Below, one piece after another: positions 1-64,000 of a stretch of DNA of 64,000 nt (positions within the stretch are counted from its first letter, which is position 1; every line of letters begins with the position of its first letter). Both the position numbers and the translations under genes were made by a program. The notes under the pieces were generated by a model that saw only the letters and a list, made by a program, of their open reading frames with translations, did no database searches and was not told where the DNA came from. Location: contig NW_013657623.1 of the NCBI RefSeq assembly GCF_000142905.1, positions 70,494 through 134,493 on the forward strand. The letters are read 5' to 3'. Origin of the DNA: Thecamonas trahens ATCC 50062 (lineage: Eukaryota > Protista > Apusomonadida).

Positions 1-2263
1 CGCAGCTCGAGTCGTTCCTCATTGTCTCGGCCTCGGCGTACGACGACATTCGCAATGCTATTGTCGACATCAAAAAGTCAGCCGTGGAGCTGGCGCTCAA
101 GCGGCTGCCGTGGCTCATTCTCGACGCCATCGAGAGCGCGTCGGACCACATTGTGGACAACCCGGCGAACATGCTGCGGCTGGTCAAGGAGGTCATTGCC
201 ACGCTCCGCGAGGGCCCGAGCGCTAAGGAGGGCCTCGTCACCCAGTTTACCGCCATCTTTACCGGCTCGGAGCCGCTCTCGTTCGCGTCGCAAGAAGAGG
301 CCGAGGAGGTCATCGAGCATCTAACTGAGGTTTTCAAGAGCGCCGCGTCGCGGGTCCAAGCCGACATTATCAACAAGATCCTGACCAACACCAAGAAGAT
401 CAACTACAACATCGGCCAGATGGTCAAGGAGCGGCTCAAGCCGCATCTCCGCCAGTACGAGGACGATCTCGAGCGGGTCCTCGCCATGAACATCGAGTTC
501 CCGGAGATCAACGCGCCGGACCTCGACGAGTTTGGCGAGGGCATCCAGGCCTCGACGCTCAAGCTTCTCGAGCAGCCGACAACCCGGGCGTGGGCCGTCA
601 AGTGGCTGTTCAAGTTTATTCCGGTCCCGTGGCTCCGCAAGAACAAGGCTTCGACCTACGAAGTTGTCCCCGCTCGCATCCGCGAGGCCTTTGACCAGGG
701 CATCCGGCGGGTCTTTGACTCGACGCTCGAGGCCTCCAAGCAGCTTTCGCACGTCCTCCAGAGGGTCGTCGATGAGTACGGCGGTCAGGTCGAGAACGAG
801 CTCAACAAGCTCATCTCGCGCATCCGTCAGTCGATCGAGAACAAGAAGTCGACCCATGACCGCTCCATCTTTGTCAAGCACCTGTGCGAGGAGCAGCTGT
901 GGAAGCTCGAGGAGTACTACCGCCGGGCCCGCGACCTCGCGGTTCTCCTTGAGGCGCACGGCGGGAGCGGCGAGAGCGAAGACGGCGCGAGCGAGTCGGC
1001 CTCAAGCGAGTCGTCCGCCGGAGGCGGGAGCTCTGCGAGCACAAGCGGAGCAAGCGGAAGCGAAGAGGAGGCCATCGAGTGGGGCAAGAACCCAACAACG
1101 CCACGGTTTAAGCGGTTCGGGTACAAAGTGAGCGTGCCCAAGGCGTCGATCCTCTACCCGCGCCAGCTCTCACGAGTGGTCATTGCCACGGACGTGGCCA
1201 AGCTCCGAGAGGCGTCGCGGGCCAGCGGGAGCGGGAGCGGGAGCGGCAACAGTGCAGGCTCTGTGGCCGGTGGCGGGCGCAAGGTCACGTTTGGCAAGAG
1301 CCGTGTCGGCGCGAGCGCGAGTAGCGGAGGTGCAGGCGCAAGCGGACAGTCGTCGTCGGCGGCTGCGCTCATCGAGTCCAAGTACGGCGGAGTGGGCGTG
1401 AAGAAGAAGACCTCGTACCTCGAGTTCAAGATCAAGTACGGGACGTTCACGGTTGGGCGTGAGCTTGGGCGCGGGGCGTTTGCCACGGTCTACGCTGGTG
1501 AGTACAACGGGCGGCGAGTGGCCATCAAGGACATGCGGATCCGCAAGAACCGTGTGGACGAGGCCATCGGCGAGGTGGAGATCATGTGGAAGCTCTCGCA
1601 CCCGAACCTCGTCGAGTTCCTCGGCTTTTCCTCGCACGGCTCGTCGTTCTTTATTCTTATGGAGCACATGCAGGGCGGCTCGCTCCGAGACTGGTTCAAC
1701 GACCACGAGGGCGACGCGGGAGCCATGAGCTACGGCGACCGGGTTCTCCTCGTCGAGGACATCACTCTCGGACTCGAACACATGCACTCCAAGGGCGTTC
1801 TCCACCGCGACCTCAAGGCCGGGAACGTCCTCCTCGAGGAGAGCGAGGGCCGGCTCCGCGGCAAGCTCTCCGATTTTGGCACGTCCAAGTCGTCGCGGAC
1901 GCCCGTGGCCTCGGTCTACCAGACCGTCAAGGGCACGCCGGTCTACATGCCGCCGGAGCTTCTCTCGTCGTGGGCAAACAGGCGGAACAAGGCCCGATAC
2001 TCGGCAACCATCGACATCTACGCCCTTGCCATGATCATGTTTGAGCTATGGACAACCGCGCCGCTCATCGAGTCGGCCGACCAGTTCAACATCGACGAGA
2101 TCCTCCGCGGCCGGCGGCCCGACTTTCCTCCTGGCTTCCCGCCGAGCACCCGCCGCTCCACGCACTTATCGTCGCGTGCTGGGCCAACGATGCCGGCTCG
2201 CGTCCAAGCGCCGGCGAGGTTGTCAAGCGGCTCAAGGTTGTCCGAGGTGAAATGGGATTGTGA
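1..2263 (+). CDS. 5'-truncated gene: helical stalk paralogous to the CrfC-like dynamin at 27002-32115, Ser/Gly linker, C-terminal TKL-type protein kinase; one-base frameshift near 2138-2140
   Basis: Frame 3 is open from base 3 (QLESFLIVSASAYDD...). Kinase motifs: GRGAFATV, VAIK, HRDLKAGN, DFG, GTPVYMPPE, DIYALAMI. Subdomain XI (LIVACWANDAGSRPS) lies in the shifted frame that ends at TGA 2263; adding one C to TTCCC joins the frames. Confidence 0.85.
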
Positions 2264-2385
2264 TGATATGTTGGTAAAGTGGAGAAAGAAGATGATGGGG
2301 AGGGACATAGAAGAGGAGCATGCATGGTGTGTGTGTGTGTGTGCACGTGTGAAAGAGATCGATCGAGGAGGGTTCAGGCCGAGGC

Positions 2386-2392
2386 AAAAAAA
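2386..2392 (-). terminator. RNA polymerase III oligo-T terminator of tRNA-Ile
   Basis: A7 on the + strand (T7 on the - strand), 2 nt past the discriminator base. Confidence 0.75.
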
Positions 2393-2394
2393 TA

Positions 2395-2467
2395 TGGTCA
2401 GAGCGGGGCTCGAACCCGCGACCGACAGCTTATTAGACTGTCGCTCTACCGACTGAGCTACCCGACC
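2395..2467 (-). tRNA. tRNA-Ile (anticodon AAU)
   Basis: Reverse complement GGTCGGGTAGCTCAGTCGGTAGAGCGACAGTCTAATAAGCTGTCGGTCGCGGGTTCGAGCCCCGCTCTGACCA folds as a cloverleaf: acceptor GGTCGGG/TCTGACC, anticodon stem ACAGT/GCTGT with loop CT-AAT-AA, T-loop TTCGAGC. Confidence 0.95.
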
Positions 2468-2793
2468 AATCTGAAGACTGCAGGGAGTTCACACTATTTA
2501 TTACATTCATCACATTGCTACAGGTGAGCCTGCTGGCCTCAATACCTTGCACACAACAGAGTTGGGGGGGGGGGGCGTATCTCCCCGAAAGCCATGACTC
2601 CACCGGCATGGATAATAGTCTCCGTAGCCCGTATGCAAGGTGAACAAGTGTCGCTGATTGGCTCGCCCCCCGTGCGGCAGGCGAGATGAAAGTAGCTCGA
2701 TGGCGGCGAGGAGCACCTGATGCAAGACAGAGATGACAGGCGTGCAAGGGGGGGGACTCACGCACCACCACTCTCTGTCTCCGAACCAGCGGC

Positions 2794-4356
2794 ATGGGTA
2801 TGTCGGAATGGAGTGAGATGACAAGGCAGTGGTGGGAGAGTTGGACAGGAATCAGTGTGTGGCTCTTGTGGCTGGTTCTTGTTCCTGTCTTGGCTACTAC
2901 CGTCTTGCCTATGGTCTGGTGGTGGCCATCACGTCGGTGGCTTCCAGGTTGGGCAGACCTTCCGCTCATCAATCTCATCATTGTCTTGGCCAACTTGTCA
3001 CGATTGTATGAATGGATGACCGATTGCTCGCTCTCGTTTGGCTGGACGTGGACTGTGGTTCTTCCCATGCAACTGCGATTTGTTGGCATTACTCATCCAG
3101 ATGATGTCAAGCATGTCCTTCGTGATAACTTTGATAACTACGTCAAGGGCGAGACCTTTGGTGCTCTCGTCAATGAGCTCCTGGGTGGTGGCATCTTCAA
3201 CTCGGATGGAAAGGCCTGGTATCGTCAGCGGAAAATTGCATCGCATCTCTTTCATGTCCGCAACTTTAAGGAGACCATGGTCCCGGTCTTCCTTGCTCAC
3301 GCCCGCAAGGTTGCCCGCTTGCTTGACGCTACAGCTGCTACTGGTCATCATGCAGTCATCGACATGCATGATGTCTTCTACCGGTACACTCTCGATTCTG
3401 CTGGCGTCATCGCCTTTTCCAAGGACATCGGCTCGCTCGAGAACCGTGATGTTCCGTTTGCGCGCGCCTTTGACTACCTCCAGTGGGGCTGCCTCATGCG
3501 CGGCTTCACCCCGCTCTGGTGGCTCTGGCGTGACCTTGGCCTTTCGCCGATCGAGAATCGGATGCGGCGAGAGCTCGCTGTCCTTGATGACTACATCCGG
3601 ACGGCGGTTCTCGATTCTGATGATCCGCCTGCGGATGGACAGCAAGGCGCGTCGATCATTGAGCTGTTCAAGGCTTCGTCGCTCCGGCCGGACTCGCTGA
3701 GGCACGGGCCTGACGACGAGGCCGGGCGCGAGGAGGAGCTTCTCTTTCTGCGAGATCTTGTCGTCAACTTTATCATTGCCGGCCGAGACACGACCGGTGC
3801 TGCGCTCTCATGGCTCTTCTACCTCCTCGCCATGCATCCTCAGGTGCGGGACGAGGTTGTGGCCGAGATCGACGAGGTGCTCGATGGGGCCGACATGGCG
3901 TATGGCGACATACCGCGGCTGCCGCTCCTCCACGCCGCGGTCAAGGAGACGCTGCGGCTGTATCCTTCGGTCCCGCGCGACCTCAAGGTCTCGGTCTCGG
4001 CCGACGTCCTACCGGGCTCGGGTGCGGCAGTGGCGCCGGGCGTGTGGATCGTGTACATGCCGTACGTCATGGGCCGGCTGCCGGCGCTGTGGGGGCCGGA
4101 CGCAGCGAGCTTTCGGCCACAGAGGTGGCTCGAACCGGATTTCGAGCCGCCGTCGGCGTACAAGTTCATTGCCTTTAACGCCGGGAAGCGGTCGTGCCTC
4201 GGCGAGCGCATGGCGTACCAGGAGATTATGGCGTGCAGTGTCCACTTGCTCCAGCGGTTTGTGCTGGACGTTGCCCCGGGCGCCGACGTCCGACCGGCGA
4301 CCCAAATCACGCTCGCCATGGCCAACGGACTTCCGATGAACGTGCGCGAGCGATAA
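2794..4356 (+). CDS. Cytochrome P450, CYP86/CYP704-like (fatty-acid hydroxylase-like)
   Basis: N-terminal TM anchor, I-helix AGRDTT, ETLRLYP, FRPQRW, heme motif FNAGKRSCLG; NFDNYVKG is typical of this clan. Confidence 0.93.
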   Translation: MGMSEWSEMTRQWWESWTGISVWLLWLVLVPVLATTVLPMVWWWPSRRWLPGWADLPLINLIIVLANLSRLYEWMTDCSLSFGWTWTVVLPMQLRFVGITHPDDVKHVLRDNFDNYVKGETFGALVNELLGGGIFNSDGKAWYRQRKIASHLFHVRNFKETMVPVFLAHARKVARLLDATAATGHHAVIDMHDVFYRYTLDSAGVIAFSKDIGSLENRDVPFARAFDYLQWGCLMRGFTPLWWLWRDLGLSPIENRMRRELAVLDDYIRTAVLDSDDPPADGQQGASIIELFKASSLRPDSLRHGPDDEAGREEELLFLRDLVVNFIIAGRDTTGAALSWLFYLLAMHPQVRDEVVAEIDEVLDGADMAYGDIPRLPLLHAAVKETLRLYPSVPRDLKVSVSADVLPGSGAAVAPGVWIVYMPYVMGRLPALWGPDAASFRPQRWLEPDFEPPSAYKFIAFNAGKRSCLGERMAYQEIMACSVHLLQRFVLDVAPGADVRPATQITLAMANGLPMNVRER

Positions 4357-4375
4357 AAGCAGCTTGGGGTGAGGC

Positions 4376-6577
4376 TCACGCATTGATCGACGATGATGAC
4401 GACGCGCCCGAGTCGTGGCGCGGCCGCCGACCGCCTGACTTGGACGAGGCCGAAGCTGCCGAGGCTGAGGGTATGGGCGGCAGCGCGATGCCAAGCTCGG
4501 CAAGCTTGGCGTGAAAGTAGGTCCGCTCGGTGACGAGGGCCTGCTCGGCAGCAAAGCGGGCTTCGACGGCGGCGGCGGTCTCGGCGCGGGCGCGCTTGAG
4601 CTGGCGCTTGGCAAGCGCAAGCTGGTCCTGCGCCTCCATCTCGTGGGCCACCTTGAGCGAGAGCAGTTCCTGGTTCGAGTTACGGAGCTCGGCGATCTGG
4701 TGCTCGTACGACTCGATGAGCTCGCCGAGCCAGAGCAAGAGCGCGTCGTGGTCCATACCCGAGCCGAGCAGCGACTTGAGCTTGGCCTGAGCAGCGGTGA
4801 GCGCGCGGGTGTTGACCTCGTTGGTCGCCTTAACTTCGGCAAGCGAGGCCGCCAGCTTGGAGTTGGCCTCCTGTAGGCCGGTCAGCTGGTCCATGAGCGA
4901 TTGCAGCTGGGCGTCGGAAATGTCCGACGGGTCGCCGCCGGGAGCAGCGTGCGCTAGCGTCGACGACGAGACCAAGTTCATCTCGCCGAGCTGGTCGGTG
5001 AGCGACTGCCGTTCGCGCTCGCCGTCGCGGAGCTGCATCACCTCGCGCTCAAGCTTACGGTAGGCCTCCTGGAGGCGCGCCTTTTGGGCCTGGACCGAGT
5101 CAAAGGCGGCAAGCTTCTTGGAGAGCGCGGCAATTTGTGCGCGGTACTGCTTGATCATGGCCTTGTCGTCGTCGTAGGTGAGGTTGATCCGCGCCGAGTT
5201 GACAATGCGCTTGGCCATTGTGCCAAACAGAAGCGTCATCTTGGTCTGCTTGTGGTGGGCCGACGCCGGCGAGCCGGTGCAGATGACCGCCGTCCGGGCA
5301 TTGCCGCCGAGTGAGGTCCGCAGAATCTTGGTTAGCGACGAGTTGCGGTACGGCACAAAGGCTTCGCCCTTGGAAAGTGCCTGGATGACCGACTTGAGCT
5401 GGGTGAGCGAGAGGTTGATTGACTTGGTCTCGCGCTGTTGGCGCGAGCCGAAGCGCTCAGTCAGAGTCTCCGAGCCCGCGAGATCGACCAGGTTGAGCTC
5501 GGAGATGTTGACAGCGTCTCCTTGCAGCATGCTCGCCGACGACGATGACCGGCCAAGCCGCGAGGGGGTAGCCCGCGCTCCGCGTGGCGGCTCGGTCTTG
5601 GGCGTCGCGTCGCCGCCGGCAGCAGTCGACTCGATGATCATGCGGAAGATGGTGTGCGAGCGTGAGGAGTGCTCGTTGAGGTTTGACTTGCCGACCGCCC
5701 GGTTGGCCTCGCCCTGGCGGACAAGCTCCATTACGTCTTCGCCCGACTTGACAATGATCTCGGAGGCTTCGGGCACGACAAAGGCCGAGTCGACCTCGCG
5801 GATGGCCAGGTCGCGTCCATCGAGGCGCAGCAGGTCGTTGACCTCCTCGTTGTAGATCTCGAGGTAGGAGACGCGGAGAAGAAAGAGGGTGTCGCGCGAG
5901 GCGGCAATGGCGGCGAAAACCTCCTGGACCGCCCGTGGAAGGATGCCTGGATTTTGGCTCTCGCCCATCATGGTGTACGTCTTGCCCGACGCAGTCTGGC
6001 CGTAGGCAAAGAGCGTTCCATTGAAGCCGCGGAGGACAGAGCTCACGATCGGCCGCGCCACAGCCTCGTACACCGTCTTGGTTGAGTCGGACGGAGTAAA
6101 GACACGCTCAAACCCATACCGCCGCCCATGTGCCTCAGCAATGCACATGTCCGACTCAAACAGCCACTGAGTCTCCTCGCCGGCCTCGGACGTCAGATAC
6201 GGCCGGATGCGGACAACAACACGGATGTTGTCAGCGCTGGAGGACGGCTCATTGGCAGGACCAGCAGCAGCAGCAGGACCAGCAGCAGCACCACCTCCAC
6301 CAGCAGCAGCAGCAGATGACGATGACGATGACGGACGGACATGACCACCAGTTCGACCGATAGCTGCCGATGATACGGCAGCAGCAGTTCCACTCGATCG
6401 ATGAGGCAAAGTACGCGTCCGATTCCGACTCTGGCTCTGGCTTTGACTTTGACTTTGACTTTGACGTTGGCTTTGGCTCTGGCTTTGGCTCTGGTTGCGA
6501 GTGGCCGATGTGGTGCTTGTTGTGCTAGCCAGCCTCCGTTTGGTCCGCTTTCGGACTACCACCTTCTTCTTTGGCAC
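4376..6577 (-). CDS. Kinesin, kinesin-7/CENP-E-like motor with coiled-coil tail (start uncertain; possibly ATG 6642 with one missing base)
   Basis: NIRVVVRIRP, P-loop GQTASGKT, SYLEIYNE, NEHSSRSH, LVDLAGSE, VPYRNSSLT, then coiled coil. Confidence 0.92.
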   Translation of the reverse strand: MPKKKVVVRKRTKRRLASTTSTTSATRNQSQSQSQSQRQSQSQSQSQSQSRNRTRTLPHRSSGTAAAVSSAAIGRTGGHVRPSSSSSSAAAAGGGGAAAGPAAAAGPANEPSSSADNIRVVVRIRPYLTSEAGEETQWLFESDMCIAEAHGRRYGFERVFTPSDSTKTVYEAVARPIVSSVLRGFNGTLFAYGQTASGKTYTMMGESQNPGILPRAVQEVFAAIAASRDTLFLLRVSYLEIYNEEVNDLLRLDGRDLAIREVDSAFVVPEASEIIVKSGEDVMELVRQGEANRAVGKSNLNEHSSRSHTIFRMIIESTAAGGDATPKTEPPRGARATPSRLGRSSSSASMLQGDAVNISELNLVDLAGSETLTERFGSRQQRETKSINLSLTQLKSVIQALSKGEAFVPYRNSSLTKILRTSLGGNARTAVICTGSPASAHHKQTKMTLLFGTMAKRIVNSARINLTYDDDKAMIKQYRAQIAALSKKLAAFDSVQAQKARLQEAYRKLEREVMQLRDGERERQSLTDQLGEMNLVSSSTLAHAAPGGDPSDISDAQLQSLMDQLTGLQEANSKLAASLAEVKATNEVNTRALTAAQAKLKSLLGSGMDHDALLLWLGELIESYEHQIAELRNSNQELLSLKVAHEMEAQDQLALAKRQLKRARAETAAAVEARFAAEQALVTERTYFHAKLAELGIALPPIPSASAASASSKSGGRRPRHDSGASSSSSINA

Positions 6578-7214
6578 ACGACGAGAGTTCCCGACCTTCT
6601 TCCCGGAGGAGAGCTTCTTGAGCTCCGGTGACTTCCGTCCATATCCAGAGGGATGTAGCTATGTGTCTATGTCTATGTCTATGTGTGGTGTTGGTGTTGG
6701 TGGTGGTGGTGGTGGTGGTGGTGGTGGTGGTGGTGGTGGTGGTGGGGTGGAGTGTCGTCGGCTTGTCCCCGCTTTGGCCTGTCGTCGTCGTGGTGTGGTC
6801 GTCCTTGGTGGTGTCATGGCCTGGCGCGCAAAGTCGGCGGTCGGCGGTCGGCGGTCGGCGGTCGGCGGCCGGCTGCCGGCTGCAGTGGTCGGCGTTTGGG
6901 AGTGTGATGATGGGGATGCGTATGGGGGAAGAGGCAAGGCTCTTATCACGTTGATTCTTGTTGTGTGATTGAGTGTGAGGTTGTGCTGTAGATGGCGGTG
7001 ATGAGTGGAACAGAGTCGGCGCGGACGCTGGCGTCGGTTGGTGTTGATCTTGGTGCTGATGCGGCCTGAGATGGCGGCCCGGTGCGAGCTGGAGCTGCTG
7101 TCGCTGGTTCTGATTGAGCCGTCAGTCATGTTCTAGCAGCTGCTCACGCTGCGCGAGTCACCCTTGCGTGTAGCTGAAGGCAAGGCAAGCGGAGGTAGTC
7201 AGCCGGCAGCGAGG

Positions 7215-8116
7215 TCACCATGCCTGAAAGTCATCGCCGTAGTACTCGTAGTACTCGGCGTCGTCGCAAGAGTCCTCGTCGCCGGCATAGTACTCAGCAT
7301 CGGCGGCAGACAACAGCGGAGCCTCGGCCATTCGCGGGGCACCACTTCCGCCGCTTCCAGTCGGGTTTGTCCGCAGCATGACCAGCATGTCTTCGTACCC
7401 GTACAGAGTGGCAAGCAGCTCGTTCGGATCCATTCCGGGTTGGGCTTCTAGCAGCTCTGCCTGGATCGAGTGTAGCGCGGCGACCATGTCTCCCAGCGTC
7501 TCGTAGTTGTCCTGCTGCCAGACCGAGCCAAACCGCATCCGGCCGCTCCGCGCATCGCCTTGTCGGCGGAGCCGGCTCAGCGCGCTCTCGGCCCCGTCCA
7601 CAAGCCGCTCGATCTCGCCTAGAAAGAAGGCATGATCCAGGCCCATCAGATCCGGCACCTCACTATCCCCGTCCCCGACTCCATCCCCGTCCACCCCACC
7701 TACCCCGACCTCTCGCAGCAGAGCTCCCAGAAGCCCAACCACATTCCCCTCATCCCCATCGATCTCTTCGCCCTCTTTGACCACCGCCACTTCTTCGCCC
7801 ACCAGCTTCAGAGCCCGGATCAGGGCATCAACGCCAAAGATCATCTCAGCGTCAGCGGCATCGAGCCCTTCAGCGGGCTCGTCCTCTCCAGCCGCATCAT
7901 CATCGTTGCCGTATCCAGCTCGAGCTCAGGCACAAGATCAGGCACAAGGACAAAGGCATCTGGAAGGGACTTGCACAGCGGACAGGGCGGAGGAGAGGGA
8001 GCACAGGCGGCGGTCCAGCGGGCGACACAGGCGAAGCAGAGGCCATGGGAGCAGGGCATAAAAGCCGTAGCATGTCGAGGTGGCGCCGTGTGGCACACAG
8101 CGCACCTTCCCGACAT
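7215..8116 (-). CDS. RING-HC finger protein with acidic C-terminus, frameshifted near 7918-7921
   Basis: CAVC...PCSHGLCFACVARW...CPLCK (C3HC4). The 7215-7844 frame extends upstream to about 7920 and joins the RING frame by adding one base. Confidence 0.7.
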
Positions 8117-8570
8117 GTGACCGACCCTCTACCTAGGAGTAGACGGGTGGTGGCCGTGGTGGTGGTGGTGGTGGTCGTCGTGGCGATGGTCGGACGGCGG
8201 AAGGCGACGGCCGATCGTAAGTGGAGCGCTACTGCTCGGTTGATCTCATGGCTTGATCGCCACATGACGGATCGCTGATGATGGGCGACTGGTTGGGCGT
8301 GTGTGTGTGTGGGGGGGGCATGTGGGCATGTGCGTAGGTATGGCGGGGAGGGATCACCTCAGCTCAGCAGCGACGCGCAGTGGCTTCGATCATAGCCGTC
8401 GTAGCAGAGGCTGCAGATCGCAGCTTGATCGCCACGTGACGAGTCTTCCAAGATTCCAAGATGTGGTTAGCAGTTGGTGGTGGTAGCTTTGGAGGAGTTG
8501 TTACAGCGGGCCAAGACTGGCCCTGACGGCGCCTCCATGTCCGCGCTATCACCCCGCCGTATCGTCTGTC

Positions 8571-9554
8571 ATGCCGATGAGAGTTTGCACAGGTGCGCCA
8601 TACCCATACCCATACCCATACCCATACTCACCTCACTTCACCTCCCGCTCATGTTGCTCACACTTGCCGGCTCTGGTGGCCTGTCTGCGGCTGTCTGCGG
8701 CACTCCTCGCCCTGGCTGTGGCCGCCAATGCCTACGCCCTCGCCTCACACTCGTGGTACACCACCACTCCACAGGCAGGGGCCGTGCCTACCACCTGGGG
8801 CACACGAGTCATCTGTGCACACACCTCGCCTCTCCCCACATGTACCATTTTATCTGCCTTGCATTTGTTGCCATCATCATCGCCATCATCATCGGCATCA
8901 TCATCGGCATCATCGGCATCATCGGCATCATCGGCATCATCGGCATCACCATCGCCATCGCCATCGCATCAACTCCTTCCACATCTCACTCCGCTTGCAG
9001 GCAATGCTCATGCTCTTGTATCGGCTGGTATTGCGGCAATGGTTGGCTTGTGGATCGGTCTGCTGGCAAGTTTGGTTGCCTCAGCTTTGTCGCTCGTCGC
9101 TGCGAGCGCTCCTGAGCAGCCGATGCCCATTCATGTCCGATCGTTTGGCCTTGCTGCTGCTGTGGCTGCTGCTGCTCTATTCGCTACAGCAGTTGGCATT
9201 GGCCTCTTTCTTGCCCTCGGCGTCTACTCGATCTCGACTATCACCCACGCCGCCGCAGGCTCGTCGTTTCGTGACGGGTTCTGGGTGGCGGTTGTGGGCA
9301 TGGCAAGCACTGCCATCGCCGTCGCGCTCTTGCTTGGCGGCGGCAGACAAGCTCGAGATCTTGCTGTGGCTGACTATACTCGATTGTGGATCAATACCGA
9401 TGGGCCGTCGTGGCACAACTCACCCCCGCTTCACCCATCTTTGCCACGGCCAGCGTCGCGCCCGCGGACCGACTCCGCCACTCGCCCTCTTCTCGCCCCA
9501 TCGCCCGGGTCACCAGCTCAAAGTCCAGGACGTCGCCGCCCAGGAAAGCTCTGA
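8571..9554 (+). CDS. Four-TM claudin/PMP22/SUR7-superfamily-like membrane protein (start uncertain)
   Basis: TM1 followed by W, then WGTRVIC...C in the first loop, three more hydrophobic helices, SFRDGFWVAVVG before TM4; Ser/Ala microsatellite insert. Confidence 0.5.
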   Translation: MPMRVCTGAPYPYPYPYPYSPHFTSRSCCSHLPALVACLRLSAALLALAVAANAYALASHSWYTTTPQAGAVPTTWGTRVICAHTSPLPTCTILSALHLLPSSSPSSSASSSASSASSASSASSASPSPSPSHQLLPHLTPLAGNAHALVSAGIAAMVGLWIGLLASLVASALSLVAASAPEQPMPIHVRSFGLAAAVAAAALFATAVGIGLFLALGVYSISTITHAAAGSSFRDGFWVAVVGMASTAIAVALLLGGGRQARDLAVADYTRLWINTDGPSWHNSPPLHPSLPRPASRPRTDSATRPLLAPSPGSPAQSPGRRRPGKL

Positions 9555-9648
9555 CATCCAGCCCGCGCCGAGCTCACCACTCCTACGACTTGACAGTTCG
9601 AGATGGGCCCCCTGAGCGATGACAACGCGCAACCGCCCCCCCCCCCCC

Positions 9649-9943
9649 NNNNNNNNNNNNNNNNNNNNNNNNNNNNNNNNNNNNNNNNNNNNNNNNNNNN
9701 NNNNNNNNNNNNNNNNNNNNNNNNNNNNNNNNNNNNNNNNNNNNNNNNNNNNNNNNNNNNNNNNNNNNNNNNNNNNNNNNNNNNNNNNNNNNNNNNNNNN
9801 NNNNNNNNNNNNNNNNNNNNNNNNNNNNNNNNNNNNNNNNNNNNNNNNNNNNNNNNNNNNNNNNNNNNNNNNNNNNNNNNNNNNNNNNNNNNNNNNNNNN
9901 NNNNNNNNNNNNNNNNNNNNNNNNNNNNNNNNNNNNNNNNNNN
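9649..9943. other. Assembly gap (others at 16344-16444, 59748-59864, 60733-61213)
   Basis: Runs of N, mostly next to poly-C/poly-G tracts. Confidence 0.99.
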
Positions 9944-10060
9944 TTCCCACTCAGTCCTCCCCACGCCCTCCGCCACGCCCCCTCCCCCCCCCCCCCTCCC
10001 CCCCCTACCCCCGCGCCACAACCCACCTCCCACGCACCTTGGCTCCATTGCGCGCGCAGG

Positions 10061-13000
10061 ATGGTAGAGACGGTGCTAGGCGTGGCACTCACGGGACTGG
10101 CGACTGTGTCAATTATACTCTCTGTAATTGTGGTGTATGCAGCTGTTAATGATGCACTTTTGTCAAGACTACGTGGACTACGTCAAGTTGCATTTCTGGC
10201 TGTCTTTGATGTGGCCTCCTCGCTCCAGTTTCTCTTTGTCCTCACAGACTTTACCTCGCATCGCGTCTTTTGTGTCGTCGAGGCTGTTCAGACTCAGTTC
10301 TCTTTTGTCATGTGGCTTGGTATGCATACTACCCTCTCGCTCCTTGTCCTCTTTCAAACTCGATCAGAGCACTCGTCCACAAAAACGTTGATGAACGAGT
10401 GGCTCTCTCTCGCAGGTGTAACTGCCATCGCTCTCCTCACCGTTCTCTGGATGTCGCTCCCTTGCGAGTCGGCCATCGAGGCTCTTCCCTACGCCGCAAG
10501 CCTCTGCTGGATGCGTGACGACTCAGAGTACTCGTGCCGCCTCTTGCTCTTTGATATCCCCTGCCAGTTTGCCATGGCCTGCAACGCCTACGTCCTAGTC
10601 GCTGCCGCCCGTCTCGAGGCCTCCAAGCAGCTCCCCTGGGCTCGCACTCTTCGGACCTACACCATGCTCTACTCGATTGTCTTTCTCGGCGCCTTTGCCC
10701 CGTACGTTACCTCCTTCTGGTACGTTGCCCTCACCGGCTCAACCTCGTCACAGCTCCCGCCCGCCGTCAACGCTTTCATCCTCCTCGCCTGGGCCGGCCA
10801 TGGCGCCATCAACTCGGCCGTCTTTCTTCCGCTCTGGTATGGCGTGTCGCGGACAAAGGTCCTCCTTGGTGGCTACTCTACCCTTCCGCAGGATCTCGAG
10901 ATCTCACACCTCCGCCGCCTGCAAGAGTGGGAGAAGCTCGTCCAGAGCCTCACCGGCCTGGTGACCTCAGCCTCTGGCGGCGCCCACGCCGCTCCGCACC
11001 GCGGCCTCTTCCAGCGCTACTGCCGCTCGTCCATGCTGCTTGCCAAGCCGACGAGTGCCGCGCGCCTTCAGCGCACTTCGCGCCCGACCTCGCCGATCCT
11101 GGAAGACGAGCTCGCCTCGCTCCGCGACACCTCGCTCAGCCTTGGCTCGGACGACATTGACGTCACCCATGGCGGATCCGGCGGAGGGGGCCTCTTCCCC
11201 TCCCTCGGCGCAGACGACCGTGCTGCACGCGCCCAGTACCGCTCTCTCTTCTCCTACGAACAGCTGTCAGTTGCGGGCGCAGAGTCGGTCCCTCTCCTTG
11301 GCCCACACCTCATGGTCCACCAAGGCCCGCTCTCGCTCCGCTGGGGAAGGCCGGGCGAGGGCTCGGGCGCCTCCACTCCGCGTGCCGTTCCCGGCTCCCC
11401 ACACACCCCGGCCGTCACCGCCACCGCCGGCAGCGTGCTCGCTGACGAGCGCGGTAGCCTGTATGCGACGAGCTCGCCCGGTCGCGCCTCTCTGGCAGCC
11501 TCGGCGCCCACCCTCTTCTCCACTCTTTTCCGCACAAGCTCCGCCGCCTCGCCCATCGCCGGCTCGGGCTCCGCGAGCGGCGTCTCGTCGTCGGCCGGCT
11601 CGGGCCTCGGCTCCAAAAAGTTCAAGCCGTACCTGTTCCGCCTTGCCGGTGAGACGCTCTACTACTACCTCCCCCGCGCTGCGCCCGACGGCGAGACCCT
11701 CCGCCCAGCCTCGCTCTTCCGCACCGTCCGTGGCATGGAGCCGGCCGCCCTCACCTCGATGATCAAGGCCACCGACTTTGCTGGCGCCATCCCACTCGCT
11801 GGGGCCACCATTGTGGCTAGCTGGCGGCGCGGGAGCGACTCGTGCGACGACGATGATGACGAGGCCGCGCAAGGCTGGCCAGGTTCGGGGAGCACAAGTC
11901 AAGCCGACGCTGCCGGCGCATACATCATTCGTATTCTGCAAGAAGGCCAGATCTTTGAGCTCCGCGCAGACACACTCGACGAGGCCGAGGTCTGGCTGGC
12001 CAAGTTGCAGGAGCTCGATCCGGGCGGTGTGCGCCATGTCGAGGTCGTCTCCGAGGGTGGGACACCGATGCTTGAGCTCGGCGGGCCGACTTGCTCCGTC
12101 TGCATTGCCCGCTACCCGCTCGGCGCCCGCCGGGCAGCGACCTGGATGCGCTCGCGTGACGACGCCGTCTTTGTTGCCGGCTACCTCGACCACATGCGCC
12201 TTTCGCTTGCCGCCAACAACGAGGTTGCGGCCCGGCTTGCCGCCGTCCCCTCCATGTACCCCGTCGCCTTCTCGCCGTCCACCTTTCTCCTCGAGGTTAT
12301 CGGCCTCCACACGGTCAACGCCATTGGCTATGTCGTCCAAGAGTCGCTGCCACTGCAGGTCAGCGCCATGCTGGGCATCTTTGGCCTTGAGGGCTTTCTT
12401 GAGGAATTTGTCATGCACCCGCGCCGCGGCTGGGGCTCGCACGGCTACGGCGCGCGCAACTACGTCGCGCTCTCGCTCGCAGACCTGGAGACGCTGCGGA
12501 AGGACTCGGCTCTGCTCGCCTCGTTTGGCCTCACCGGCTACGCCGTCCAAGTCAGCGTCGTCTTTGTCTCGGGCTGGTCCCGCCTTGATTCCTTCACCCG
12601 GGCCACCGTCGCCGCCCAGTTTGCCCGACTCCGGGCCATTCCGCAGTCGTTTGACGTTGGCAAGTTTGTCCTTCTCCGCATCATCGACTTTGTGCCGGGC
12701 GTCGCCGCACCGTCATCGTGGAGCGGCCTCTGCGGCGCCCGCTTTGAGCGCGGTTCTACCGCCTCGGGCTACCAGGAGCTGTTCATGAACAAGGTCGCGC
12801 TCGAGCTGCAATCACCGCAGTCGCGCATGGCCAACTCTATGGCCTCTGCTGCGAGCACTTCGTTCTACGTCGCCCAGCCGGCGCACCCAAGCCCCTCCGC
12901 TGGCCTTGTGCGCACCATTTCGGGCTCGTCGACCACCTCGTCTGTCTCTTCCTTCTCGCCCGTCAAGTCGTTTGTTGCCCGCGAGACCACGCCGCTGCTC

Positions 13001-14703
13001 GGCGACGAGCGCTCGTCGCAGACGCTCTCGGCTCTGGCCGCCCTTAGTGGCGTCGCCCAGCCGCGGACCGTCGTTGACTTTCTTTCCCGACCGGGCTCGA
13101 CCGTGAGCGAGTACGAGAGTGCTCAGCCGGCGAGCCGGCTCACCTTTGGCAACACCTCGCTCAACGGCTCACTGCCAACCATTGCGCCTGCCGTCCGCGG
13201 CGACGGAAGTGATCGGAGCAGCGGGAGCGAGGGACGGGTGAGCAACCGCGGTCTCGCACTGGCTCTCGTTTGGGTCCTCTTTGCCGCCTTCCTCGTTGGC
13301 TCGCTCTATGCCTTTCCGCTCTACGTCGCAGACCTGCGCGCCTTCCACAGGCTCGACGGCAACTCGGACGCCCTCGTCATTGCCGCGCTTTACATCTTTG
13401 GCTTTTACTTTGCCCTGCCTACCGGCTACCTCTATCGTGTGGCCGGCATCCGCGGCGGGCTCCTCGGCTCGAGTGGCCTCGTCGTCACTGGCTACGCCCT
13501 ACTCTATGCTGACCAGCGGGATGTTGTGCGGATGACAGCAGCGTGGCAGCTCGGCCTCTGCTTTGTTGTGGTTGGCATGGGCTCCAACGGTGTTGTCATC
13601 GGCGCCGTTGCCGCCCTCCTCAACGCGCTGCCTCTCTCGGCGGCGCTCGCTGCAGGCACTCTCTATGCTGGCACTGCCATGGGCGCGCTCGGGGCGGGTG
13701 CGCTCTACACCCACACCTTTGACCGGTCGCTCGAGTATCTGTTCTTGGCGGAGCTCCTCTCTGGCGCAGTGCTCATTGTAGGGAGTTTTTCCTTGTGCCG
13801 CGCGCCCGCGGATGGGATGGCGTCTTCGCCGCCGCCTCGGGCGCCCGTCTCCAGGCCATCCTGCGATACTCCAAGTCGTCGCCGTGGCTTGTTTCTGAGA
13901 TCTTCTCCACCTCGGCGAGTAGTGCGAACGCCCAGGATGGCCGGGGCGAGGGCATCGAGGCCGGAGGAAGCATGGAGGAGCACCAGGCGTCGGCCCTCAT
14001 TGCTGCCGCTCTGGACCATATGGATCATGCGCTTACCGGCCTCTCGCTCTTTGTCCATCCGGAGTTTGTCCTCCTTGGCGTTGTCGTCTCGCTCGTCCAG
14101 GGCACGTCTGAGCTTGTCTCGTCGTACATTGTCAATCTGGAGGACCGGGCTGCACCGTCGCAGATCTACATGCGGTTCCTGGTCATCTTTGTCGGGCGTG
14201 CCATCGGCTCGTTCCTCATGGGCTCGGGCTGCACCCTCTTCACTCCGCGGAGCACCCCTGTTCGCTACTCGAAGCCGTACTCGTACTGGCTGGTTGGTGC
14301 CTGCCTCCTCGTCTCGATGTCGCACATTCTGCTCACCCGCGACGATCCGTCGCTCATCGAGTTTGGCCTCCTCGCCGCCGGCCTCCTCTACGGTGGCCTC
14401 GACGTCACCTTTTTGCTGCTCTTGCAAAAGTTCTTTGGCGCCGCCAACATTGCCCTGAACTACGCCTCACTCACCTCGGTCCAGGCTGCTGGCTCGCTGC
14501 TCCTGCAGGTGTACGCGCAGCGGGAGATCAACTCGAGCTGCTACGGGGCCAAGTGCTTCACTAACCTCTTCCTCATCGCCTCCACCTGCTGCTTTATGGG
14601 CGCCGGCTTTGGGCTGCTCCTGTGGCGCCTGCGCGCCCGGGATCGGTTGCGGCGGTCAAAGGTCTCTCGCACCGTGGCGGCAGCCACAGTCGGGATGCAG
14701 TAG
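10061..14703 (+). CDS. Fusion: CAR/Git3-like 7TM receptor + PH domain + degenerate PIP-kinase domain + MFS/nodulin-like transporter; one-base frameshift at 13786-13790
   Basis: 7 hydrophobic helices in aa 1-260 (LAVFD, FCVVEA, CW, GAINSAVF). PH motifs KKFKPYLFRL..LYYY..GAIPL..FELRADTLDEAEVWLAKL. PIPK-like LRKDSALLAS / RIIDF / YQELFM. About 12 TMs from 13250; one extra T in TTTTT joins the 13795-14703 frame. Confidence 0.8.
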
Positions 14704-14808
14704 TCGCCAAAAATCGTTAGCAAAGCGCAAGCATCACGCCCGGTGTGGTATGGGTATGGGAAGGGGAGGAGTAAACAAGAGCAACGGGCCATGCACCAAG
14801 GCTTGACC

Positions 14809-15585
14809 TCACCGACCCTTGAGAAAGAACCGAGATGCCCCGTCTGCGGCCTTGTAGTGGACCACCCTACCGACGACGCCGCTCGCTTCTGGGGCGGCGG
14901 CCACAGCGATGCTCCCATGCACCTCGCGCGAGTAACCTGTTGCAAGAGGCGCAACCGTGAGGACGTAGTCTGACCGCAGCACGGCGAGATCCATGGCCAA
15001 AGTCGCCGTTCCAGAAGTCGCAGTGACAACCAGACACCGAGCTCTCCCGCCTCGGCCACCATCGTCACCAGCACTCCACTCGTGGAGGCGGGCGAAGAGG
15101 CCGAGGACCTCCGCATCGTCGTATCCGACACCATACACTAGAGCATCGAGGCCCTCGACCACGACCAGGGCCGGATCAAAGGCTATCACCCGCTCAGCCA
15201 CGAGTTCTAGCGATTCTCTCTCCGAAGGCGAGCCACCTGGAGCCAGACCCGTCACCATGGTACCCACCACATCCTCGACCATGATAGCGCCGGCCGATCT
15301 CATCGCCGCCATGTCCACGCCGATTTTAGCCCAGAGCGTGTCCAAGGTATCCCCCCCTGCCGCCGCGGTGATAACAGCAATATTCCCTCTACCATGCCCA
15401 TGCCCATCACTCTCATGACCTTGATCACCTCTGTTACCGCCCTCCCCGTGCCGAGCCACGAGGTGAGCCACCGGCAAATGACTCGGACCGCTCGCCGCAG
15501 CTTCGCCCACTACCGCCACCACTGTCGGCTCTACAAACGGACCCCGTGGCCACCCGAGTACAGCCTCGAGCTCTGCAAAGGCCAT
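14809..15585 (-). CDS. ELP6: Elongator complex protein 6
   Basis: KIGVDM, LVVVEGLDAL, VAPLATGYSREVHG, HYKAADGASRFFLKG match the ELP6 RecA-like fold and its C-terminal signature. Confidence 0.8.
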   Translation of the reverse strand: MAFAELEAVLGWPRGPFVEPTVVAVVGEAAASGPSHLPVAHLVARHGEGGNRGDQGHESDGHGHGRGNIAVITAAAGGDTLDTLWAKIGVDMAAMRSAGAIMVEDVVGTMVTGLAPGGSPSERESLELVAERVIAFDPALVVVEGLDALVYGVGYDDAEVLGLFARLHEWSAGDDGGRGGRARCLVVTATSGTATLAMDLAVLRSDYVLTVAPLATGYSREVHGSIAVAAAPEASGVVGRVVHYKAADGASRFFLKGR

Positions 15586-15926
15586 GTGGAAGAACGGCGA
15601 GGCGAGTCGCGTCTGTCGCACCCCGTCGTGTCGCCGTCTTGTGTCGCCTCTCGTCGTGTCGCCTCGTCGGTTCGTGCCGCTTTCGAACCTCGCCGAGTGG
15701 CACCCAGTTGATGGTGACGGGGATCATGATGAGGATGGGGGGGAGGGGGGGGGGATCAGATAGCGACAAACAGATCAGTACTGGAGATATACATATAAGA
15801 AAAGACTGGATGGCTTGGAATGGATGACAGTAAACCAGTAGCCCAAGCCAGCCGCCGGGAAAGCAGAGCCAGCAAACAACCACTGCGCCAGCCGATGTGC
15901 CCCGTGCCAGCCACCTGGCCACCTGG

Positions 15927-16027
15927 CCACGACCACACGACCACACGACCACACGACCACACGACCACACGACCACACGACCACACGACCACACGACCAC
16001 ACGACCACACGACCACACGACCACACC
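15927..16027 (+). repeat. (GACCACAC)n 8-mer tandem repeat, about 12 copies
   Basis: Directly visible between the divergent ELP6 and LIM-RasGEF genes. Confidence 0.9.
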
Positions 16028-16112
16028 CACCACTCCTCCTCCCCCCCCCCCCTTCCACTCCCTCACCCCCACCCCCACCCCCCCCACCCCTCCCCCCCAC
16101 CCCAGTCACACC

Positions 16113-18845
16113 ATGAGTGCAATGCCCTCCACGCCTGCCGGCCGTGTCTGCTTCGCCTGTAACACGCCTGTCCACGAAGCCGTCACCGTCACCGGCAATG
16201 GCACCGTCTGGCACCCACACTGCTTTGCATGCTCATCGTGTGGAACACATATCCAAGGTAATCCCCCCCTCCCTCCCCCCTCCTCCCCTCCCCCTCCCTC
16301 CCTCCTTCTTTTCCCCCCTTACCCACTCCCCCCCCGTTTAAAANNNNNNNNNNNNNNNNNNNNNNNNNNNNNNNNNNNNNNNNNNNNNNNNNNNNNNNNN
16401 NNNNNNNNNNNNNNNNNNNNNNNNNNNNNNNNNNNNNNNNNNNNAGCTCTCACCCCTCCCGCCATGCTTAGGCAAGTACGTCCTCGGTCCGTCGATATGC
16501 TCTGGCTCGGCAAGTGGTGATGGCGCTGTTGGTCTTGGTGGCTCTGATCCTGCTGGTCCTGCTGGTGGTGGTGGCCGCACTGCTACTGGTGGTAATGGTA
16601 CAACTCGGGCACCGATCTGTCTTGATTGTGCTCGGCTCAAGTGTGACAAGTGTGGAGAGAGTGTAGAGGCTGCTGAAGAGCACATGGAAATCGGTCAACT
16701 GGTCTTCCATCTAGACTGCTTTACCTGTACTACTTGTCATGCTCCCATTGCTGATGCTGATACCTTCTCAGGTCAGCCATCTGCTCCTCATTGCCTCTCA
16801 TGTACATCGCTCGCGGCTCCCGTGGTGGTCACCCTCCCAAGAACCTGCTCCACTTGTCAACAGCTCATCACAGACCCATCTTTCTTCTCCATCCACAACG
16901 ATGAATGGTTCTATCACTCGGACTGCATGGCCTGCGTCACGTGCGGTGTTGATGTCTCGCAAGCTTACTTTGAGCGCGACTCGCTCCTCTACTGCCGTGA
17001 ACACGCGCGTTCCGCCTTCAAGGTCCGCGGCGCCGACGAGTCGCCCGCCTCCTCGGCCTCGTCCAACTCATCCGGACGTGTGAGTGGTCCGCGCGGCTCG
17101 CTCCACCGCGCCTCTGCCTCTGTTCCTGCTTCTGATCTCGCGCCTGCGACCTCCTCGCCGCCTCCTGACGACGAGCGCCCGCCCGATGGTGCCGCCGTCA
17201 TGGCGCCGGAGCTCGTCGTCGACCAGCGGACATCCCGGGTAGAGTCGGCCGTCATAGAGCCCGGCAAGGTTGTCGCCGCTCTCCCGCTGGCCACCGAGAT
17301 CGACCAGGCCGACGCGCTCGCCTTCCTCTCCCAGCTCATGGACGAGGAAGATCTGTCGTACTACGCAAACTTGTCCAAAAAGGACATGAAGGCGAGAAAG
17401 AAGCGCCAAAAGGCCGAGGCCAAGCGCCGAAAGAAGCTCGCCAAGGAGACCGGCGCATCCCATCCCGACGCCGCCGACACGACCTCTTCGTCGCCGTCTG
17501 CCCATCCGTCCGACGCACCCGACCTCAAGTTTGATGATGGCGGTGCTGTTGTCGGCGGCTCGCCCGCTCGCCTCGTCGAGCGTCTCACCTACGAGCGCCA
17601 CCCGACCCCGACCTACATGCAGACCTTCATGCTCACGTTTCGGTCGTTCGCCACCCCGCGCGAGCTGGTCCAGCTCCTGGCCCGCCGCTTCAACACGCCC
17701 ACCCCCGCCACACTGAGTGACGAGGCCAAGCTCGAGCACTACCGCCAGACCCTCGTCCCCATCCGCCTTCGTGTCCTCAACGCCTTCAAGTTTTGGATCT
17801 CCACGCACTGGTACGACTTTGAGGCTGACGACGGCCTCTGCGACGTCGTCATCGCCTTTGCCCGCAACACGCTTGCAGCCTGCATGCCCGGCCCCGCCGC
17901 CGCTGTCGTCTCAAAGATCGAGCGCATGCGCGCGAGCGGCCGCGAGTCGGCAGTCGCTCAGCTTGCCCGCAAGCAACCCAAGCCGGTTCTCCCCAAGGTT
18001 CTCAAGGCCAACCCGGACCTGGACATCGCCGCCGCACTCGCGGCAGGCCCCGATGCCGCGCTTGCTCTCCGCGACATTCCGCCGCTTGAGCTTGCGCGTC
18101 AGCTGACCCTCATCGAAGCCGAGCTGTTTGCGCCGTTGAGCCGCGCGAGTGCGTCTCCAAGCAGTGGTCCCGTGTCGACGCCGCCGGCAACTCGGCTGCC
18201 CCAAACATCTCCGCCATCGCAGCCCGGTTCAACACTGTCTCCCGTTGGGTCGCTTCGGCCATCGTCTCCGAGCCCGAGCTCAAGAAGCGCAAGGCGCTCA
18301 TGGCCTACTTTCTCAAGGTCGCTGGCAAGTGCGCCAAGCTCAACAACTTCAACTCGACCATGGCCATCCTCGCTGGCTTCCACTCCTCGGCTGTCTACCG
18401 CCTCAAGATGTCATGGGACGGCCTGCCCAAGTCCGCCGCAAAGGCTTACGCCAAGCTCGAGGCGCTCACCAACTCGGCCTCCAACTACAAGCAACTCCGC
18501 GCTGCCCTCCGCAAGTCCAACCCACCCGCCGTCCCCTACCTCGGCATGTTCCTCACCGACTTGACATTTGTTGAGGATGGCCTCCCGGCATACATCGACG
18601 CCGCAGACGCCGCTCCTTCGCCTCGCCTCATCAACTTTACCAAGCTCCGCAAGGTCGCCACAGTCATTCGCGGCATCCAGCTCTTCCAGCACGAGCCGTA
18701 CTCATTTGTCGAAGTCCCCGCCCTCGCCCGCTTCCTCCGACACGACCTCCACCCGCTCACAGACGACGACATGTATCGCCTCTCCCTCGACATCGAGCCG
18801 CGCGGGGCCTACAAGTCCAAGTCCAAGTCCAAGTCCAAGTCATAG
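16113..18845 (+). CDS. LIM-domain RasGEF (three LIM domains, REM, CDC25); intron 16258-16471 spanning a gap; one-base frameshift near 18131
   Basis: LIM motifs CFAC..WHPHCFACSSC, CDKC..FHLDCFTCTTC, CSTC..YHSDCMACVTC. REM FMLTFRSF..RVLNAFKFW. CDC25 ELARQLTLIE, NNFNS, VPYLGMFLTDL, LINFTK. GTAATC...TTAG splicing restores the frame. Confidence 0.88.
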
Positions 18846-18943
18846 TCATGGTCATGGTCCCTAATCGTAGTCGTAGTTGTAGTTGTAGTCAGCCTGCTGA
18901 TCTCGCCCTCGGATCAAACGCCACAGCTCTCTCCCTCCCTCTC

Positions 18944-19771
18944 ATGGCCTCCGCCCTCCACACCATTGTCCTCCCGATCGTCATTGCAGCCGCCCTCGCA
19001 CTCCCCGTTGTCTACTATCTCGCCCACTACCGATCGAACCGGACCATCAACTGTGTACTCTCTGCCCCTGCCGCCGCCCTCTATGCCTCGCTCGCTCGCT
19101 ATCTCCCGCCGCTCGCCTCGGCACCGAATCCGCGCGCTGCCGCCGCCTCCGCCTCGCTCGCCGCCTCGCTCCCGCCAGCCATGCTGAATGACGTCTCATC
19201 AGCCGCAGTCTCCTACCTTCGCACTCGTGCTGCCCTTGTTGTCCTCGGCGGCTCGCTCGTCGTCCTCGCCGTTGTCAACGCCGTCATCGTCTCCGCCGCC
19301 GCCTCATCATCGACTTCGGCTCCGCTTGCTCCGGCGCCGCTGCCGTGGTGGATCGGGGCGCTCTCTGTCGGCGGCCCGCTTGTTGTGGGTGCCCTCCTCC
19401 TCACCCATGCCGCCGTCACCGTCTCACCTGCTTCCCTCGTTGCTGCTGCGTGCTACCTCCTCATGTCCTTTGCTCTCCTCGTCTACCTCTTCTCCTGCTA
19501 CGCCTCGCCGTCTCCCTGCCTCCCGCCTGACGATCCGGACTTTGACTCGTCGCCGGCCATCGCCTCGGTCACTGCTTTTCTCCTCCTCGCCACTGCCATT
19601 CCCTGCTCGCTGATTGGGCTCGGTGCTTGCGCATCGTGGCGATACTCGGCGGCTGGTGCACCCACGCTTGCCCTTCTCCAACCCACCACTCCCTCGGCCT
19701 CGCTCTCTGCTTCGCCGCCGTACTCGTACTCGTACGACTACCTTTACTCGTACTCGTCCGATTCGAGCTAG
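18944..19771 (+). CDS. Uncharacterised multi-pass membrane protein
   Basis: 275-aa ORF with about 5 hydrophobic helices and coding-like GC3, filling the space between RasGEF and FMO. Confidence 0.6.
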   Translation: MASALHTIVLPIVIAAALALPVVYYLAHYRSNRTINCVLSAPAAALYASLARYLPPLASAPNPRAAAASASLAASLPPAMLNDVSSAAVSYLRTRAALVVLGGSLVVLAVVNAVIVSAAASSSTSAPLAPAPLPWWIGALSVGGPLVVGALLLTHAAVTVSPASLVAAACYLLMSFALLVYLFSCYASPSPCLPPDDPDFDSSPAIASVTAFLLLATAIPCSLIGLGACASWRYSAAGAPTLALLQPTTPSASLSASPPYSYSYDYLYSYSSDSS

Positions 19772-19772
19772 G

Positions 19773-21230
19773 CTATGCCGTGACCCAAGAGCTGTACTCG
19801 ACGTCGCGGTAGCCTTCGGGATCGGCTGCCCGCTGCGCGGCAACGTCGTCGTAGATGGCCTTGCGGTGCGGCGACCACTCGTGTCCGGTCACGCCCGCCA
19901 CTCGGGCGCAGTATGCGTCCCACTCTTCGAGCCGGTGGGTGTACCGGGCGTGGACACCGCGGGCTGCACGTTTGCGGTCTTGTGCAGCGGCGGCCTCGGC
20001 CCTTGCCAGTGGGTCTGGCAGCGTTACCCGACCGGCCACAACAGCGGCGATCCAGCGGGCCTGGACCTCGAATAGCGGGAATGGGATGACCTTGAATGGA
20101 ATACCCACAAAGGCGAGCTTCTCGCCGAGGTGGGTATGCCAAAGGTGCTCGTAGAGTGGCTCGACTCGGGCCTCATCGATGACTGTGACACTGCTGGCGC
20201 GGTCACTGCGGCGGAGGAAGGGAAACACGTAGCGGTAACCCGTGCACACCACGACGGCATCGATCTCGGCCACAAGGCCGTCGTCGAACGCCGCCGCCCG
20301 CCCATCATCGCTGAACCCGCGGAGAACCGGCGCCTCGATGACCCCGGGAAGACGCACCGAGTCGGCGAGCTGTGCACCAGCTCCTGGCTCGCTCGCTCGC
20401 CGGTGCGAGAGGATGACTGTCTTGGCCACCGTCGCCAGCTCGCGCGCTATGTCGATGCCCGACGGCCCGGCGCCAAGGACGAGGACCCGCGATCCAGCCC
20501 AGGCCTCGGGCGACCGGTACGTGTGCGAGTGGATGACCCGTCCGCGGAACCGCTCCCACGCCACCTCGGTCGGCCACTTGGGCTCTGAGAAGTGGCCCGT
20601 CGCCACCACCAGCGCATCGACCTCGGTCTCGATCTGGGACTCAGCCTCGCCGCTCTCGCGCTTCAACGTCGTTACCCGCCACACACCAGCCTCGACATCA
20701 AACACTGCGTCCTCCACTCGGGTGCATGTCTGCACGTGCTCGAGGAGGCCAAACCGATCGGCGTAGCTCTCCAGATACGCGCCCACCTCGGTGTGATGCA
20801 TAAATGACGGTGCCTCATCCGGGAACGCCATCTCGTCAAAGGCCATAACTTCCTTGGGCAGATTCGTCCGCAGTGATGCATACAGCGCCGATCCTGCCGG
20901 CCATCCCCTCTGTCCGGCAGCAACAACAGCTGCACCTGCAGCACCCGATCCCGATGCCGATCCCAATCCCTGCACAGTGCCGGATTCCGATTCCTGCACA
21001 ATGCTCGATCCCTGCCCAGCACCAGCGGCACCAGTCCCTGTACCCGTTATGAGCTCAGTGCCCTGCCTCGCCTCGATCGGCTCCGGATCAAAGACCCACG
21101 TCCCGCCGACCTGTGGCGCCTGTTCCCAGGCGACGACCTTGACGGCAGCGCCAGTCACTTCTGGTCCAGTTAGCGCACGGACGACCGCTAGCCCTGCAGC
21201 ACCAGCTCCGATGACTCCTACACGCATCAT
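19773..21230 (-). CDS. Flavin-containing monooxygenase (FMO GS-OX-like)
   Basis: GAGAAG FAD motif, GGTW, LRTNLPKE, ATGHF, fingerprint FRGRVIHSHTY, GAGPSGIDIA NADPH motif, CTGY. Confidence 0.93.
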   Translation of the reverse strand: MMRVGVIGAGAAGLAVVRALTGPEVTGAAVKVVAWEQAPQVGGTWVFDPEPIEARQGTELITGTGTGAAGAGQGSSIVQESESGTVQGLGSASGSGAAGAAVVAAGQRGWPAGSALYASLRTNLPKEVMAFDEMAFPDEAPSFMHHTEVGAYLESYADRFGLLEHVQTCTRVEDAVFDVEAGVWRVTTLKRESGEAESQIETEVDALVVATGHFSEPKWPTEVAWERFRGRVIHSHTYRSPEAWAGSRVLVLGAGPSGIDIARELATVAKTVILSHRRASEPGAGAQLADSVRLPGVIEAPVLRGFSDDGRAAAFDDGLVAEIDAVVVCTGYRYVFPFLRRSDRASSVTVIDEARVEPLYEHLWHTHLGEKLAFVGIPFKVIPFPLFEVQARWIAAVVAGRVTLPDPLARAEAAAAQDRKRAARGVHARYTHRLEEWDAYCARVAGVTGHEWSPHRKAIYDDVAAQRAADPEGYRDVEYSSWVTA

Positions 21231-21499
21231 GACTTCTTCTGCTATGCTTCCGCTTCTGCTTCCTCCTCAGGCTCCCTCCACGCGTCTGTGAGTGAGATGG
21301 TCGCCAGGACTCGCCGCTAGCTCGCCACCCGCCACGACGATGCGACCATCAGCGACGTTGATGAGATCGCTGCGGCGGCCAACATTGAGTTCTTTCCCCT
21401 CATCACGCCAGCCAACTCGTGCTCGAACTCGTAGTGTTGGTCAGTCAGCCGGCGTTCTGTATGCCGATGTCGTGAGCATCATGCCATGATGATGTGAGT

Positions 21500-21690
21500 G
21501 GGTGATGGAGACGGTGTGGCAGTGTCGATCGGCTGCGATTGCTGGTGATGGAGACGGTTTGGTTGCCATGGGCTCGTGATGGTGATTGATGTGGTTGCCA
21601 TGTGTTGGTGATGGAGACGGGTGTGGTTGCCATGTTGGTGATGGTCACTGATCTTGCTGCCATGTGTTGGTGATGGTCATCGGCCATCAG
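21500..21690 (+). repeat. Degenerate ~30-bp tandem repeat (GGTGATGG...GTTGCCATG units)
   Basis: Recurrent ggtgatggagacgg and gttgccatgtgttggtgatgg motifs. Confidence 0.55.
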
Positions 21691-21923
21691 TTAGTGATGG
21701 CGATCGATGTGGTGGCAGTCTGGCTGTTACACCTGGTGATGCTGTTGGGTTACTCCCGGTGGTGCTCGGTCATTGAGCTCCATCACACAACAACCGCACT
21801 CAAGCCAATACTCGCCGCGCTCGTTTCGTTCAGAGTCGAAAAAGTGTCGGTCGAGGCCATGACCTTGGCGAAAGTGTTGGGGAGTTAAGAACGACGAACG
21901 GCTCTGCACCCTTCTCACAAATC

Positions 21924-22429
21924 GTACGTCGACTTGGGTAGTGTGGCCTATGCGAGGGGCACTAGTGTGAGCATGCGTTCTCCCCAGATACCCATACTCT
22001 GCACACTGCTAGTATATACCTAGGCATACCCCGTAGCTGCTTTCCCATTCTCGCCACTCGCCCCATGCGTACATACCAGCCTCTTGTTGTTGCCCTGCCG
22101 GCCGCCGGCTTGGTGATGAATTTGTGACCACTGCCGGACGACCACACACCGTCACCGCACCCGCATATACGATAGCGGGCGATTAGGGACTACCCACACG
22201 GACAGAAGCAAAAACATACCATGGTTACACTCCATGCCAAGTTTCGGCTCTGTTGGTGAGAGTATGCGGTTGGCCGAGCAGGTAGAATGGGCCTGTGCCC
22301 TCCGGGTGGCGGATGCCAATCTTTGTTTGTGTTTGAGTGGAAGGGCTCGGGCATGGGTATGGGCATAGGCATGGGCATGGGCATGGGCATGGGTGTTGAG
22401 GCAGACATGGGACTGACACAAGAGGACAG
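21924..22429 (+). other. Probable 5'-UTR intron of RPL21
   Basis: GTACGT donor (as in the MCM3 and ENKD1 introns) after a pyrimidine-rich leader; CTGAC branch point at 22413; CAG acceptor 9 nt before the ATG. Confidence 0.55.
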
Positions 22430-22438
22430 TAATCAAAG

Positions 22439-22921
22439 ATGCCGCACCACCGTGGTTACCGCATGGGCACCCGCCACATGTTCTCGCGTGGCTTCCGCAA
22501 GCACGGCAACATCGGCCTCAAGACGTACCTTCAGCAGTACAAGATCGGCGACTTCGTCGACATCAAGGTCAACGCTGCCCAGCACAAGGGTATGGCGCAC
22601 AAGTTCTACCATGGCCGCACTGGCCGCGTCTTCAACGTCGACAAGCGTGGCGTCGGTGTCATCGTCAACAAGCTCGTCCGCAACCGCATCCTCCGCAAGA
22701 AGATCTCGGTCCGCATTGAGCACATCAAGCCGTCCAAGTGCCGTGACGAGTTTGTCAACCGCGTCAAGGAGAACGCCCGCATCACCTCGGCGGCCAAGGC
22801 CCGTGGCGAGAAGGCCCACCCCAAGCGCCAGCCCGCCGGCCCGCGCGAGGGCTTCACCGTCAAGACCGACATTGCCGAGGTCGAGGACATCGCTCCGCTC
22901 GCCTACGAGAACCTGTTCTAA
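22439..22921 (+). CDS. RPL21: 60S ribosomal protein eL21
   Basis: GYRMGTRHMFSRGFRKHG...YKIGDFVDIK...HKFYHGRTGRVFNV...RIEHIKPSKCR. Confidence 0.98.
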   Translation: MPHHRGYRMGTRHMFSRGFRKHGNIGLKTYLQQYKIGDFVDIKVNAAQHKGMAHKFYHGRTGRVFNVDKRGVGVIVNKLVRNRILRKKISVRIEHIKPSKCRDEFVNRVKENARITSAAKARGEKAHPKRQPAGPREGFTVKTDIAEVEDIAPLAYENLF

Positions 22922-23014
22922 GCCATAAACGTAGGAAACAAAAACCACCTTGATCTTCAAATCCCTCTTCCCTCTTCCCTCTGTCCTCGGTCCGTTCCTG
23001 GTCACCATCGTCGT

Positions 23015-24319
23015 TTACACCGTCGCCATCATGTCCGCCACGTGGACTGCTAGCGACGCCTCGCGCGAGTGCAGTGTCTGCGCCTGCCGCAGGACCCGTA
23101 GCGACTGCGCGAGGGCGGCAAGCTCGCTGGTTGTTGCACCCGCGAGTTTCTCAAGCGAGGTCGCGACGCTGCGGGCGATAGGCGCAGCGGGAGCGAGGCC
23201 GCGGACGACAACATCGAGTTCGTGCCGGGCGTCTCCGAGCGCGCGGCTGAGCGACGCCTCGTCGACTGCCACCTGTTCGAGCGGCATGTGCGCGGTGGTG
23301 TGTGCGATGGCGGTGCCGATCTCACTATATGCAGCCTCAAGGGCGGGGAGCTTTCGGCTGACCGCGAGGGCTGGGCCGCGGGCAGCGGCGACGACGTTCT
23401 GGACCCGGTCGAGGGCGGCGAGCTGGCTGAGGGCGGCGCGGCGGGCGGCGGCGAGCTCGCGTGCCCGGTCGAGGGCTGCCTGCAGCGCGACAACAGTCTC
23501 GAACGCCTCGACTTGCTGCACGCGCCGCGCGGCCTCCAGCTTGGCAAGGACAAAGTGCCAATGGAGCTCGGTCGAGGCGAGGAGGTCGAGCTCGCGCTTG
23601 GCGGTGGCACCGACTCGCGATGCGCGGTTGCGAGCAGCCTCGTTGCGGATCGATGACTGTGGTGTGGGACGAGCGCGGGCAGCGTCCTGGCGTGCAGCCG
23701 ACTTGGGCGCAGCCCGCCGCTTGCCGGTCGATGCAAAGTTGAGGACCCGCTTGGTGGCGGCCATCGACGGCGTGGCCGGCGCGGCCGGCGCAGGCGCAGC
23801 GGGAGCCGCCGCAGCCGACCGTTTTGTCGAGTTGCGGAACCGCGACGCCACGGGCTTGGCTTTGCGGCTGGTGCTCCGTGCAGCGCGGAAGGCTGCAAGC
23901 GCCGCCGCCCGGTCTGCCGGCGTCTCGGCCGCAGCAGGGCGGCGCATGACCCGCAAGCCTGATGGAGTATGTCTTGTCGGCGAGGAGGCCACAGGCAGTG
24001 CCGCCGGCGCTGGCCTACTTACCGGCTTGGTTGCCTGCTTACGACGGCTCTTCTTGACCGACGACCGTGGCTGGCCGGCGCGCGGGCTGGCCTTTCGCGC
24101 CGCTTGCTTGCGCGAGGCTGAGCGGAATCTCGAGGCGACGGCCTTGCGCTTGCGGCGCTTCTTGCCGGTCGACGGTGGCGGGGCAGCGGCAGCGGCGGCA
24201 AACGAGACCTCCATCGATGCGTCGTACGATCGATCGAGGTCTGGAATGGACGAGATCGACGAGTCACACGAGTCGGCCGCTCGAGCTGGTGTGTTGAACG
24301 ATAGAAACGATGAGGCCAT
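23015..24319 (-). CDS. Augmin subunit 8 (HAUS8/QWRF)-like protein; start may lie further upstream (about 24390)
   Basis: Basic low-complexity N-terminus, then LLASTELHWHFVLAKLEAARRVQ (cf. L..LQWRF.NARA) and AYSEIGTAIAHTTAHMPL (cf. AL.AST.RLP). Confidence 0.6.
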   Translation of the reverse strand: MASSFLSFNTPARAADSCDSSISSIPDLDRSYDASMEVSFAAAAAAPPPSTGKKRRKRKAVASRFRSASRKQAARKASPRAGQPRSSVKKSRRKQATKPVSRPAPAALPVASSPTRHTPSGLRVMRRPAAAETPADRAAALAAFRAARSTSRKAKPVASRFRNSTKRSAAAAPAAPAPAAPATPSMAATKRVLNFASTGKRRAAPKSAARQDAARARPTPQSSIRNEAARNRASRVGATAKRELDLLASTELHWHFVLAKLEAARRVQQVEAFETVVALQAALDRARELAAARRAALSQLAALDRVQNVVAAARGPALAVSRKLPALEAAYSEIGTAIAHTTAHMPLEQVAVDEASLSRALGDARHELDVVVRGLAPAAPIARSVATSLEKLAGATTSELAALAQSLRVLRQAQTLHSREASLAVHVADMMATV

Positions 24320-27001
24320 CGGGGTCTTGTTCACCACCCGTCGCGGTGTCGGCGGCAGCGCATCCAAGTCGACCACCGGCGCGGCACCATAGCGGGCCAC
24401 AGCCGGATTAGATGGCAGGCGTGGCTGGAACGAAGCAAAGGCAGAGCTATGAAATCCGAGGTGAGCACGATACGTATGTGTGTATGCGTGGAGAGCGACC
24501 GAGCGAGAGCGAGATGGACGCCAGTGTCGGGAGATCGTGCGCGTTGATGGTTGTCGGTGTCGGTGTCGGTGTTGGTGTCGGTGTCCATGTCGGTGTCGGT
24601 GTCCATGTCGGTGTCCGCCCAGCCCCATTGCCATCCCAGCCAACACATCATCCACCACATCATCATCATCATCATCACAATGAGTCCCCCCCCCCCCTCC
24701 CCCCCTTCCGCGCTTTCTCATACGGCATCCCACGTACAGATCGGTTGCCGGCGAAGCAGTGGCAAACGTCCCACCCACAGCTTTTCCTCCTCCACACACA
24801 TCTGCTTCCGGAGATGACCGTAGCGGCTTGACCACCCCTGCCTGCGCTCCCTGGACCAGAGGCCGACTTGTCGTCAAGCAGACCACCGACCCGCGCCGCC
24901 CGTACCTGTCCAACCCCATGACCATATGAATAGTGAGTGAGTAGGGGGGGGGGGGAAAGGGGGGGGAGGGGGGGGGGAGGGCAGGGCACGTACAGTGAGC
25001 TCATCCAGTGCAGTGTGTTGCTGCCTGCACGGCTCGGCCTCTCCTTGGCTCGTCGGCTCGTCGGCTCGTCGTCCGGTGGTGGTCAGTCAGCTAGCTAGTT
25101 GGGCTGGTTGAGCGGTTGGCGGGCGGGCTGGCTGAGCGGTTGGTTGGTGGTGGCGGAGCTGATGCTGATGCTGCTACTGCTACTGCTACACTGCGATCAG
25201 TCCTCTCCGGTCACGGGCAAATGACTTTCAAGCCGTAGATCCTCCTTGCCTTGCCGATCACCTAACACTTGACCGTGCTGATCACCTCGCTGTCGTGATG
25301 ATCATGGTCCATGTCGTACCTACCTACGGCCATCATTCCCTCATTCACCCTTTCCCTCCTCATTCCAACCATGGCCATCGTGCTCTGTCTAGCCATCCCT
25401 ATGCACTCTATACACTCCCCCCCCCTCCCCCCTCCTTCTCCCAAACCCGATCGCATGGCAAAGTCCGATCGGATCGACCCGATTGCAGCCCTCTCACCCT
25501 AGCCAACCACACAGCTGTGTACAGTGCTCGACGTATCCACCTCTCTCACCTTCCCCTTCCTTTCCCCCCCTTTTTTTTGATATTGGTACGATAACAATCA
25601 CACAGCCTCAAAATTGCACAGCCACCCATGGTTGCAACAAGGACGTAATGATGAACGAATCATAGACCTGTTCCTATGCGGGAGTACCCCCATGCGGACT
25701 AACATGCTTCTGGCACCTGTACTGAACCTTCTTGTTGTATCCATTTTGGCCCTTTACCCCCCACATCATCTCTATCCCCCTCCCCCTTCTTCTTCTCCCC
25801 CGTCTTCTTCTCCCCCGTCATACAATTGTGTTAATCCCACAAAAAATACTCACACCCTTTTCCCACACTCCCCCCTCGTACACAGCCATGGCCTGACCCC
25901 CACCCCCTTCCAACCCCTCCGACCCCTCCGACCCCCTCCTGACACTCTCTACACCCTCTCTCTCTCGCCGGTGTCTCTACATACCGTATCCCCTCTCCGC
26001 CCCCCTCCTCCCCTCAAATCACCGACTCTTTCGACTCGGTCCGTCGTCTTGGTACGCTCTCACGTGCCCAAGACCCCCCCCCCTCCCCCTCTCTCCTCCT
26101 CCCCTCCCCCCATCACCCCCCGCATCACCCCTTGCCCATGACGACGAACTTGTTCTGGAACCTCTCCATGTCAGTCAACTAGAAATTCGAATCCCGAGGC
26201 ACAATCTCATTCTCTCTCTCTTGCTTCCCTGCCCCCCATCCCTCCCTCCCCTTCCCCTCTCTCCCACCCACTTACCCCTCTCTCAGCCGATCTCCCTCTC
26301 CCTCCCTCTCTCCTCCTCCGATCGTTATCCCGATGTGATCCCGATGTCCACAGGTATGTCCACCCTCTTCCTATCTCTTTCCGCTGCCATTTCTACGTTC
26401 GCTGCGTTGATGATCATCCGAGGCATTTGTCTGAACCGGACGACTGGCGGAGAAGGTGATCCAGGAGCGGGCAGATCTCCCTTTGGGAGTTCTGCTTGTG
26501 GTACTCATGTTTTATGAGCCCGTGCTTCTGGTTCGCCTTCTCTTGCCTCGTCCACCTATGCTGACAAATAGATGACGAATCTGAGCTCGATCACCCCCCT
26601 CCCTCGCTCTCTCTTCCCCCCCTCCCCCCCCTTCCCTCTACATCCCCAATCCATCATCCAACTCACTCTCTCACTGATCATCACAGATCCCCTCTTCGTA
26701 TTCCCTTCACTTCCTCCCCAACTCCCTCACCCCCTTCAACGCGTACGTCCATCACTCTCTTCCTCTCCCGCCCCCCTGGCCGCACATCAAGACGATGATG
26801 ATAACTCTGTTCCTCGAACATACCCTAACGCCGTCCACGTCAATGCTGTGGCGACATGAGGACATTTTCTCACTATCCATAGAATCGGAGTTCTTGATTT
26901 CCCCTCCTCCTTGCCTCGCTTCCTCTTCTTCATCTACTCACCTACTTCTGCCTTTGCTCGTTTACAGCAGCCGTATTCATTAACACCCATCATTGTCATT
27001 G

Positions 27002-30000
27002 TCACACCGCTTGCGTGATTGCAGAGTCGACAAACACGTCATCCACCTCGGAGTAGTCGGAGCTGAGCGGGCAGAGCTCCGAGTGGATTGGCGGCACGAG
27101 GAGGACGTCGAGGTCGATGAGCGACGACAGCGAGGCCTCGGACGAGGCTGGGATCTCGGCGTCAAACTCAAGCATGTTGATCAGTGACTGCGCCCGGACC
27201 CAGAACTCATTCAGCCGCCAGATCCCGTCCTCGGCCGCTGCGGCCTCGGCAAGTGACGCCTCGCGCGAGATAAGTTTGCGGTCGGCTGCCGCCTGGATCG
27301 ACGACAGCAGAGAAGCGAGGACATCTGACACCGCACTTGCGTACGATGCTAGCATCGCCGTCAGTGCAGACGCACAGTGCTGCTCCGCAGCCAAAACAAG
27401 CTCCCGGAGCGCTCCATCCATCTGCCGGCAAAAGTACGCTTGCAGCGCATCCTTGGACACGCACCACCGGCTCTTCGACTTGACCTTGACCGCCTTTTTG
27501 AGCGACCAGGAGAAGCCGAGCGATCGCGACGTCCGCTCCTCCAGCAGCTCGCTCCGCTGGCAAAAGTGACCCGCCTCGCTGTTGTTGTCGTCGTCGTTAC
27601 TGCTTCCGCCGCCTCTCCCCGATGACAGCAGCTCGAGCGAGGTCTGCAGCGCGTCTGGCTCCAGCCCGAGCTCCGGAAAGGCCACCGACACGTCGAGCAG
27701 CTCCGAGACCATGATCCGATACTGTGCAAGTAGTGGTGCAAGATGCTTCTCCACAAGCGCCTTCAGCTGGACAGAGACTGGCTTTGTCACCGCCACCAGC
27801 TCGGCCACCATGTCGTTGCGCGCAGACTGGAGCGCGAGCTCAAACAGAACCGCCACCTCGTCCAGCCAGTCGAGCGCCGCATCCTTGGTCTCAAACACAA
27901 ACTGGCCCGACGACAGCACACACTGCGTCACCGAGCCCTCATTCTCGCTCTCGCTCTCGCTGCTGCCGCCGAGCACCTCGTCGTTCGTCTCAAAGTCAAA
28001 CACGTGCTCCATCATCACCACCAGCGACGTCGGCGCCTGCGGCAGCTGCCGCACCCATTCGCTTCGCACAGAGCACCACATGGCAAACAGCCGCTGCCCG
28101 CCAGGCGTAAACACATTGTCGAGCTGCGTGAGAAAGACGCCGAGGCTCTTGTCCAGCTGCGAAACCACGATCTGCCCGCCGGCCTCCAGGACCTTGCCTA
28201 GCGCTTCGTTGATCTGCTCGTGGTTGACCTCGGAGACGACCAGGAACGTCTGCAGCGACGCCAGTGACGTCGAGCACACCGCCAGCTCATCCACCAGGCG
28301 CGCCCGGAGCGGGAGCGCCACATGTTGCACCAGCTTGGCCAGAGACGCCCGAAGCGCAATGGTCGTCGCGTTCGCGTAGCAGTACTGGAGCATCGACTCG
28401 AGTGGCGCCTCGAGCCGCGACGCCGCGTACACTGCCCGCGTTCCCATCCGGAACGCTTCCACCTCGCCGCGCTCCACCATCCGCGGGTAATTGTGCGGCG
28501 CGTCCCATGTCTCGCCATACGCAATTCGCGCAAACGCCTCCACCCACGGCTCGTCCGCCGCTGCAGGCACCTGCCACGGGTGGCTCCGCGCGTAGTTCCG
28601 CGCGTGGTTCGCAAGCTGGGCGTACTTGGCCGAGACCGGAAAGACCCGCGATGGAGGCACGCTGCACGACGCCAGCGCCGCAGTCACCGACTGCGCCACA
28701 TACTGCCGCACCCCAGCCTCGTCTAGATCTTGTCCGGACGCCTCGTTCCGCTGGTCAAACTTGTTGACAAACACAAAGGCGTCCTGCTTGAGCACAGACA
28801 GCACCGAAGACACCTTGTCCTGCAACTCAGCCTCGGCTGTCCCGTTGAGGCTCGCAAAGTCGAGCACCAGCGCAACCACAGACGCCTGCTGCAAAATGCC
28901 CTCCACAAACGCAGACAGTACAGGCATGTCCATCTCGTTTGGCCCGGGCGAGTCGATGAACGAGAGCGTGCCTGAGAGTGCCAGCAGTGCCCGCACGTCG
29001 GCCTCGGCCTCTCTGCTGCTCTCGACCTCGACCTGGTCTTCGGTCTCTGTCTCGATCTTGACCTCGACCTCAGCGTGGCAAGGCACGTCGGCTTCCTCCC
29101 CTTCATCCTCGTCGTCCGAGTCCGAGAGCGATATTCCGATCGAGGAGCACGACGAGTCGCCGCGCTCACGGAATGCCCCGACATCGCCCTCGTCAACGCC
29201 ACCAAACTCGCCGCTGCCCTCGCTCTCACCCACCACCAGCGAGGCAAAGCAAACCAGAATTTGCGGGAGGTCAACAAGCGCGAGCGGGCGCGGGCCCGGC
29301 GACGACGACAAGTCGCTCTGCGGCGGCGGCGCCTCACTGGCGGCGCCCGATGTGATCTTGACCACCTGGTCGAGAATGCCGGCCCGGGCGCCAGCACGAA
29401 AAATGTCGTTGACCTTGACAAGCGTCGCGTTGATGGCAGCCTCGCCGGCCACGGTGTACTCGCCGGCGTAGCTGTCAAACCAACCGAGCGCGGCACCCGG
29501 CGTGCCTGCTGGCGCCGTCAACTCGGTCACCAGCGACGACGACGCGCCCATGTCGAGGTCCTCAAACGCGGCGGCGCCCGGTGCGAAGAGCGCCGCCCTC
29601 AGTTGGATCACCAGCATTCGCAGCGTCTCAACACACGATGCCGGCAGCCGGAGGGTAGGCTCATGCTTGGTCGGGTCGTGTGTGATAAGGGTAGGGAGGA
29701 CAGTCATGGCTGTTGCTCGCGACGGCACCACGTCGGCGCCGACCAGGCCCGAGATGGTCGACGACTTGCCGGCATTCATCACGCCCACCACTCCGACGTA
29801 AGTGTTCGACGAGACAACGTCGACCGCCAGCTCGTGGAGGACCGCCGGGAGCTGCGCTGCCAGCGTGTCGAGCAGCGGCAGATGCACCATGTCGCGAAGG
29901 AGCGACTCAAGGAGAGCGCAGAGAGTGACAAGCTCCTTCTGGAAGGTGACCGTCTCGAGCACCGCCCGCGCCGCGCCTGCGGCGTCGTCGTCGCGCGCCG

Positions 30001-32115
30001 CCGCCGAGGCTGCAAAATACTGTGAGAGCGCGGCGTACTTGGCGGTGATCCGAGACACCAGATCCACTAGGCCGGCGTCGGGGATCCGCGGCGAGCCCGG
30101 GTTACGCCCGCCGTGGTGCGATGCGGCCCGCGGGCGGACCGGGGTCACAGCCGGCGCAGGCCTTTCGATCAGATCCATAAAGGCCTGCAACGCAGTCCGC
30201 CCGTCCGACAGCTGCATCGTCTCAAGCAAGGCCTGCGTCGAGTCGTGGAGGACATAGCACGGAGTGTATACAGCGCCAAACGCGGTTTCGGGATCCGACA
30301 GCACCTTGGGCTTGAGAAGAAAGAGATGCAGCCGTCGCGCGCTTGGCAGTAGCGACAGCGCCGCAGCTTGGCCACCAAGCACAGGCACTTTGCGGGTGAG
30401 CAGCTCGATGACCATGCATGCCAGCTCGGCAGTCATGAGCGGGACAGTGTCGTCAAAGAGAACCGCAAACCGGGAGAGGCGAAGCGGGTGACAAGCTGCG
30501 CAAGCAGGGCGCTGTTGGCGGGCTCGAGCCCGAGGCGCAACAACCACGCAAGTGCTGCAGACGCCTGTGCCGTGTTGACTTCGTACACTAGCGCGTCCGA
30601 GAATGTCGCCGACGACGCTGTCCTCAGCAGCGCCAGAAAGACGCATGGAGGAACGCTGTCCTCGAGCAGCGCCAGCGACGCCAGCCCGCTGATCGGCTCG
30701 GCCGAGAAGGCTCCTAGGTGGACTGCAGGCAGCGTGACTTGCAGCGAGTTGGCCGGTGAGACTCGTTGCGCCCGCACTGTGCACCACTTTGCCCAGACTC
30801 TGGCCACCGTTGCCTGCTCGGCCTCACTTCCGGCGACCACAATTGTGACGCCGTCGAGATCCGACACCATCAGCGGGGCGTTGTCGGTGCTTCGCAGCAC
30901 AAGCGGAGCAAGCTCGTTTGACTTGCTTGCCACTCGCCAGAGTGAAAAGTGCAGCGCCGAGGTGTGCAGGGCGTGCTCGGCGAGGATGGCCGGGATGGCC
31001 GAGGCAACTGTCGCTGCAGAGAGCACAAACATTACGGTCCACAGTGGACTCGCAGGTGTTGTGCTATCGCGATCAACAGGCACCGACTCTAGCAGCGCCC
31101 ATGGCGAATCGGTAGCCGAGCGCTCTGCCTTGCCAAATGCAACAAAGGTGATCGTTACAGGGAGTGCTGCTTGCGCCGGTAGGCGGCGCGGAGGTGACGG
31201 CTCGGGATTGGCGGTCGCGATGGACGGGCTCGCGCTCGGCTCCAGCGACCGTGACCGCTGGATGGCCGACCGGGCTGAGAGCAGGGCGCGCTTGCTCTGC
31301 TTCGATGGCAGCGCTACTGCTCGTTGGCGCATGCGCCGCCGCGAGAGCATGGGGTCAAGCGGAGCCCGCACAATTCGCGGGCCGCCGCCGTACTTGGCCA
31401 CCACGTAGTCCCAAGCCTCAAACGAGACTACACGCGCGTGCGGTACCGACGCCGCCACATGCGAAAGAAGCGGTGCAGTGCTGACCGGCGGTGGCGGCGG
31501 CCCGCAGCGACCGACATGGGCCATCCACTGCTGGAACCAGTCGGCGGGGAGAAGGCAACCGTGGCCGGTCGGAGTCAGAGCCCGGCGTGCGACGTCGATT
31601 TCGACATCATCGACTTCTTGCCCATCTCGATCACCTTGGAACTCGCCATCCAAGCCCCTCTTATCCCCAGCTTCCATCATTCTCGCTGCGGCAACGGCCC
31701 TGATCTCGGCGCTGGACGTTGATGCGTTCAGAATGTCTCTCTCCACCTCTACACCCGACGCCGTTGTGATTCTCCTTGCTCCGATCCGTCTGCGCGAAGA
31801 CGCTGATGGCGACGACGATGGCGACGAGACAAACGATGCAGCCCCAGCCCGAGCCCCAGCCCCCGTCCCAGCCCCAGCCCCCGTCCCAGCCCCAGCAGCG
31901 GCCGTAGATAGCGGAATCGACGTCACATTCGATGACGAGGACGACGATGAGCCGTGTAGCAAGCCATGGGTATTCCCTTGTCTTCTTCCGTCTTGATCAT
32001 TCCTGCTTCCCTCAGCTGAGGGTGATCCAGCACTCTCAGCACCATTTGATGATGGGCTGGTAGAGATGGTTGACAAGGTGGTAACTCGTCGTAGTCTCCG
32101 GTTGAACAGAGCCAT
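27002..32115 (-). CDS. DUSP domain + CrfC/YjdA-type (bacterial dynamin-like) GTPase + helical stalk; one-base frameshift near 30488
   Basis: DUSP: LLPADWFQQW..PPPVSTAPL..VSFEAWDYVVAKYGGGPRIVR. GTPase: G1 VGVMNAGKSS, VPSRATAMTVLPTLI, G3 FIDSPGPNE, G4 FVNKFDQ, VFPVSA. ORFs 30433-32115 and 27002-30787 join by adding one base. Confidence 0.82.
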
Positions 32116-32467
32116 GTCGGGTTAGCACGGCCAGACGGACCCTTTCCGCCCCCTCCCCTTCACAGTCAAAGCAGTCAGTCCTGGTCAGCACAGCCCTTCC
32201 CACCAGAGGAAGTCACGTGACCTGAGACAGAAATGTATGAGGCTTCCCTTGGTGGGGAGGGGAGGTGTGTGGTGGGTGTGTGTGGCCTGTGTTGGGTGGG
32301 GGGAGGCGTGTGTGACGGCAGAGGCTCTCCCGCCGTCTCGTGGCCAATGTCCTTTTTGCACATTGTCATGGGAATTGTGTACTTGGCGTGCGGGGGGGGG
32401 ATGGGGGGATGACGCGGGGCTTGGTTGCTCTGTGCTTAGCATCTGATCTCTCGTTGGTCGCATAACT

Positions 32468-33145
32468 CGATCCCTCTTTGCCCCTGACCCATCACCAGAC
32501 CCGATCCCCTCTCTGCCCCTGACTCATCACCAGACCCGATCCCCTCTCTGCACCTGACTCATCACCAGACCCGATCCCCTCTCTGCCCCTGACTCATCAC
32601 CAGACCCGATCCCCTCTCTGCCCCTGACTCATCACCAGACCCGATCCCCTCTCTGCCCCTGACCCATCACCAGACCCGATCCCCTCTCTGCCCCTGACTC
32701 ATCACCAGACCCGATCCCCTCTCTGCCCCTGACCCATCACCAGACCCGATCCCCTCTCTGCCCCTGACCCATCACCAGACCCGATCCCCTCTCTGCCCCT
32801 GACCCATCACCAGCCCGATCCCCTCTCTGCCCCTGACTCATCACCAGACCCGATCCCCTCTCTGCCCCTGACCCATCACCAGACCCGATCCCCCCTCTGC
32901 CCCTGACCCATCACCAGACCCGATCCCCCCTCTGCCCCTGACCCATCACCAGCCCGATCCCCTCTCTGCCCCTGACTCATCACCAGACCCGATCCCCTCT
33001 CTGCCCCTGACCCATCACCAGACCCGATCCCCTCTCTGCCCCTGACCCATCACCAGACCCGATCCCCTCTCTGCCCCTGACCCATCACCAGACCCGATCC
33101 CCCCTCTGCCCCTGACCCATCACCAGCCCGATCCCCTTCTGCCCG
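32468..33145 (+). repeat. 35-bp minisatellite (GATCCCCTCTCTGCCCCTGAC[C/T]CATCACCAGACCC), 19 copies
   Basis: Head-to-tail units with no spacers; point variants (TGACCCA/TGACTCA, single-base deletions). Confidence 0.97.
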
Positions 33146-33258
33146 ACCAGTCCTGCTCGTGCCCTGCGCCCGGCCTGATCCCTCCTCTCCCCCACGCCTC
33201 GCCGCCCTCACCCACCTCACGCCACCTCACGCCCTCCCACACCCTTGACTCCACCGCT

Positions 33259-34395
33259 ATGATCCGCCCCACCGTGTTTGAAGTGTGGGCGCAGCGTGCT
33301 CTGAGCACGACGCTTCCTGCGGGGTGCGCGTGGGCTGTGGACTACGTGTCGGGCAAGGTCTCGTCGGCGACGGGCGGACGGGTGGCCGGGGTGGAGGCAC
33401 TGGTGGGCAGACGGCGATACGCGGCATGGGCTCTCCGGGCGCTCATCGAGAGCCATCACATGGTTCTTCACCACGGCTCCTTTGCCGAATCTTTTTATGG
33501 AATGAGAAGACGATCAGCTGATGCGAGTTGCTCAGACAGATCGCTCTCGCTCATCGCCCGCATCCTCGCTGCGCTCATCGACATCGCCCTGCCCATCGTC
33601 AAGGCTGCCGCTGACGAGTGGTACGAGGACGTCCGTGGCGTGGTTGCGCCAGCAGAGATCTCCGGGCTTGAGGCCTGGCAGATCGAAGACGAGGTGGTGC
33701 AGGATGGGTCTCACCTGCCGGAGCGTGCCGCAGAGGTCGGTCCGGACGTGGACGAGGTGTGGGCGCGACGGGAGGCGAGCTGGCGGTGGCTGATGTGGAT
33801 GGTGCGAGTGGCATGGCGGCGGATGGGCCGGCAGGCGGTGGTGGCGATCTATCCGGCGCTACATGCTGTGTACGTGCTGGCGTTCATGTTGTACGAGGTG
33901 CTGTACCTCAACAAGATGACCGACTATGCCTCGCCTGTCCTGCATCTTCTCGGCCAGCAGCTGGTCCGCTCGTCGGCCGCCGAGCTCGAGGCCTCGCTCT
34001 CGCTCTCGTCGCTCATCCTGCCGTCAGCGGTAGCAGCGTACGCACCGTCGGCCCTTGTCGCCGCTCTCGATGCGCTCAAGTACGCGTTTCCGGCCTCGGT
34101 CCTCGGCCACCGCATGGTCTCGTGGTGGAGCTCACGCGACGAGACCAATGCCGCGCCGCTGCCGGTTCCTGCGCCGCCGCCACCGCCGGCTGGGACCGAG
34201 GACGTTGCTCGCGGCGGGTGCGCCATCTGCGGTGCGGTGCCGCCGGCGAACCCCTCGTTTGTGCGGACGGGGTATGTCGTTTGCTTTACCTGTGGGAGTG
34301 AGGCGCTCTCGGCGTGTGGGGTGTGTCCGGTGACCCGGGCGGCGCTGCCGACGGCTGAGCCTCTCGATGCGCTGCACAAGCTGTACGTTGACTAG
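33259..34395 (+). CDS. PEX12: Peroxin 12 (RING peroxin)
   Basis: PTVFEVWAQ, GSFAESFYGMRR, WWS, PVPAPPPP, C-terminal CAIC..NPS..GYVVCFTC..CPVT. Confidence 0.9.
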   Translation: MIRPTVFEVWAQRALSTTLPAGCAWAVDYVSGKVSSATGGRVAGVEALVGRRRYAAWALRALIESHHMVLHHGSFAESFYGMRRRSADASCSDRSLSLIARILAALIDIALPIVKAAADEWYEDVRGVVAPAEISGLEAWQIEDEVVQDGSHLPERAAEVGPDVDEVWARREASWRWLMWMVRVAWRRMGRQAVVAIYPALHAVYVLAFMLYEVLYLNKMTDYASPVLHLLGQQLVRSSAAELEASLSLSSLILPSAVAAYAPSALVAALDALKYAFPASVLGHRMVSWWSSRDETNAAPLPVPAPPPPPAGTEDVARGGCAICGAVPPANPSFVRTGYVVCFTCGSEALSACGVCPVTRAALPTAEPLDALHKLYVD

Positions 34396-35606
34396 CTACG
34401 GGCGGCGCTTGGCGTGGCAAAGGTGGCAAAGCCGTGGCCGTCACCCAAGATGAGGTTCTGCCAGACGGCGCCGTCGTCGATGCGGGCAGCCACGTCGGCG
34501 AGGGCGATTGGAGTTCGCTGGTCGGCGAGGACGAGCTCGCCGGTCGGTGTCTCCCAGTGGGCGGCCGAGCCCCAGAGGCCGTAGGCATGCATGTGACTAG
34601 ATCCGGTGACAAAGACCGAGACGTGGTCGCCAGCGGCGGCAGTGTGGACGTCTGAAAGGCTTTCGAGATGGGTGACGCCCACAGAGACGCGCTCGGCGTC
34701 GGCGAGCGAGTCGATAGGCGTCCCGCCCCAGCCCCAGGTAAAGGCCATGCCATCGTCGGTGACGGCGACGCCGTGATGAACGCCGAGAGCGAGCGAGGCA
34801 ACATGGGCAGGGAGCTTGGTAGCGTGGCGTGGCTCGCCGACGGCAAACAGGCGCTCGCCGGTGAGCACTTGGCCGTACTCGTCGTTGCCCCACAGGTAGA
34901 CGTCGCCGTTGGCGAGGACTGCGCCCGAGACGTCGCCGCCGGCGGCGATGGACCGGGCAGGCAGCGGAAGTGGGACGTGATGCAGAACAGGGCCCGACGA
35001 TGGGCCCGAGGTAGGCACTCCGAGCTGGCCATCGGTGTTCCGCCCGGCAGCCCAGACCCGACCATCGACGTCGAGCGCAAGGGTATGGTCCAGGCCACAG
35101 GCGAGGTCGACCAGCGCTGGAGGCTCTGATGCGTCCGGGACCAGCGGCGAGGCCATGAGGCCGGTGACAGAGCTAAAGACGGTAATCTTGGCCACGTCGT
35201 GGGCCAGCAGGACCGCCCCGTGGCACCGGCCGAGATCTGCGGCCAGAACGCCGGCAGCACCACCTGGCGGGAGGGCCATGATCTTGCGGCCCAGGACCCC
35301 ATCGTGGCCGGAGAGCACCAGCCGAGCGTGGACATCGACGGCCAGGGTCGCCACACCGCCAGCGGCCAGGATGTCAGCATCAGCTAGTGGAGCAGCAGCC
35401 AGATCAAGCACGTTGTCGGTGATGGCCACCAGATCCGGCACATCGAGAGATAGCCCGCCGGCCATGGTCCTCGGCGAAGCCGGCGCCTCACCTGGAGGCA
35501 CCAGGCACTGTCCGCACTCGCCAGCCCCAAAAGCCACCGCCACCGTATGTGCCGCTCGAGCAGGTGCTACGGCATGGCTACGGCACACCGCCCGGAGTGC
35601 ATGCAT
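34392..35606 (-). CDS. RCC1-repeat protein (RCC1L/WBSCR16-like, possible mitochondrial presequence)
   Basis: LACGLDHTLALDVDGRVWAAGRNTDGQLG, IAAGGDVSGAV..GDVYLWGNDEYGQ, LALGVHHGVAV..FTWG. Confidence 0.85.
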   Translation of the reverse strand: MHALRAVCRSHAVAPARAAHTVAVAFGAGECGQCLVPPGEAPASPRTMAGGLSLDVPDLVAITDNVLDLAAAPLADADILAAGGVATLAVDVHARLVLSGHDGVLGRKIMALPPGGAAGVLAADLGRCHGAVLLAHDVAKITVFSSVTGLMASPLVPDASEPPALVDLACGLDHTLALDVDGRVWAAGRNTDGQLGVPTSGPSSGPVLHHVPLPLPARSIAAGGDVSGAVLANGDVYLWGNDEYGQVLTGERLFAVGEPRHATKLPAHVASLALGVHHGVAVTDDGMAFTWGWGGTPIDSLADAERVSVGVTHLESLSDVHTAAAGDHVSVFVTGSSHMHAYGLWGSAAHWETPTGELVLADQRTPIALADVAARIDDGAVWQNLILGDGHGFATFATPSAARS

Positions 35607-35815
35607 CGCTACGCGAGTGGTGTCGCGTCGAGTGGCCGAGGCTGGGACCGGCTTGCCCCTTGATCGGAGAGGGCACGGTATGGGGATGGATGGTGGTGGA
35701 GAAGGAGGAGGAGGAGGAGGAGGAGGTAGGGTTGCAGGAGGAGGTAGAGGTGATCGTGACGGTGGTGATGGCGATGGCGATGGTGTTGGTGATGATGATG
35801 GTAGTCGCTCTGGCA

Positions 35816-36105
35816 CTCGTTGCCCCAATCGTTGGCCACCCACAATCAATCAAACTCTCGTTGCCCCAATCGTTGCCACGATCAATCAAACTCTCGTTGC
35901 CCCAATCGTTGGCCACCCACAATCAATCAAACTCTCGTTGCCCCAATCGTTGCCACAATCAATCAAACTCTCGTTGCCCCAATCGTTGCCACGATCAATC
36001 AAACTCTCGTTGCCCCAATCGTTGGCCACCCACAATCAATCAAACTCTCGTTGCCCCAATCGTTGCCACAATCAATCAAACTCTCGTTGCCCCAATCGTT
36101 GGCCA
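35816..36105 (+). repeat. 36/41-bp minisatellite (CTCGTTGCCCCAATCGTT-var-ATCAATCAAACT), 7 units plus a partial
   Basis: Visible in the divergent interval between the RCC1-like gene and MCM3. Confidence 0.95.
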
Positions 36106-36174
36106 GCTCACCTCCCGTTCCCGACCAACCGATTGACGCCTCGCAACCGACCGTCTCTCTCCATTCCCTCGGCC

Positions 36175-39080
36175 ATGGACGCGGAGGACGTGGCCATCAA
36201 GTCTCAGTTCTATGAGTTCCTTGACGCAGATGTACGTTCTCTCCTGCAAACCCTGCCCTTCCTCTCCTCCCTGTACCCTCCTCCGCCGCTCCCCTGAGCT
36301 CCCCTCCCCTGCACTCCCAAGTCGTGGGATGGGGTGCTCCAGCGGGTGGCTTGTCGGGAGTTGTGGCCGGTGGTGTGGGACATTCGCCAACGATTGTTTG
36401 TTGAGAGAGTGATCAATAGATTTGAGCGACAGCCTTTATTTTTTGGGTGGTGGGAGGCATGGGGTGTACGGGGGTGTGGGGATAGCGTGAGGAGGGGAGA
36501 GACTCACAGTCAGCGGTGACAATCGGGAGAGGTCATACAGGCAGGTCAGGGAGTGTACATGGACAAGGTGCGCGAGATGATGCGGAAGCACCAGCGGCGG
36601 CTTATGGTGTCGGTCAACGACCTCCGGGCACACTCGCCGCATCTCGCCAAGCACGTTCTCACTCAGCCGGCAAAGTATCTGTTCCTGTTCGAGGCTGCCC
36701 TGGCGGAGATTGTGGCCAAGGAAGCGCCGTCGTACGTTGACCCGGATCACCCGGTGCGGATCGGGTTCGAGGGCTCGTTTGGCCTGCACCATGTCACCCC
36801 GCGCGGCCTTGGCGCTCATCTGCTGCACAAGATGGTCATGCTCGAGGGCATTGTGACCAAGGTCTCACTCGTCCGGCCCAAGATCGTCAAGTCGGTCCAC
36901 TACTGCCCGGCGACCAATGAGTTCTCCTCGCGGCAGTACCGTGATGCCATGGACCCGTACGATCTGCCGACCTCGTCGGTGTATCCGACCAAGGACGAGC
37001 GCGGCAACCCGCTCGAGACCGAGTACGGACTCTCGTCGTACAAGGACTTTCAAACGCTGGGCGTGCAGGAGATGCCGGAGCGTGCACCCGCCGGGCAGCT
37101 CCCGCGGTCGGTCTCTGTAGTTCTCAACGGCGACCTTGTGGACGCGGCCAAGCCGGGCGACCGCATCCACATTGTGGGCATCTACCAGGCGCTGGCCGGG
37201 CGGGCCGGCTCGTCGACCAACGGCGTCTTCAAGACCGCCATCATTGCCAACGCGGTGCAGAAGATGGGCAAGAACTCACTGCAGCCGGTCATGACGGAGG
37301 ACGACATTGCCCACATCAAGTCTGTGGCCAAGCAGGACGACGTGTACCGCAAGCTCGCCTCCTCGCTCGCACCGTCGATCTTTGGGCACGACCACATCAA
37401 GCGGGCGTTGCTGCTGCTTCTCCTGGGCGGCGTGGAGCACAACTTGGAGTCCGGCACGCACATCCGGGGCGACATCAACATCCTCATGGTGGGCGACCCG
37501 TCGACGGCCAAGTCGCAGCTCCTCCGCTTTGCCATGACCATTGCACCGCTCGCCATCTCGACCACGGGCCGCGGCTCATCAGGCGTGGGACTCACGGCCG
37601 CTGTCACGACCGACTCGGAGTCGGGCGAGCGGCGGCTGGAGGCCGGCGCCATGGTCCTCGCCGATCGCGGCATCGTGTGCATCGACGAGTTTGACAAGAT
37701 GTCCGACATGGACCGCGTCGCCATCCACGAAGTCATGGAGCAGCAGACGGTGACCATCGCCAAGGCTGGCATTCACACCTCGCTCAACGCCCGCTGCTCG
37801 GTCCTTGCTGCCGCCAACCCCATCTACGGCCAGTACAACACCTCGATCTCCCCGCAGCGCAACATTAACCTGCCGGACTCGCTCCTCTCGCGTTTTGACC
37901 TGCTCTTCATTGTCCTCGACACCCGCGACCCGCAGCGCGATCGCGACATTGCCGTCCACGTCCTCCGCTCGCATCGCTACCGTGACCCGCACGCGTCGGG
38001 CGCCCTCGCCTACGGCTCGAACCCAACGAAACCGTTGTGGAGGAGGACGTCGAAGACGAAGCCCACGCCGGCGCCGACACCACCACCGAGATGTATGAAA
38101 AGTACGACCAGCACCTGCATGCCGACCGCGGCCCGCAGTCGCTCTACTCAGTCGCCTTTCTCAAGAAGTACATCCACTACGCCAAGTCGCGCATCCAGCC
38201 CTCGCTCCGCCGTGAGGTCGTTGACTTTATCTCCAAGGCCTACTCGGAGCTCCGCTCCAAGGAGGATAACAAGACGCTACCGGTGACTGCCCGTACGCTC
38301 GAGACCATCATCCGCCTCTCGTGCGCCCACGCCAAGGCCCGCCTCTCCAACGAGGTCGAGCAGGACGACGTCGTCGCCGCCCTCGAGCTCCTCAACTTTG
38401 CGCTCTACAAGGACGCGTCAGTGGTCAAGCCGACCCGGCCGCGCGCCCCGCCCGCAGACTCGGACGACGACTCGGACATTGATCTGGGCTCGGACGATGA
38501 TGATGACGACGACAACGGCGCAGGCCCTGGAGACTACGAGGGTACCTACGACGAGGCCGGTGCCGCCGTCGCCGGCGGAGACGACGACGACGAGTTTGCC
38601 TTCCGCGACGACGACGCCTCCTCGGCCTCCAAGCGCACCACCCGCTCGTCGCCGCGCAAGGTCCGCGCCTCGCCGCGCAAGGCTATGGCTGTTCCGTCGC
38701 CGCTCAAGTCCAAGTCCAAGGTCGCGAACACGGCGGTCCGCTCCTCGCCGCGCAAGGCCACCAAGAAGGCCGCCGCAAGCTCGTCCCGTGCCGACACCAT
38801 CGACGCCAACGCCTCGTTTGACACGCTCATCGCCGCCGGCGACGTCGTCAAGAACTATGTCGACGACATCGACGACGCGCGTGTCAACGAGTTCCGTCGT
38901 GCCCTCTTCCGGCTCTTCAAGTCGCGCACCAGCGAGGAGGCTGTCACCCTCGACGCCGTCCGCACCGCCGTTAACGCCGACGGTGCGGCCTACAGCACCC
39001 GCGAAATCTACGCCATGCTTCTCGAGCTCGAGGAGGAGGAGAAGATCATGCTCTCCGAGCACGAGGTCTACCGCGTGTAA
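36175..39080 (+). CDS. MCM3: DNA replication licensing factor MCM3; intron 36232-36540; one-base frameshift at 38022-38024
   Basis: Exon 1 [19 protein letters not shown] + GTACGT..CAG + [22 protein letters not shown]; [16 protein letters not shown], Walker [22 protein letters not shown], then [11 protein letters not shown] and the winged helix in the shifted frame. Confidence 0.96.
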
Positions 39081-39127
39081 GAAGTACGTGCCGAGTTAAC
39101 TGAGGACGCGAACAGTATCCTGGTGTG

Positions 39128-39237
39128 TACCACCCGCGAGATCTACGCCATGCTGCTCAAGCTCGAAGAGGACGAGGAGGAAACCATGCTCTCCGTGTGC
39201 TCTACCACACGTGAAGTAACATGCCGAGTTAACTGAG
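39128..39237 (+). repeat. Degenerate tandem copy of the MCM3 3' end (source about 38991-39104)
   Basis: cacccgcgagatctacgccatgctgctcaagctcga...ccgagttaactgag repeats cacccgcgaaatctacgccatgcttctcgagctcga...ccgagttaactgag. Confidence 0.85.
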
Positions 39238-39290
39238 CGAGCTCATGCTTGTTTGGGTGGGTGTATATTGTGCGTGGTGCGTAGAGGGGG

Positions 39291-39914
39291 CTACAGATCG
39301 GTGTGATCGGCTGGCGCAGGAGCCGTCTCCGAAGCAGATCCGGCGGACGGGAGTGGGAAGTCGTTGCACACCTGAGCCCACTCATCACAGAGCATGAGCG
39401 GGATGTCAAGGACAGTATCGTACGAGTCATGGATGTAGTCAAAGAGCTCGTCCTCGTAGGCCTCGACGATGCGATGGCAGGCATGAAGCGGACCGTCCTT
39501 CTCAAACACGCCCATCTGAACATTGGAGAAGGAGCCACCAGCACCGACATTGACATAGTCCAACGATCCGTCGTCGTTTGTGGCCACCGCATCAGCGCCC
39601 TTGAACGACTCTGAGCAGACCTCCTCCAAGATCTCGTACACCCGCGACTCTGATCGCTGATAGCGGACATACTTGTACGATCCGTCTGCGTTTGTCCGCG
39701 ATCCATGCATGACCGTCGACGTAGGATGGACAGCATTGACCATGTCGTCGATAGCCCGTCCTGTCGCCCTGCACACCCCACATACATGCTCGGCAGGCAG
39801 GCCGGCGTACCGCAGCCGGCGGACCTTGCCTCGTCCGGCAGCCGGCACCACCAGCACTGCCAGCACTCCGAGCAGGGCCATCAGTGCCACAGCAGCAGTG
39901 AGAGAGATCCGCAT
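39291..39914 (-). CDS. Canopy family (CNPY/DUF3456) ER saposin-like protein
   Basis: Signal peptide, CGVCRA, GSRTNADG..YQRSESRVYEILEEVC, ACHRIVEAYEDEL, LC....VC, C-terminal HTDL retention-like signal. Confidence 0.85.
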   Translation of the reverse strand: MRISLTAAVALMALLGVLAVLVVPAAGRGKVRRLRYAGLPAEHVCGVCRATGRAIDDMVNAVHPTSTVMHGSRTNADGSYKYVRYQRSESRVYEILEEVCSESFKGADAVATNDDGSLDYVNVGAGGSFSNVQMGVFEKDGPLHACHRIVEAYEDELFDYIHDSYDTVLDIPLMLCDEWAQVCNDFPLPSAGSASETAPAPADHTDL

Positions 39915-40084
39915 TGGGAGGGTTGTGTGAGTGTGAGTTGGGTGGTAGTGGTAGTGGTAGTGGTGGTGGTGGTGGTGGTGGGGGTGGGGGGTGTGTGGGG
40001 GTGGGGTGGGTGGGCAGAGGCGGCTCTGACGTCAGAGAGTTGACGGAGGAGACAGGGAGAGCGGGGAGCGGGCGATGGTGACTG

Positions 40085-40193
40085 ATGATGATGATGGGGG
40101 TGATGACGATGATGATGATGGTGACGATGATGATGATGGTGACCATGATGATGACCATGATGATGACGATGATGATGATGGGGGGTGATGACC

Positions 40194-40229
<36 letters not shown>

Positions 40230-40265
40230 GGGGTGATGACCATGATGATGATGGTGATAGTGATG
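40085..40265 (+). repeat. (GAT)n-rich microsatellite tract
   Basis: Long imperfect GAT repeat in the intergenic space. Confidence 0.9.
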
Positions 40266-40481
40266 GGAGTATGAGAGAAATCGTGGGTGAGATGATGATT
40301 TTAGGGGGATGATGGCGTGGTTGTAGTGGTGGTTGTGGTGGTAGCCGTGGGCATGATGATGGGCGTGGCGTGGCCTGGCGTGACGGGTGTACGGATCATG
40401 ACGGGGATCCTGGTCATAGCAGGTGTACCGATCACAATGGTGTAGGAGTTGGCAGGGGGTAGGCAGATAGGCATAAGGACA

Positions 40482-41556
40482 TCACTTGCGCTTCTTACCA
40501 CCCTTCTTCTTGTTCTTGTTGTTGTTCTTGCTCTTACCGGCCTTCTTTCTCTTGCCTCCGCTGGCCTTGGCCCGCCGCGGAGATGGTCGGGGAGAAAGTC
40601 GGCGTCGTCTGGCGGCGGTGCGGCGTCGGCGGCGGCACGAATGTCGGCACGCAGCGCAGAGAGGGCGGCGGCAGCAGCAGTGGTTAGCGGATCGCTGTTA
40701 CCGAGCACCTCGCGGCGGATGCGAACAGCAGCCTTGAGCACATCGACAGCCTCGTGGTGGAAGCCGAGCGCAACCATCGACTGGCTGACTCGCAGCCGGG
40801 TGTCGACCAGCCGTGAGTCGGTCTTGCCCAGCACCGCCTCGGCGACGGCCATGAACTCGTTGAACGCCTGGAGGACGTCGGGGTGGCCACCGGCCGCGTG
40901 CATGGCCTCAAGCCACTCAATCCAGATAATCGAGGTCTGCGGATGTCGCGGACCGAGCGCTCCGGCCGCCGCCTGCATCAGCGCGCCAAGCCCGTCCACC
41001 GCGGCCTCAACTTCGCCCTTGGCCCGCTGCGCCCTCAGCACCGTCGTCCTCGCCGCAATTGTCTTCTCATCGGCGGGGCCAAACGCGCTCTCCACCGCCT
41101 CGGTCACGGCCGTCGCCTCGGTCTCGGCCTCGGCAGCCCTCCCAAGATCCAGCAGTACACTCGCCCGGGCCAGACGGGCATCAAGGCGCGGCAGAGCCAC
41201 AGCGGCGATGGCATCATCGCCAGCAGCGTGGCCATCGGCAGCAGCTTCATGGCCATCCGGCAGCAGATCCAAAGCACAATCAAAGGCATCGATGGCGTCT
41301 TCGGGCCGCTTGAGACGATGCAGAGCAAGTGCACGCATGTGGTGGGCCTTGGCAGCCTTGGCCGCAGCCGCCTGCTTCTCTTCGGCCGTGCTCGCTTCGG
41401 CAGCAGCAGTACTCGCTCCCGCAGCCACCTCGCCAAGAGCCACCTCGGCCGACTCGTACTCGCCCGAGTTGAAGAAGAACATGGCGAGCTCGCTCTTGTC
41501 GGCCCCCGTTGCAGGCGCTGTCTCCTCTCTCCTCGCTGCTGCTGTTGTTGGTGTTG

Positions 41557-41587
<31 letters not shown>

Positions 41588-41605
41588 TGGGTTGGGCGCG
41601 GACAT
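40482..41605 (-). CDS. TPR-repeat protein (kinesin-light-chain-like TPRs), Lys-rich tail after a one-base frameshift near 40572
   Basis: AMFFFNSGEYESAE, ALALHRLKRPEDAIDAFDCAL, LGPRHPQT, VLGNSDPLT. Adding one G gives the tail GAKASGGKRKKAGKSKNNNKNKKKGGKKRK*. Confidence 0.75.
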
Positions 41606-41712
41606 GGTCGGCGTCCGGTGACAGGTCTTGCCGCCACCCCGCCACTCACCGCTCACCGCTCACCTGCTCGCGCCACTTGCTTGGACTCATTCCATATCAC
41701 TCACGGACGGCT

Positions 41713-44055
41713 TTACACCTCGATGAATCGGACGAGTGCTCCAACAAGGGCAGTGGCAGCAACGCCGAGAATACGGTTACGGAGTTGTGCGGTGAGCGCG
41801 ATGGAGAGGATCGACGGTGCGGGCTGGTCGGCAACCTCGAGGATTTGAGCGTCGAGCGCCTGCATCAGCGCTTGCTTGGTCGCAGCCTGTGATGAAGCCT
41901 CCACCGCTGCAGAGAGCTGCTTGCGGAGCTTGTGCTTCTGGGTGGTGAGGAAGAACTGCTGCTTGGTTCGGTACGAGGCAATGCTGATTCCGGCCGAGAC
42001 GATGGCGTAGAGGAAGAGGAGGAGGACTACCATGTTGAAGAGGGTGTACACACCGAGCGCGTCAAAGAACGCACCGTCGTGCGGCAGCGTCACGATGCGC
42101 ACAATGACAAAGAGCGTGAGCGTGATGACGCCTGCCAGCGCCATCGCCGCCACAGGCCCGGCCTCACGATTGGCCACCTCCATCCGCGCACGGATCCGAG
42201 TCCGCAGCTCGGCCCACAAATACAGCATGTACTGGTTCTCGATGGTCAGTACGTACGGCTTGCGCTTGCCCGAAGCACGCGCCACCAGCGACGTCTTACG
42301 CGTCGACGCCTCATGCAGCGCTCGCAAGTGACCCTCCACAAACCGCAGCTCCGCCAGCGCCTTGAACAGAAGCAGCACCACCGAGAGTGTCGTCACAAAC
42401 AGCGCGTACAGCGCAAGAATTCGCGCGCCGCTCTCATACCACGCCGCATCCAGCGCAAAGGCATGTGACCGCCACAGCGATGAGAGCGAAAAACCGCCCG
42501 ATGCAGACGCGGACCGATACACTGGGCCAAGCAGAGCCTGCACCGCCGAGATAGACAGTGCCAGCGCCACGTAGCACAGAATCCGCCGCCACGATGACGC
42601 CGCGCTGGCAAACAGTGCCATCATGCGATCAATGATCGCGTCGTCTTGCTCGCGCGCCTTCAGCAGCGGCGCAGGCCGTCGCGGCCCGGCTTCCATGTCT
42701 GTGGTACTCGACGACGACAGATCGTCCAGGAACTCTGACGCTGACGACCGTGCTGTCGACTCGTAGTCAGAAACGTACTCATAGAGATACATACCCGACA
42801 TCGACTCCGACTCTTGCTGCTCTGTCCACGCGCCTGATGCGCTCACCCACACATGTCCGCGAGCTTGCTCTTGCTGCTCCGAGAGCAGCGAGACCAGATC
42901 ACCGTCAGTTCCGTCAAACTCGTACGTTGCCAGCAGCGCCTCCATGTCGCGATGCGAGAGCGAGCCGTGGCCCGAAGTCGCGACCGCGTCCACCGAGCCA
43001 ACGCCCACAGACGCACGGTCAAGAAGCGCACGCAGCCGGTCGAGCTGATACTGCTCATTGAGCAGCGAGAGTTTGGTGAACAGGAGGCCGAGCGCAAGTA
43101 GATACACCAGCGTGTATCCCAGCAGGGGTGCCATCCGCTCCGCCAACGAAAGCTCGAGCTGGGACCAGTGTGAGACCAAAATGTACAGTGAGATGCCCGC
43201 AGCAGTAGAGAGCGGAACCATGACCAGCGCCGCGGCATACGCAATCCACGTCCGCGCTGATGACGAGACCAGCGCCGCCGTCGACGTTGTCGACGCCAGC
43301 GCCACGTGCCGTTCGTAGTAGCGGTGTACAACCGGAAAGACGACCGGAATGAGGAGGACCCACGCCCAGAGCGGTGCAGTGAGATAGACCCAGAGAGCAA
43401 GGATCTTCTGCTTGGACGACCGCGAGACGCTCAGCGAGGACGCCCCGAGACAGGTCGCCATCCGCGATGCCGACAGCCGCAGATTCGAGAGCAGCTCCAG
43501 CGAGGCCAGCTCCTTCAGCTGCGGCTGGGCCTCGGCCCGTGCCGCCGTCCAGTACTCGCGGTTTTCCAGATGATGTAGCTGCCGTACCAGATTCTCCCGA
43601 TTAGCAGAGAGGCCACCCACACCAGTCGTTCCCGCCACGTCAGGCATCGACCGTGCCAGCCGATCCGGCACTGCAGCAGTAGGAAAGCTCGAGCTCGAGC
43701 CTGCGCTCAGCGAGGACGGAAGCGATGCCCCCGATGATGATACTGATACCCCTGAGGCCGAGCTCGATGTCGAAGCCGATTCCGCCAAGTAAGTATTGGC
43801 TTTGCTCCTCCGCTTGCGGGACGATGTCGCTTCCGTGGTCGAGCCCTTGCTCTTCCGCTTCGACTTTGACTTTGACTTTGGCTTTGACTTGCTCTTGCTC
43901 TTGCTCTTGCTCTTGCTCTTGTTCTTGCTCTTGCTCCTGCTCTTGGACGTGACCTTATCTGGGCGTGTCGACTGGGCTTTCTGGCCCTGGCGTGACCTCC
44001 TGCGTCGCGGCGGCGTGTTGGCGCCAGCCGAAACTTTTGAATGTTTGGCAGACAT
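41713..44055 (-). CDS. PHTF-like multi-pass membrane protein (7TM ion-channel superfamily candidate)
   Basis: Own ATG (MSAKHSK) after intergenic-type CAC/ACC repeats. C-terminus YLWAELRTRI..LFLYAIVSAG..FLTTQK..PSILSIALTAQLRNRILGVAATALVGAL parallels the PHTF C-terminus. Confidence 0.65.
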   Translation of the reverse strand: MSAKHSKVSAGANTPPRRRRSRQGQKAQSTRPDKVTSKSRSKSKNKSKSKSKSKSKSKPKSKSKSKRKSKGSTTEATSSRKRRSKANTYLAESASTSSSASGVSVSSSGASLPSSLSAGSSSSFPTAAVPDRLARSMPDVAGTTGVGGLSANRENLVRQLHHLENREYWTAARAEAQPQLKELASLELLSNLRLSASRMATCLGASSLSVSRSSKQKILALWVYLTAPLWAWVLLIPVVFPVVHRYYERHVALASTTSTAALVSSSARTWIAYAAALVMVPLSTAAGISLYILVSHWSQLELSLAERMAPLLGYTLVYLLALGLLFTKLSLLNEQYQLDRLRALLDRASVGVGSVDAVATSGHGSLSHRDMEALLATYEFDGTDGDLVSLLSEQQEQARGHVWVSASGAWTEQQESESMSGMYLYEYVSDYESTARSSASEFLDDLSSSSTTDMEAGPRRPAPLLKAREQDDAIIDRMMALFASAASSWRRILCYVALALSISAVQALLGPVYRSASASGGFSLSSLWRSHAFALDAAWYESGARILALYALFVTTLSVVLLLFKALAELRFVEGHLRALHEASTRKTSLVARASGKRKPYVLTIENQYMLYLWAELRTRIRARMEVANREAGPVAAMALAGVITLTLFVIVRIVTLPHDGAFFDALGVYTLFNMVVLLLFLYAIVSAGISIASYRTKQQFFLTTQKHKLRKQLSAAVEASSQAATKQALMQALDAQILEVADQPAPSILSIALTAQLRNRILGVAATALVGALVRFIEV

Positions 44056-44335
44056 GTCGGCGATGGGAGGGGAGGGGAGGGAGGTGTGTGTATGCGTGTG
44101 TGTGTGCGAGGGGGCGGGGGTGGGGTGGGGGTGAGGAGGTAGTGGCGTGTGTGTTTGTGTTTGTGTGTTTGTGTGGTGTGTGGTCGGAACGTGATGATGG
44201 TGGTGGTGTTGCGGTGGTGGTGGTGCGGTGGTGGTGGTGCGGTGGGACAGGCGATTCGGTGGTGGTGACTGGACGTGTGTTCTGGGATGGGGGATGGGCT
44301 TGGGGACGATGGCTACGACTTTGGCGATGCTCTTG

Positions 44336-47300
44336 CTAGAGGGTGCGGATGGGAATGGCAGTAGCAGGTGGAGACACAATCTGCGAGGAGAATGATGTCG
44401 ATGACGATGAGGACGGCGATGAGTCCGAGTCGGAGCAGAGCGATGAGGACGACGAGTTGCTCGAGTCAGACGAGCGAGACTGGGTGCGCGATTGTGTGGG
44501 GGCACAACTACAGCGTCAGCCGCGATGGGCTGCATGACGGCGGAAGTGTAGAGCTCGGTCTGGACGGATGCGCTCATAATCGCGGGCGCCGAGTCGGCTG
44601 AGGCAGTCGACGGCGTGTCGTTGGACGACGATAGCTCGTGACAAGCGAGCTGCGCGTTCGAAACAAAGGTGACTGCTGATGGCCGTGCCGCAAACAGAAC
44701 CACTGCCATGGTATCAAATCGAATGATCGAGCCGGTCAGCCGTTCGCCGAAGTCGAGCGGTGGTGGCGGTGGCTCTGCAAGCCAAGTTGGAAGCGATGGG
44801 CCCAGAGCATGTTCCGGCCGGGCCACAAGCTCATCAAACGACACATCGAGGAGAAGGAGCGAGGTGCCAACGGCAGCCAGTGGTGCCGCGATGCCATGGG
44901 CTCGGCCAGAGGTGGCAAAGACGATGACACCCGCTTCGCGACTTGTGGCAAGCTCGCGGACTTCCACGGGAGCGGCAGCAAGCGGAAAGCGAACGGCGAC
45001 CACGACAAGGACGTCTGAGCGATTCTCCGCTATGGTGATAGACTCGGCGGCCATACTGGCCACAAGGGCGGTCCGGACAGCGCCTGGCGGATAGACAACA
45101 GCTTCGATCGGGGACGGCGAGGAGACGAGGGCGTGCACATCGAGTCCGGGCACAAGCGACGACATACTCAGCTGGTTCAAGAGATCCGCATCCAGCCAGG
45201 CAGCTGCGACCGGATCGACCTCAGCGTCGACCACTAATCCACTGAGTGGATGGACTACGAGATGGGCATGGATCTTGCCCAGTTGCGTTCCAAGATGGCT
45301 GCAGACAGCAGCACGCTTCTCAACTAGCTCGGTCTCGAACGGGCCGAGCGTTTGCAGGGGCGTTGGAGGAATGACGACGCTGTCCGCAGTGTGGCGGAGG
45401 CCAGAAGTTAGATCGCGGAAGAAAAACGTGAGCCGGTAGCGTCCAGAGGCCTCCGATGTGGCGCCGGCAGGCACCATGTGCACATCACCATCAACAAGAT
45501 GCGGGACAAAGCCGATGGCAAAGGTGCTGTGCGGGTTGTCGAGCCGGATATTGGAGTTGCCAGGCGACGGTGACGGCGCCACTTTCCGCAACGCGCGGCG
45601 TGTAAAGCCCCGGTGCGTGCTTGTTGACGGCTGCACCTCTATCAGCGACAATCCAAACTGGCCGCGCGACGGCGTCGGCCGGTAGTGCGTGACCCAGACG
45701 AACGCCGTCAACCGCGCATCGGACGAGGAGTTGGCCGAGGCAAACGGCGTGATGGCCACCTTGCGCGGCGGAAGCTGCATGTGGCGCAGCAGTGGGTCTA
45801 TACTGGCTGGTTGAGCCTTGGCGGCTTCTGCGAGCTTCGGCACGCAGTCGGAGATAGGAAGGCGAAGCAGCGAGCGCGGCGGAATACCAAAGAACGAGAC
45901 ATCGCCGTCCATGCCCACGATTGTACGCGAGTTGGCCGAGACCTCAAGCACACAGCGGCGGACAAGGCCTGGTGCATTCAGACTCCGCTCCAGGGCTTCC
46001 AGCTCGATAAACTCGCCCGTCTCGATAAAGTGTGCAAGCTGTGGAAGGAGCTGAATGATCTCTGGCCGGATGATAAAGATGAGCGAGCGCGAGCGCTGTG
46101 CCTCATCAGTGATCGACGCCACTAGCCGCGCAAATACAACCGCGTAGACCAAGCCCAGAAAGACAAGCTGGCTCACAATGATGGCGACGGCAATGATGCG
46201 GACAACGTGCAACTCGGCAGCATATGCATCGCCGATGATGGTGACAGCTTCTTCCAGCAGGGCATTAAGCTGGCTATCTTCAAGCGCAGCAAGCTCGTCC
46301 GCGACGTCGTGGACAACCAGCGAGGCATTGGTTGAGGTGAGGTTGGCCGAGAGCGTGTGAAGCGCATGGGCCTGACTAACATAGCCTGCAAGCAAGGTGT
46401 CGAGGCCGCGAGCGTACATCAGATTGTCAAGGGCGGGAAACTGGCCATCGGTACCGGCCGCTGCAGCGTTGCCGTACTTGACAAACATGTGCGCGTCCCA
46501 GAGAGCATTGGCTGATTCGACGAGTGCACCTCGGACGCTCTCGATGTCGGGGACGGAGATGGATGTCTTGAGTGGGTTGATACCAAGAGCACGTTGCGCG
46601 TGGATGCTGAGTTGGTAGGCGCTGAAATGAATGGCAGCGGCGTGGTACCGGCGGATGCCAGCCTTGTTGATAGTGGACCCGTGCGAGCGGACCGAAGAGG
46701 CGTAGATCAAGCCTACAACAAGAAACGCTAACGACAATGTTGCCAGAACCACCAATGCACCAGTGATTCGGTAGAAGACTCGATGGAGTATGGAAAGGCG
46801 ACCGCCCGAAGTGATGCCGGCGTGGCGCAGTCGACTCCGCGCGGCTGCGGCGTTGTGTGAGCTTGACAGGACTGTTCCGCCCGAGCCTGCTCCGCCGGTG
46901 TCCGAGCCGTTGCCGTCGATGGTCGAGTCGCAGGAAGACACATCCGCGTCGATATGAATGCTCAGCATGCCGGCGTCAAGACCGTCAGTGGGGCCGTTGG
47001 TGTCTGAGAGCTGGGCGTGGCGTTGATCAAAGTCAGCAAGCGCTGTCGAGAACTCGTTCGAGACCTCGGCGGCGATGGCTGGTGGGATGGTGGAGAAGAG
47101 ACGGAACGACTCTCGTTGCTCGTAACGCAGTGCTCGATGCGACGGGTAGAGCACAGCACCACCAATAATGATGACGGTGACTACAGAGGCAATGCACACC
47201 ACGAGCTGTGTTGTGCGAAGCGAGTTAACAGCGGCGCGGATGCTGGCCACAAACAGAGCGCCGCCGCGACCAAAGGCGGCACCAAGCTCACCAGTACCAC

Positions 47301-50300
47301 CAAAGCCGCGGATGTTGTCACGAACAAAAAGGACGTCCGAGTCGATGTTCGACACGGAGATAGGCCAGGGGGCCAGGGGGCGGGAGGCCACAGAGCGAAC
47401 AGATGCAATCAGCTCGGCACCGGCGTCCCAGAGAGATCGCTGTCGCGTGGTACGGACGACGGTGCCAGAAGTCGGTTTGTGCACGGCGTAAATGACCGGG
47501 ATGTACGGTGAGCGCCAGAGGGCGTCCAGTTGAGGCGATGAAAGTCGTGCCGAGCCATACGTTTTGCGGTACATTCGGGACATATGGTCGCTAAGCGTGT
47601 CCGCGAGGGTGGCGAGGACACCAGCATGCTCGGCGGCATGGTCACGGTCGATCCGCGAGGCGAAATCTTGCTGAACATGTGTTGTATGGAGATCCATCGA
47701 GAGCGAGAGCTTGCGCATGCGACCGTACGTGTTCATCATACGGAGCTTTTCGTCAAAGTCCTTGTACTGCGCAATAAGAAAAGCAAAGCCGATGACAAAG
47801 AGCAGGCCAAGAACGGCCGATGCGACGCGGAGCGACCAGCGGAGGCGGAGCACAGCGCGTGACTTGGCAGAGAGCGCGCGTTGCCGGGCAGCCCGATACC
47901 GGCGCAGGGTCTGATGGGCAATGCCCGACGAAATGGGCGACGAAATCCCACTTTGCGATCCCGAGTCGGAGCTGCGGAGCGAAGACAAGCTATTGCGGGA
48001 GAAAAGGGCAGCGCGCGGTCGGCGGCCGGTGGACTGGGGAACCCGAGAGCTGCTCTCGGACAAACTGGCGTTGGTGCGGTCGACGATCGACGGGGCAGAC
48101 GACTCAGTCCAGGATGTTGCCACCAGTGTCTGGCGAGTGACGGACGAGACACCAGCTTCTGCCCGATGCGGCGAGGCAGACGCCGGTCGGGGCCGCACGG
48201 ACGGCGGCGATGACGGTAGCGAGCGGCGGGAGCCGGGAGGCCGCCTCCGGCGTCGTGCTTCGGTATCAGAGGTGGCACTAGAAGGCGACAATTTGGAAAC
48301 GCCGGACGCCGACGAGGAGCTGCTCCTGATGGGATGGTGGCCGCTGGTCGAAACGCTGGCAGAGGCGCGGTGACGGGTGCGGGAAGAGGTGCGAGCGTGG
48401 ATAATGCGGTGAGATGAAGTGCCTCGTGGCGGTGTCGAGTCTCGCGTTGGCGAGCCGATGACCAAGCGTTGGAACTTGGACGCGCGACCACCGTTGAGAG
48501 CGACTGAGGCCCGCGAAATCTTGCGATCAATGACCGCGTGGTAGCTTTGCCGCATCCGCGAGGAGCCTGGGAGCGATGAAACTGAGCCGCGGCGGGAGTG
48601 ACTCGCGCTGGGCACACCCTCTGAACTGAGAGAGGCGGACCGACACGAGGCCGAGGCCTCTGCGACAGAGCGGCCGGCCTTATCGTTGGCGGCTGCAGCT
48701 GCGTATGACTCTGCACGAGCGCGGAAGGCGTCGGCCACCTCATAGTTGCGATCAAAGTGCTCGACAAAGTCGGCGTAGATATTCAGAAGATCATACGAGT
48801 ACGAGAAGCGGGTGAGAAGCTGGGCGTAGGCGGCTTTGGCGGCGGCCCTGGCGGCAGTGAGGGCCGATACGAGGTCAGAAAAGGCGTCGGCGTCGACGTC
48901 AGCGTCCTGGATGAGGACCCAGAGGCGATGGGTAAGCGAGAGGGCGTGGCGATGAGCGATAGAGGCGACGTTAAAGTGCTCCTCAAACTCGACAAACGAG
49001 GCGACGTCCAGTCCGCCGTGGACAGCACCACCGCCGCGGGCCTCGTTGAGAAGCGAGCGTTCAAAGGCGTAGACGGCGTAGCGGGCATCGAGTGACGAAG
49101 TCATGCTCTTGGTGGCACGGGCGGCAGTGAGGGCGGCGGCGGCGGCCTGGGGCGAAAAGGCGGTGGTGTAGAGTGCGTAGGTGACGCGGACGACGGTCGA
49201 TTGCGGATACAGCTCGGTGCCAAGCTCAAAGAGCGCCGCCGCATGGTGGTCGTATACCTTGGCAAGGGCATGGAGCGAGGCAAGCGGATCATCTGGATCC
49301 GAGGCAGCATCCGAGGCATGGGCAGCTCGCACGCGAGCGCTGAGGTAAATACGCACAGCACGCTCGACAGCGCGCGGCGAGGAGAGAAACGACCGGCGGA
49401 GGGCGGCACCGAGACGAGCAGCCTCTGCGGCAGCGGCGGTGTCGCCACTTAGCGGATCAATTTGAGTTGCATGCGGAAGTGAGAAGACCGTGTCACTAAG
49501 AGGAACGGTTGTGGCGCTGGCCTGGAGGGCCTGTACCCACTCTGGGAGACGATCGAGGCGACGACAGATGCTGGCTTCCAGGCGAGAGAGGCGGAGGCGG
49601 ACGAGGGCAGCGGCAGCCAGGGCAAGAGCGAGGGCGGAGGACGGGATGAGGTAGATGGGCCATGACGCGGTGCGTGAGGCATTGACAACGGCGATGGCGG
49701 CACCAACGGCAGCACCGAGAAGCGCACCGTAGGCGGCACCGACGGCAGTGTTGGTTGTGGCCGAGTAGTATGGCAGGCGAGTGAGGTGAAAGTAGAGGAG
49801 AAAGGCAAAGACAACAACGATGATTGTAGCCTTGATCTCAGCGAGCGAGTCGGGCGGTGGGATGCGAAAGGTGGCGGCGATGATCGACTTTGCGGTGAGG
49901 AGGAGGAGGGAGCAGCGGCCGAGCGGGCGGGCAAAGACGTCGGGTGAGTGCGGCCGCGGATCAAAGTAGACAAGGGCCATAGGCAGGGCCATAGCAAGCA
50001 GGGCAACAAGAATGGTGGCGGCGGAGACGGCCAGGCCGAGCCCCCACCCGGTGTAGCACTTTGTGTCGGGATCGAGGAGCCAGCCGTACGAATGGGCGGC
50101 GTCGGGGCCCTCGGTGGCGACGCATGCGAGCGGAATGAGAAGCAGCTGAATGATGGGAATGTAGAAGATGGTGAGGGTGGGCATGACAAATATGTTGAGG
50201 GTGGTGATGGGCCAGGTGAGCTGGGCGCCGCGTCCAGTGGAGAAGGCGTGCATGACAGCTAGAAGATTGCCAAAGACAGCGAGGAGGAAGACGACCACAA

Positions 50301-50610
50301 CACCGCCGAGAGCGAGGAACATCGGTCGCGAGAGGAGGACCAAGGCGAGTGAGACTATGGAGAGATCGTCGACATCGGGATGGACTGATGAGGCAAGCGC
50401 TTCCGTCGGCGAGTGCGCCATGGGAAAGGCAGCGTGAAAGGCAAAGGCCATCAGCTGGGCCATATCAATGGTGAACACTGCGGCGGCCCGCCACGCCGGT
50501 GGTGGCGATCGGGCCTGGTGCATGGCATAGAGGGCGGCAAAGAGTCCGTCCTGCACGCTCTTTGCCCACTTGCGAAGCCCGCGGACCATAGTGTCTGGTC
50601 CGGAGAGCAT
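44336..50610 (-). CDS. TmcB/TmcC (tiny macrocyst)-like polytopic sensor protein; true stop at 44336 after a one-base frameshift at 44498-44502
   Basis: N-terminal TM block (IDMAQL, FYIPIIQLLL..C, KCY, PHSPDVFARP.GR, LPYY), TPR-like YAQLLTRF..LLNIYADFVE, two TM-flanked sensor modules, possible degenerate PAS-like region. Confidence 0.75.
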
Positions 50611-51211
50611 GGCGAGGGAGGAGCAAGTGAGGTGCGGGTGAGGGGGGAGGTGAGGTGCGGAAGCCCTCGAGGTGCGGGACAGAGAGCCGGGAGATTGCGT
50701 GGAGCAATATGTGGACAGAAATTTTTTCTCGCTAGGATTGGACTTTCTGCATATGTGGAGAAGGTGTCTACAGGGGATGGCGAACAGGTTTGGATGTTGG
50801 GCTGGAAGGAAAGGTTGAGGATGCAGATGAGGTGGTGATGTTGTTATGAATGGGTGGCTTATCTGTGAGAGCTGGGCTTGACGAGGGTTGCGGAGGAAGT
50901 AGCTCCCGACAAAAAAACAATGTCATCGTTTCTGGTCAACTCTGGGATTGACACAGAGGATGACGTGCTGGCGAAGTGGTTGTGCCGTGCACCCGCCCAT
51001 TTGGCTCTCACTTGTCTTGCAGGAGGCGGCAGCGGGTGTCGGCAGCAGCACGGTTAGCGAGGCATAGGAGAGGGAGGAGCCAAGACCGAGTCGCGCGAGC
51101 TTGCACACAAGGTGGACAAGGGCTGACGCAAGTAGTGGCGGGGATTGGGCTGAAGGAAGCGGAGGAAAGCGTGTGCAAGGAGGCGGCGCGGACAGCAGGC
51201 GGCGGCGAGCG

Positions 51212-52795
51212 ATGGATGCCGCTGGCGGAGCAGGTGGCGATGTGCTGGCAGGCCGAGTGGGGATGTGGGGTCGGATGCGGGGGCGGATGGCGGGAATGAG
51301 GGCGATGGTGGGAGCGATGAACCCCAACGTACGACTGTATCTGTTGTTTACGGTCTTGTGGCGTGTGACCGGCTCGCTCTCGCTCCGCAACGTCATGTCC
51401 ATCTACGTCTACTTGCTCTCGGGCGGATCCAACTCGACGGTGGGGCTCATTTCGGGCCTCAACGGAGTGGTCAACCTCGCGCTGGCGCTGCCTGCCGGGT
51501 ACTTTGCGGACAAGGTGTCGCGGCAGCTGCTGCTGCGGATTGCCGGCGGAGTCGGGGTGGCGGCGACGCTTGTGACGGTGGTGGCTGTGGCGACGGACAA
51601 GATCTGGCTCTTCTACGCCTTTAATGCGCTCTGGGGCGCGTTTGAAGGCCTGCAGTCGGCGCCGCTCTCGGCACTATTTGCCGACTCGGTGCCGACGGGC
51701 GGGCGGTCGGGCATTTTCTCGGCGCAGTATGCGATCTCGGAGGGCTCCGAGTTTGTGGGCCCACTGCTGACGGTTCTCCTCTTTGCAGGGCTCGGTAACG
51801 ATTGGGAGGCTGGGCCGATGCGGGTGGTCATGTACCTGGGCATGGTCTTTGGCCTGGCCTCGTCGGCTTGCTTGTACTTTTTCGCCGACGATGTGGCGCT
51901 CGGGCTCGACTCTGAGGCTGTTAGTCTCGACGCTGTTCCGCTCGACGGCGAGGAGCAGGAGGAGGAGGAAGAAGACGACGATGGTGATCTTGTGGGTGAC
52001 GTATCAAGTGATGGGGCCGAGCTGGCGCTGCTTGCGACACGAGGTGACGTCGCTGGCGATGCGGAGGTCTGTGTGGTGGAAGGGACCAGGGCAGGAGCTG
52101 CGCGGCAGCGGACAACGTGCTTTGGGTTGCTCACGCCACGTGCAGTGCCGTTTCTGCTCGTAGCAACGGACCTGTGCTTTGCGTGGGGTGCCGGGATGAC
52201 TGTGGCGTACTTTTCGCTGTGGCTCACCAACGAGTACCATCTCTCGCCGATCGGGCTCTCGCTGGTGGTCATTGCCGGGTGCTTTGCCACGATTGCGTCC
52301 ACGACGGGTGCACAGCGGATCTCGCAGTGGTTTGGGCGGCTGCAAACGTCAATCACGTTCAAGTTTTCGGGCATTGCTTGCCTCGTCACGCTCTCGATCA
52401 TCCAGCCGCTGTGGCTCATTGTGGTGCTGTTTGTGGTGCGTGTGGCGTTCGCGCGTGCGGGCGTCCCGCTCGACCGGTCAATTGTGATGGACGTGGTGAG
52501 CAAGGAGATGCGCGGGCGGTGGAACACGTTTGAGGCCATCGGCGCAGTCTCGTTCACGGGCTCGGCCGTGATCGGCGGATACTTGGTCGACGCGACGTCG
52601 TATCGGACCACGTTTCTTATTACGGCAGCACTGTACAGCGCTGGGACCTCGATCCTCATCCCGATCCTGCCGTTTGTGCCGCGGTCCGAGAAGGTGCTGC
52701 GGATGTCGACCGGGTATGCTGCAGTGGGCGAGGGTGAGGGCGAGGGCCAAGCTGACGGCGGAACGAGCGGGGGCAGTGAACTCGAGGATGACTGA
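51212..52795 (+). CDS. Major facilitator superfamily transporter
   Basis: About 12 TMs, motif A PAGYFADKVSRQ, ALFADSVPTGGRS, MDVVSKEMRGRW, GGYLVD. Confidence 0.9.
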   Translation: MDAAGGAGGDVLAGRVGMWGRMRGRMAGMRAMVGAMNPNVRLYLLFTVLWRVTGSLSLRNVMSIYVYLLSGGSNSTVGLISGLNGVVNLALALPAGYFADKVSRQLLLRIAGGVGVAATLVTVVAVATDKIWLFYAFNALWGAFEGLQSAPLSALFADSVPTGGRSGIFSAQYAISEGSEFVGPLLTVLLFAGLGNDWEAGPMRVVMYLGMVFGLASSACLYFFADDVALGLDSEAVSLDAVPLDGEEQEEEEEDDDGDLVGDVSSDGAELALLATRGDVAGDAEVCVVEGTRAGAARQRTTCFGLLTPRAVPFLLVATDLCFAWGAGMTVAYFSLWLTNEYHLSPIGLSLVVIAGCFATIASTTGAQRISQWFGRLQTSITFKFSGIACLVTLSIIQPLWLIVVLFVVRVAFARAGVPLDRSIVMDVVSKEMRGRWNTFEAIGAVSFTGSAVIGGYLVDATSYRTTFLITAALYSAGTSILIPILPFVPRSEKVLRMSTGYAAVGEGEGEGQADGGTSGGSELEDD

Positions 52796-52965
52796 TATTC
52801 CCTAAACGCATTAGGGCTCTCTCTGACGTCCATCGAGATGCCGAGCGGTAGGTGGCTGAGGCGTACAGGTGGCCATGTTGTTGGTTTTCGGAGGGCGTGC
52901 TGAAAACGTACGGGTGTCGGGTCATATGAGGCATGGATGCAAGCACTGGCGCTGACTTTCATGGC

Positions 52966-54108
52966 TCATCCGGCAATGGCAAGGAGCGCGCCGCCGCCAA
53001 GGACGACGACGGCGGCGACCCAAAAGTGGACGACGCGGCGGCGATCCGGAAGCTCATGATAGAGGAGCCAGCCCCAGATGCCCGAGACGAGGAGGGCAAG
53101 CTGGACAAGCGGAAAGCCAATGGTGAGGCCTAGGTAGAGGGTGGCATAAGTGGCGCAAAAGTTGCCGATGGACCAGAGGCAGCCCGAGGCGAGGCCCGGG
53201 CCGACTGCGACACGAAAGTGGATGTTAGGGACGGTACGGGTGGCGAGCGACCAGATGGCAAAGTAGATCGGGGTGATGATAGCGACGCCGACCGAGAACG
53301 AAATCACGTACACAATGCCGGTGGCCTCGGATGGAGTCTTGCGGAGTGGGACCATCATCGAGCCGTTGAACAGGCCGACGCCGAGGCAGTAGGCAAAACC
53401 ACGAATGCGCTGGCGGAGGGTCGGCTCGGACGGGCCGTCGATGATCGGCTCTGCAGTGGCGCCGGCCTCAGCGGCGGCAGCCGGATCGGAGCTGGCATCG
53501 GCGTCGGTAGCTGTCACAGCATCGGCGTCGGTTGGGATGAGGACAGGCGCCGGGAGAACCGGCAGGAGCGTCCCGTGGTCGTCGGTGGCGGCATCGGCGA
53601 TAGCGCCGAGAGGCTTGGGCGAGGTCGATATCGGCGCGGAGACAGCAAAGCCGAGCTTGGCATGTAGCGCCCGAGCAGCTTCCGAGTGTACACAGGCCAG
53701 GGCAGCGAGGCCGAGGAGAAGGACGGCGAGAGCTAGGAGAGCGAGGCCCATGTTGGCCACATCATCGCCAAAGATAAAGGCACCCCAGAAGAAGGAGACG
53801 CAGATGGAGGCGCCGGACCAAGCAGAGAAGCCGACAGTGAGGCCGACATCGCCGATAGCAGCAAGAGCAAGCAGATTTGCCGGGAGCCAGAGCGCAGCGC
53901 CGGCAACGCCCCACCAGGTAAAGACAAAGTCGTTGTAGAGGAGGACGAGCCAGGAGGAGAAGATGGCTACTGCGTAGTAGAGCTGGAAGACGGCACCAGG
54001 CACACCAGCAGCCACCACGCCAGGCGTCTTGACAGGCATCCCCGTCGAGCCAAAGGCAAGCACAGCCCCTGCAACTGCAAGATATCCATACGTCGTGTCA
54101 GAGACCAT
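52966..54108 (-). CDS. TMEM144: TMEM144-like DMT-superfamily transporter
   Basis: FGSTGMPVK, FQLY, GLTVGFSAWS, SGCLWSIGN, GFPLVQ..SGIWGWLLYHE; 10 TMs. Confidence 0.8.
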   Translation of the reverse strand: MVSDTTYGYLAVAGAVLAFGSTGMPVKTPGVVAAGVPGAVFQLYYAVAIFSSWLVLLYNDFVFTWWGVAGAALWLPANLLALAAIGDVGLTVGFSAWSGASICVSFFWGAFIFGDDVANMGLALLALAVLLLGLAALACVHSEAARALHAKLGFAVSAPISTSPKPLGAIADAATDDHGTLLPVLPAPVLIPTDADAVTATDADASSDPAAAAEAGATAEPIIDGPSEPTLRQRIRGFAYCLGVGLFNGSMMVPLRKTPSEATGIVYVISFSVGVAIITPIYFAIWSLATRTVPNIHFRVAVGPGLASGCLWSIGNFCATYATLYLGLTIGFPLVQLALLVSGIWGWLLYHELPDRRRVVHFWVAAVVVLGGGALLAIAG

Positions 54109-54377
54109 GACCGGGTGATAGGGAGGGGGGGGGGAAGTGAGAGGGGAGGAGAGCGAAGATGGACGGATGGTGTGGTTTGGCGGGGGGGAGGGGGGGAAGG
54201 GGGGGGGAGGGGAGTAGTATGGCTGATGTGTGTGTGGGGTTGGGAGGAGGAGATCGGGGTTGGTGGTGGTGGTGATGATGGTGATGGTGGTGATGGTGGC
54301 GGTGATGGTGGTGGGGGGTGGGAATGGAGCGATGGTCATGTCTTGCCAGCCGAGGTCAAGGATCAGGTGAGGCAGGC

Positions 54378-54449
54378 TTGAGCGTAGCGTTGAGCGTAGC
54401 GTTGAGCGTAGTGTTGAGCGTAGCGTTGAGCGTAGTGTTGAGCGTAGCG
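54378..54449 (+). repeat. (TTGAGCGTAG[C/T]G)n 12-mer tandem repeat, about 6 copies
   Basis: Visible in the divergent TMEM144/Apollo interval. Confidence 0.85.
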
Positions 54450-54634
54450 ATTGTGATTGCGATTGTGATCGTGATCATAATCGTGATTGTGATTGTAACC
54501 GGACCGGAGGCGGATTGAAAGGGGGGAGGGGGGGGGTGGCAGGCGACTTGAAAAAGCGCGCCGCAGTTCGCGCGCAAACCGGACGAAGGCACCCCTCCCC
54601 ACACACACTCACACTTGTCTTGGACTTGGCGTCG

Positions 54635-56359
54635 ATGCAGGTGAACGGCCACCGTATTCCGGGCACGCCCGTGGCTGTGGACGTGTGGCGGCGAATGCGT
54701 GGGGTGTACCTGTACTTTCTCTCGCACATGCATGCCGACCACACGGTGGGCCTGGCGCCGCTGTGGGAGCACGGGAGGCTGTATACCACCCAACGGAGCG
54801 CCATCATGCTGGCGGCCAAGTACGGATTGGCCAGTCCGCGTGTGGAGATCCTGACCGAAAACGAGACGCATGTCATTCCGCTGGCCCATGGGGAGTCCAT
54901 GGCCGTCACCGTCTACAACGCCAATCATGTCGAGGGCGCTGCCATGTTCCTCTTTGACGGCTACTTTGGCCGCGTCCTCTACACTGGCGACGTCCGGGCA
55001 GACGCCGCTCTGGCCGCTGCATATGCAGGCTCTGCTCTTTGGGACGCTCTCCGTGGTGTGGATTTGCTCGTTTTGGACAATACCTACGCATCGCCTGCAT
55101 CGGGTGCCTTTCCGCCTCGTGGCGAGGCTGTGGTCGAGGTGGTGGCTGCCGCTCAGGCCGCACGCGATCGTGGCAAGCGCATTGTCCTCGCCCTCGACAC
55201 CCTCGGCAAGCAGCCTCTGCTCAACGCACTCCATGATGCTGGATTCTCCATATCGTACACAGTCGATAGGCTCAACGCCGCGCTGAGTGACGACGGCCGT
55301 CCTCACCCCGCGCCACACACTGGCCCTGGTCCGTCGGCCGTCCTCGGCGTGCCCAAGTGGAGCTTTGGTTCGTACATCAAGGCCATGGGCGATGCTGTCG
55401 TCGGCATCATGCCCTCGTGCTATCCGCCTCCCGAGTACACGGCAGCCTCTGCACCCGAAAACGTGGTCGTCATCCCCTACTCGGACCACTCGTCGTACGC
55501 CGAGCTCGAGGCCTTTGTCGCCCACGTCGCGCCGGTAGACATCATGCCCATCGTCGGCCACGTCAACACCTCGCTGCGCACTATTTTTGCCCACGTACTT
55601 CCGCCGCCGCAGCCTTCCCGTCCGCCGCCACCCATCCCGCAGGCCGTCGTCGAGGCTATGACCGCCGGCTTCATCCCGCCGCGCAGCGTCGCGCATGGCT
55701 CGCCGCCTTCATCCTCTCTGCTCGCGTTCGATGGCCTCATCAGCTACAAGCCGCCACCGCGTCGGGCGCAATTTGCCTCGCCGGCCTTTGTCTCGATTGC
55801 CAAGAAGGGCGCGCGCCTTGTTCGCCGCCGTCGCCACCGTCGCCAATCTCCCACTCAGCCCGAGCGCTCAGAATCGAGCGAAAGCGGGAGCTTAGAGTCG
55901 TTGTCGCTCCCGCCCGCCACTGCGCCCGCACCCATCCCTCCGCCCGTTTCGCGCAAGGAGCAAGCACTGCAACGGCTGCTCGCGCGGGCGGAAGCGGCCG
56001 CGCCGGCAGCAGCAGTCACGCTGGCAACTGCGTCGAGCGAGCAGCAGAGTTGCGCGCCTCCACTCCCCTCGCGCAAGAAGCAAGCACTGCAGTGGCTGTG
56101 CGCCCGGACGGAAGCGTCGCCGACAGCAGCAGCCTCATCCCGCAAGCGGATCACTCCGTGGACGCCGTCGGGCGAGCAGCGGAAGCGGGCCATGGGCACA
56201 GAGATCGGCCTCGAGCCGCCGGCCAAAAAGCCGCGGCACTTGGTGGTTAGCAGCCGCGCCTCGACCGGGCAGGCTTTGCCGCGATCAGTGCCGCCGCGCG
56301 GAATGCGGGCCGAGACCTGGGCGCGGTTCTGCGAAGTCTACGACACCATCCACAAGTAA
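54635..56359 (+). CDS. DCLRE1B: 5' exonuclease Apollo / SNM1B (MBL beta-CASP)
   Basis: IPGTPVAVDVW, FLSHMHADHTVGL, ANHVEGAAMFLFDGYFGRVLYTGD, LDNTY, IPYSDHSSYAEL. Confidence 0.9.
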   Translation: MQVNGHRIPGTPVAVDVWRRMRGVYLYFLSHMHADHTVGLAPLWEHGRLYTTQRSAIMLAAKYGLASPRVEILTENETHVIPLAHGESMAVTVYNANHVEGAAMFLFDGYFGRVLYTGDVRADAALAAAYAGSALWDALRGVDLLVLDNTYASPASGAFPPRGEAVVEVVAAAQAARDRGKRIVLALDTLGKQPLLNALHDAGFSISYTVDRLNAALSDDGRPHPAPHTGPGPSAVLGVPKWSFGSYIKAMGDAVVGIMPSCYPPPEYTAASAPENVVVIPYSDHSSYAELEAFVAHVAPVDIMPIVGHVNTSLRTIFAHVLPPPQPSRPPPPIPQAVVEAMTAGFIPPRSVAHGSPPSSSLLAFDGLISYKPPPRRAQFASPAFVSIAKKGARLVRRRRHRRQSPTQPERSESSESGSLESLSLPPATAPAPIPPPVSRKEQALQRLLARAEAAAPAAAVTLATASSEQQSCAPPLPSRKKQALQWLCARTEASPTAAASSRKRITPWTPSGEQRKRAMGTEIGLEPPAKKPRHLVVSSRASTGQALPRSVPPRGMRAETWARFCEVYDTIHK

Positions 56360-56696
56360 CGAGCGCGAGTCCTGATGTCGTACTTGCCGCTGTACAACGC
56401 CGGCGAGGCCTCGAGCGGCCCGCTGGAATGCATTTACTGCGAGGCGCTTGAGACGCACAATGACGCTATCTATGTTGTCGGCCGGCTCGAGGGCCGCCAG
56501 CCTATCGCGCTTTGCCTGGTCCCCACCTCATCATCCCTGGCGCGTGCTCGGACGAGCGGTGTGAACGCTACGCTAGCGCGGGGTCAAGCAAGCAAGGCAA
56601 AAAGGTCTAATCGAGAGCCGGGCACACTTTTACAGTTTGCTGCAACTCGCGCGTCCATCGCAGCGTGTCCATCGAGCGGAGGCGTTATCACCGGAC

Positions 56697-56957
56697 TCAG
56701 TTGTTGCGGTTCGAGTGGGCAACCCCGTAGAGCGGGAGGCCGACACCCAGAGCAACGAGGCCGATGACCTTGACGGCGATGGACGCGTTCGACACGCCGT
56801 TGACCTTGAACGGAAGGGTTGTCCCGTGGCCCACAAAGCCGTGCGACTGGACACCCCACGGCAGCGGGCCCGCGCCACGTGCCGCAGGCTGCGCAGCCTG
56901 CCGCGCCATGAGTGACGCTCCACGTGCGAGCGTAAACAGAGTGTTGCGAGCAGCCAT
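56697..56957 (-). CDS. COX7C: Cytochrome c oxidase subunit VIIc-like
   Basis: Presequence-like N-terminus, SH...G.TLPFKV, single TM with P, C-terminal AH, matching the COX7C pattern. Confidence 0.7.
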   Translation of the reverse strand: MAARNTLFTLARGASLMARQAAQPAARGAGPLPWGVQSHGFVGHGTTLPFKVNGVSNASIAVKVIGLVALGVGLPLYGVAHSNRNN

Positions 56958-57480
56958 CGTGGTCTGAGTGTGGGAGTGTGAGGGGGGGAGGGGGGAGGGG
57001 GGAAGGGGGGGGGGGGGAGGAAGGGGAGGAGCGAGGTTGTGAAAGGGTGAGAAAGTGCGGCTTTTTTCTGCCGCCTGCCACTGATCACGATCAGGTGGCC
57101 TTTAGCAGGGGCGGCAGCTAGTGCAGCATCCAGCGAAGCGGGGGACGTAGTCTGAGGAAGCTCGCCATGCCGAGAGGTATAAAGGAGGTGTGTCGGTAGC
57201 GTACGTGCTGATAGGTCGTCTAGTCGAGTGTGGTTGTACGCGCTATGGACTTGACCTCAGCGGCAGGCCAGGCAGGCAAGGCAAGCCAGGCAGGCAAGGC
57301 GAGTCGGCATGCGCGCGCCGGCTGTGGCTGGAAAAAGCCACCGGTGGCAAAGAGGGCGCGATCGGACGGCGTTGATCAGTGGGCGAATGGTGCGGGCACA
57401 GGCACAGGCAGAGACAGGCAAGGGGCAAGGGGACACGGACACGGCGGACTCCACACACCTCTCTCAAGCAAGAAGACAGC

Positions 57481-57909
57481 ATGGCGAGTGCTGGCATTGT
57501 GGTTTTGTGCGCGTTGGTGGCGCTGGCGGTGCTGGCGGTGCTGGCGCCGATGGCCGAGGCGGCCGAGGGGACGGAAGGAGCAGGCAAGGCGGCGGCGGCG
57601 GTGGCGGCGGGGGCAGGCGGGACGGGGGCTTGGGCGGGGAGTATGCCGTGCGGTGGCGGGACGTGCACAGGCGACGAGGCATGCTGCCCAGACCCCAAGG
57701 ACAAGGGCGCGGCTGTTTGTTGCCCGGCGTCGTCATCGCATTGCTGCAACGGGACGTGCTGCGAGAGCTTTGAGACGTGCTGCGACGGGTACTGCTGCAT
57801 GGCGTCGACGTCGTCGTGCTGTCCGGCCATCAACGGGCATCCCTCGCGGTGCTGCCCCATCAACACCGTCTGCTGTGCCACCGGCAAGTGGGGCTGCTGC
57901 CCGGCATAA
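57481..57909 (+). CDS. Small secreted cysteine-rich protein (granulin-like CC repeats)
   Basis: Signal peptide followed by ten CC doublets at 3-10 aa spacing. Confidence 0.75.
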   Translation: MASAGIVVLCALVALAVLAVLAPMAEAAEGTEGAGKAAAAVAAGAGGTGAWAGSMPCGGGTCTGDEACCPDPKDKGAAVCCPASSSHCCNGTCCESFETCCDGYCCMASTSSCCPAINGHPSRCCPINTVCCATGKWGCCPA

Positions 57910-57914
57910 TGAGC

Positions 57915-59591
57915 TCAAGGCTGCGGTAAAGACCGCAGGAGTGATGTTGGCATGTGGCCGGCCAGCAGATGGCGGAGGAGGGCGCGAAGTGTCGAGGATG
58001 GCGCAAAGACAAACGATGAGTGCGTTCCGCGGGTGAGCTCTGTTGAGCTCGTCCACGCGCCGTAGGCCGGAAGATGGCTGTCGGCAATGTCGACGAGGAT
58101 GATGGTCGGGTCGCGGGCCTTGCGGAGCTTGGCAAACGCCTTGTACGCCACGCACCCGTGGGTGTGGTCCTCGTCCTCGGCCCAGGTCACCACCAGCCGC
58201 GAGCCTGAGGCCGCAAGCGTTGCGCCAAGATCAGCCGGGACGGCGGCGATGACTGAGTTGTGGGCGAGATGGAACTCGCCGGCAAAGAGGCGCGGGTAAG
58301 CGACGACAGCACGGAACGCCGTCGCGGCGCCGCCGCAAAAACCGACAAACGAGACGCCTGAAGTGATGCCAAAGGCGTTGACCAGCGCCTTGACTAGTTG
58401 CGGCGCATGCCGGCGCCACGTCCCGGTCTGGATGTCACGCCCGGACGAGCGGCCAAAGCCGGGCAGGTCAGCAAAGATCATGTTGCGACCAGCGGCAGCA
58501 ATGTCCGGCGCGAGCCGCGCCCATGTCGCGTAGTTGCACGACGCGCCAAAGCCGTGGAGGCAGAGCACGGTCCGCGTCGCGCCCGGCATCATGCGCGCCC
58601 GCCCGCACATTTGGTACGCCGCATCGTCGACAAGCACATCGAGGGCGTACGCTTCCAGCTGGGAGAGGATCCCGATCTCAGCGTCGTCAAAGACGCCCGA
58701 GTCAAGGAGCTCGGCGTCGGCGTGCGCGGTGGCCACCGGGTGGAGTTTGGTGCGGATCCGCGGCTTAGTGCTTCGGCCGTCGCTCAGGCCGTACTTGCGG
58801 CGGCGGACCGCTCGCATTTGTTTGGTGTTGACCTCGCGCTTGGCGCAGTCGACAAACTCGAGGCAGTCGATGTTGGCGGCAAAGCGCGAGTACGCTCTCG
58901 CCGGCACCGCTTGTGCCCGCGTCTCGACCGCGGTCAGGCTCGCGGCGGCGATCTCGTCGTCGACCAGCTGTTGCCGCTCATCGTGGGAGAGCGATCCCAG
59001 CGGTCGCGATGGTGTCGAGCTCGTGGTCGTGGTAGTCGACGCTGTATCGCACACGCCTGCTGCCGCTTCACGTGCGAGCCGGAGCCGCATCCCAGCCTCG
59101 ACTTGGTCGCGGAGGCGGGCGGCGGCAGCAGTTGCAGCGGCGGCAGTGGCGGATGCGCCCGCCAGTGCCGAGGTAACTTCGCCAGCCAGCGCTTTGCTAA
59201 TGCCTCGGCACTTGGTGAGCGTGATGTCAACAAGGCTGCCGAGGCTGCCGTGTGATGCGGCGGTGTGGATGGCAGCGACGAGCGCGCGCGCACCACGCGG
59301 TGTCACCCGGTTGCCGTGCAGGTCAAGCACTTCCAGCGAACGCGATTGCAGTGCGCCTCGAGCGAGGATAGCCAGCACTTTGTCGGAAATTGAGCAGAAC
59401 TGGGCGTGGAGGACCACCAGGCCCGAGGTCTCGGCAAGCGCTCGGGCAAGCACTTTGGCCTCGGCCGTCCGTAGGTGCGACATCGAGATGTCGCCGACTT
59501 GCGCTGATCCCGCCGCCATGGCCGCCACCAGATTTCCGACGTTGCGGTTAGTAATGGCCTGTGCGGCCTGCACCAAGCTTTTGCTCTCCAT
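57915..59591 (-). CDS. RNI-like LRR + alpha/beta-hydrolase fusion (an upstream exon across the gap is likely)
   Basis: SLEVLDLHGNRVTPRGARAL LRR; hydrolase LCLHGFG, DLPGFGRS, elbow VGFCGGA, VTWAEDED. Polypyrimidine-CAG acceptor near 59621. Confidence 0.75.
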   Translation of the reverse strand: MESKSLVQAAQAITNRNVGNLVAAMAAGSAQVGDISMSHLRTAEAKVLARALAETSGLVVLHAQFCSISDKVLAILARGALQSRSLEVLDLHGNRVTPRGARALVAAIHTAASHGSLGSLVDITLTKCRGISKALAGEVTSALAGASATAAAATAAAARLRDQVEAGMRLRLAREAAAGVCDTASTTTTTSSTPSRPLGSLSHDERQQLVDDEIAAASLTAVETRAQAVPARAYSRFAANIDCLEFVDCAKREVNTKQMRAVRRRKYGLSDGRSTKPRIRTKLHPVATAHADAELLDSGVFDDAEIGILSQLEAYALDVLVDDAAYQMCGRARMMPGATRTVLCLHGFGASCNYATWARLAPDIAAAGRNMIFADLPGFGRSSGRDIQTGTWRRHAPQLVKALVNAFGITSGVSFVGFCGGAATAFRAVVAYPRLFAGEFHLAHNSVIAAVPADLGATLAASGSRLVVTWAEDEDHTHGCVAYKAFAKLRKARDPTIILVDIADSHLPAYGAWTSSTELTRGTHSSFVFAPSSTLRALLRHLLAGHMPTSLLRSLPQP

Positions 59592-59988
59592 CTCTACCCG
59601 GAGTGTAGCGTTGTACCGCGCTGCGAAGAGAAGGGGGGGAGCATGCGAGTGTCTTGTTTCATGTGGCTTTGCGAAGGAATAGAACTTGGCTGCGAAGGAA
59701 TGTACTGGAAAGCCCGTATTCGCTCTCCTTCCTCTCCCCCGCCTCATNNNNNNNNNNNNNNNNNNNNNNNNNNNNNNNNNNNNNNNNNNNNNNNNNNNNN
59801 NNNNNNNNNNNNNNNNNNNNNNNNNNNNNNNNNNNNNNNNNNNNNNNNNNNNNNNNNNNNNNNNCCTCCCCTTCCACCAACCGTCGCCTCCCCCCCCCCC
59901 CTCCCCCCCCGCATCAACAATTTGGCGCATTGTGCCAATTGAGCGGATGGCCAACGGACGGGCAGGTTACCACACTTGAGTCGGCGCC

Positions 59989-61703
59989 ATGTCCGTGTTC
60001 GACTTTCTGGAGCCAGCCGCAGGCGAGACAGGCGGCGCATCTCACCACTATGACGCTCCCGAGAGCCAGCATGCACCGCACACATCCCACGCACCGGCTT
60101 ATCGTGGCCAGCGCCCTCATCGCCAGCCATCGCGTGCCCATCCGCCCATGTACGTTGCCCTCGTAGCGAGTCAGCACAAAGTTTGAAAGTTCGGCGAGTT
60201 CGCGCTGCGGCTCGCCAGGCGGACCGCGCGGTGAGCGCTAGCGTCAGCAATACAATAGTTCAGGCAGCCCAACTCACAGAGTATGATGATGGGGTGCTGT
60301 GACATGTGGTGGCTGACTTTGGTGGCGTGGCGGACGTTGTAGGGACTCGTTTCTGGAGTCCCCGCCCGGGCGCGAGTCGTCGGACGGCAGCCGGTCGGAG
60401 CGTAGCGGGAGCGGGCGGCGGCGGCGGCGCGACTTCCAGAAGGAGAACGTGATGCTGATCAAGGAGAAGCAGCGGCTGAACAGGCTCAATCGTGAGCGGG
60501 AAGCCGAGGAGGCTGCACGCGCGCAGGCGTTCAAGCTCTCCAAGTTCCGCAAGGTCGAGTCCAAGGTCAAGGCTATGAGGAGCGGGCCGGCCGGGAGCCG
60601 GGCTGGTGGGCGCGGGCGCGGGCGCGGGCCAGGTGGCGCCGGAGTTAGAGGGGCCCGCCAGTTCCTCCGGCGTGGCGAGGGCTCGCGGCGCGTGTAGGCG
60701 CTCGGCGGGGGGGTGGGGACGGGCCGTGAAGANNNNNNNNNNNNNNNNNNNNNNNNNNNNNNNNNNNNNNNNNNNNNNNNNNNNNNNNNNNNNNNNNNNN
60801 NNNNNNNNNNNNNNNNNNNNNNNNNNNNNNNNNNNNNNNNNNNNNNNNNNNNNNNNNNNNNNNNNNNNNNNNNNNNNNNNNNNNNNNNNNNNNNNNNNNN
60901 NNNNNNNNNNNNNNNNNNNNNNNNNNNNNNNNNNNNNNNNNNNNNNNNNNNNNNNNNNNNNNNNNNNNNNNNNNNNNNNNNNNNNNNNNNNNNNNNNNNN
61001 NNNNNNNNNNNNNNNNNNNNNNNNNNNNNNNNNNNNNNNNNNNNNNNNNNNNNNNNNNNNNNNNNNNNNNNNNNNNNNNNNNNNNNNNNNNNNNNNNNNN
61101 NNNNNNNNNNNNNNNNNNNNNNNNNNNNNNNNNNNNNNNNNNNNNNNNNNNNNNNNNNNNNNNNNNNNNNNNNNNNNNNNNNNNNNNNNNNNNNNNNNNN
61201 NNNNNNNNNNNNNGGTGCGGGCCAAGCGCAAGCCTGCAGTGCCGCGGGAGCTGGCGCAGCTCGCGCCGCGGACCGAGAAGAACTTCCTTGCCGACAACGC
61301 GCGGGCGACAATGGCGGCGAGCGCATCATCGCGGAGCGGCGGGTCGCGGGCGAGCGACGACCCGCGCAACCGGCCAGACTTTGGAAAGGTACCCGAGTAT
61401 CTCATCAAGCGCAAGATCGAGGCGGCCAAGCAAGAGATCGAGGCCGAGGCGGCCAAGCCCGACCCGGACTGCCCGCCGGGCATGGTCCGCATGCCCGAAG
61501 CCGAGCGGCTGGAAACGCTGCAGCTCCTCGAGGGCAATCGTGCCGACATCATCCAGCAGCTCAACACCATGCCTCTCCGCTGCGATACCTTTGGCCTCAA
61601 GCGCAAGAAGCACCTGCTCGAGAGCAAGTTGCAAGAGGCCGACGAGGCCATCAAGATCTTCTCCAAGCCCAAGGTCTTTATCAACATCGAGGATGCGCAG
61701 TAG
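59989..61703 (+). CDS. ENKD1: Enkurin domain-containing protein (ENKD1-like); intron 60150-60342, interior partly in a gap
   Basis: GTACGT..CTGAC..TAG splice restores the frame to RDFQKEN..FRKVESKV; C-terminal GKVPEYL..PDPDCPPG..ERLETL..EAIKIFSKPKVFI. Confidence 0.85.
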
Positions 61704-62062
61704 CCAACCACCCCCCCTCCCCCCGCCCTCGCCCTCGCCCTCGCCCTCGCTCTCCCTCTCCACGTACGGATGTGTATCCTTGAAACCGAGCCCGTATTGC
61801 ACCACAACCTACACCACAAAACACCATCAGCCATCCCTCCCCCCCCGACCACACCCGACCATCCAAATCCCCCGACCACTTGCGGCTGACCACCCGATTC
61901 GGGGTTCACAACACGCAGGACTCAGACCAAGACCAAGGCCACCCCACGTCACCACCACACACCACCACACACCACCACACACCACCACCACACACCACCA
62001 CCACACCACCACACACACACCACCACACACACACCACCACACACACACCACCACCCAGAGCC

Positions 62063-63382
62063 ATGGCTGCACCCATGGAGACTATTGAGGCGGCCGAGGA
62101 GGGCATGGCCGGCGGAAGCATGGCCGGCAGGAGCGCGGCAGCGTCGACGGGCGTCAAGTACAAGATCGGGCAGACGCCGTTTGTGGTCAACTCGAACTAC
62201 AAGGTTGTTCGTGCGCTGGGCTCGGGCGCGTTTGGGGTTGTCTGCGAGGCTGTGGACCTCCGGTCGGGCTCGTCTGTGGCCATCAAGCGCATCGGGCAGG
62301 TCTTCCGCCACCTGACCGACGCTAAGCGCTGCCTCCGTGAGGTCCGGCTGCTCAAGCACCTGCGCCACGAGAACGTCATCACACTGTTCGAGGTCATGCC
62401 GCCGCTCGGCTCGCTGGCCGACTTTCGCGACTTGTACATTGTGACCGAGCTGATGGAGACCGATCTGCACCAGGTCATCCAGAGCGACCAGCAGCTGACC
62501 AACGAGTACGTGCAGTACTTTCTGTACCAGATCCTCCGCGGTGTCAAGTACATCCACTCGGCCCACGTCATTCACCGCGACCTCAAGCCGTCGAACTTGC
62601 TGGTCAATTCCAACTGCGACCTCAAGATCTGTGACTTTGGCCTCGCCCGCGTCGCCGATCCCGACGAGAACCATGCCGGGTTCATGACCGAGTACGTGGC
62701 AACTCGCTGGTATCGTGCGCCCGAGGTCATGCTCTCGTGGTCACGGTACACAAAGGCCATGGACGTCTGGTCCATCGGCTGCATCTTTGCCGAGCTCCTC
62801 CTCCGTCGCCCGCTCCTTCCGGGCCGCGACTTTCTGCACCAGCTCCAGCTCATTGTCTCGGTCCTCGGCACGCCGGCGCCTGATGACCTCGCCGGCATCA
62901 AGAGCGACCGCGCCCGGAGGTACATGCAGGGTCTTCCGCACCAAGACCGCGCAGACTTTGCCCGCCTTTTCCCTTCGGCCACTCCCGCCGCCCTCGACCT
63001 GCTCTCGGGCCTCCTCGAGTTCAATCCGGACAAGCGCCTGACCGTCGAAGAGGCCCTCGCACACCCGTACATGGCCGACATCCACGATCCGTCCGACGAG
63101 CCTGTTGCTGATGAGCCCTTCAACTTTGCGTGGGAGCAGTCGGCCCTCACCCACGCCTCGGTCCGCCACATGCTCACCCTCGAGGCTGTCTCATACCATC
63201 CGGACGCCGCCGAGCTCATCGCCCAGCTCGGCGGCTTTGACGACGACAGCAGCGATCCCACCATGCGCACCGTCCCCACGCCCATGACCTCTGGTGGCGA
63301 CCTTCCTCCCGCCGCGGCCTCGAGTCTCGAGACGCCTGGCACAGCCCCCATGACCATCGCCGACATGGACGACTCCATGTGA
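62063..63382 (+). CDS. ERK1/2-type MAP kinase (TEY)
   Basis: GSGAFGVV, AKRCLREV, HRDLKPSN, CDFGLAR, GFMTEYVATRWYRAPE, HDPSDEP common docking site. Confidence 0.96.
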   Translation: MAAPMETIEAAEEGMAGGSMAGRSAAASTGVKYKIGQTPFVVNSNYKVVRALGSGAFGVVCEAVDLRSGSSVAIKRIGQVFRHLTDAKRCLREVRLLKHLRHENVITLFEVMPPLGSLADFRDLYIVTELMETDLHQVIQSDQQLTNEYVQYFLYQILRGVKYIHSAHVIHRDLKPSNLLVNSNCDLKICDFGLARVADPDENHAGFMTEYVATRWYRAPEVMLSWSRYTKAMDVWSIGCIFAELLLRRPLLPGRDFLHQLQLIVSVLGTPAPDDLAGIKSDRARRYMQGLPHQDRADFARLFPSATPAALDLLSGLLEFNPDKRLTVEEALAHPYMADIHDPSDEPVADEPFNFAWEQSALTHASVRHMLTLEAVSYHPDAAELIAQLGGFDDDSSDPTMRTVPTPMTSGGDLPPAAASSLETPGTAPMTIADMDDSM

Positions 63383-63539
63383 GGCGGGCTCGCTCCGCAG
63401 AGTGAGCAGGCGACGTAAATCTGCAGCTCTCGAGCGTCTTGTCCCTCTTCTGTCTCATTTATCGCACCCATCGCCAGCCAGCGCACGCCTCCTCAGCGGC
63501 GGCGTGTCCGCCTGCCCCCTATCGCTGGCGCCCCCTCTT

Positions 63540-64000
63540 CTACTCGGTAACCATCGCCGCCGGGCTGCCGCCGGCTGCCGGCTGGGCGTCATTGCCACCC
63601 CCCGCCGCCGCCGCCGCCGCTGTCTCGGCCTCCTCGGCCTCGCGGGCCTCTGTGTTGACCAAGTCTTTCCCGGCCTGAGTAAACGCGTACCATGCGTCCA
63701 GATACCCGGCATGGGCGCCAAAGTGCTTGACGAGCGTGTCCACCATGGCCGTCTGCACCGTCACCGAGTGGAAGACCTTGGCGAGCTTGTTGGAGACCTG
63801 CCCGCACAGCCAGCCCAAGCCCAAGCCCGCGCCCACACCCGCACCCACAGTCACAGCCACACCCACAGCCACACCCGTACATATCTTGTGAGTCGTCCCT
63901 TCCTTCTTGCTGCATGCCCGCACGCATGCCGAGTGGAGGGAGGGCAACGACGGAGCAGTTTTCACGGCCTTTTGCTGAGATCGGCGCCCTTGATCACCCT
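63540..64000 (-). CDS. 3' part of an unidentified spliced gene running off the window edge
   Basis: Terminal exon VSNKLAKVFHSV...VTE* preceded by a probable GTACGG...CAG intron (about 63798-63880). Confidence 0.5.
   Translation of the reverse strand, partial: GDQGRRSQQKAVKTAPSLPSLHSACVRACSKKEGTTHKICTGVAVGVAVTVGAGVGAGLGLGWLCGQVSNKLAKVFHSVTVQTAMVDTLVKHFGAHAGYLDAWYAFTQAGKDLVNTEAREAEEAETAAAAAAGGGNDAQPAAGGSPAAMVTE

What the first reader, a model, noticed from the sequence alone, without database searches (positions are those of the whole stretch)
1..2263. Second paralog: the same dynamin-like stalk fused to a TKL protein kinase (predicted GTPase-kinase)
The first ~300 aa align collinearly by eye with the post-GTPase stalk of the 27002-32115 protein: QLESFLIVSASAYDDIRNAI vs SLQTFLVVSEVNHEQINEAL; LSFASQEEAEEVIEHLTEVF vs FVFETKDAALDWLDEVAVLF; MVKERLKPHLRQYEDDLERVLAMNIEFPEI vs LVEKHLAPLLAQYRIMVSELLDVSVAFPEL; EQPTTRAWAVKW vs EERTSRSLGFSW; QLWKLEEYYRRARDL vs GIWRLNEFWVRAQSL. 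Here the stalk leads to a kinase with intact catalytic motifs. Inference: a CrfC-type GTPase lies just upstream of the window, making a dynamin-like GTPase-kinase analogous in logic to ROCO/LRRK proteins. Two paralogs 27 kb apart with different partner domains point to a modular family, possibly for membrane-damage sensing or defence.
Basis: partly seen in the sequence, partly recalled or inferred. Interest (0 to 1): 0.85.

Follow-up and report, generated by a model that had tools for sequence, protein, structure and literature searches.

The report
Dynamin-like GTPase fused to kinase
Window 1-2263 is the tail of one very long gene of the protist Thecamonas trahens that joins a bacterial-type dynamin-like GTPase to an active protein kinase, a domain combination I found described in no paper, although the gene is in public databases and possibly similar proteins exist in animals.

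Summary
The observation and the main prediction are confirmed. The frame that enters the window at base 3 stays open for 1,280 codons upstream. GLMKAGKSS, DSPG and NKYD lie 0.5-1.2 kb before the window, in the same frame. Pfam finds Dynamin_N and Pkinase in one protein. NCBIfam's best model is CrfC (E 1e-54, below the equivalog cut-off). An AlphaFold model of the GTPase plus stalk (pLDDT 88) matches BDLP, SynDLP and IniA.

The frame change at base 2137 is an assembly error. Three independent runs carry one extra C there, which restores the end of the kinase.

The genome is Thecamonas trahens. The gene is already public as a 1,928-aa model, with a false intron at that error.

There are four paralogs:
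- A (this gene): no DUSP domain, canonical kinase.
- C and D: DUSP, GTPase and a conserved pseudokinase.
- B (window 27002-32115): DUSP and GTPase, no kinase.

The GTPase modules form one clade beside ~800-aa bacterial "dynamin family" proteins.

The mechanism is inferred only: GTP-dependent assembly brings the kinase domains together and activates them. An atlas search points to Dynamin_N-plus-kinase proteins in molluscs and cnidarians, and to DSTYK. I could not test that link. Interest is moderate to high.

The parts
1..1004 (+). C-terminal ~334 residues of the helical stalk (neck and trunk) of the dynamin-like module. The same open frame continues upstream of the window to G000:C57:66656 (L005:1163). 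The G domain lies at L005:3790-4490, which is window -1210 to -510.
   Evidence: Open frame. Pfam Dynamin_N at residues 877-1106 of the frame. CrfC model, E 1.1e-54. AlphaFold model pLDDT 87.9 with long helices 427-783. Foldseek best matches BDLP 2j69 (E 3.9e-15), SynDLP and IniA.
579..647 (+). Aromatic and basic loop TTRAWAVKWLFKFIPVPWLRKNK between the long trunk helices. It is a candidate membrane-binding 'paddle' or partner-binding tip.
   Evidence: Sequence and coordinates. It overlaps the main low-confidence stretch inside the model (module residues 654-671). It is conserved in paralog D, and a W...WF...WG pattern stands at the same place in the consensus with 87 mostly bacterial homologs. 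Its role is inferred. No transmembrane-grade hydrophobic segment exists anywhere in the protein (maximum Kyte-Doolittle 1.56).
1005..1445 (+). Ser/Gly/Ala-rich low-complexity linker with one conserved island (1071-1205, AIEWGKNPTTPRFKRFGYKVSVPKASILYPRQLSRVVIATDVAKL).
   Evidence: Translation. The BLASTP match to paralog D runs through residue 1700 of the frame, so it covers the island.
1446..2260 (+). TKL-type protein kinase domain with all catalytic motifs intact. It is in frame 3 up to base 2137 and in frame 2 from base 2138.
   Evidence: Pkinase E 5e-43 and PK_Tyr_Ser-Thr E 4e-33. Best solved relatives are LysM receptor kinases, IRAK4, CERK1 and B-Raf. Motif coordinates. The frame-2 tail PAEHPPLHALIVACWANDAGSRPS aligns with subdomain XI of the paralogs' kinase-like domains.
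2137..2138 (+). One-base deletion in the assembly (a C missing from a run of C). It is not a real frameshift.
   Evidence: 'Put in behind 7137: C' in runs X1 (74.1 of 74.1), X2 (4.3 of 4.3) and X13 (2.2 of 2.2). The public model P0156 bridges the site with a false intron and so lacks part of the C-lobe.
2261..2263 (+). Stop codon TGA of the gene.
27002..32115 (-). Paralog B (public model AMSG_10125, 1,536 aa): DUSP domain, shared helical region, dynamin-like GTPase and stalk, no kinase.
   Evidence: ORFs. DUSP and Dynamin_N. P0002 identified with it. No kinase-like sequence in the 4.5 kb downstream of it.

Best explanation
SHOWN. Window 1-2263 is the last third of a single intron-free gene of about 6.1 kb (G000:C57:~66.7-72.76 kb, + strand) of Thecamonas trahens. 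From N- to C-terminus the protein has these parts:
- A region shared with its paralogs. It may be a ubiquitin-like fold followed by a helical bundle, but the model is of low confidence.
- Low-complexity sequence and two neck helices.
- A complete dynamin-like GTPase of the bacterial CrfC/RdcA-BDLP type, with G1-G4 intact and a long helical stalk.
- A Ser/Gly-rich linker.
- A TKL protein kinase with every catalytic motif.

It is one of four paralogs. The dynamin-like modules form one clade whose nearest relatives are ~800-aa bacterial 'dynamin family' proteins. The kinase-like domains also group together. This fits one acquisition from bacteria and one fusion, followed by duplication. This gene is the only copy with a canonical kinase.

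INFERRED (mechanism, about one chance in three). The dynamin-like module is the sensing and assembly part, and the kinase is the output. GTP-dependent G-domain dimerisation and stalk-mediated self-assembly, probably on a membrane through the aromatic/basic loop at 579-647, bring kinase domains next to each other. The kinases then trans-activate, as TKL kinases do on induced proximity. Hetero-assembly with the pseudokinase paralogs C and D and the kinase-less paralog B may modulate this. Their DUSP N-termini could supply targeting.
For: One open frame of about 2,030 codons holds GLMKAGKSS, DSPG, NKYD, VAIK, HRDLKAGN and DFG. Dynamin_N and Pkinase are found in one protein. CrfC is the best NCBIfam model. 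The fold of the module has pLDDT 87.9 and pTM 0.84, and its best structural matches are BDLP, SynDLP, IniA, Drp1, OPA1 and mitofusins.

The frame is intact once the missing C is restored, in three independent runs. RNA-library contigs at 99% identity or more lie along the gene.

The same order of domains occurs in paralog D (public model P0001), in paralog C, and in single uninterrupted genes on independent metagenome contigs: P0003, P0152 and P0154, and L027, one 6,099-nt gene.

The seven eukaryote-type dynamin-like modules form one clade (SH-aLRT 100) with pairs D-P0003, C-P0154 and B-P0005. The five fused kinase-like domains are one side of a branch (SH-aLRT 94).

Precedent for a signalling role: E. 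coli RdcA (YjdA/CrfC) is a soluble dynamin-like GTPase that activates the diguanylate cyclase DgcE by promoting its dimerisation, and the effect is gated by GTP (PMC6510439).
Against: There is no experimental datum on GTPase activity, membrane binding, assembly, kinase activity or substrates. No transcript was shown to span the GTPase and the kinase: the RNA evidence is short metatranscriptome contigs, which may include DNA. RdcA is reported as soluble, so a membrane role cannot be assumed, and the paddle assignment rests on position and composition only. The kinase tree used a haphazard set of comparison kinases and its support (94) is below the strong level. The tree of the GTPase modules is unrooted and the eukaryotic clade sits on a long branch, so neither the direction of transfer nor a donor is shown.
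Confidence: 0.6

Rival explanations
1. It belongs to an older dynamin-like-GTPase-plus-TKL-kinase lineage that also includes animal DSTYK and the ~1000-aa Dynamin_N-plus-kinase proteins of molluscs and cnidarians. This concerns ancestry and does not exclude the best explanation. On this reading the fusion dates to before the apusomonad-opisthokont split, and the Thecamonas proteins are catalytically intact relatives. They would not be a lineage-specific invention.
For: A feature search of the ESM Atlas with the GTPase-plus-kinase part gives, as nearest clusters, metazoan proteins in which 98% of members carry both Pkinase and Dynamin_N (scores 0.97 and 0.96). [quoted passage not shown] The domain order is the same. 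The kinase is TKL with IRAK-like best matches, and DSTYK is placed near the IRAKs (PMC9573974). DSTYK acts at late endosomes, a membrane site (PMC11933320). From established phylogeny, apusomonads are sister to opisthokonts.
Against: The atlas scores give no alignment and no E-value. With the GTPase-plus-stalk part alone, all 30 nearest clusters are bacterial. None of the 150 best hits of the exhaustive profile search is a ~900-1000-aa kinase-bearing protein outside the Thecamonas-like set. So any animal relatives are more distant from this module than bacterial CrfC-like proteins are. No tool could supply a DSTYK sequence, so the link was not tested.
Confidence: 0.3
2. The dynamin-like module is the effector, remodelling or tethering membranes as BDLP, DynA or IniA do. 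The kinase is a built-in regulator that phosphorylates the Ser-rich linkers of the same assembly to switch it on or off.
For: The module is a full-length dynamin-like protein by fold with an aromatic/basic tip loop. Long Ser-rich linkers flank it. In three of the four paralogs the kinase is dead or absent while G1-G4 stay invariant, so the GTPase is the constant part.
Against: The nearest characterised relative by sequence, RdcA/CrfC, is soluble and acts in signalling, not in membrane remodelling. No transmembrane or strongly hydrophobic segment is present. Retention of folded pseudokinases in two species argues for a scaffold or allosteric role and not for simple self-regulation.
Confidence: 0.2
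3. It is a soluble sensor of the cellular GTP level, working as RdcA does. The nucleotide-free or GDP form self-associates and switches on the attached kinase when GTP falls, for example on starvation, with no membrane involved.
For: CrfC/RdcA is the best-scoring curated family. The RdcA model has a low-affinity dynamin-like GTPase whose GTP-free form promotes dimerisation of a signalling enzyme. The protein has no membrane anchor.
Against: The score is far below the equivalog cut-off. The partner RdcB/YjcZ is absent from the genome. Identity to bacterial homologs is only 20-25%.
Confidence: 0.15
4. It is an artefact or a dead gene: a chimeric assembly, two adjacent genes read as one, or a pseudogene broken by the frameshift at 2137.
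For: The assembly shows a frame change inside the kinase. The other paralogs also change frame in the assembly.
Against: The frame change is a missing base, corrected by three independent runs. About 2,030 codons are free of stops. All catalytic motifs are intact. Contigs of isolate and metagenome runs lie on the GTPase, stalk, linker and kinase parts, and one isolate contig runs unbroken from the G domain through the stalk and linker to just before the kinase domain (L005:4855-6465). Relatives encode the same fusion in single genes on independent contigs.
Confidence: 0.03

Closest known systems
Bacterial CrfC / RdcA (YjdA) and the ~800-aa bacterial 'dynamin family proteins' (Pseudoalteromonas, Psychrobacter, Cytobacillus, Negativicutes)
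   Same: The G domain plus the whole stalk align end to end (profile positions about 20-770; 190-300 bits). CrfC is the best NCBIfam model. G1-G4 and a W-rich motif in the stalk are shared. The atlas neighbours of the module are all bacterial CrfC-like clusters. RdcA sets a precedent for a dynamin-like GTPase feeding a signalling enzyme.
   Different: Identity is only 20-25%. The score is far below the CrfC equivalog cut-off. The gene sits in a eukaryotic chromosome. The module is fused in cis to a eukaryotic TKL kinase and to N-terminal eukaryotic regions. There is no RdcB/YjcZ partner in the genome. A clamp-binding motif was not examined.
Nostoc BDLP, Synechocystis SynDLP, Mycobacterium IniA, Campylobacter DLP1/2 (solved bacterial dynamin-like proteins)
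   Same: These are the best structural matches of the predicted module: a G domain with neck and trunk helical bundles.
   Different: There is no detectable sequence similarity to any solved chain. TM-scores are modest (0.3-0.44), as expected for hinged multi-domain proteins. None of these proteins carries a kinase.
ROCO proteins (LRRK1/2, Dictyostelium Roco kinases, DAPK1)
   Same: The logic is the same: a GTPase whose nucleotide state and dimerisation are coupled in cis to a TKL-group kinase in one large multi-domain protein.
   Different: The GTPase here belongs to the dynamin superfamily and is not a Ras-like Roc. There is no COR domain and no LRR, ankyrin or WD40 repeats. This is convergence of design, not membership.
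[quoted passage not shown]
   Same: The domain order is the same: a dynamin-like region followed by a C-terminal TKL kinase. They are the nearest atlas clusters to the GTPase-plus-kinase part.
   Different: They are about 900-1000 aa, without the long N-terminal region or low-complexity linkers. Homology of the GTPase parts was not tested here. No paper in the library links DSTYK to dynamin.
DUSP-UBL modules of ubiquitin-specific proteases (USP4/11/15)
   Same: Paralogs B, C and D, and their metagenome orthologs, begin with a Pfam DUSP domain. The region after it, which this gene also has, shows a beta-beta-alpha-beta-beta pattern in a weak model.
   Different: No USP catalytic domain is present anywhere. 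This gene has no DUSP domain, and none was found within 6 kb upstream.

Membership tests
Dynamin superfamily (large GTPases) | G1 P-loop GxxxxGK[ST] | tested here: met
   GLMKAGKSS at L005:3800-3826. G67, K68 and S69 are invariant in 91 sequences.
Dynamin superfamily (large GTPases) | G2 threonine, G3 DxxG and G4 [NT]KxD | tested here: met
   The T of RATAMT is invariant. DSPG is present (D225 and G228 invariant). NKYD is present (N, K and D at least 90% conserved).
Dynamin superfamily (large GTPases) | Pfam Dynamin_N above its gathering score | tested here: met
   33.5 bits against a cut-off of 27, residues 877-1106; 37.4 bits in the genome scan.
Dynamin superfamily (large GTPases) | Extended helical stalk (neck and trunk) after the G domain | tested here: met
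   The AlphaFold model has pLDDT 87.9 with helices of 30-64 residues. Foldseek gives BDLP 2j69 at E 3.9e-15, then SynDLP and IniA.
Dynamin superfamily (large GTPases) | Assembly-stimulated GTP hydrolysis and self-assembly | not testable with these tools
   This needs purified protein.
CrfC / RdcA equivalog (NCBIfam NF007368) | Score above the curated equivalog cut-off | tested here: not met
   186 bits against 1146. It is still the best model by far, at E 1.1e-54, covering profile positions 49-511 of 742. The protein is therefore a relative, not an ortholog.
CrfC / RdcA equivalog (NCBIfam NF007368) | Partner protein RdcB (YjcZ, PF13990) encoded in the genome | tested here: not met
   There is no match in the own genome, while the E. 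coli control is positive.
TKL group protein kinases | Pkinase / PK_Tyr_Ser-Thr domain with the beta-3 Lys, alpha-C Glu, HRDLKxxN, DFG and [AP]PE | tested here: met
   Pkinase E 5e-43. VAIK, EVEIMW, HRDLKAGN, DFG and YMPPE are all present. The best solved relatives are LysM receptor kinases, IRAK4, CERK1, B-Raf and CTR1. No curated kinome classification was run.
ROCO proteins | Roc (Ras-like) GTPase followed by a COR domain | tested here: not met
   The Pfam scan of the whole frame at E <= 0.01 shows no Roc, COR or Ras domain.
DSTYK family | Orthology of the kinase domain and homology of the N-terminal region to DSTYK | not tested
   There is only a feature-space neighbourhood in the ESM Atlas.

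The most novel reading that the evidence does not exclude
The Thecamonas family is the catalytically intact sister of the animal DSTYK lineage. On this reading a bacterial CrfC-type dynamin-like GTPase was acquired and fused to a TKL kinase before apusomonads and opisthokonts split. The uncharacterised N-terminal ~650 residues of human DSTYK, a disease gene (urinary-tract anomalies, spastic paraplegia 23), would then be a decayed dynamin-like GTPase. In that case GTPase-driven assembly on endosomal membranes would be the ancestral way of switching this kinase on.
Probability: 0.3. Interest if true: 0.8.

Novelty: new variant of a known kind. Interest (0 to 1): 0.62.

Why it matters
Dynamin-superfamily proteins are known as mechanochemical membrane remodellers. 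The known cases of a GTPase wired in cis to a kinase are the ROCO/LRRK proteins, which use a Ras-like GTPase. Here a complete bacterial-type dynamin-like GTPase sits in a eukaryote, covalently joined to an active kinase. It has sister copies in which the kinase has become a conserved pseudokinase or has been lost. That gives a natural series for asking how dynamin-like assembly can be used for signalling. It extends to eukaryotes the idea, shown for E. coli RdcA and DgcE, that CrfC-type GTPases act by dimerising signalling enzymes.

If the link to DSTYK holds, it would also explain the unknown two-thirds of a human disease kinase.

Practically, the public gene model is wrong at its 3' end because one base is missing from the assembly.

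Tried and rejected
- Word-index protein searches with the GTPase module alone, and with GTPase plus kinase, found only the Thecamonas-like set and unrelated kinases. They say nothing about DSTYK or the bacterial relatives. The exhaustive profile search was needed.
- Pattern scans of genome contigs and metagenome contigs found only 2 and 3 distant loci at 23-27% identity. The two genome-contig loci are bacterial MAGs. They add no information on distribution.
- A sequence search of the PDB with the module's profile found nothing.
- The 'atlas' fold library was not available.
- The N-terminal region folded poorly (pLDDT 55.8 from 4 sequences), so I did not search with it. 'Ubiquitin-like plus helical bundle' is only a suggestion.
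- A DUSP domain upstream of this gene was sought with the DUSP regions of B, C and D against 10 kb of upstream DNA, and none was found.
- A kinase remnant downstream of paralog B was sought, and none was found.
- RdcB/YjcZ is absent from the genome.
- Three further Dynamin_N loci of the genome were checked for a kinase. One is Sey1/RHD3, and the other two are plain dynamin-like proteins.
- The neighbour gene on contig L027 is not the same as the neighbour of paralog D in Thecamonas.
- Introns: the two 'joints' (3409>6223 in X13, 6437>7078 in X2) have sides of only 20-21 letters and come from metagenome contigs in low-complexity sequence. I take them as artefacts, and no intron is supported.
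- Complex prediction was not used. The report does not rest on a specific binding claim that a pass would change much.
The two frames of the kinase were searched apart, and the break was written as X in the one script that joined them.
Full report
WHAT IS THERE. Frame 3 of the window is open from base 3. I located the window at G000:C57:70494-134493 and fetched the DNA upstream. Joined to that DNA, the same frame stays open for another 1,280 codons, back to L005:1163. Upstream of the window and in frame lie GLMKAGKSS (G1), the threonine of RATAMT (G2), DSPG (G3) and NKYD (G4), at window -1200 to -511. Pfam finds Dynamin_N (residues 877-1106; 33.5 bits against a cut-off of 27) and Pkinase (1762-1973; E 5e-43) in the one frame. 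NCBIfam's best model is the clamp-binding protein CrfC (E 1.1e-54, profile positions 49-511 of 742). At 186 bits against a cut-off of 1146 the protein is a relative, not an equivalog.

For the stalk alone, the local alignment score is 186, against 37 +/- 5.8 for 300 shuffles (z = 25.6), and BLASTP gives E 3e-13. The resemblance is homology, not coiled-coil composition.

THE FRAME CHANGE AT 2137. The kinase stops making sense after ...RPDFPPGF in frame 3, and its last subdomain (PAEHPPLHALIVACWANDAGSRPS...) is in frame 2. I laid contigs of four public runs on L005:1400-7399. A C is inserted behind L005:7137 (window 2137) in the isolate DNA run (depth 74 of 74), in an estuary metagenome and in a metatranscriptome. 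The assembly therefore lacks one C in a run of C, and the gene is intact. It ends at the TGA at 2261-2263. The public model of the gene (P0156, 1,928 aa, starting at MVHVFALL) hides the error behind a false intron and so lacks about 23 residues of the C-lobe. RNA-library contigs at 99% identity or more lie at eight or more places along the gene. This suggests expression, but they are short and could include DNA. No supported intron was seen.

ORGANISM AND PUBLIC STATUS. Two paralogs are, almost letter for letter, annotated proteins of Thecamonas trahens ATCC 50062. P0001 is 'TKL protein kinase' XP_013762825.1 on a 680,870-bp contig. P0002 is AMSG_10125 on a 255,174-bp contig. Both contig lengths equal those of C2 and C57. 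The genome is thus that of the apusomonad T. trahens, and the gene is in public databases with automatic Pfam labels. I found no paper that describes a dynamin-kinase fusion or these genes. The broad survey of dynamin-related proteins that includes Thecamonas explicitly left bacterial-type dynamin-like proteins out (PMC10280142).

FOLD. An alignment of the four paralogs and 87 hits of the profile search, mostly ~800-aa bacterial-type proteins, gave a confident model of residues 819-1614 (pLDDT 87.9, pTM 0.84). It has two N-terminal neck helices, a G domain, and helices of 30-64 residues. Foldseek ranks Nostoc BDLP first (E 3.9e-15), then SynDLP, IniA, Drp1, the Campylobacter DLP pair, OPA1 and mitofusins. 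The stretch in the window is therefore the trunk and neck of a full-length dynamin-like protein. The main weak spot inside the model (residues 654-671) overlaps TTRAWAVKWLFKFIPVPWLRKNK (window 579-647), an aromatic and basic loop between the long trunk helices. It is conserved in paralog D and echoed by a W...WF...WG pattern in the bacterial homologs. It lies where BDLP has its membrane paddle, as I recall, and I propose that role for it as an inference. The protein has no transmembrane-grade segment.

KINASE. The domain has GRGAFATV, VAIK, the alpha-C Glu, HRDLKAGN, DFG and YMPPE. Its best solved relatives are LysM receptor kinases, IRAK4, CERK1, B-Raf and CTR1, all of the TKL group.

THE FAMILY. 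The genome holds four copies:
- A is this gene.
- B is window 27002-32115(-).
- C is C2:~521.7-528.6 kb.
- D is C2:~552.7-558.4 kb.
B, C and D start with a Pfam DUSP domain. A does not, and no DUSP-like sequence lies within 6 kb upstream. A does share with the others the ~330 residues that follow the DUSP domain. C and D end in kinase-like domains that have lost the catalytic residues: HANLNLGN with no DFG in C, and CEFLDAHS with DAY in D. The same losses are seen in their orthologs from metagenome contigs (P0154, P0003). These are therefore conserved pseudokinases, not decaying genes. B has no kinase and none lies downstream of it. G1-G4 are invariant in all four.

RELATIVES. An exhaustive profile search of 1.84 billion representatives found only seven clusters of this long type: the Thecamonas genes, and proteins from ENA and Logan assemblies with the same architecture. 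After them, the listed hits are mostly ~800-aa proteins. Those that carry a name are bacterial 'dynamin family proteins'. P0152 is encoded as one uninterrupted 6,099-nt gene on an independent contig, next to a gene with a CRIB-like motif.

In a tree of 75 modules, the seven eukaryote-type sequences are one clade (SH-aLRT 100) with pairs D-P0003, C-P0154 and B-P0005. The duplications therefore predate the split from that unnamed relative. The five fused kinase-like domains also fall on one side of a branch among 85 kinases (SH-aLRT 94). The simplest history is one bacterial-type module acquired and one fusion to a TKL kinase, then duplication, then loss of DUSP (A), loss of the kinase (B) and decay to a pseudokinase (C, D). 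The tree is unrooted and the comparison kinases were not curated, so this history is probable, not shown.

HOW IT MAY WORK. What is shown is the architecture and the intact motifs. The mechanism is inferred from the families. Dynamin-like proteins dimerise through their G domains on GTP and assemble through their stalks. TKL kinases are commonly switched on by induced proximity. The closest characterised relative, E. coli RdcA (YjdA/CrfC), activates a signalling enzyme, the diguanylate cyclase DgcE, by promoting its dimerisation in a GTP-gated way (PMC6510439). I therefore favour an assembly-gated kinase: the dynamin-like part senses nucleotide state, a surface, or both, and the kinase is the output. 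The pseudokinase and kinase-less paralogs may co-assemble, since bacterial dynamin-like proteins often work in pairs. The rivals are that the kinase merely regulates a membrane-remodelling machine, or that the protein is a soluble GTP-level sensor.

THE DSTYK LEAD. A feature search of the ESM Atlas with the GTPase-plus-kinase part returned, as nearest clusters, ~1000-aa proteins of molluscs and cnidarians in which 98% of members carry both Pkinase and Dynamin_N, followed by DSTYK clusters. With the GTPase-plus-stalk part alone, all neighbours were bacterial CrfC-like clusters. So dynamin-like-plus-kinase proteins are not unique to Thecamonas at the level of database annotation, and this lowers the claim of a wholly new architecture. 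I could not test whether they share ancestry with this family. No tool gave me a DSTYK sequence. The word search did not retrieve one. The atlas fold library was absent. No paper links DSTYK to dynamin. Because apusomonads are the sister group of opisthokonts, common descent is plausible. I put it at about 0.3.

VERDICT. The gene is real, intact and public, but undescribed in the papers I could search. It is best filed as a new variant: a bacterial-type dynamin-like GTPase fused to a TKL kinase, within a four-member family that also carries DUSP domains and pseudokinases. Function and mechanism are open.

Noticed in passing
window 2394-2468 (-): A tRNA-Ile gene (anticodon AAT) lies 131 nt after the stop codon of the gene, on the opposite strand.
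   Followed up: no
window 2794-4356 (+): A 520-aa ORF looks like a cytochrome P450: FNAGKRSCLG, a heme-binding-loop pattern, is seen in the translation. It was not scanned against Pfam.
   Followed up: no
L005:2827 (upstream of the window, window -2173): A six-base in-frame insertion, GGAGCT, is present in two runs of the organism (X1, X5) relative to the assembly. It lies in a Gly/Ala-rich low-complexity stretch. It is either a polymorphism or a collapsed repeat.
   Followed up: no
L017 about 7143 (G000:C2:~527143); also window 30433-30787 and L018 3875-4187: The other three paralogs also change reading frame in the assembly. In C the change is inside the stalk, with no gap in the match. The public models of B and D bridge theirs with introns. 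Some of these may be one-base assembly errors like the one at window 2137.
   Followed up: partly
L017:7200-8627 and L018:3186-4187: The kinase-like domains of paralogs C and D lack the catalytic Asp and the DFG motif. So do their orthologs from another organism (P0154, P0003). These are conserved pseudokinases attached to GTPases with intact motifs.
   Followed up: yes
P0006 (Logan assembly, 1,197 aa): This protein has two dynamin-like units in tandem. Both fall inside the bacterial clade of the tree.
   Followed up: partly
L021:2551-6402 (G000:C8:538551-542402): A Sey1/RHD3-type GTPase has an N-terminal extension of about 560 residues. A TPR-rich ORF overlaps it in another frame.
   Followed up: no
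runs X2-X4, X13-X15: DNA nearly identical to this Thecamonas gene occurs in estuary and marine metagenomes and in 'subsurface' metatranscriptomes. The organism or a very close strain is therefore present in environmental samples.
   Followed up: partly

What the first reader, a model, noticed from the sequence alone, without database searches (positions are those of the whole stretch)
10061..14703. Four-part fusion: 7TM receptor, PH, pseudo-PIP-kinase and MFS transporter
The N-terminal 7TM resembles cAMP-receptor/Git3 GPCRs. A PH domain (about 11610-12015) precedes a PIP5K-like domain (about 12140-12800: MRSRDDAVFV, FLLEVIGLH, YVVQESL, LRKDSALLASFGLTGYAV, LRIIDFV, YQELFM). The IIK lysine, DLKGS and MDYSL motifs are degenerate, which suggests a pseudokinase. 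GPCR-PIPK fusions are known (Dictyostelium RpkA, oomycete GK proteins). A version with an added PH domain and an in-frame ~12-TM nodulin/MFS transporter is an architecture I do not recognise. The first half of the MFS is in the same uninterrupted ORF, so the fusion does not depend on the frameshift. Inference: a phosphoinositide-sensing receptor-transporter.
Basis: partly seen in the sequence, partly recalled or inferred. Interest (0 to 1): 0.82.

Follow-up and report, generated by a model that had tools for sequence, protein, structure and literature searches.

The report
GPCR–PH–dead PIP-kinase–MFS transporter fusion
This Thecamonas trahens gene encodes one very large membrane protein that joins a GPCR-like receptor, a PH domain, a catalytically dead relative of phosphoinositide kinases and a 12-helix MFS transporter; this layout is conserved in a tiny protist family and has not been described, and the copy in this window carries a one-base frame break.

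Summary
ORF 10061-14458 and the +2-frame ORF 13795-14703 together encode one gene with four modules.
- The N-terminal 7TM models as a GPCR fold, and all Foldseek and Atlas hits are GPCRs.
- The split PH domain matches 30 PH domains of the same genome (hhalign 96.9%).
- The middle domain is a remote homologue of PIP kinases (hhalign 94-95%, E about 1e-7; column shuffles score 23 or less against 49-58). It lacks the DLKGS motif and one or other catalytic Asp in every member, so it is a pseudokinase.
- The C-terminal part is a 6+6 TM MFS.

The same layout is uninterrupted in a paralogue in this genome (Thecamonas trahens AMSG_04709) and in three metagenomic relatives. Nothing else matched among 1.84 billion representatives. 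The published GPCR-PIPK inventory lists only the two canonical T. trahens genes and missed this family.

The window copy has a 1-nt deficit at a T5 run (13786-13790). The downstream half is 68% identical to the orthologue with dN/dS 0.18, so the break is an assembly error or very recent.

The AF2 model of the middle domain failed (pLDDT 37), so the fold test is open. The proposed function, a lipid-tethered receptor-transporter, is inference. This is a new variant of the GPCR-PIPK kind.

The parts
10061..14703 (+). Whole gene: 7TM - PH - pseudo-PIPK - MFS, read in frame 1 to about 13795 and in the +2 frame from 13795 to the stop at 14701-14703
10079..10828 (+). Seven-helix GPCR-like domain (aa 7-256). 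Invariant Cys71 at the top of TM3 and Cys149 in a beta-hairpin ECL2.
   Evidence: Hydropathy. AF2 pLDDT 64, pTM 0.58. Foldseek PDB hits are all GPCRs, E about 1e-4, TM 0.55-0.63. Atlas structure hits TM 0.64-0.74. Atlas features point to Dicty_CAR/7tm_2 at 0.96. hhalign to the 7TM of the canonical T. trahens GPCR-PIPKs: 43.6%, E 2.4e-4, in register.
10910..10957 (+). Invariant juxtamembrane helix LRRLQEWE..L...LTG (aa 284-299), helix-8-like. It begins with LR but does not fit the LRx9GI motif.
11279..11311 (+). Conserved (A)ESxPLLGPHL motif just before PH strand beta1. It fits the acidic dileucine pattern [DE]xxxL[LI].
   Evidence: Alignment. The sorting-signal reading is inference from general knowledge.
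11318..12016 (+). Split PH domain. Beta1 lies at 11318-11344. A low-complexity insert specific to this clade lies at about 11345-11614. Beta2 to the C-terminal helix lies at 11615-12016.
   Evidence: Pfam PH is the only family hit in 4 of 4 members, best E 0.0024, below the cut-off. hhalign against 30 T. trahens PH domains: 96.9%, E 1.5e-10, score 62.2 against 16 or less for shuffles.
12023..12835 (+). PIPK-derived pseudokinase domain (aa 655-925). GLEGF replaces DLKGS, TGYAV replaces MDYSL, IID is retained, and an invariant Arg684 lies in CIARYPL where IIK is expected.
12983..13099 (+). Conserved linker between the pseudokinase and the MFS. It holds an ETTPLLG acidic-dileucine-like motif (12983-13003) and a 29-aa peptide (13013-13099) identical to the orthologue despite 23 synonymous nucleotide differences.
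13250..13795 (+). MFS N-half, TM1-TM6, in the same frame as the 7TM/PH/pseudokinase. Motif A between TM2 and TM3 is degenerate (GYLYRVAGIRG at 13421-13459).
13786..13790 (+). T5 homopolymer at the frame break. There is a one-nucleotide deficit relative to the homologues, and no residues are missing on either side (16 residues between FL and VP in both).
13795..14703 (+). MFS central loop and C-half (TM7-TM12) in the +2 frame, including the stop codon.
   Evidence: 68% identity to P0001 residues 1328-1636. dN/dS about 0.18. Hydropathy. Weak NFD4_C hit, E 0.046.
13796..14458 (+). Out-of-frame tail of the long ORF (221 codons: S 23%, R 18%, P 11%). Not homologous to any relative and not part of the protein.

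Best explanation
This is a real single gene of Thecamonas trahens. It belongs to a very small family with two paralogues in this genome and three uncultured relatives. The product is a roughly 19-TM protein with this order of parts: an N-out GPCR-like 7TM; a conserved helix-8-like segment; a cytosolic split PH domain; a cytosolic domain descended from a phosphatidylinositol-phosphate kinase that has lost its catalytic residues (a pseudokinase); a conserved linker; and a 12-TM MFS permease of the monocarboxylate/oxalate-formate/nodulin-like sort. What is shown: the four modules, their order in one frame, purifying selection on the domains and on the last linker, and the loss of the catalytic motifs. 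What is inferred: the PH and pseudo-PIPK pair no longer makes PIP2. Instead it acts as a membrane-apposed lipid- or nucleotide-binding coupling module held between two membrane domains, so that occupancy of the 7TM pocket and/or the local phosphoinositide identity controls the MFS gate, or transport status is signalled outward. This would be a 'transceptor' comparable in logic to LYCHOS/GPR155. The two conserved ExxPLL motifs, together with the endosomal/phagosomal location reported for GPCR-PIPKs, suggest an endolysosomal or phagosomal membrane. The frame break in the window copy is a one-base deficit in a T5 run. It is most likely an assembly or sequencing error, or a very recent lesion.
For: One frame spans all modules in the window up to MFS TM6. 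Uninterrupted 1440-1639 aa homologues have the same order. NCBI annotates the paralogue as one 1511-aa protein, AMSG_04709. GPCR fold. PH. PIPK homology: hhalign 89-95%, E 2e-6 to 7e-8; shuffled, reversed and cross-domain controls score 23 or less against 49-58. All 13 PDB hits are PIP4K2A/B at the L..L..D..FL..MDYSL block. 30 of 30 Atlas clusters are PIP5K. Motif loss in every member. MFS_1 is above the cut-off in the orthologue. dN/dS is 0.20 for the 7TM, 0.27 for the kinase-like domain, 0.26 for linker 2 and 0.18 for the MFS C-half; a 29-aa linker peptide is identical with 23 synonymous changes. The genome has no stand-alone copies of the 7TM or MFS. The topology is consistent, with a cytosolic 7TM C-terminus feeding a cytosolic MFS N-terminus. 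GPCR-PIPK localisation and the LYCHOS architecture come from PMC12716839.
Against: The AF2 model of PH plus kinase-like region was unusable (pLDDT 36.9), and its fold searches were meaningless, so the PIPK fold is not shown structurally. HMM-to-sequence searches do not connect the domain to PIPKs; only profile-profile comparison does. There are only five distinct sequences. No expression, localisation, ligand, lipid-binding or transport data exist. The canonical basic PIP-binding signature of PH domains is not evident. Motif A of the MFS is degenerate in this clade. The window copy is frame-broken in the assembly.
Confidence: 0.72

Rival explanations
1. The window copy is a genuine, recently inactivated pseudogene or a truncated variant. 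The frameshift is real, the protein ends in a nonsense tail after MFS TM6, and the paralogue AMSG_04709 carries the function.
For: The break is in the assembly, and only one copy of this DNA exists in the genome. A paralogue with intact architecture exists.
Against: This is the only lesion in about 1550 codons. The downstream 302 codons are 68% identical to the orthologue, end at the same stop position, and have the lowest dN/dS of the gene. The lesion sits in a homopolymer, a typical place for an error. The two paralogues are only about 30% identical, so they are old and not redundant copies.
Confidence: 0.25
2. The frame is restored by splicing. A 77-nt GT...AG interval (13778-13854, length 2 mod 3) joins frame 1 to the +2 frame and gives an intact but 26-residue-shorter MFS.
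For: The interval starts GTAGGG, ends CTCCAG, and has exactly the length class needed. T. trahens has introns.
Against: The interval encodes, in the +2 frame, a peptide homologous to the orthologue (VP..W[DE]G[VI]F..AS..RL), so it is ancestrally coding. Splicing would remove the end of TM6. GT and AG at a suitable spacing are easily found by chance.
Confidence: 0.07
3. The middle domain is still an active lipid kinase with unconventional catalytic residues, which would make the protein a true GPCR-PIPK with extra domains.
For: Each member keeps one of the two catalytic Asp positions (IID in this clade, DYS in two clade-B members). An invariant Arg sits where the ATP-binding Lys is expected.
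Against: No member keeps both Asp residues. DLKGS is replaced by GLEGF, NLEGF, NLLGA, GVDGT or ELDAA. The G-loop GKSGS is unrecognisable. Lys-to-Arg is the classical kinase-dead change (general knowledge). The activation-loop region is short and variable.
Confidence: 0.06
4. The long ORF is an artefact of GC-rich sequence. It is really two or three neighbouring genes (receptor, soluble protein, transporter) that merely lack stops between them, or that are expressed from internal promoters.
For: Long stop-free frames are common at 63% GC, and many spurious overlapping ORFs exist here. Linker 1 evolves neutrally, with dN/dS about 1.
Against: Five sequences as low as 27-30% identical all keep one frame through every linker, and their length differences are in whole codons. 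Linker 2 is under strong purifying selection in this frame. No stand-alone version of any part was found in the genome or in 1.84 billion representatives.
Confidence: 0.04

Closest known systems
GPCR-PIPKs (Dictyostelium RpkA, oomycete GK proteins; 'GPCR-bigrams', van den Hoogen et al. 2018, PMC5784254)
   Same: An N-terminal 7TM of cAMP-receptor/class-B flavour is followed in the cytosol by a PIPK-type domain. The same genome holds two canonical members (L020 = A0A0L0DRJ2, L021 = A0A0L0DB47). The 7TM aligns weakly but in register with theirs.
   Different: The PIPK domain is invisible to Pfam and lacks the DLKGS motif and a complete pair of catalytic Asp residues. There is no LRx9GI motif. 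A PH domain is inserted before the kinase-like domain, and a complete MFS transporter follows it. The published inventory does not list this family.
GPR155 / LYCHOS (transporter-like domain + 7TM + DEP, 17 TM; PMC12716839)
   Same: One polypeptide joins a solute-carrier-type membrane domain and a GPCR-type 7TM with a cytosolic signalling domain. It is a precedent for a receptor-transporter hybrid on an endolysosomal membrane.
   Different: In LYCHOS the order is reversed, with the transporter first. The transporter there is PIN/auxin-carrier-like rather than MFS. The cytosolic module is DEP rather than PH plus pseudo-PIPK. No sequence relationship was found.
Type I/II PIP kinases (PF01504; PIP4K2A/B structures such as 1BO1)
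   Same: Shared sequence blocks are (S/N)TxL..(F/I)xGL, hydrophobic-x-V-x-E/N, L..L..D..(F/L)L....(D/G)Y(S/A)(L/V), (L/I)(R/G)IID(F/I)(L/V) and Y...F. hhalign gives 85-95%.
   Different: The catalytic Lys, DLKGS and one Asp are lost. The activation loop with the KK specificity motif is absent. The domain is embedded between two membrane domains.
MFS transporters of the OFA / monocarboxylate (SfMCT) / nodulin-like group
   Same: A 6+6 TM layout. Pfam MFS_1 is above the cut-off in the orthologue. The best NCBIfam similarities are SfMCT (E about 1e-6) and the oxalate/formate antiporter family.
   Different: All subfamily hits are far below their cut-offs. No stand-alone relative was found by the word search. 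Motif A is degenerate in this clade. The central loop is long, at about 100 aa.

Membership tests
GPCR-PIPK (GPCR-bigram) | N-terminal seven-helix domain with a GPCR fold | tested here: met
   7 hydrophobic segments. AF2 model pLDDT 64. All Foldseek PDB and Atlas matches are GPCRs.
GPCR-PIPK (GPCR-bigram) | C-terminal domain recognised as PIP5K (PF01504) with the DLKGS and MDYSL catalytic motifs | tested here: not met
   No Pfam PIP5K hit at E up to 1. The motifs are replaced by GLEGF and TGYAV in the window protein and are degenerate in all members.
GPCR-PIPK (GPCR-bigram) | LRx9GI motif between the 7TM and the kinase domain | tested here: not met
   A regex search found none in the linker of any member. 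A different invariant helix, LRRLQEWE..L...LTG, lies there instead. The two canonical T. trahens GPCR-PIPKs also lack a strict match.
PIPK superfamily (homology, not activity) | Significant profile similarity to bona fide PIPK catalytic domains over most of the domain | tested here: met
   hhalign 89.2% (E 2.2e-6), 93.9% (E 1.5e-7) and 94.6% (E 7e-8) over 185-190 columns. Shuffled, reversed and cross-domain controls score 23 or less.
PIPK superfamily (homology, not activity) | Two-lobe PIPK/protein-kinase-like 3D fold | tested here: inconclusive
   AF2 with a 4-sequence alignment gave pLDDT 36.9. The Foldseek and VIA searches of that model are uninformative.
PH domain (PF00169) | Pfam score above the gathering cut-off | tested here: not met
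   Best E 0.0024, 12.7-15.9 bits against a 25.1-bit cut-off. PH is the only family hit in 4 of 4 members.
PH domain (PF00169) | Profile similarity covering beta2 to the C-terminal helix, including the conserved Trp | tested here: met
   hhalign against 30 PH domains of the same genome: 96.9%, E 1.5e-10, 83 of 102 columns. Shuffles score 16 or less.
PH domain (PF00169) | Basic K-Xn-(K/R)-X-R phosphoinositide-binding signature in beta1-beta2 | tested here: inconclusive
   By eye, basic residues are present (KKFKPY in the window protein, R..LR in clade B), but they are not in the canonical register. No structure is available.
Major facilitator superfamily (PF07690) | Twelve TM helices as 6+6, with an MFS_1 profile match above the cut-off | tested here: met
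   MFS_1 scores 38.8-40.4 bits against a 33.4-bit cut-off in orthologue P0001. The window halves are 45% and 70% identical to it. Hydropathy. The window pieces alone fall below the cut-off because the domain is split.
Nodulin-like / NFD4 MFS subfamily | Pfam Nodulin-like (PF06813) or NFD4_C (PF23262) above the cut-off | tested here: not met
   NFD4_C E 0.046 (13.9 bits against 27). Nodulin-like E 0.74 in the paralogue.
GPR155/LYCHOS | N-terminal PIN-like transporter, then a 7TM, then a C-terminal DEP domain | tested here: not met
   The order and domain types differ. There is no DEP or Mem_trans hit in Pfam.

The most novel reading that the evidence does not exclude
A lineage-specific 19-TM 'transceptor': a GPCR-PIPK descendant whose kinase has been converted into a non-catalytic phosphoinositide or nucleotide sensor. 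Together with a PH domain, this sensor mechanically couples a GPCR-type ligand pocket to the gate of an MFS permease on an endolysosomal or phagosomal membrane. It would be the first case of a lipid-kinase-derived pseudokinase regulating a covalently attached transporter, and an origin of the receptor-transporter design independent of LYCHOS.
Probability: 0.25. Interest if true: 0.8.

Novelty: new variant of a known kind. Interest (0 to 1): 0.62.

Why it matters
GPCR-PIPKs are thought to date back to the last eukaryotic common ancestor, yet how the receptor talks to its attached enzyme is unknown. This family shows that the module can lose catalysis while staying under selection, and that it can be wired to a transporter. 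That points to a structural or allosteric role for the PIPK fold next to the membrane. It also adds a second, independent example of a GPCR covalently fused to a solute carrier, after LYCHOS/GPR155. And it shows that Pfam-based inventories of GPCR-bigrams miss divergent members. Because the whole signalling chain is in one polypeptide, the family offers a compact system for testing receptor-to-transporter coupling. Its known range is narrow (one cultured apusomonad and a few marine metagenome contigs), so its importance is conceptual rather than broad.

Tried and rejected
- Pfam on the window pieces gave nothing above the cut-offs.
- A PDB sequence search with the 7TM profile gave nothing relevant.
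- AF2 of PH plus kinase-like region with a 4-sequence alignment gave pLDDT 36.9. Foldseek 'pdb' on that model returned SAS-6/XRCC4 noise. VIA 'pdb_via_wide' returned generic ferredoxin-like two-layer hits for residues 366-484 only.
- An HMM of the middle domain searched against the whole genome found only the two family genes, not the canonical PIPKs.
- BLASTP of the 7TM against the canonical GPCR-PIPKs was marginal (E 0.005 over 34 aa; nothing).
- The strict LRx9GI motif was absent.
- Subfamily origin of the kinase-like domain was unresolved. hhalign gave 85% for type I/II-like, 37% for GPCR-PIPK and 8% for Fab1-like profiles, but these rest on 2-4 sequences each.
- The word search with the orthologue's MFS part found no hits.
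- A literature search for a GPCR-PIPK-MFS fusion found no description. The library is incomplete, so this is weak evidence of absence.
- An intron as the cause of the frame change is judged unlikely because no residues are missing at the junction.
- I did not run complex prediction. I make no specific binding claim, and the shallow alignment would give a poor model.
Full report
**What is there.** Window 10061-14458 is a 1465-codon ORF on the + strand, and a second ORF of 302 codons (13795-14703) lies in the +2 frame. After about codon 1245 the first frame turns into an S/R/P-rich tail with no homology. The second frame continues the protein: it is 68% identical to the C-terminus of the closest relative, right up to the stop. 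Residue counts match the homologue on both sides of the junction (16 residues between FL and VP in both). The break is therefore a one-nucleotide deficit at or next to the T5 run at 13786-13790, not an intron or a rearrangement. I searched the two pieces separately. I did not build or search a joined read-through protein.

**Organism and relatives.** The genome (28.7 Mb, 131 contigs) is Thecamonas trahens ATCC 50062, an apusomonad. The in-genome paralogue on contig C20 is identical to NCBI XP_013758381 / AMSG_04709, which is annotated as 'uncharacterized protein'. An exhaustive phmmer search of 1.84 billion representatives with residues 1-1200 returned six proteins:
- P0001 (1639 aa, 56% identity; Logan and ENA marine assemblies);
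- P0002 (1493 aa; a Tara Oceans metagenome scaffold);
- P0003 (identical to AMSG_04709);
- P0004 (1440 aa);
- two short fragments.

The word-index search found only P0001. All four full-length relatives have the same four parts in one uninterrupted ORF. They form two clades: the window gene with P0001, and AMSG_04709 with P0002 and P0004. The duplication is therefore older than these species. Within T. trahens, neither the 7TM nor the MFS has any other detectable paralogue.

**Module 1, the 7TM.** Hydropathy gives seven segments between aa 7 and 256.
- AF2 with four sequences gave a usable model (pLDDT 64, pTM 0.58) with a beta-hairpin in ECL2.
- The 50 best Foldseek matches listed (of 73 with E ≤ 0.001) were all GPCRs, including Smoothened, FZD4, GPR101, opsins and adhesion GPCRs, with TM 0.5-0.63.
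- The Atlas structure search gave TM 0.64-0.74 to Frizzled, opsin, class B and class C receptors.
- Language-model features point to the Dicty_CAR/7tm_2 clusters (0.96).
- A profile comparison with the 7TM of the two canonical T. trahens GPCR-PIPKs is weak but in register (43.6%, E 2.4e-4). It aligns the invariant TM3 Cys and the ECL2 Cys-Trp.

The GPCR fold is shown. The receptor class is only suggested. G-protein coupling is untested.

**Module 2, the PH domain.** Pfam PH is the only family that all four members touch, but always below its cut-off. A five-sequence profile compared with 30 bona fide PH domains from the same genome gives 96.9% probability, E 1.5e-10, over 83 of 102 columns. 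Column shuffles score 16 or less against 62. The domain is split by long loops. In the window's clade, about 90 low-complexity residues separate beta1 (11318-11344) from beta2 (11615 onward).

**Module 3, the kinase-like domain.** Pfam sees nothing here. Three independent weak-to-moderate lines agree on a PIPK origin:
- A profile search of PDB sequences returns only PIP4K2A/B (13 of 13 hits, E about 0.5), aligned at L..L..D..FL...MDYSL.
- 30 of 30 nearest named Atlas clusters carry PF01504 (score 0.92).
- hhalign against PIPK domains taken from the same genome gives 89% (E 2e-6), rising to 94-95% (E 1.5e-7 to 7e-8, 187-190 columns) with a fifth family member and nine templates.

The controls are clean. 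One hundred column shuffles score 23 or less, the reversed profile scores 21, and cross-domain comparisons score 10-15, against real scores of 49-58.

The alignment places the catalytic motifs as follows:

| Canonical motif | Window | P0001 | AMSG_04709 | P0002 | P0004 |
|---|---|---|---|---|---|
| DLKGS | GLEGF | NLEGF | NLLGA | GVDGT | ELDAA |
| MDYSL | TGYAV | VGYAV | QDYDL | ADYSL | VGYSL |
| IID | IID | IKD | IVN | IVG | LMD |

No member keeps both catalytic Asp residues, and none keeps the DLKGS Asp or Lys. The G-loop is unrecognisable. An invariant Arg (window R684, in CIARYPL) sits at the spacing expected for the IIK lysine; that equivalence is my inference, and the alignment is not confident there. 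The domain is under purifying selection (dN/dS about 0.27). 'Pseudokinase derived from a PIPK' is therefore well supported at sequence level.

**Module 4, the MFS.** The orthologue's C-terminal 508 residues hit Pfam MFS_1 above the cut-off. The best NCBIfam similarities are the L-lactate transporter SfMCT and the oxalate/formate antiporter family, all far below their cut-offs. The NFD4_C and Nodulin-like hits are not significant. Hydropathy fits a 6+6 layout with a central loop of about 100 residues. Clade B keeps a good motif A (G....ERFGPRR). The window's clade has lost the acidic residue (GYLYRVAGIRG). The word search found no stand-alone relative.

**Is it one protein?** Five sequences as low as 27-30% identical keep one frame through all linkers. 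The linker between the pseudokinase and the MFS contains a 29-residue peptide that is identical between the window and P0001 despite 23 nucleotide differences, all of them synonymous. The linker's dN/dS is 0.26. NCBI models the paralogue as one protein. The topology also fits, since the cytosolic C-terminus of a 7TM feeds the cytosolic N-terminus of an MFS. No transcript data could be consulted.

**The frameshift.** This is the only defect in the gene. The downstream half has the lowest dN/dS (0.18) and ends at the orthologous stop. The region is single-copy in the assembly. I favour a homopolymer error or a very recent mutation. A 77-nt GT...AG interval (13778-13854) would also restore the frame, but it would remove 26 codons that are conserved in the orthologue.

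**Comparison with known systems.** The published GPCR-PIPK inventory (PMC5784254) lists two genes for T. trahens. These are A0A0L0DRJ2 and A0A0L0DB47, which I recovered as L020 and L021 with ordinary PIP5K domains. The present family is not in that inventory. It fails three defining features of GPCR-PIPKs: a recognisable catalytic PIPK, the LRx9GI motif, and the two-domain layout. It is therefore a derived variant rather than a member. The only comparable receptor-transporter hybrid I know of in the literature read here is GPR155/LYCHOS, which has a PIN-like transporter, a 7TM and a DEP domain, and sits on the lysosome. That protein is unrelated in sequence and has the opposite domain order.

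**Mechanism (inferred).** The PH and pseudo-PIPK pair is tethered at both ends to the membrane. From general knowledge, PIPKs present a flat basic face to the bilayer and bind phosphoinositide head groups. A catalytically dead copy could retain lipid or nucleotide binding and so act as a sensor or a rigid coupler between the 7TM and the MFS. Two conserved ExxPLL motifs (11279-11311 and 12983-13003) fit the acidic dileucine consensus used by many lysosomal membrane proteins (general knowledge). GPCR-PIPKs are reported on endosomal and phagosomal vesicles. An endolysosomal or phagosomal site is therefore plausible for this phagotrophic flagellate. None of this was testable here.

**Verdict.** The function is open. 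This is a new variant of the GPCR-PIPK/GPCR-bigram kind, already present in public databases only as 'uncharacterized protein'.

Noticed in passing
G000:C61 (L020:1169-3571:+) and G000:C22 (L021:1102-3573:+): The genome's two canonical GPCR-PIPKs (801 and 824 aa; 7tm_2/Dicty_CAR plus PIP5K). They correspond to A0A0L0DRJ2 and A0A0L0DB47 of the published inventory. A strict LRx9G[ILVM] search finds no match in either.
   Followed up: partly
G000:C10 (L022:403-4209:+), C33 (L023:958-6051:+), C4 (L024:34-6594:+): Three FYVE - Cpn60_TCP1 - PIP5K (Fab1/PIKfyve-type) genes of 1269, 1698 and 2187 aa, plus four further PIPK genes (L006-L009). This is a rich phosphoinositide-kinase set for a 28.7-Mb genome.
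   Followed up: partly
window 13778-13854: A 77-nt interval bounded by GT and AG has exactly the length needed to bridge the two frames. An annotation pipeline could call it an intron, but it encodes conserved MFS residues in the +2 frame.
   Followed up: partly
window 13421-13459: MFS motif A (between TM2 and TM3) has lost its acidic residue and the RFGPR core in the window gene and its orthologue. The paralogue clade keeps G....ERFGPRR. The two clades may differ in transport competence.
   Followed up: no
window 11345-11614: An S/A/G/T-rich insert of about 90 residues sits inside the PH beta1-beta2 loop. It is present only in the window's clade and evolves almost neutrally.
   Followed up: no
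window 8571-9554 (+) and 14809-15621 (-): The flanking ORFs (a 327-aa ORF upstream and a 270-aa ORF on the opposite strand downstream) were not analysed. The gene is separated from them by about 500 bp and about 100 bp.
   Followed up: no

What the first reader, a model, noticed from the sequence alone, without database searches (positions are those of the whole stretch)
27002..32115. Bacterial CrfC/YjdA-type dynamin-like GTPase in a eukaryote, fused to a DUSP domain
Seen in sequence: G1 VGVMNAGKSSTISGLVGADVVPSRATAMTVLPTLITH, G3 FIDSPGPNE, ASVVALVLDF, G4 FVNKFDQ, VFPVSAKYAQLANHAR, WVEAFA and YANATTIALR. Established knowledge: these follow my recollection of E. coli CrfC/YjdA (GTMKAGKSTTINAIVG..LPNR..MTALPTLI; LDTPGPNE; VNKFDQ; IFPVSS..LANRAR; WVEDFA; YANASLYALR) much more closely than eukaryotic dynamin, mitofusin or atlastin. 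Upstream is a DUSP domain, normally found in USP4/11/15 deubiquitinases, but no USP catalytic domain is present. Inference: a bacterial-type dynamin, horizontally acquired or anciently retained, has been recruited into eukaryotic ubiquitin or membrane signalling.
Basis: partly seen in the sequence, partly recalled or inferred. Interest (0 to 1): 0.85.

Follow-up and report, generated by a model that had tools for sequence, protein, structure and literature searches.

The report
Bacterial-type dynamin GTPase fused to DUSP
A marine protist (Thecamonas trahens) carries a large GTPase of a bacterial type (E. coli CrfC/YjdA/RdcA) joined to a eukaryotic DUSP domain; three sister genes in the same genome also carry a protein kinase, a domain combination not found described in the papers searched.

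Summary
The window is Thecamonas trahens ATCC 50062, and the stretch is gene AMSG_10125. Every quoted motif is present.

- **N-terminus:** it holds a DUSP domain by Pfam, by a profile search of PDB sequences and by a confident AlphaFold model. There is no USP catalytic domain.
- **C-terminus:** it matches the CrfC model (E 3.5e-42). In a tree it sits with bacterial CrfC/YjdA-type proteins (96/99), away from this organism's own dynamins and FZL-like proteins.
- **Fold:** BDLP/mitofusin/SynDLP-like, with intact G1-G4 motifs and no hydrophobic paddle.
- **Frameshift near 30488:** it is a one-base difference in a G run. Two other data sets carry an extra G, which gives one 1704-aa ORF. The annotated 68-nt intron is probably an artefact.

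New here:
- The genome has four paralogs. Three end in a TKL kinase; this copy has none.
- Close relatives were found only in a few environmental contigs.
- Bacterial relatives are almost always followed by yjcZ. Thecamonas has no yjcZ.

Horizontal transfer from bacteria is the likelier origin because the distribution is so narrow. Nesting inside bacteria is not statistically proven (AU p 0.23).

The function is inferred: a soluble regulatory GTPase, not a proven membrane remodeller.

The parts
27002..32115 (-). Whole gene (AMSG_10125). It is one open frame of 1704 codons once the extra base seen in other data sets is counted. The start codon is uncertain: ATG at 32115, or the annotated ATG at 31680.
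31366..31557 (-). DUSP domain
   Evidence: Pfam PF06337, E 8.6e-7. Own-genome scan hit at C57:101859-102050. Profile of A3 against PDB: USP11 DUSP-UBL, E 3.4e-9. AF2 pLDDT about 90 here, and the top 19 Foldseek rows are all USP15/11/4 DUSP(-UBL).
30832..31155 (-). Possible ubiquitin-like (beta-grasp) domain after the DUSP, as in the DUSP-UBL of USP4/11/15. Not established.
   Evidence: The AF2 secondary structure runs strand-strand-helix-strand-strand-strand, but pLDDT is only 50-60. Foldseek alignments to DUSP-UBL span about 275 columns at weak E of 0.05-0.2. No sequence match to a UBL.
29921..30831 (-). Helical linker region conserved among the paralogs. It spans the frameshift site.
   Evidence: alignments A2/A4 and the script alignment
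30485..30488 (.). Site of the one-base difference. The window has GGG on the + strand; other data sets have GGGG.
   Evidence: read-laying table 4: extra G behind 30485 in X3 (metatranscriptome contig covering 30473-30654) and X5 (941-nt contig covering 29927-30866)
30425..30492 (-). 68-nt GT..AG 'intron' of the public gene model. Probably an annotation artefact that bridges the frameshift.
   Evidence: P0001 lacks 23 residues that align to conserved columns in all paralogs. The X5 contig runs through it unspliced.
28568..29809 (-). Dynamin-type GTPase domain: G1 GVMNAGKS at 29762-29785, G3 DSPGPNE at 28934-28954, G4 NKFDQ at 28751-28765.
   Evidence: (invariant G1, G2 Thr, G3 and G4 columns)
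29045..29344 (-). Acidic, low-complexity insert of about 100 aa, predicted disordered, between G2 and G3.
   Evidence: pLDDT below 50. G1-G3 spacing is 277 aa against about 160-166 in most relatives.
27158..28573 (-). Helical neck/trunk (stalk) of BDLP/mitofusin type. A basic, Trp-containing beta-hairpin lies at 27455-27544.
   Evidence: AF2 model; Foldseek and VIA-align matches; CrfC model positions up to 694 of 742
84..2456 (+). 3' part of paralog B (dynamin stalk plus protein kinase), about 25 kb away and convergent with this gene. A family member, not part of this gene.

Best explanation
This is one intron-less gene of the apusomonad Thecamonas trahens. It encodes a protein of about 1700 aa. 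The N-terminus has a DUSP domain, a possible UBL and a helical linker. The C-terminus has a complete bacterial-type dynamin-like GTPase of the CrfC/YjdA/RdcA clade. The break between the two ORFs is a one-base homopolymer difference in the reference assembly, not an intron and not a gene boundary.

The GTPase module most likely entered the apusomonad lineage from bacteria. It lost its bacterial partner gene yjcZ, was fused to eukaryotic DUSP and TKL-kinase modules, and was duplicated to four copies. This copy is the one without a kinase.

The way it works is inferred. GTP binding and hydrolysis drive G-domain dimerisation and oligomerisation and a stalk rearrangement, as elsewhere in the dynamin superfamily. 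The output is regulatory or scaffolding rather than membrane insertion, by analogy with soluble RdcA, which turns GTP state into activation of the enzyme DgcE. The DUSP end would recruit a partner. The protein may pair with its kinase-bearing paralogs.
For: Shown:
- Identity and gene model.
- Extra G in two other data sets, and a 1704-codon frame that is colinear with the paralogs through the supposed intron.
- The same DUSP-dynamin fusion inside single unbroken ORFs: paralogs C and D, and an environmental TARA scaffold.
- DUSP by three methods.
- CrfC model match at E 3.5e-42.
- BLASTP to the Salmonella CrfC ortholog at E 6e-27, against E of 0.015 or worse to this organism's own dynamins, its FZL-like proteins and Anabaena BDLPs.
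- Careful ML tree: eukaryote clade 100/100, sister to bacterial P0037 at 99/95, and the CrfC-like clade including it at 96/99.
- 74 of 81 bacterial loci, and P0037, have a yjcZ-like gene directly downstream, so these really are yjdA-yjcZ systems.
- All G motifs are intact.
- AF2 model with pLDDT 77.9 and pTM 0.74 has a BDLP/SynDLP/mitofusin fold.
- No hydrophobic paddle, unlike the BDLP and FZL-like controls.
- Three paralogs and P0003 carry a kinase.
- Relatives at E 1e-58 or better in 1.8 billion representatives were only Thecamonas and four environmental sequences, one of them bacterial (P0007).

From papers: RdcA is soluble and dimerises or oligomerises, and its GTPase state controls DgcE together with RdcB (PMC6510439). 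CrfC lacks a membrane-binding motif and forms oligomers (PMC6374313).
Against: - No functional data exist for any family member, so the mechanism rests on analogy.
- Nesting inside bacterial diversity is not significant. The AU test does not reject a monophyletic bacterial group (p 0.231), so ancient inheritance with massive loss is not excluded by the tree.
- The CrfC model score (144.6 bits) is far below the equivalog cut-off (1146). This is a distant clade member, not an ortholog.
- The RNA evidence is contigs only. They show presence in RNA libraries but not a full-length transcript.
- The X3 contig overlaps the indel by only about 12 nt on one side, and the X5 library type is unknown.
- The UBL and helical-linker models have low confidence.
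- A basic Trp-containing hairpin at the stalk tip could still bind membranes peripherally.
Confidence: 0.6

Rival explanations
1. It is a membrane-remodelling dynamin that works like BDLP, mitofusin or FZL in fusion, fission or tethering. The DUSP domain would bring it to a particular organelle or ubiquitin-related site.
For: The best structural matches are mitofusin-1 (Z 22.3), SynDLP (Z 21.4) and BDLP (Foldseek E 7e-8; 513 residues aligned by VIA-align). A basic, Trp-containing beta-hairpin sits at the stalk tip.
Against: There is no hydrophobic paddle or transmembrane segment in the stalk, whereas the Anabaena BDLP and Thecamonas FZL-like controls have one. The sequence clade is that of CrfC/RdcA, which is described as soluble and lacking a membrane-binding motif (PMC6374313, PMC6510439). 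Three paralogs carry kinases, which points to signalling.
Confidence: 0.15
2. The module was inherited vertically from the first eukaryotes or from the mitochondrial ancestor, and was lost almost everywhere except in apusomonads.
For: The AU test does not reject a tree in which all sampled bacterial CrfC-like proteins form one group with the eukaryote clade outside it (p 0.231). The eukaryote stem branch is long, about 1.5 changes per column.
Against: An exhaustive HMMER search of 1.8 billion representatives (the source collection includes EukProt) listed only Thecamonas and a few unnamed environmental sequences as close relatives, and no other eukaryote was identified. The word-index search, limited to proteins of about 1030 aa or more, named no other eukaryote either. 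The free ML tree places the clade beside one bacterial yjdA-yjcZ system at 99/95.
Confidence: 0.12
3. In the sequenced strain the gene really is frameshifted. It would then be a pseudogene, or two separate products: a DUSP protein and a GTPase started from an internal codon.
For: The reference assembly reads GGG. The X5 contig differs from the window at one further base (30381), so it may come from another strain or be error-prone at depth 2.5.
Against: Two independent data sets agree on GGGG. Both halves keep long open frames with conserved motifs. The 23 residues in question align with conserved paralog columns. Homopolymer miscounts are a common assembly error (general knowledge).
Confidence: 0.08

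Closest known systems
E. coli CrfC / YjdA / RdcA (NCBIfam NF007368) and its bacterial relatives encoded in yjdA-yjcZ operons
   Same: - The G-domain signatures are shared: a G-x-M-K/N-A-G-K-S P-loop, the M-T-x-x-P-T G2 stretch, D-S/T-P-G-P-N-E, N-K-F-D-Q, F-P-V-S and W-V-E/D-x-F.
- The similarity extends into the C-terminal helical half.
- There is no hydrophobic paddle.
- They form one clade in the tree.
   Different: - The score is far below the equivalog cut-off (144.6 against 1146 bits).
- There is no yjcZ partner anywhere in the genome.
- A eukaryotic N-terminus of about 730 aa with a DUSP domain replaces the short bacterial N-terminus.
- No clamp-binding-like motif was found by a simple pattern, in this protein or in the Salmonella ortholog.
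- There is an acidic insert of about 100 aa in the G domain.
- Its paralogs carry a kinase.
BDLP (Nostoc), SynDLP, IniA and mitofusin/Fzo1 (solved structures)
   Same: The overall fold is shared: a G domain plus helical bundles built from N- and C-terminal helices.
   Different: Sequence similarity is limited to the P-loop (E of 0.015 or worse). It falls in a separate clade. It has no paddle or transmembrane region.
USP4 / USP11 / USP15 N-terminal DUSP-UBL module
   Same: The DUSP domain is recognisable by sequence and by fold, with the typical Y-G-G-G-P motif. Thecamonas's own USPs have the same motif.
   Different: There is no USP catalytic domain, and the UBL is only suggested. Here the DUSP heads a GTPase rather than a deubiquitinase.
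ROCO proteins (Roc GTPase-COR-kinase, e.g. LRRK2): an analogy in working principle only
   Same: In the paralogs, a GTPase and a TKL-type kinase sit in one polypeptide.
   Different: There is no homology of the GTPase, which is dynamin-type rather than Ras-like Roc, and there is no COR domain. This particular copy has no kinase.

Membership tests
CrfC/YjdA/RdcA-type dynamin-like GTPase (NF007368) | Score at or above the curated equivalog cut-off of the family model | tested here: not met
   144.6 bits against a cut-off of 1146, though E is 3.5e-42 over model positions 228-694. It is a distant relative, not an ortholog.
CrfC/YjdA/RdcA-type dynamin-like GTPase (NF007368) | Groups with yjdA-type proteins to the exclusion of other dynamin-superfamily classes | tested here: met
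   The clade holding the eukaryote group and 39 bacterial CrfC-like rows has support 96/99. The group is sister to P0037 at 99/95. BLASTP gap: E 1e-22 to 1e-32 against E of 0.015 or worse.
CrfC/YjdA/RdcA-type dynamin-like GTPase (NF007368) | Partner gene yjcZ (rdcB) next to it or elsewhere in the genome | tested here: not met
   74 of 81 bacterial loci have it. There is no PF13990 match in the Thecamonas genome. hhalign of the family against a YjcZ alignment gives probability 0.1.
CrfC/YjdA/RdcA-type dynamin-like GTPase (NF007368) | N-terminal beta-clamp-binding motif (41-QLALP in E. coli, PMC6374313) | tested here: not met
   A simple pattern finds none upstream of the P-loop. It also finds none in the Salmonella ortholog or other relatives, so this is probably not a family-wide feature.
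CrfC/YjdA/RdcA-type dynamin-like GTPase (NF007368) | Soluble, with no membrane paddle or transmembrane segment | tested here: met
   No hydrophobic window in the stalk. The BDLP and FZL-like controls are positive.
CrfC/YjdA/RdcA-type dynamin-like GTPase (NF007368) | GTP hydrolysis and homo-oligomerisation | not testable with these tools
   Only the intact G1-G4 motifs can be shown.
Dynamin superfamily (Pfam PF00350) | Dynamin_N match over the gathering score, G1-G4 motifs, and a G domain plus helical stalk fold | tested here: met
   31.9 bits against a cut-off of 27; invariant G motifs; fold matches.
DUSP domain (Pfam PF06337) | Match over the gathering score, and the DUSP fold | tested here: met
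   29.8 bits against a cut-off of 29.3, which is marginal; the paralogs score 32-36 bits. PDB profile hit to USP11 at E 3.4e-9. AF2 pLDDT is about 90 and all top Foldseek rows are DUSP.
USP4/11/15-type deubiquitinase | USP (UCH) catalytic domain with Cys and His boxes | tested here: not met
   There is no such Pfam match in either ORF. The organism's true DUSP-USPs do show the Cys box.
Mitofusin / FZL / BDLP class | Hydrophobic paddle or transmembrane region, and grouping with that class in a tree | tested here: not met

The most novel reading that the evidence does not exclude
The four Thecamonas genes and their environmental relatives would form a previously unrecognised class of eukaryotic GTPase-kinase signalling proteins, built from a horizontally acquired bacterial RdcA-type GTP-sensing dynamin. 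In this reading the dynamin module's nucleotide state gates a fused TKL kinase, in the way RdcA gates DgcE. The DUSP end docks the complex on a partner. The kinase-less copy studied here would act as a regulatory subunit that pairs with the kinase-bearing paralogs through G-domain dimerisation.
Probability: 0.25. Interest if true: 0.75.

Novelty: new variant of a known kind. Interest (0 to 1): 0.6.

Why it matters
Surveys of the eukaryotic dynamin superfamily have concentrated on the 'core' dynamin classes. PMC10280142 explicitly leaves out mitofusins and BDLPs, and PMC11326297 does not mention this type. I found no paper that names this gene or this domain combination.

If the reading holds, it adds a CrfC/RdcA-type lineage to the eukaryotic dynamin repertoire. 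It is also a clear case of a bacterial module being rebuilt by fusion to eukaryotic signalling domains (DUSP, TKL kinase). Finally, it gives a second, independent context in which to ask what CrfC/RdcA-type GTPases do. In E. coli that question is still disputed between chromosome partitioning and c-di-GMP signalling (PMC6510439).

The limits are a very narrow taxonomic range and no functional data.

Tried and rejected
- **YjcZ/RdcB fused into the eukaryotic protein.** Rejected. There is no phmmer hit, hhalign probability is 0.1, and the genome has no PF13990 match.
- **A decayed kinase downstream of this copy.** Rejected. tblastn of three paralog C-termini against 22000-27100 gives nothing better than E 0.3.
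- **The 68-nt GT..AG intron of the public model.** Judged an artefact.
- **Giant-virus origin.** The IMG/VR scan gave a single locus that groups with a Pantoea crfC, so there is no support.
- **More eukaryotic members in JGI metagenomes.** The best 80 loci were all bacterial-type at 25-38% identity. Some carry gut-metagenome titles; they were not used further.
- **Direct PDB sequence search.** It gave only weak P-loop matches to Drp1 (E 0.3), and no CrfC-type structure appeared among them.
- **ESM Atlas.** The feature search of the N-terminus gave no usable hit. The 'atlas' fold library was unavailable.
- **Proof that the clade is nested inside bacteria.** The AU test was not significant (p 0.231).
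- **First homolog search.** It was swamped by low-complexity words, with only 2 hits among 8000 candidates. The exhaustive search replaced it.
- **Handling of the joined sequence.** The read-through protein, with one base added as seen in the reads, was built and used only inside scripts.
Full report
**What is there**

The region holds two long minus-strand ORFs: 30433..32115 (560 aa) and 27002..30787 (1261 aa). They overlap in different frames.

A homolog search identified the source. A 100% identical database protein is AMSG_10125 of Thecamonas trahens ATCC 50062. It is 1536 aa, lies on a 255-kb contig, and is called 'uncharacterized protein' or 'DUSP domain-containing protein'. The host is an apusomonad, a free-living marine flagellate.

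The window is not bacterial contamination. The DUSP family matched none of 14 prokaryotic control genomes. Base composition is even along the window.

**One gene or two**

The public model joins the ORFs by removing a 68-nt GT..AG segment, 30492..30425 on the minus strand.

Contigs of public runs tell a different story. A 941-nt contig of a small data set labelled with one organism (X5, 29927-30866) crosses the site unspliced. A seawater metatranscriptome contig (X3, 30473-30654, otherwise identical) runs across the supposed 5' splice site, 19 nt into that segment. Both carry one extra G behind 30485, in the G run at 30486-30488.

With that base the two ORFs become one frame of 1704 codons with a single terminal stop. 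The 23 residues that the public model deletes then align, without a gap, to a conserved stretch in all paralogs. The public protein shows a 25-column hole there.

I conclude that the reference has a homopolymer miscount, or the strain a polymorphism, and that the 'intron' is an annotation work-around.

Some caveats apply:
- X3 overlaps the indel by only about a dozen bases on one side.
- The library type of X5 is not on record.
- Contigs cannot prove a full-length transcript.

Contigs identical to the gene occur in the RNA libraries over both halves: 27056-27906, 28607-28850, 30000-30224, 30793-31033 and 31432-31804. This is compatible with expression but does not prove it.

**Independent support for the fusion**

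Scanning the organism's own genome with the CrfC model and the DUSP model found the same combination in other places.
- A single unbroken 1661-aa ORF on contig C2 has DUSP at 30-144 and Dynamin_N at 646-876 (paralog C).
- A 1828-aa ORF on C2 has both domains (paralog D).
- A TARA Oceans scaffold encodes an unbroken 2031-aa ORF with DUSP, dynamin and kinase (P0003).

**The N-terminus**

DUSP is supported in three ways.
- Pfam, at a marginal 29.8 bits against a cut-off of 29.3. The paralogs score 32-36 bits.
- A profile of the family's N-termini against PDB sequences hits USP11, USP4 and USP15 DUSP(-UBL) at E 3e-9 to 1e-5.
- An AlphaFold model has pLDDT of about 90 over residues 41-105. All of its top 19 Foldseek rows are USP15/11/4 DUSP or DUSP-UBL structures.

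The organism's genuine DUSP-USPs share the Y-G-G-G-P motif and, unlike this protein, carry the USP Cys box. No USP catalytic domain is present here.

A ubiquitin-like domain after the DUSP is suggested by the predicted strand-helix pattern and by alignments that span DUSP-UBL. Confidence is low, with pLDDT of 50-60. I treat it as possible only.

Between it and the GTPase lies a helical region conserved among the paralogs. It has no match elsewhere.

**The GTPase**

NCBIfam's CrfC model matches at E 3.5e-42 over positions 228-694 of 742, well beyond the G domain. The score is far below the equivalog cut-off.

An exhaustive HMMER search of 1.8 billion representatives gave 717 hits at E 0.001 or better.
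- First come five sequences at E 1e-58 to 1e-79. They are one Thecamonas paralog, three environmental sequences of the same family, and a bacterial tandem-GTPase protein (P0007) whose gene is followed by yjcZ.
- The rest of the 150 listed rows are mostly about 800 aa long. The ones I checked are bacterial dynamin-family proteins.

Named bacterial relatives include the Enterobacteriaceae crfC/yjdA orthologs (Salmonella, Enterobacter, Kosakonia), Paenibacillus, Negativicutes, Gallionella, Anabaena and Acidobacteriota.

In 74 of 81 of these loci a yjcZ-like ORF follows directly. The same is true for P0037 and P0007. They are therefore bona fide yjdA-yjcZ (rdcA-rdcB) systems.

An alignment of 85 sequences keeps the P-loop, the G2 threonine, D-x-x-G and N-K-x-D invariant.

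By BLASTP the dynamin part hits the Salmonella ortholog at E 6e-27. It hits Thecamonas's own classical dynamins, its three FZL-like proteins and Anabaena BDLPs only at E 0.015 or worse, through the P-loop alone.

**Tree**

I built a careful ML tree of 60 rows and 458 columns under LG+C20+F+G4 (PMSF). It included:
- the six eukaryotic family members;
- 39 bacterial CrfC-like proteins;
- Thecamonas classical dynamins, an EHD-like and three FZL-like proteins;
- Anabaena and Paenibacillus dynamin-like proteins of other types.

One duplicate Gallionella row was left out. The results were:
- the eukaryotic family is one clade (100/100);
- it is sister to bacterial P0037 (99/95);
- the whole CrfC-like group including it is separated from everything else (96/99).

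The stated refutation, that the GTPase groups with mitofusin or another ordinary eukaryotic family, therefore fails.

An AU test did not reject a tree in which all bacterial CrfC-like rows are held together (lnL difference 5.7, p 0.231). The tree alone does not prove that the eukaryote clade arose from within bacterial diversity. Several outgroup rows have very long branches, so deep relations among the classes should not be read from this tree.

**Structure**

AlphaFold on the 972-aa dynamin part, with the 85-row alignment, gave mean pLDDT 77.9 and pTM 0.74. The model has a G domain followed by long helical bundles and two small beta-hairpins. It also has a disordered acidic insert.

Foldseek ranks BDLP, SynDLP, IniA and LeoA first (E 7e-8 to 3e-5), then dynamin and mitofusin. 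VIA-align gives Z 22.3 to the mitofusin-1 minimal domain, 21.4 to SynDLP, and 16.1 to BDLP over 513 residues.

A hydropathy scan finds no hydrophobic segment in the stalk, and none in bacterial CrfC-like proteins. Anabaena BDLPs and the Thecamonas FZL-like proteins show the expected paddle or transmembrane segment. This agrees with descriptions of CrfC/RdcA as soluble and lacking a membrane-binding motif (PMC6374313, PMC6510439).

**The family**

Thecamonas has four paralogs.
- **A** is this gene: DUSP and dynamin.
- **B** lies about 25 kb away on the same contig and is convergent with A. Its kinase end is window 84-2456. It has dynamin and kinase, with no DUSP detected.
- **C** is annotated 'TKL protein kinase' (XP_013762825.1): DUSP, dynamin and kinase.
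- **D** has DUSP and dynamin, with a kinase in the next, overlapping ORF.

A has no kinase. Its frame ends at 27002. It is followed by about 2 kb without a long ORF on its strand, and no kinase remnant is detectable.

Outside Thecamonas I found only P0003 (75% identical to C in the G domain), P0005 and the fragment P0006, all environmental. A second named-protein search, limited to proteins of about 1030 aa or more, found no other named eukaryote. A metagenome scan returned only bacterial-type loci. The IMG/VR scan returned one bacterial-like locus.

No yjcZ homolog exists in the Thecamonas genome or inside these proteins.

**How it most likely works**

Shown:
- an intact dynamin-type G domain with a BDLP-like stalk;
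- no paddle;
- a DUSP head;
- kinase-bearing sister genes.

Inferred:
- nucleotide-dependent G-domain dimerisation and stalk rearrangement, which is the general rule in the dynamin superfamily;
- a regulatory rather than membrane-inserting output, by analogy with RdcA. RdcA dimerises or oligomerises, and its GTP state decides whether it binds and activates the diguanylate cyclase DgcE together with RdcB (PMC6510439). In Thecamonas the partner enzyme appears to have been fused on, as a kinase, and the RdcB partner lost;
- a role for the kinase-less copy as a pairing partner or competitor of its paralogs. Bacterial dynamin-like proteins often act in pairs (PMC6104087).

I put about 0.95 on the single-gene DUSP-dynamin fusion, about 0.9 on CrfC-clade affinity, about 0.75 on bacterial-to-apusomonad transfer, and about 0.4 on the regulatory mechanism as worded.

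**Comparison and novelty**

It works like, and is related to, CrfC/RdcA. It is not an ortholog: it scores below the cut-off, has no yjcZ, and has a different N-terminus. It shares a fold but not a clade with BDLP and mitofusin. Its DUSP is the USP4/11/15 kind without the protease. The paralogs' GTPase-plus-TKL-kinase layout recalls ROCO proteins in principle only.

No paper in the searchable library names the gene, its paralog, or a DUSP-dynamin-kinase architecture. The recent dynamin surveys I read do not cover this type.

I class it as a new variant of a known kind. It is interesting for dynamin evolution and for the open question of what CrfC-type GTPases do. Its narrow taxonomic range and the absence of functional evidence limit it.

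Noticed in passing
window 84-2456 (+); full gene is G000:C57:66722-72949 (L032:1223-7447): Paralog B is a 2075-aa open frame with a CrfC-like dynamin (the best CrfC-model hit in the genome, 185 bits) and a C-terminal protein kinase. No DUSP was detected. It lies about 25 kb from the gene studied and is convergent with it.
   Followed up: partly
G000:C2:521729-528630 (L031) and G000:C2:552684-558361 (L030): Paralogs D and C form a second pair, also one on the + strand and one on the - strand, about 24 kb apart. This mirrors the B/A pair on contig C57, so an old segmental duplication of a gene pair is possible. The tree gives B with D, but A does not pair with C.
   Followed up: no
L031:8201-8216: Paralog D's kinase lies in a separate ORF that overlaps the end of the DUSP-dynamin ORF by 16 nt in another frame. 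This may be another assembly frameshift or a short intron, like the one at 30485-30488.
   Followed up: no
L008, L009, L010 (G000 contigs C13, C1, C28): Thecamonas also has three FZL/BDLP-like dynamins with G-E/N-F-N-x-G-K-S P-loops. The two scanned (L008, L009) have a hydrophobic paddle-like segment. The three lie near the Anabaena BDLPs in the tree, though not as one clade.
   Followed up: partly
window 27056-31804 (pieces): Seawater metatranscriptome runs of one study hold contigs 99-100% identical to this gene. Thecamonas trahens or a near-identical strain was therefore present in those samples.
   Followed up: no
L034 (P0007), P0160, P0161, P0002: Bacterial CrfC-like proteins come in further architectures. 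There is a tandem double-GTPase form of about 1190 aa followed by yjcZ, and a 932-aa form ending in an FHA domain.
   Followed up: no
L115 (IMG/VR UViG 2529292882_000013): A contig filed as viral carries a crfC-yjcZ-like pair closest to that of a Pantoea chromosome. It is possibly a prophage-borne or mis-binned bacterial segment.
   Followed up: no
window 31683-32115 (-): The open frame extends 145 codons upstream of the annotated start, through Ser/Ala/Gly-rich low-complexity sequence, to an ATG at 32115. A metatranscriptome contig (31432-31804) reaches upstream of the annotated ATG. The true start is unresolved.
   Followed up: no
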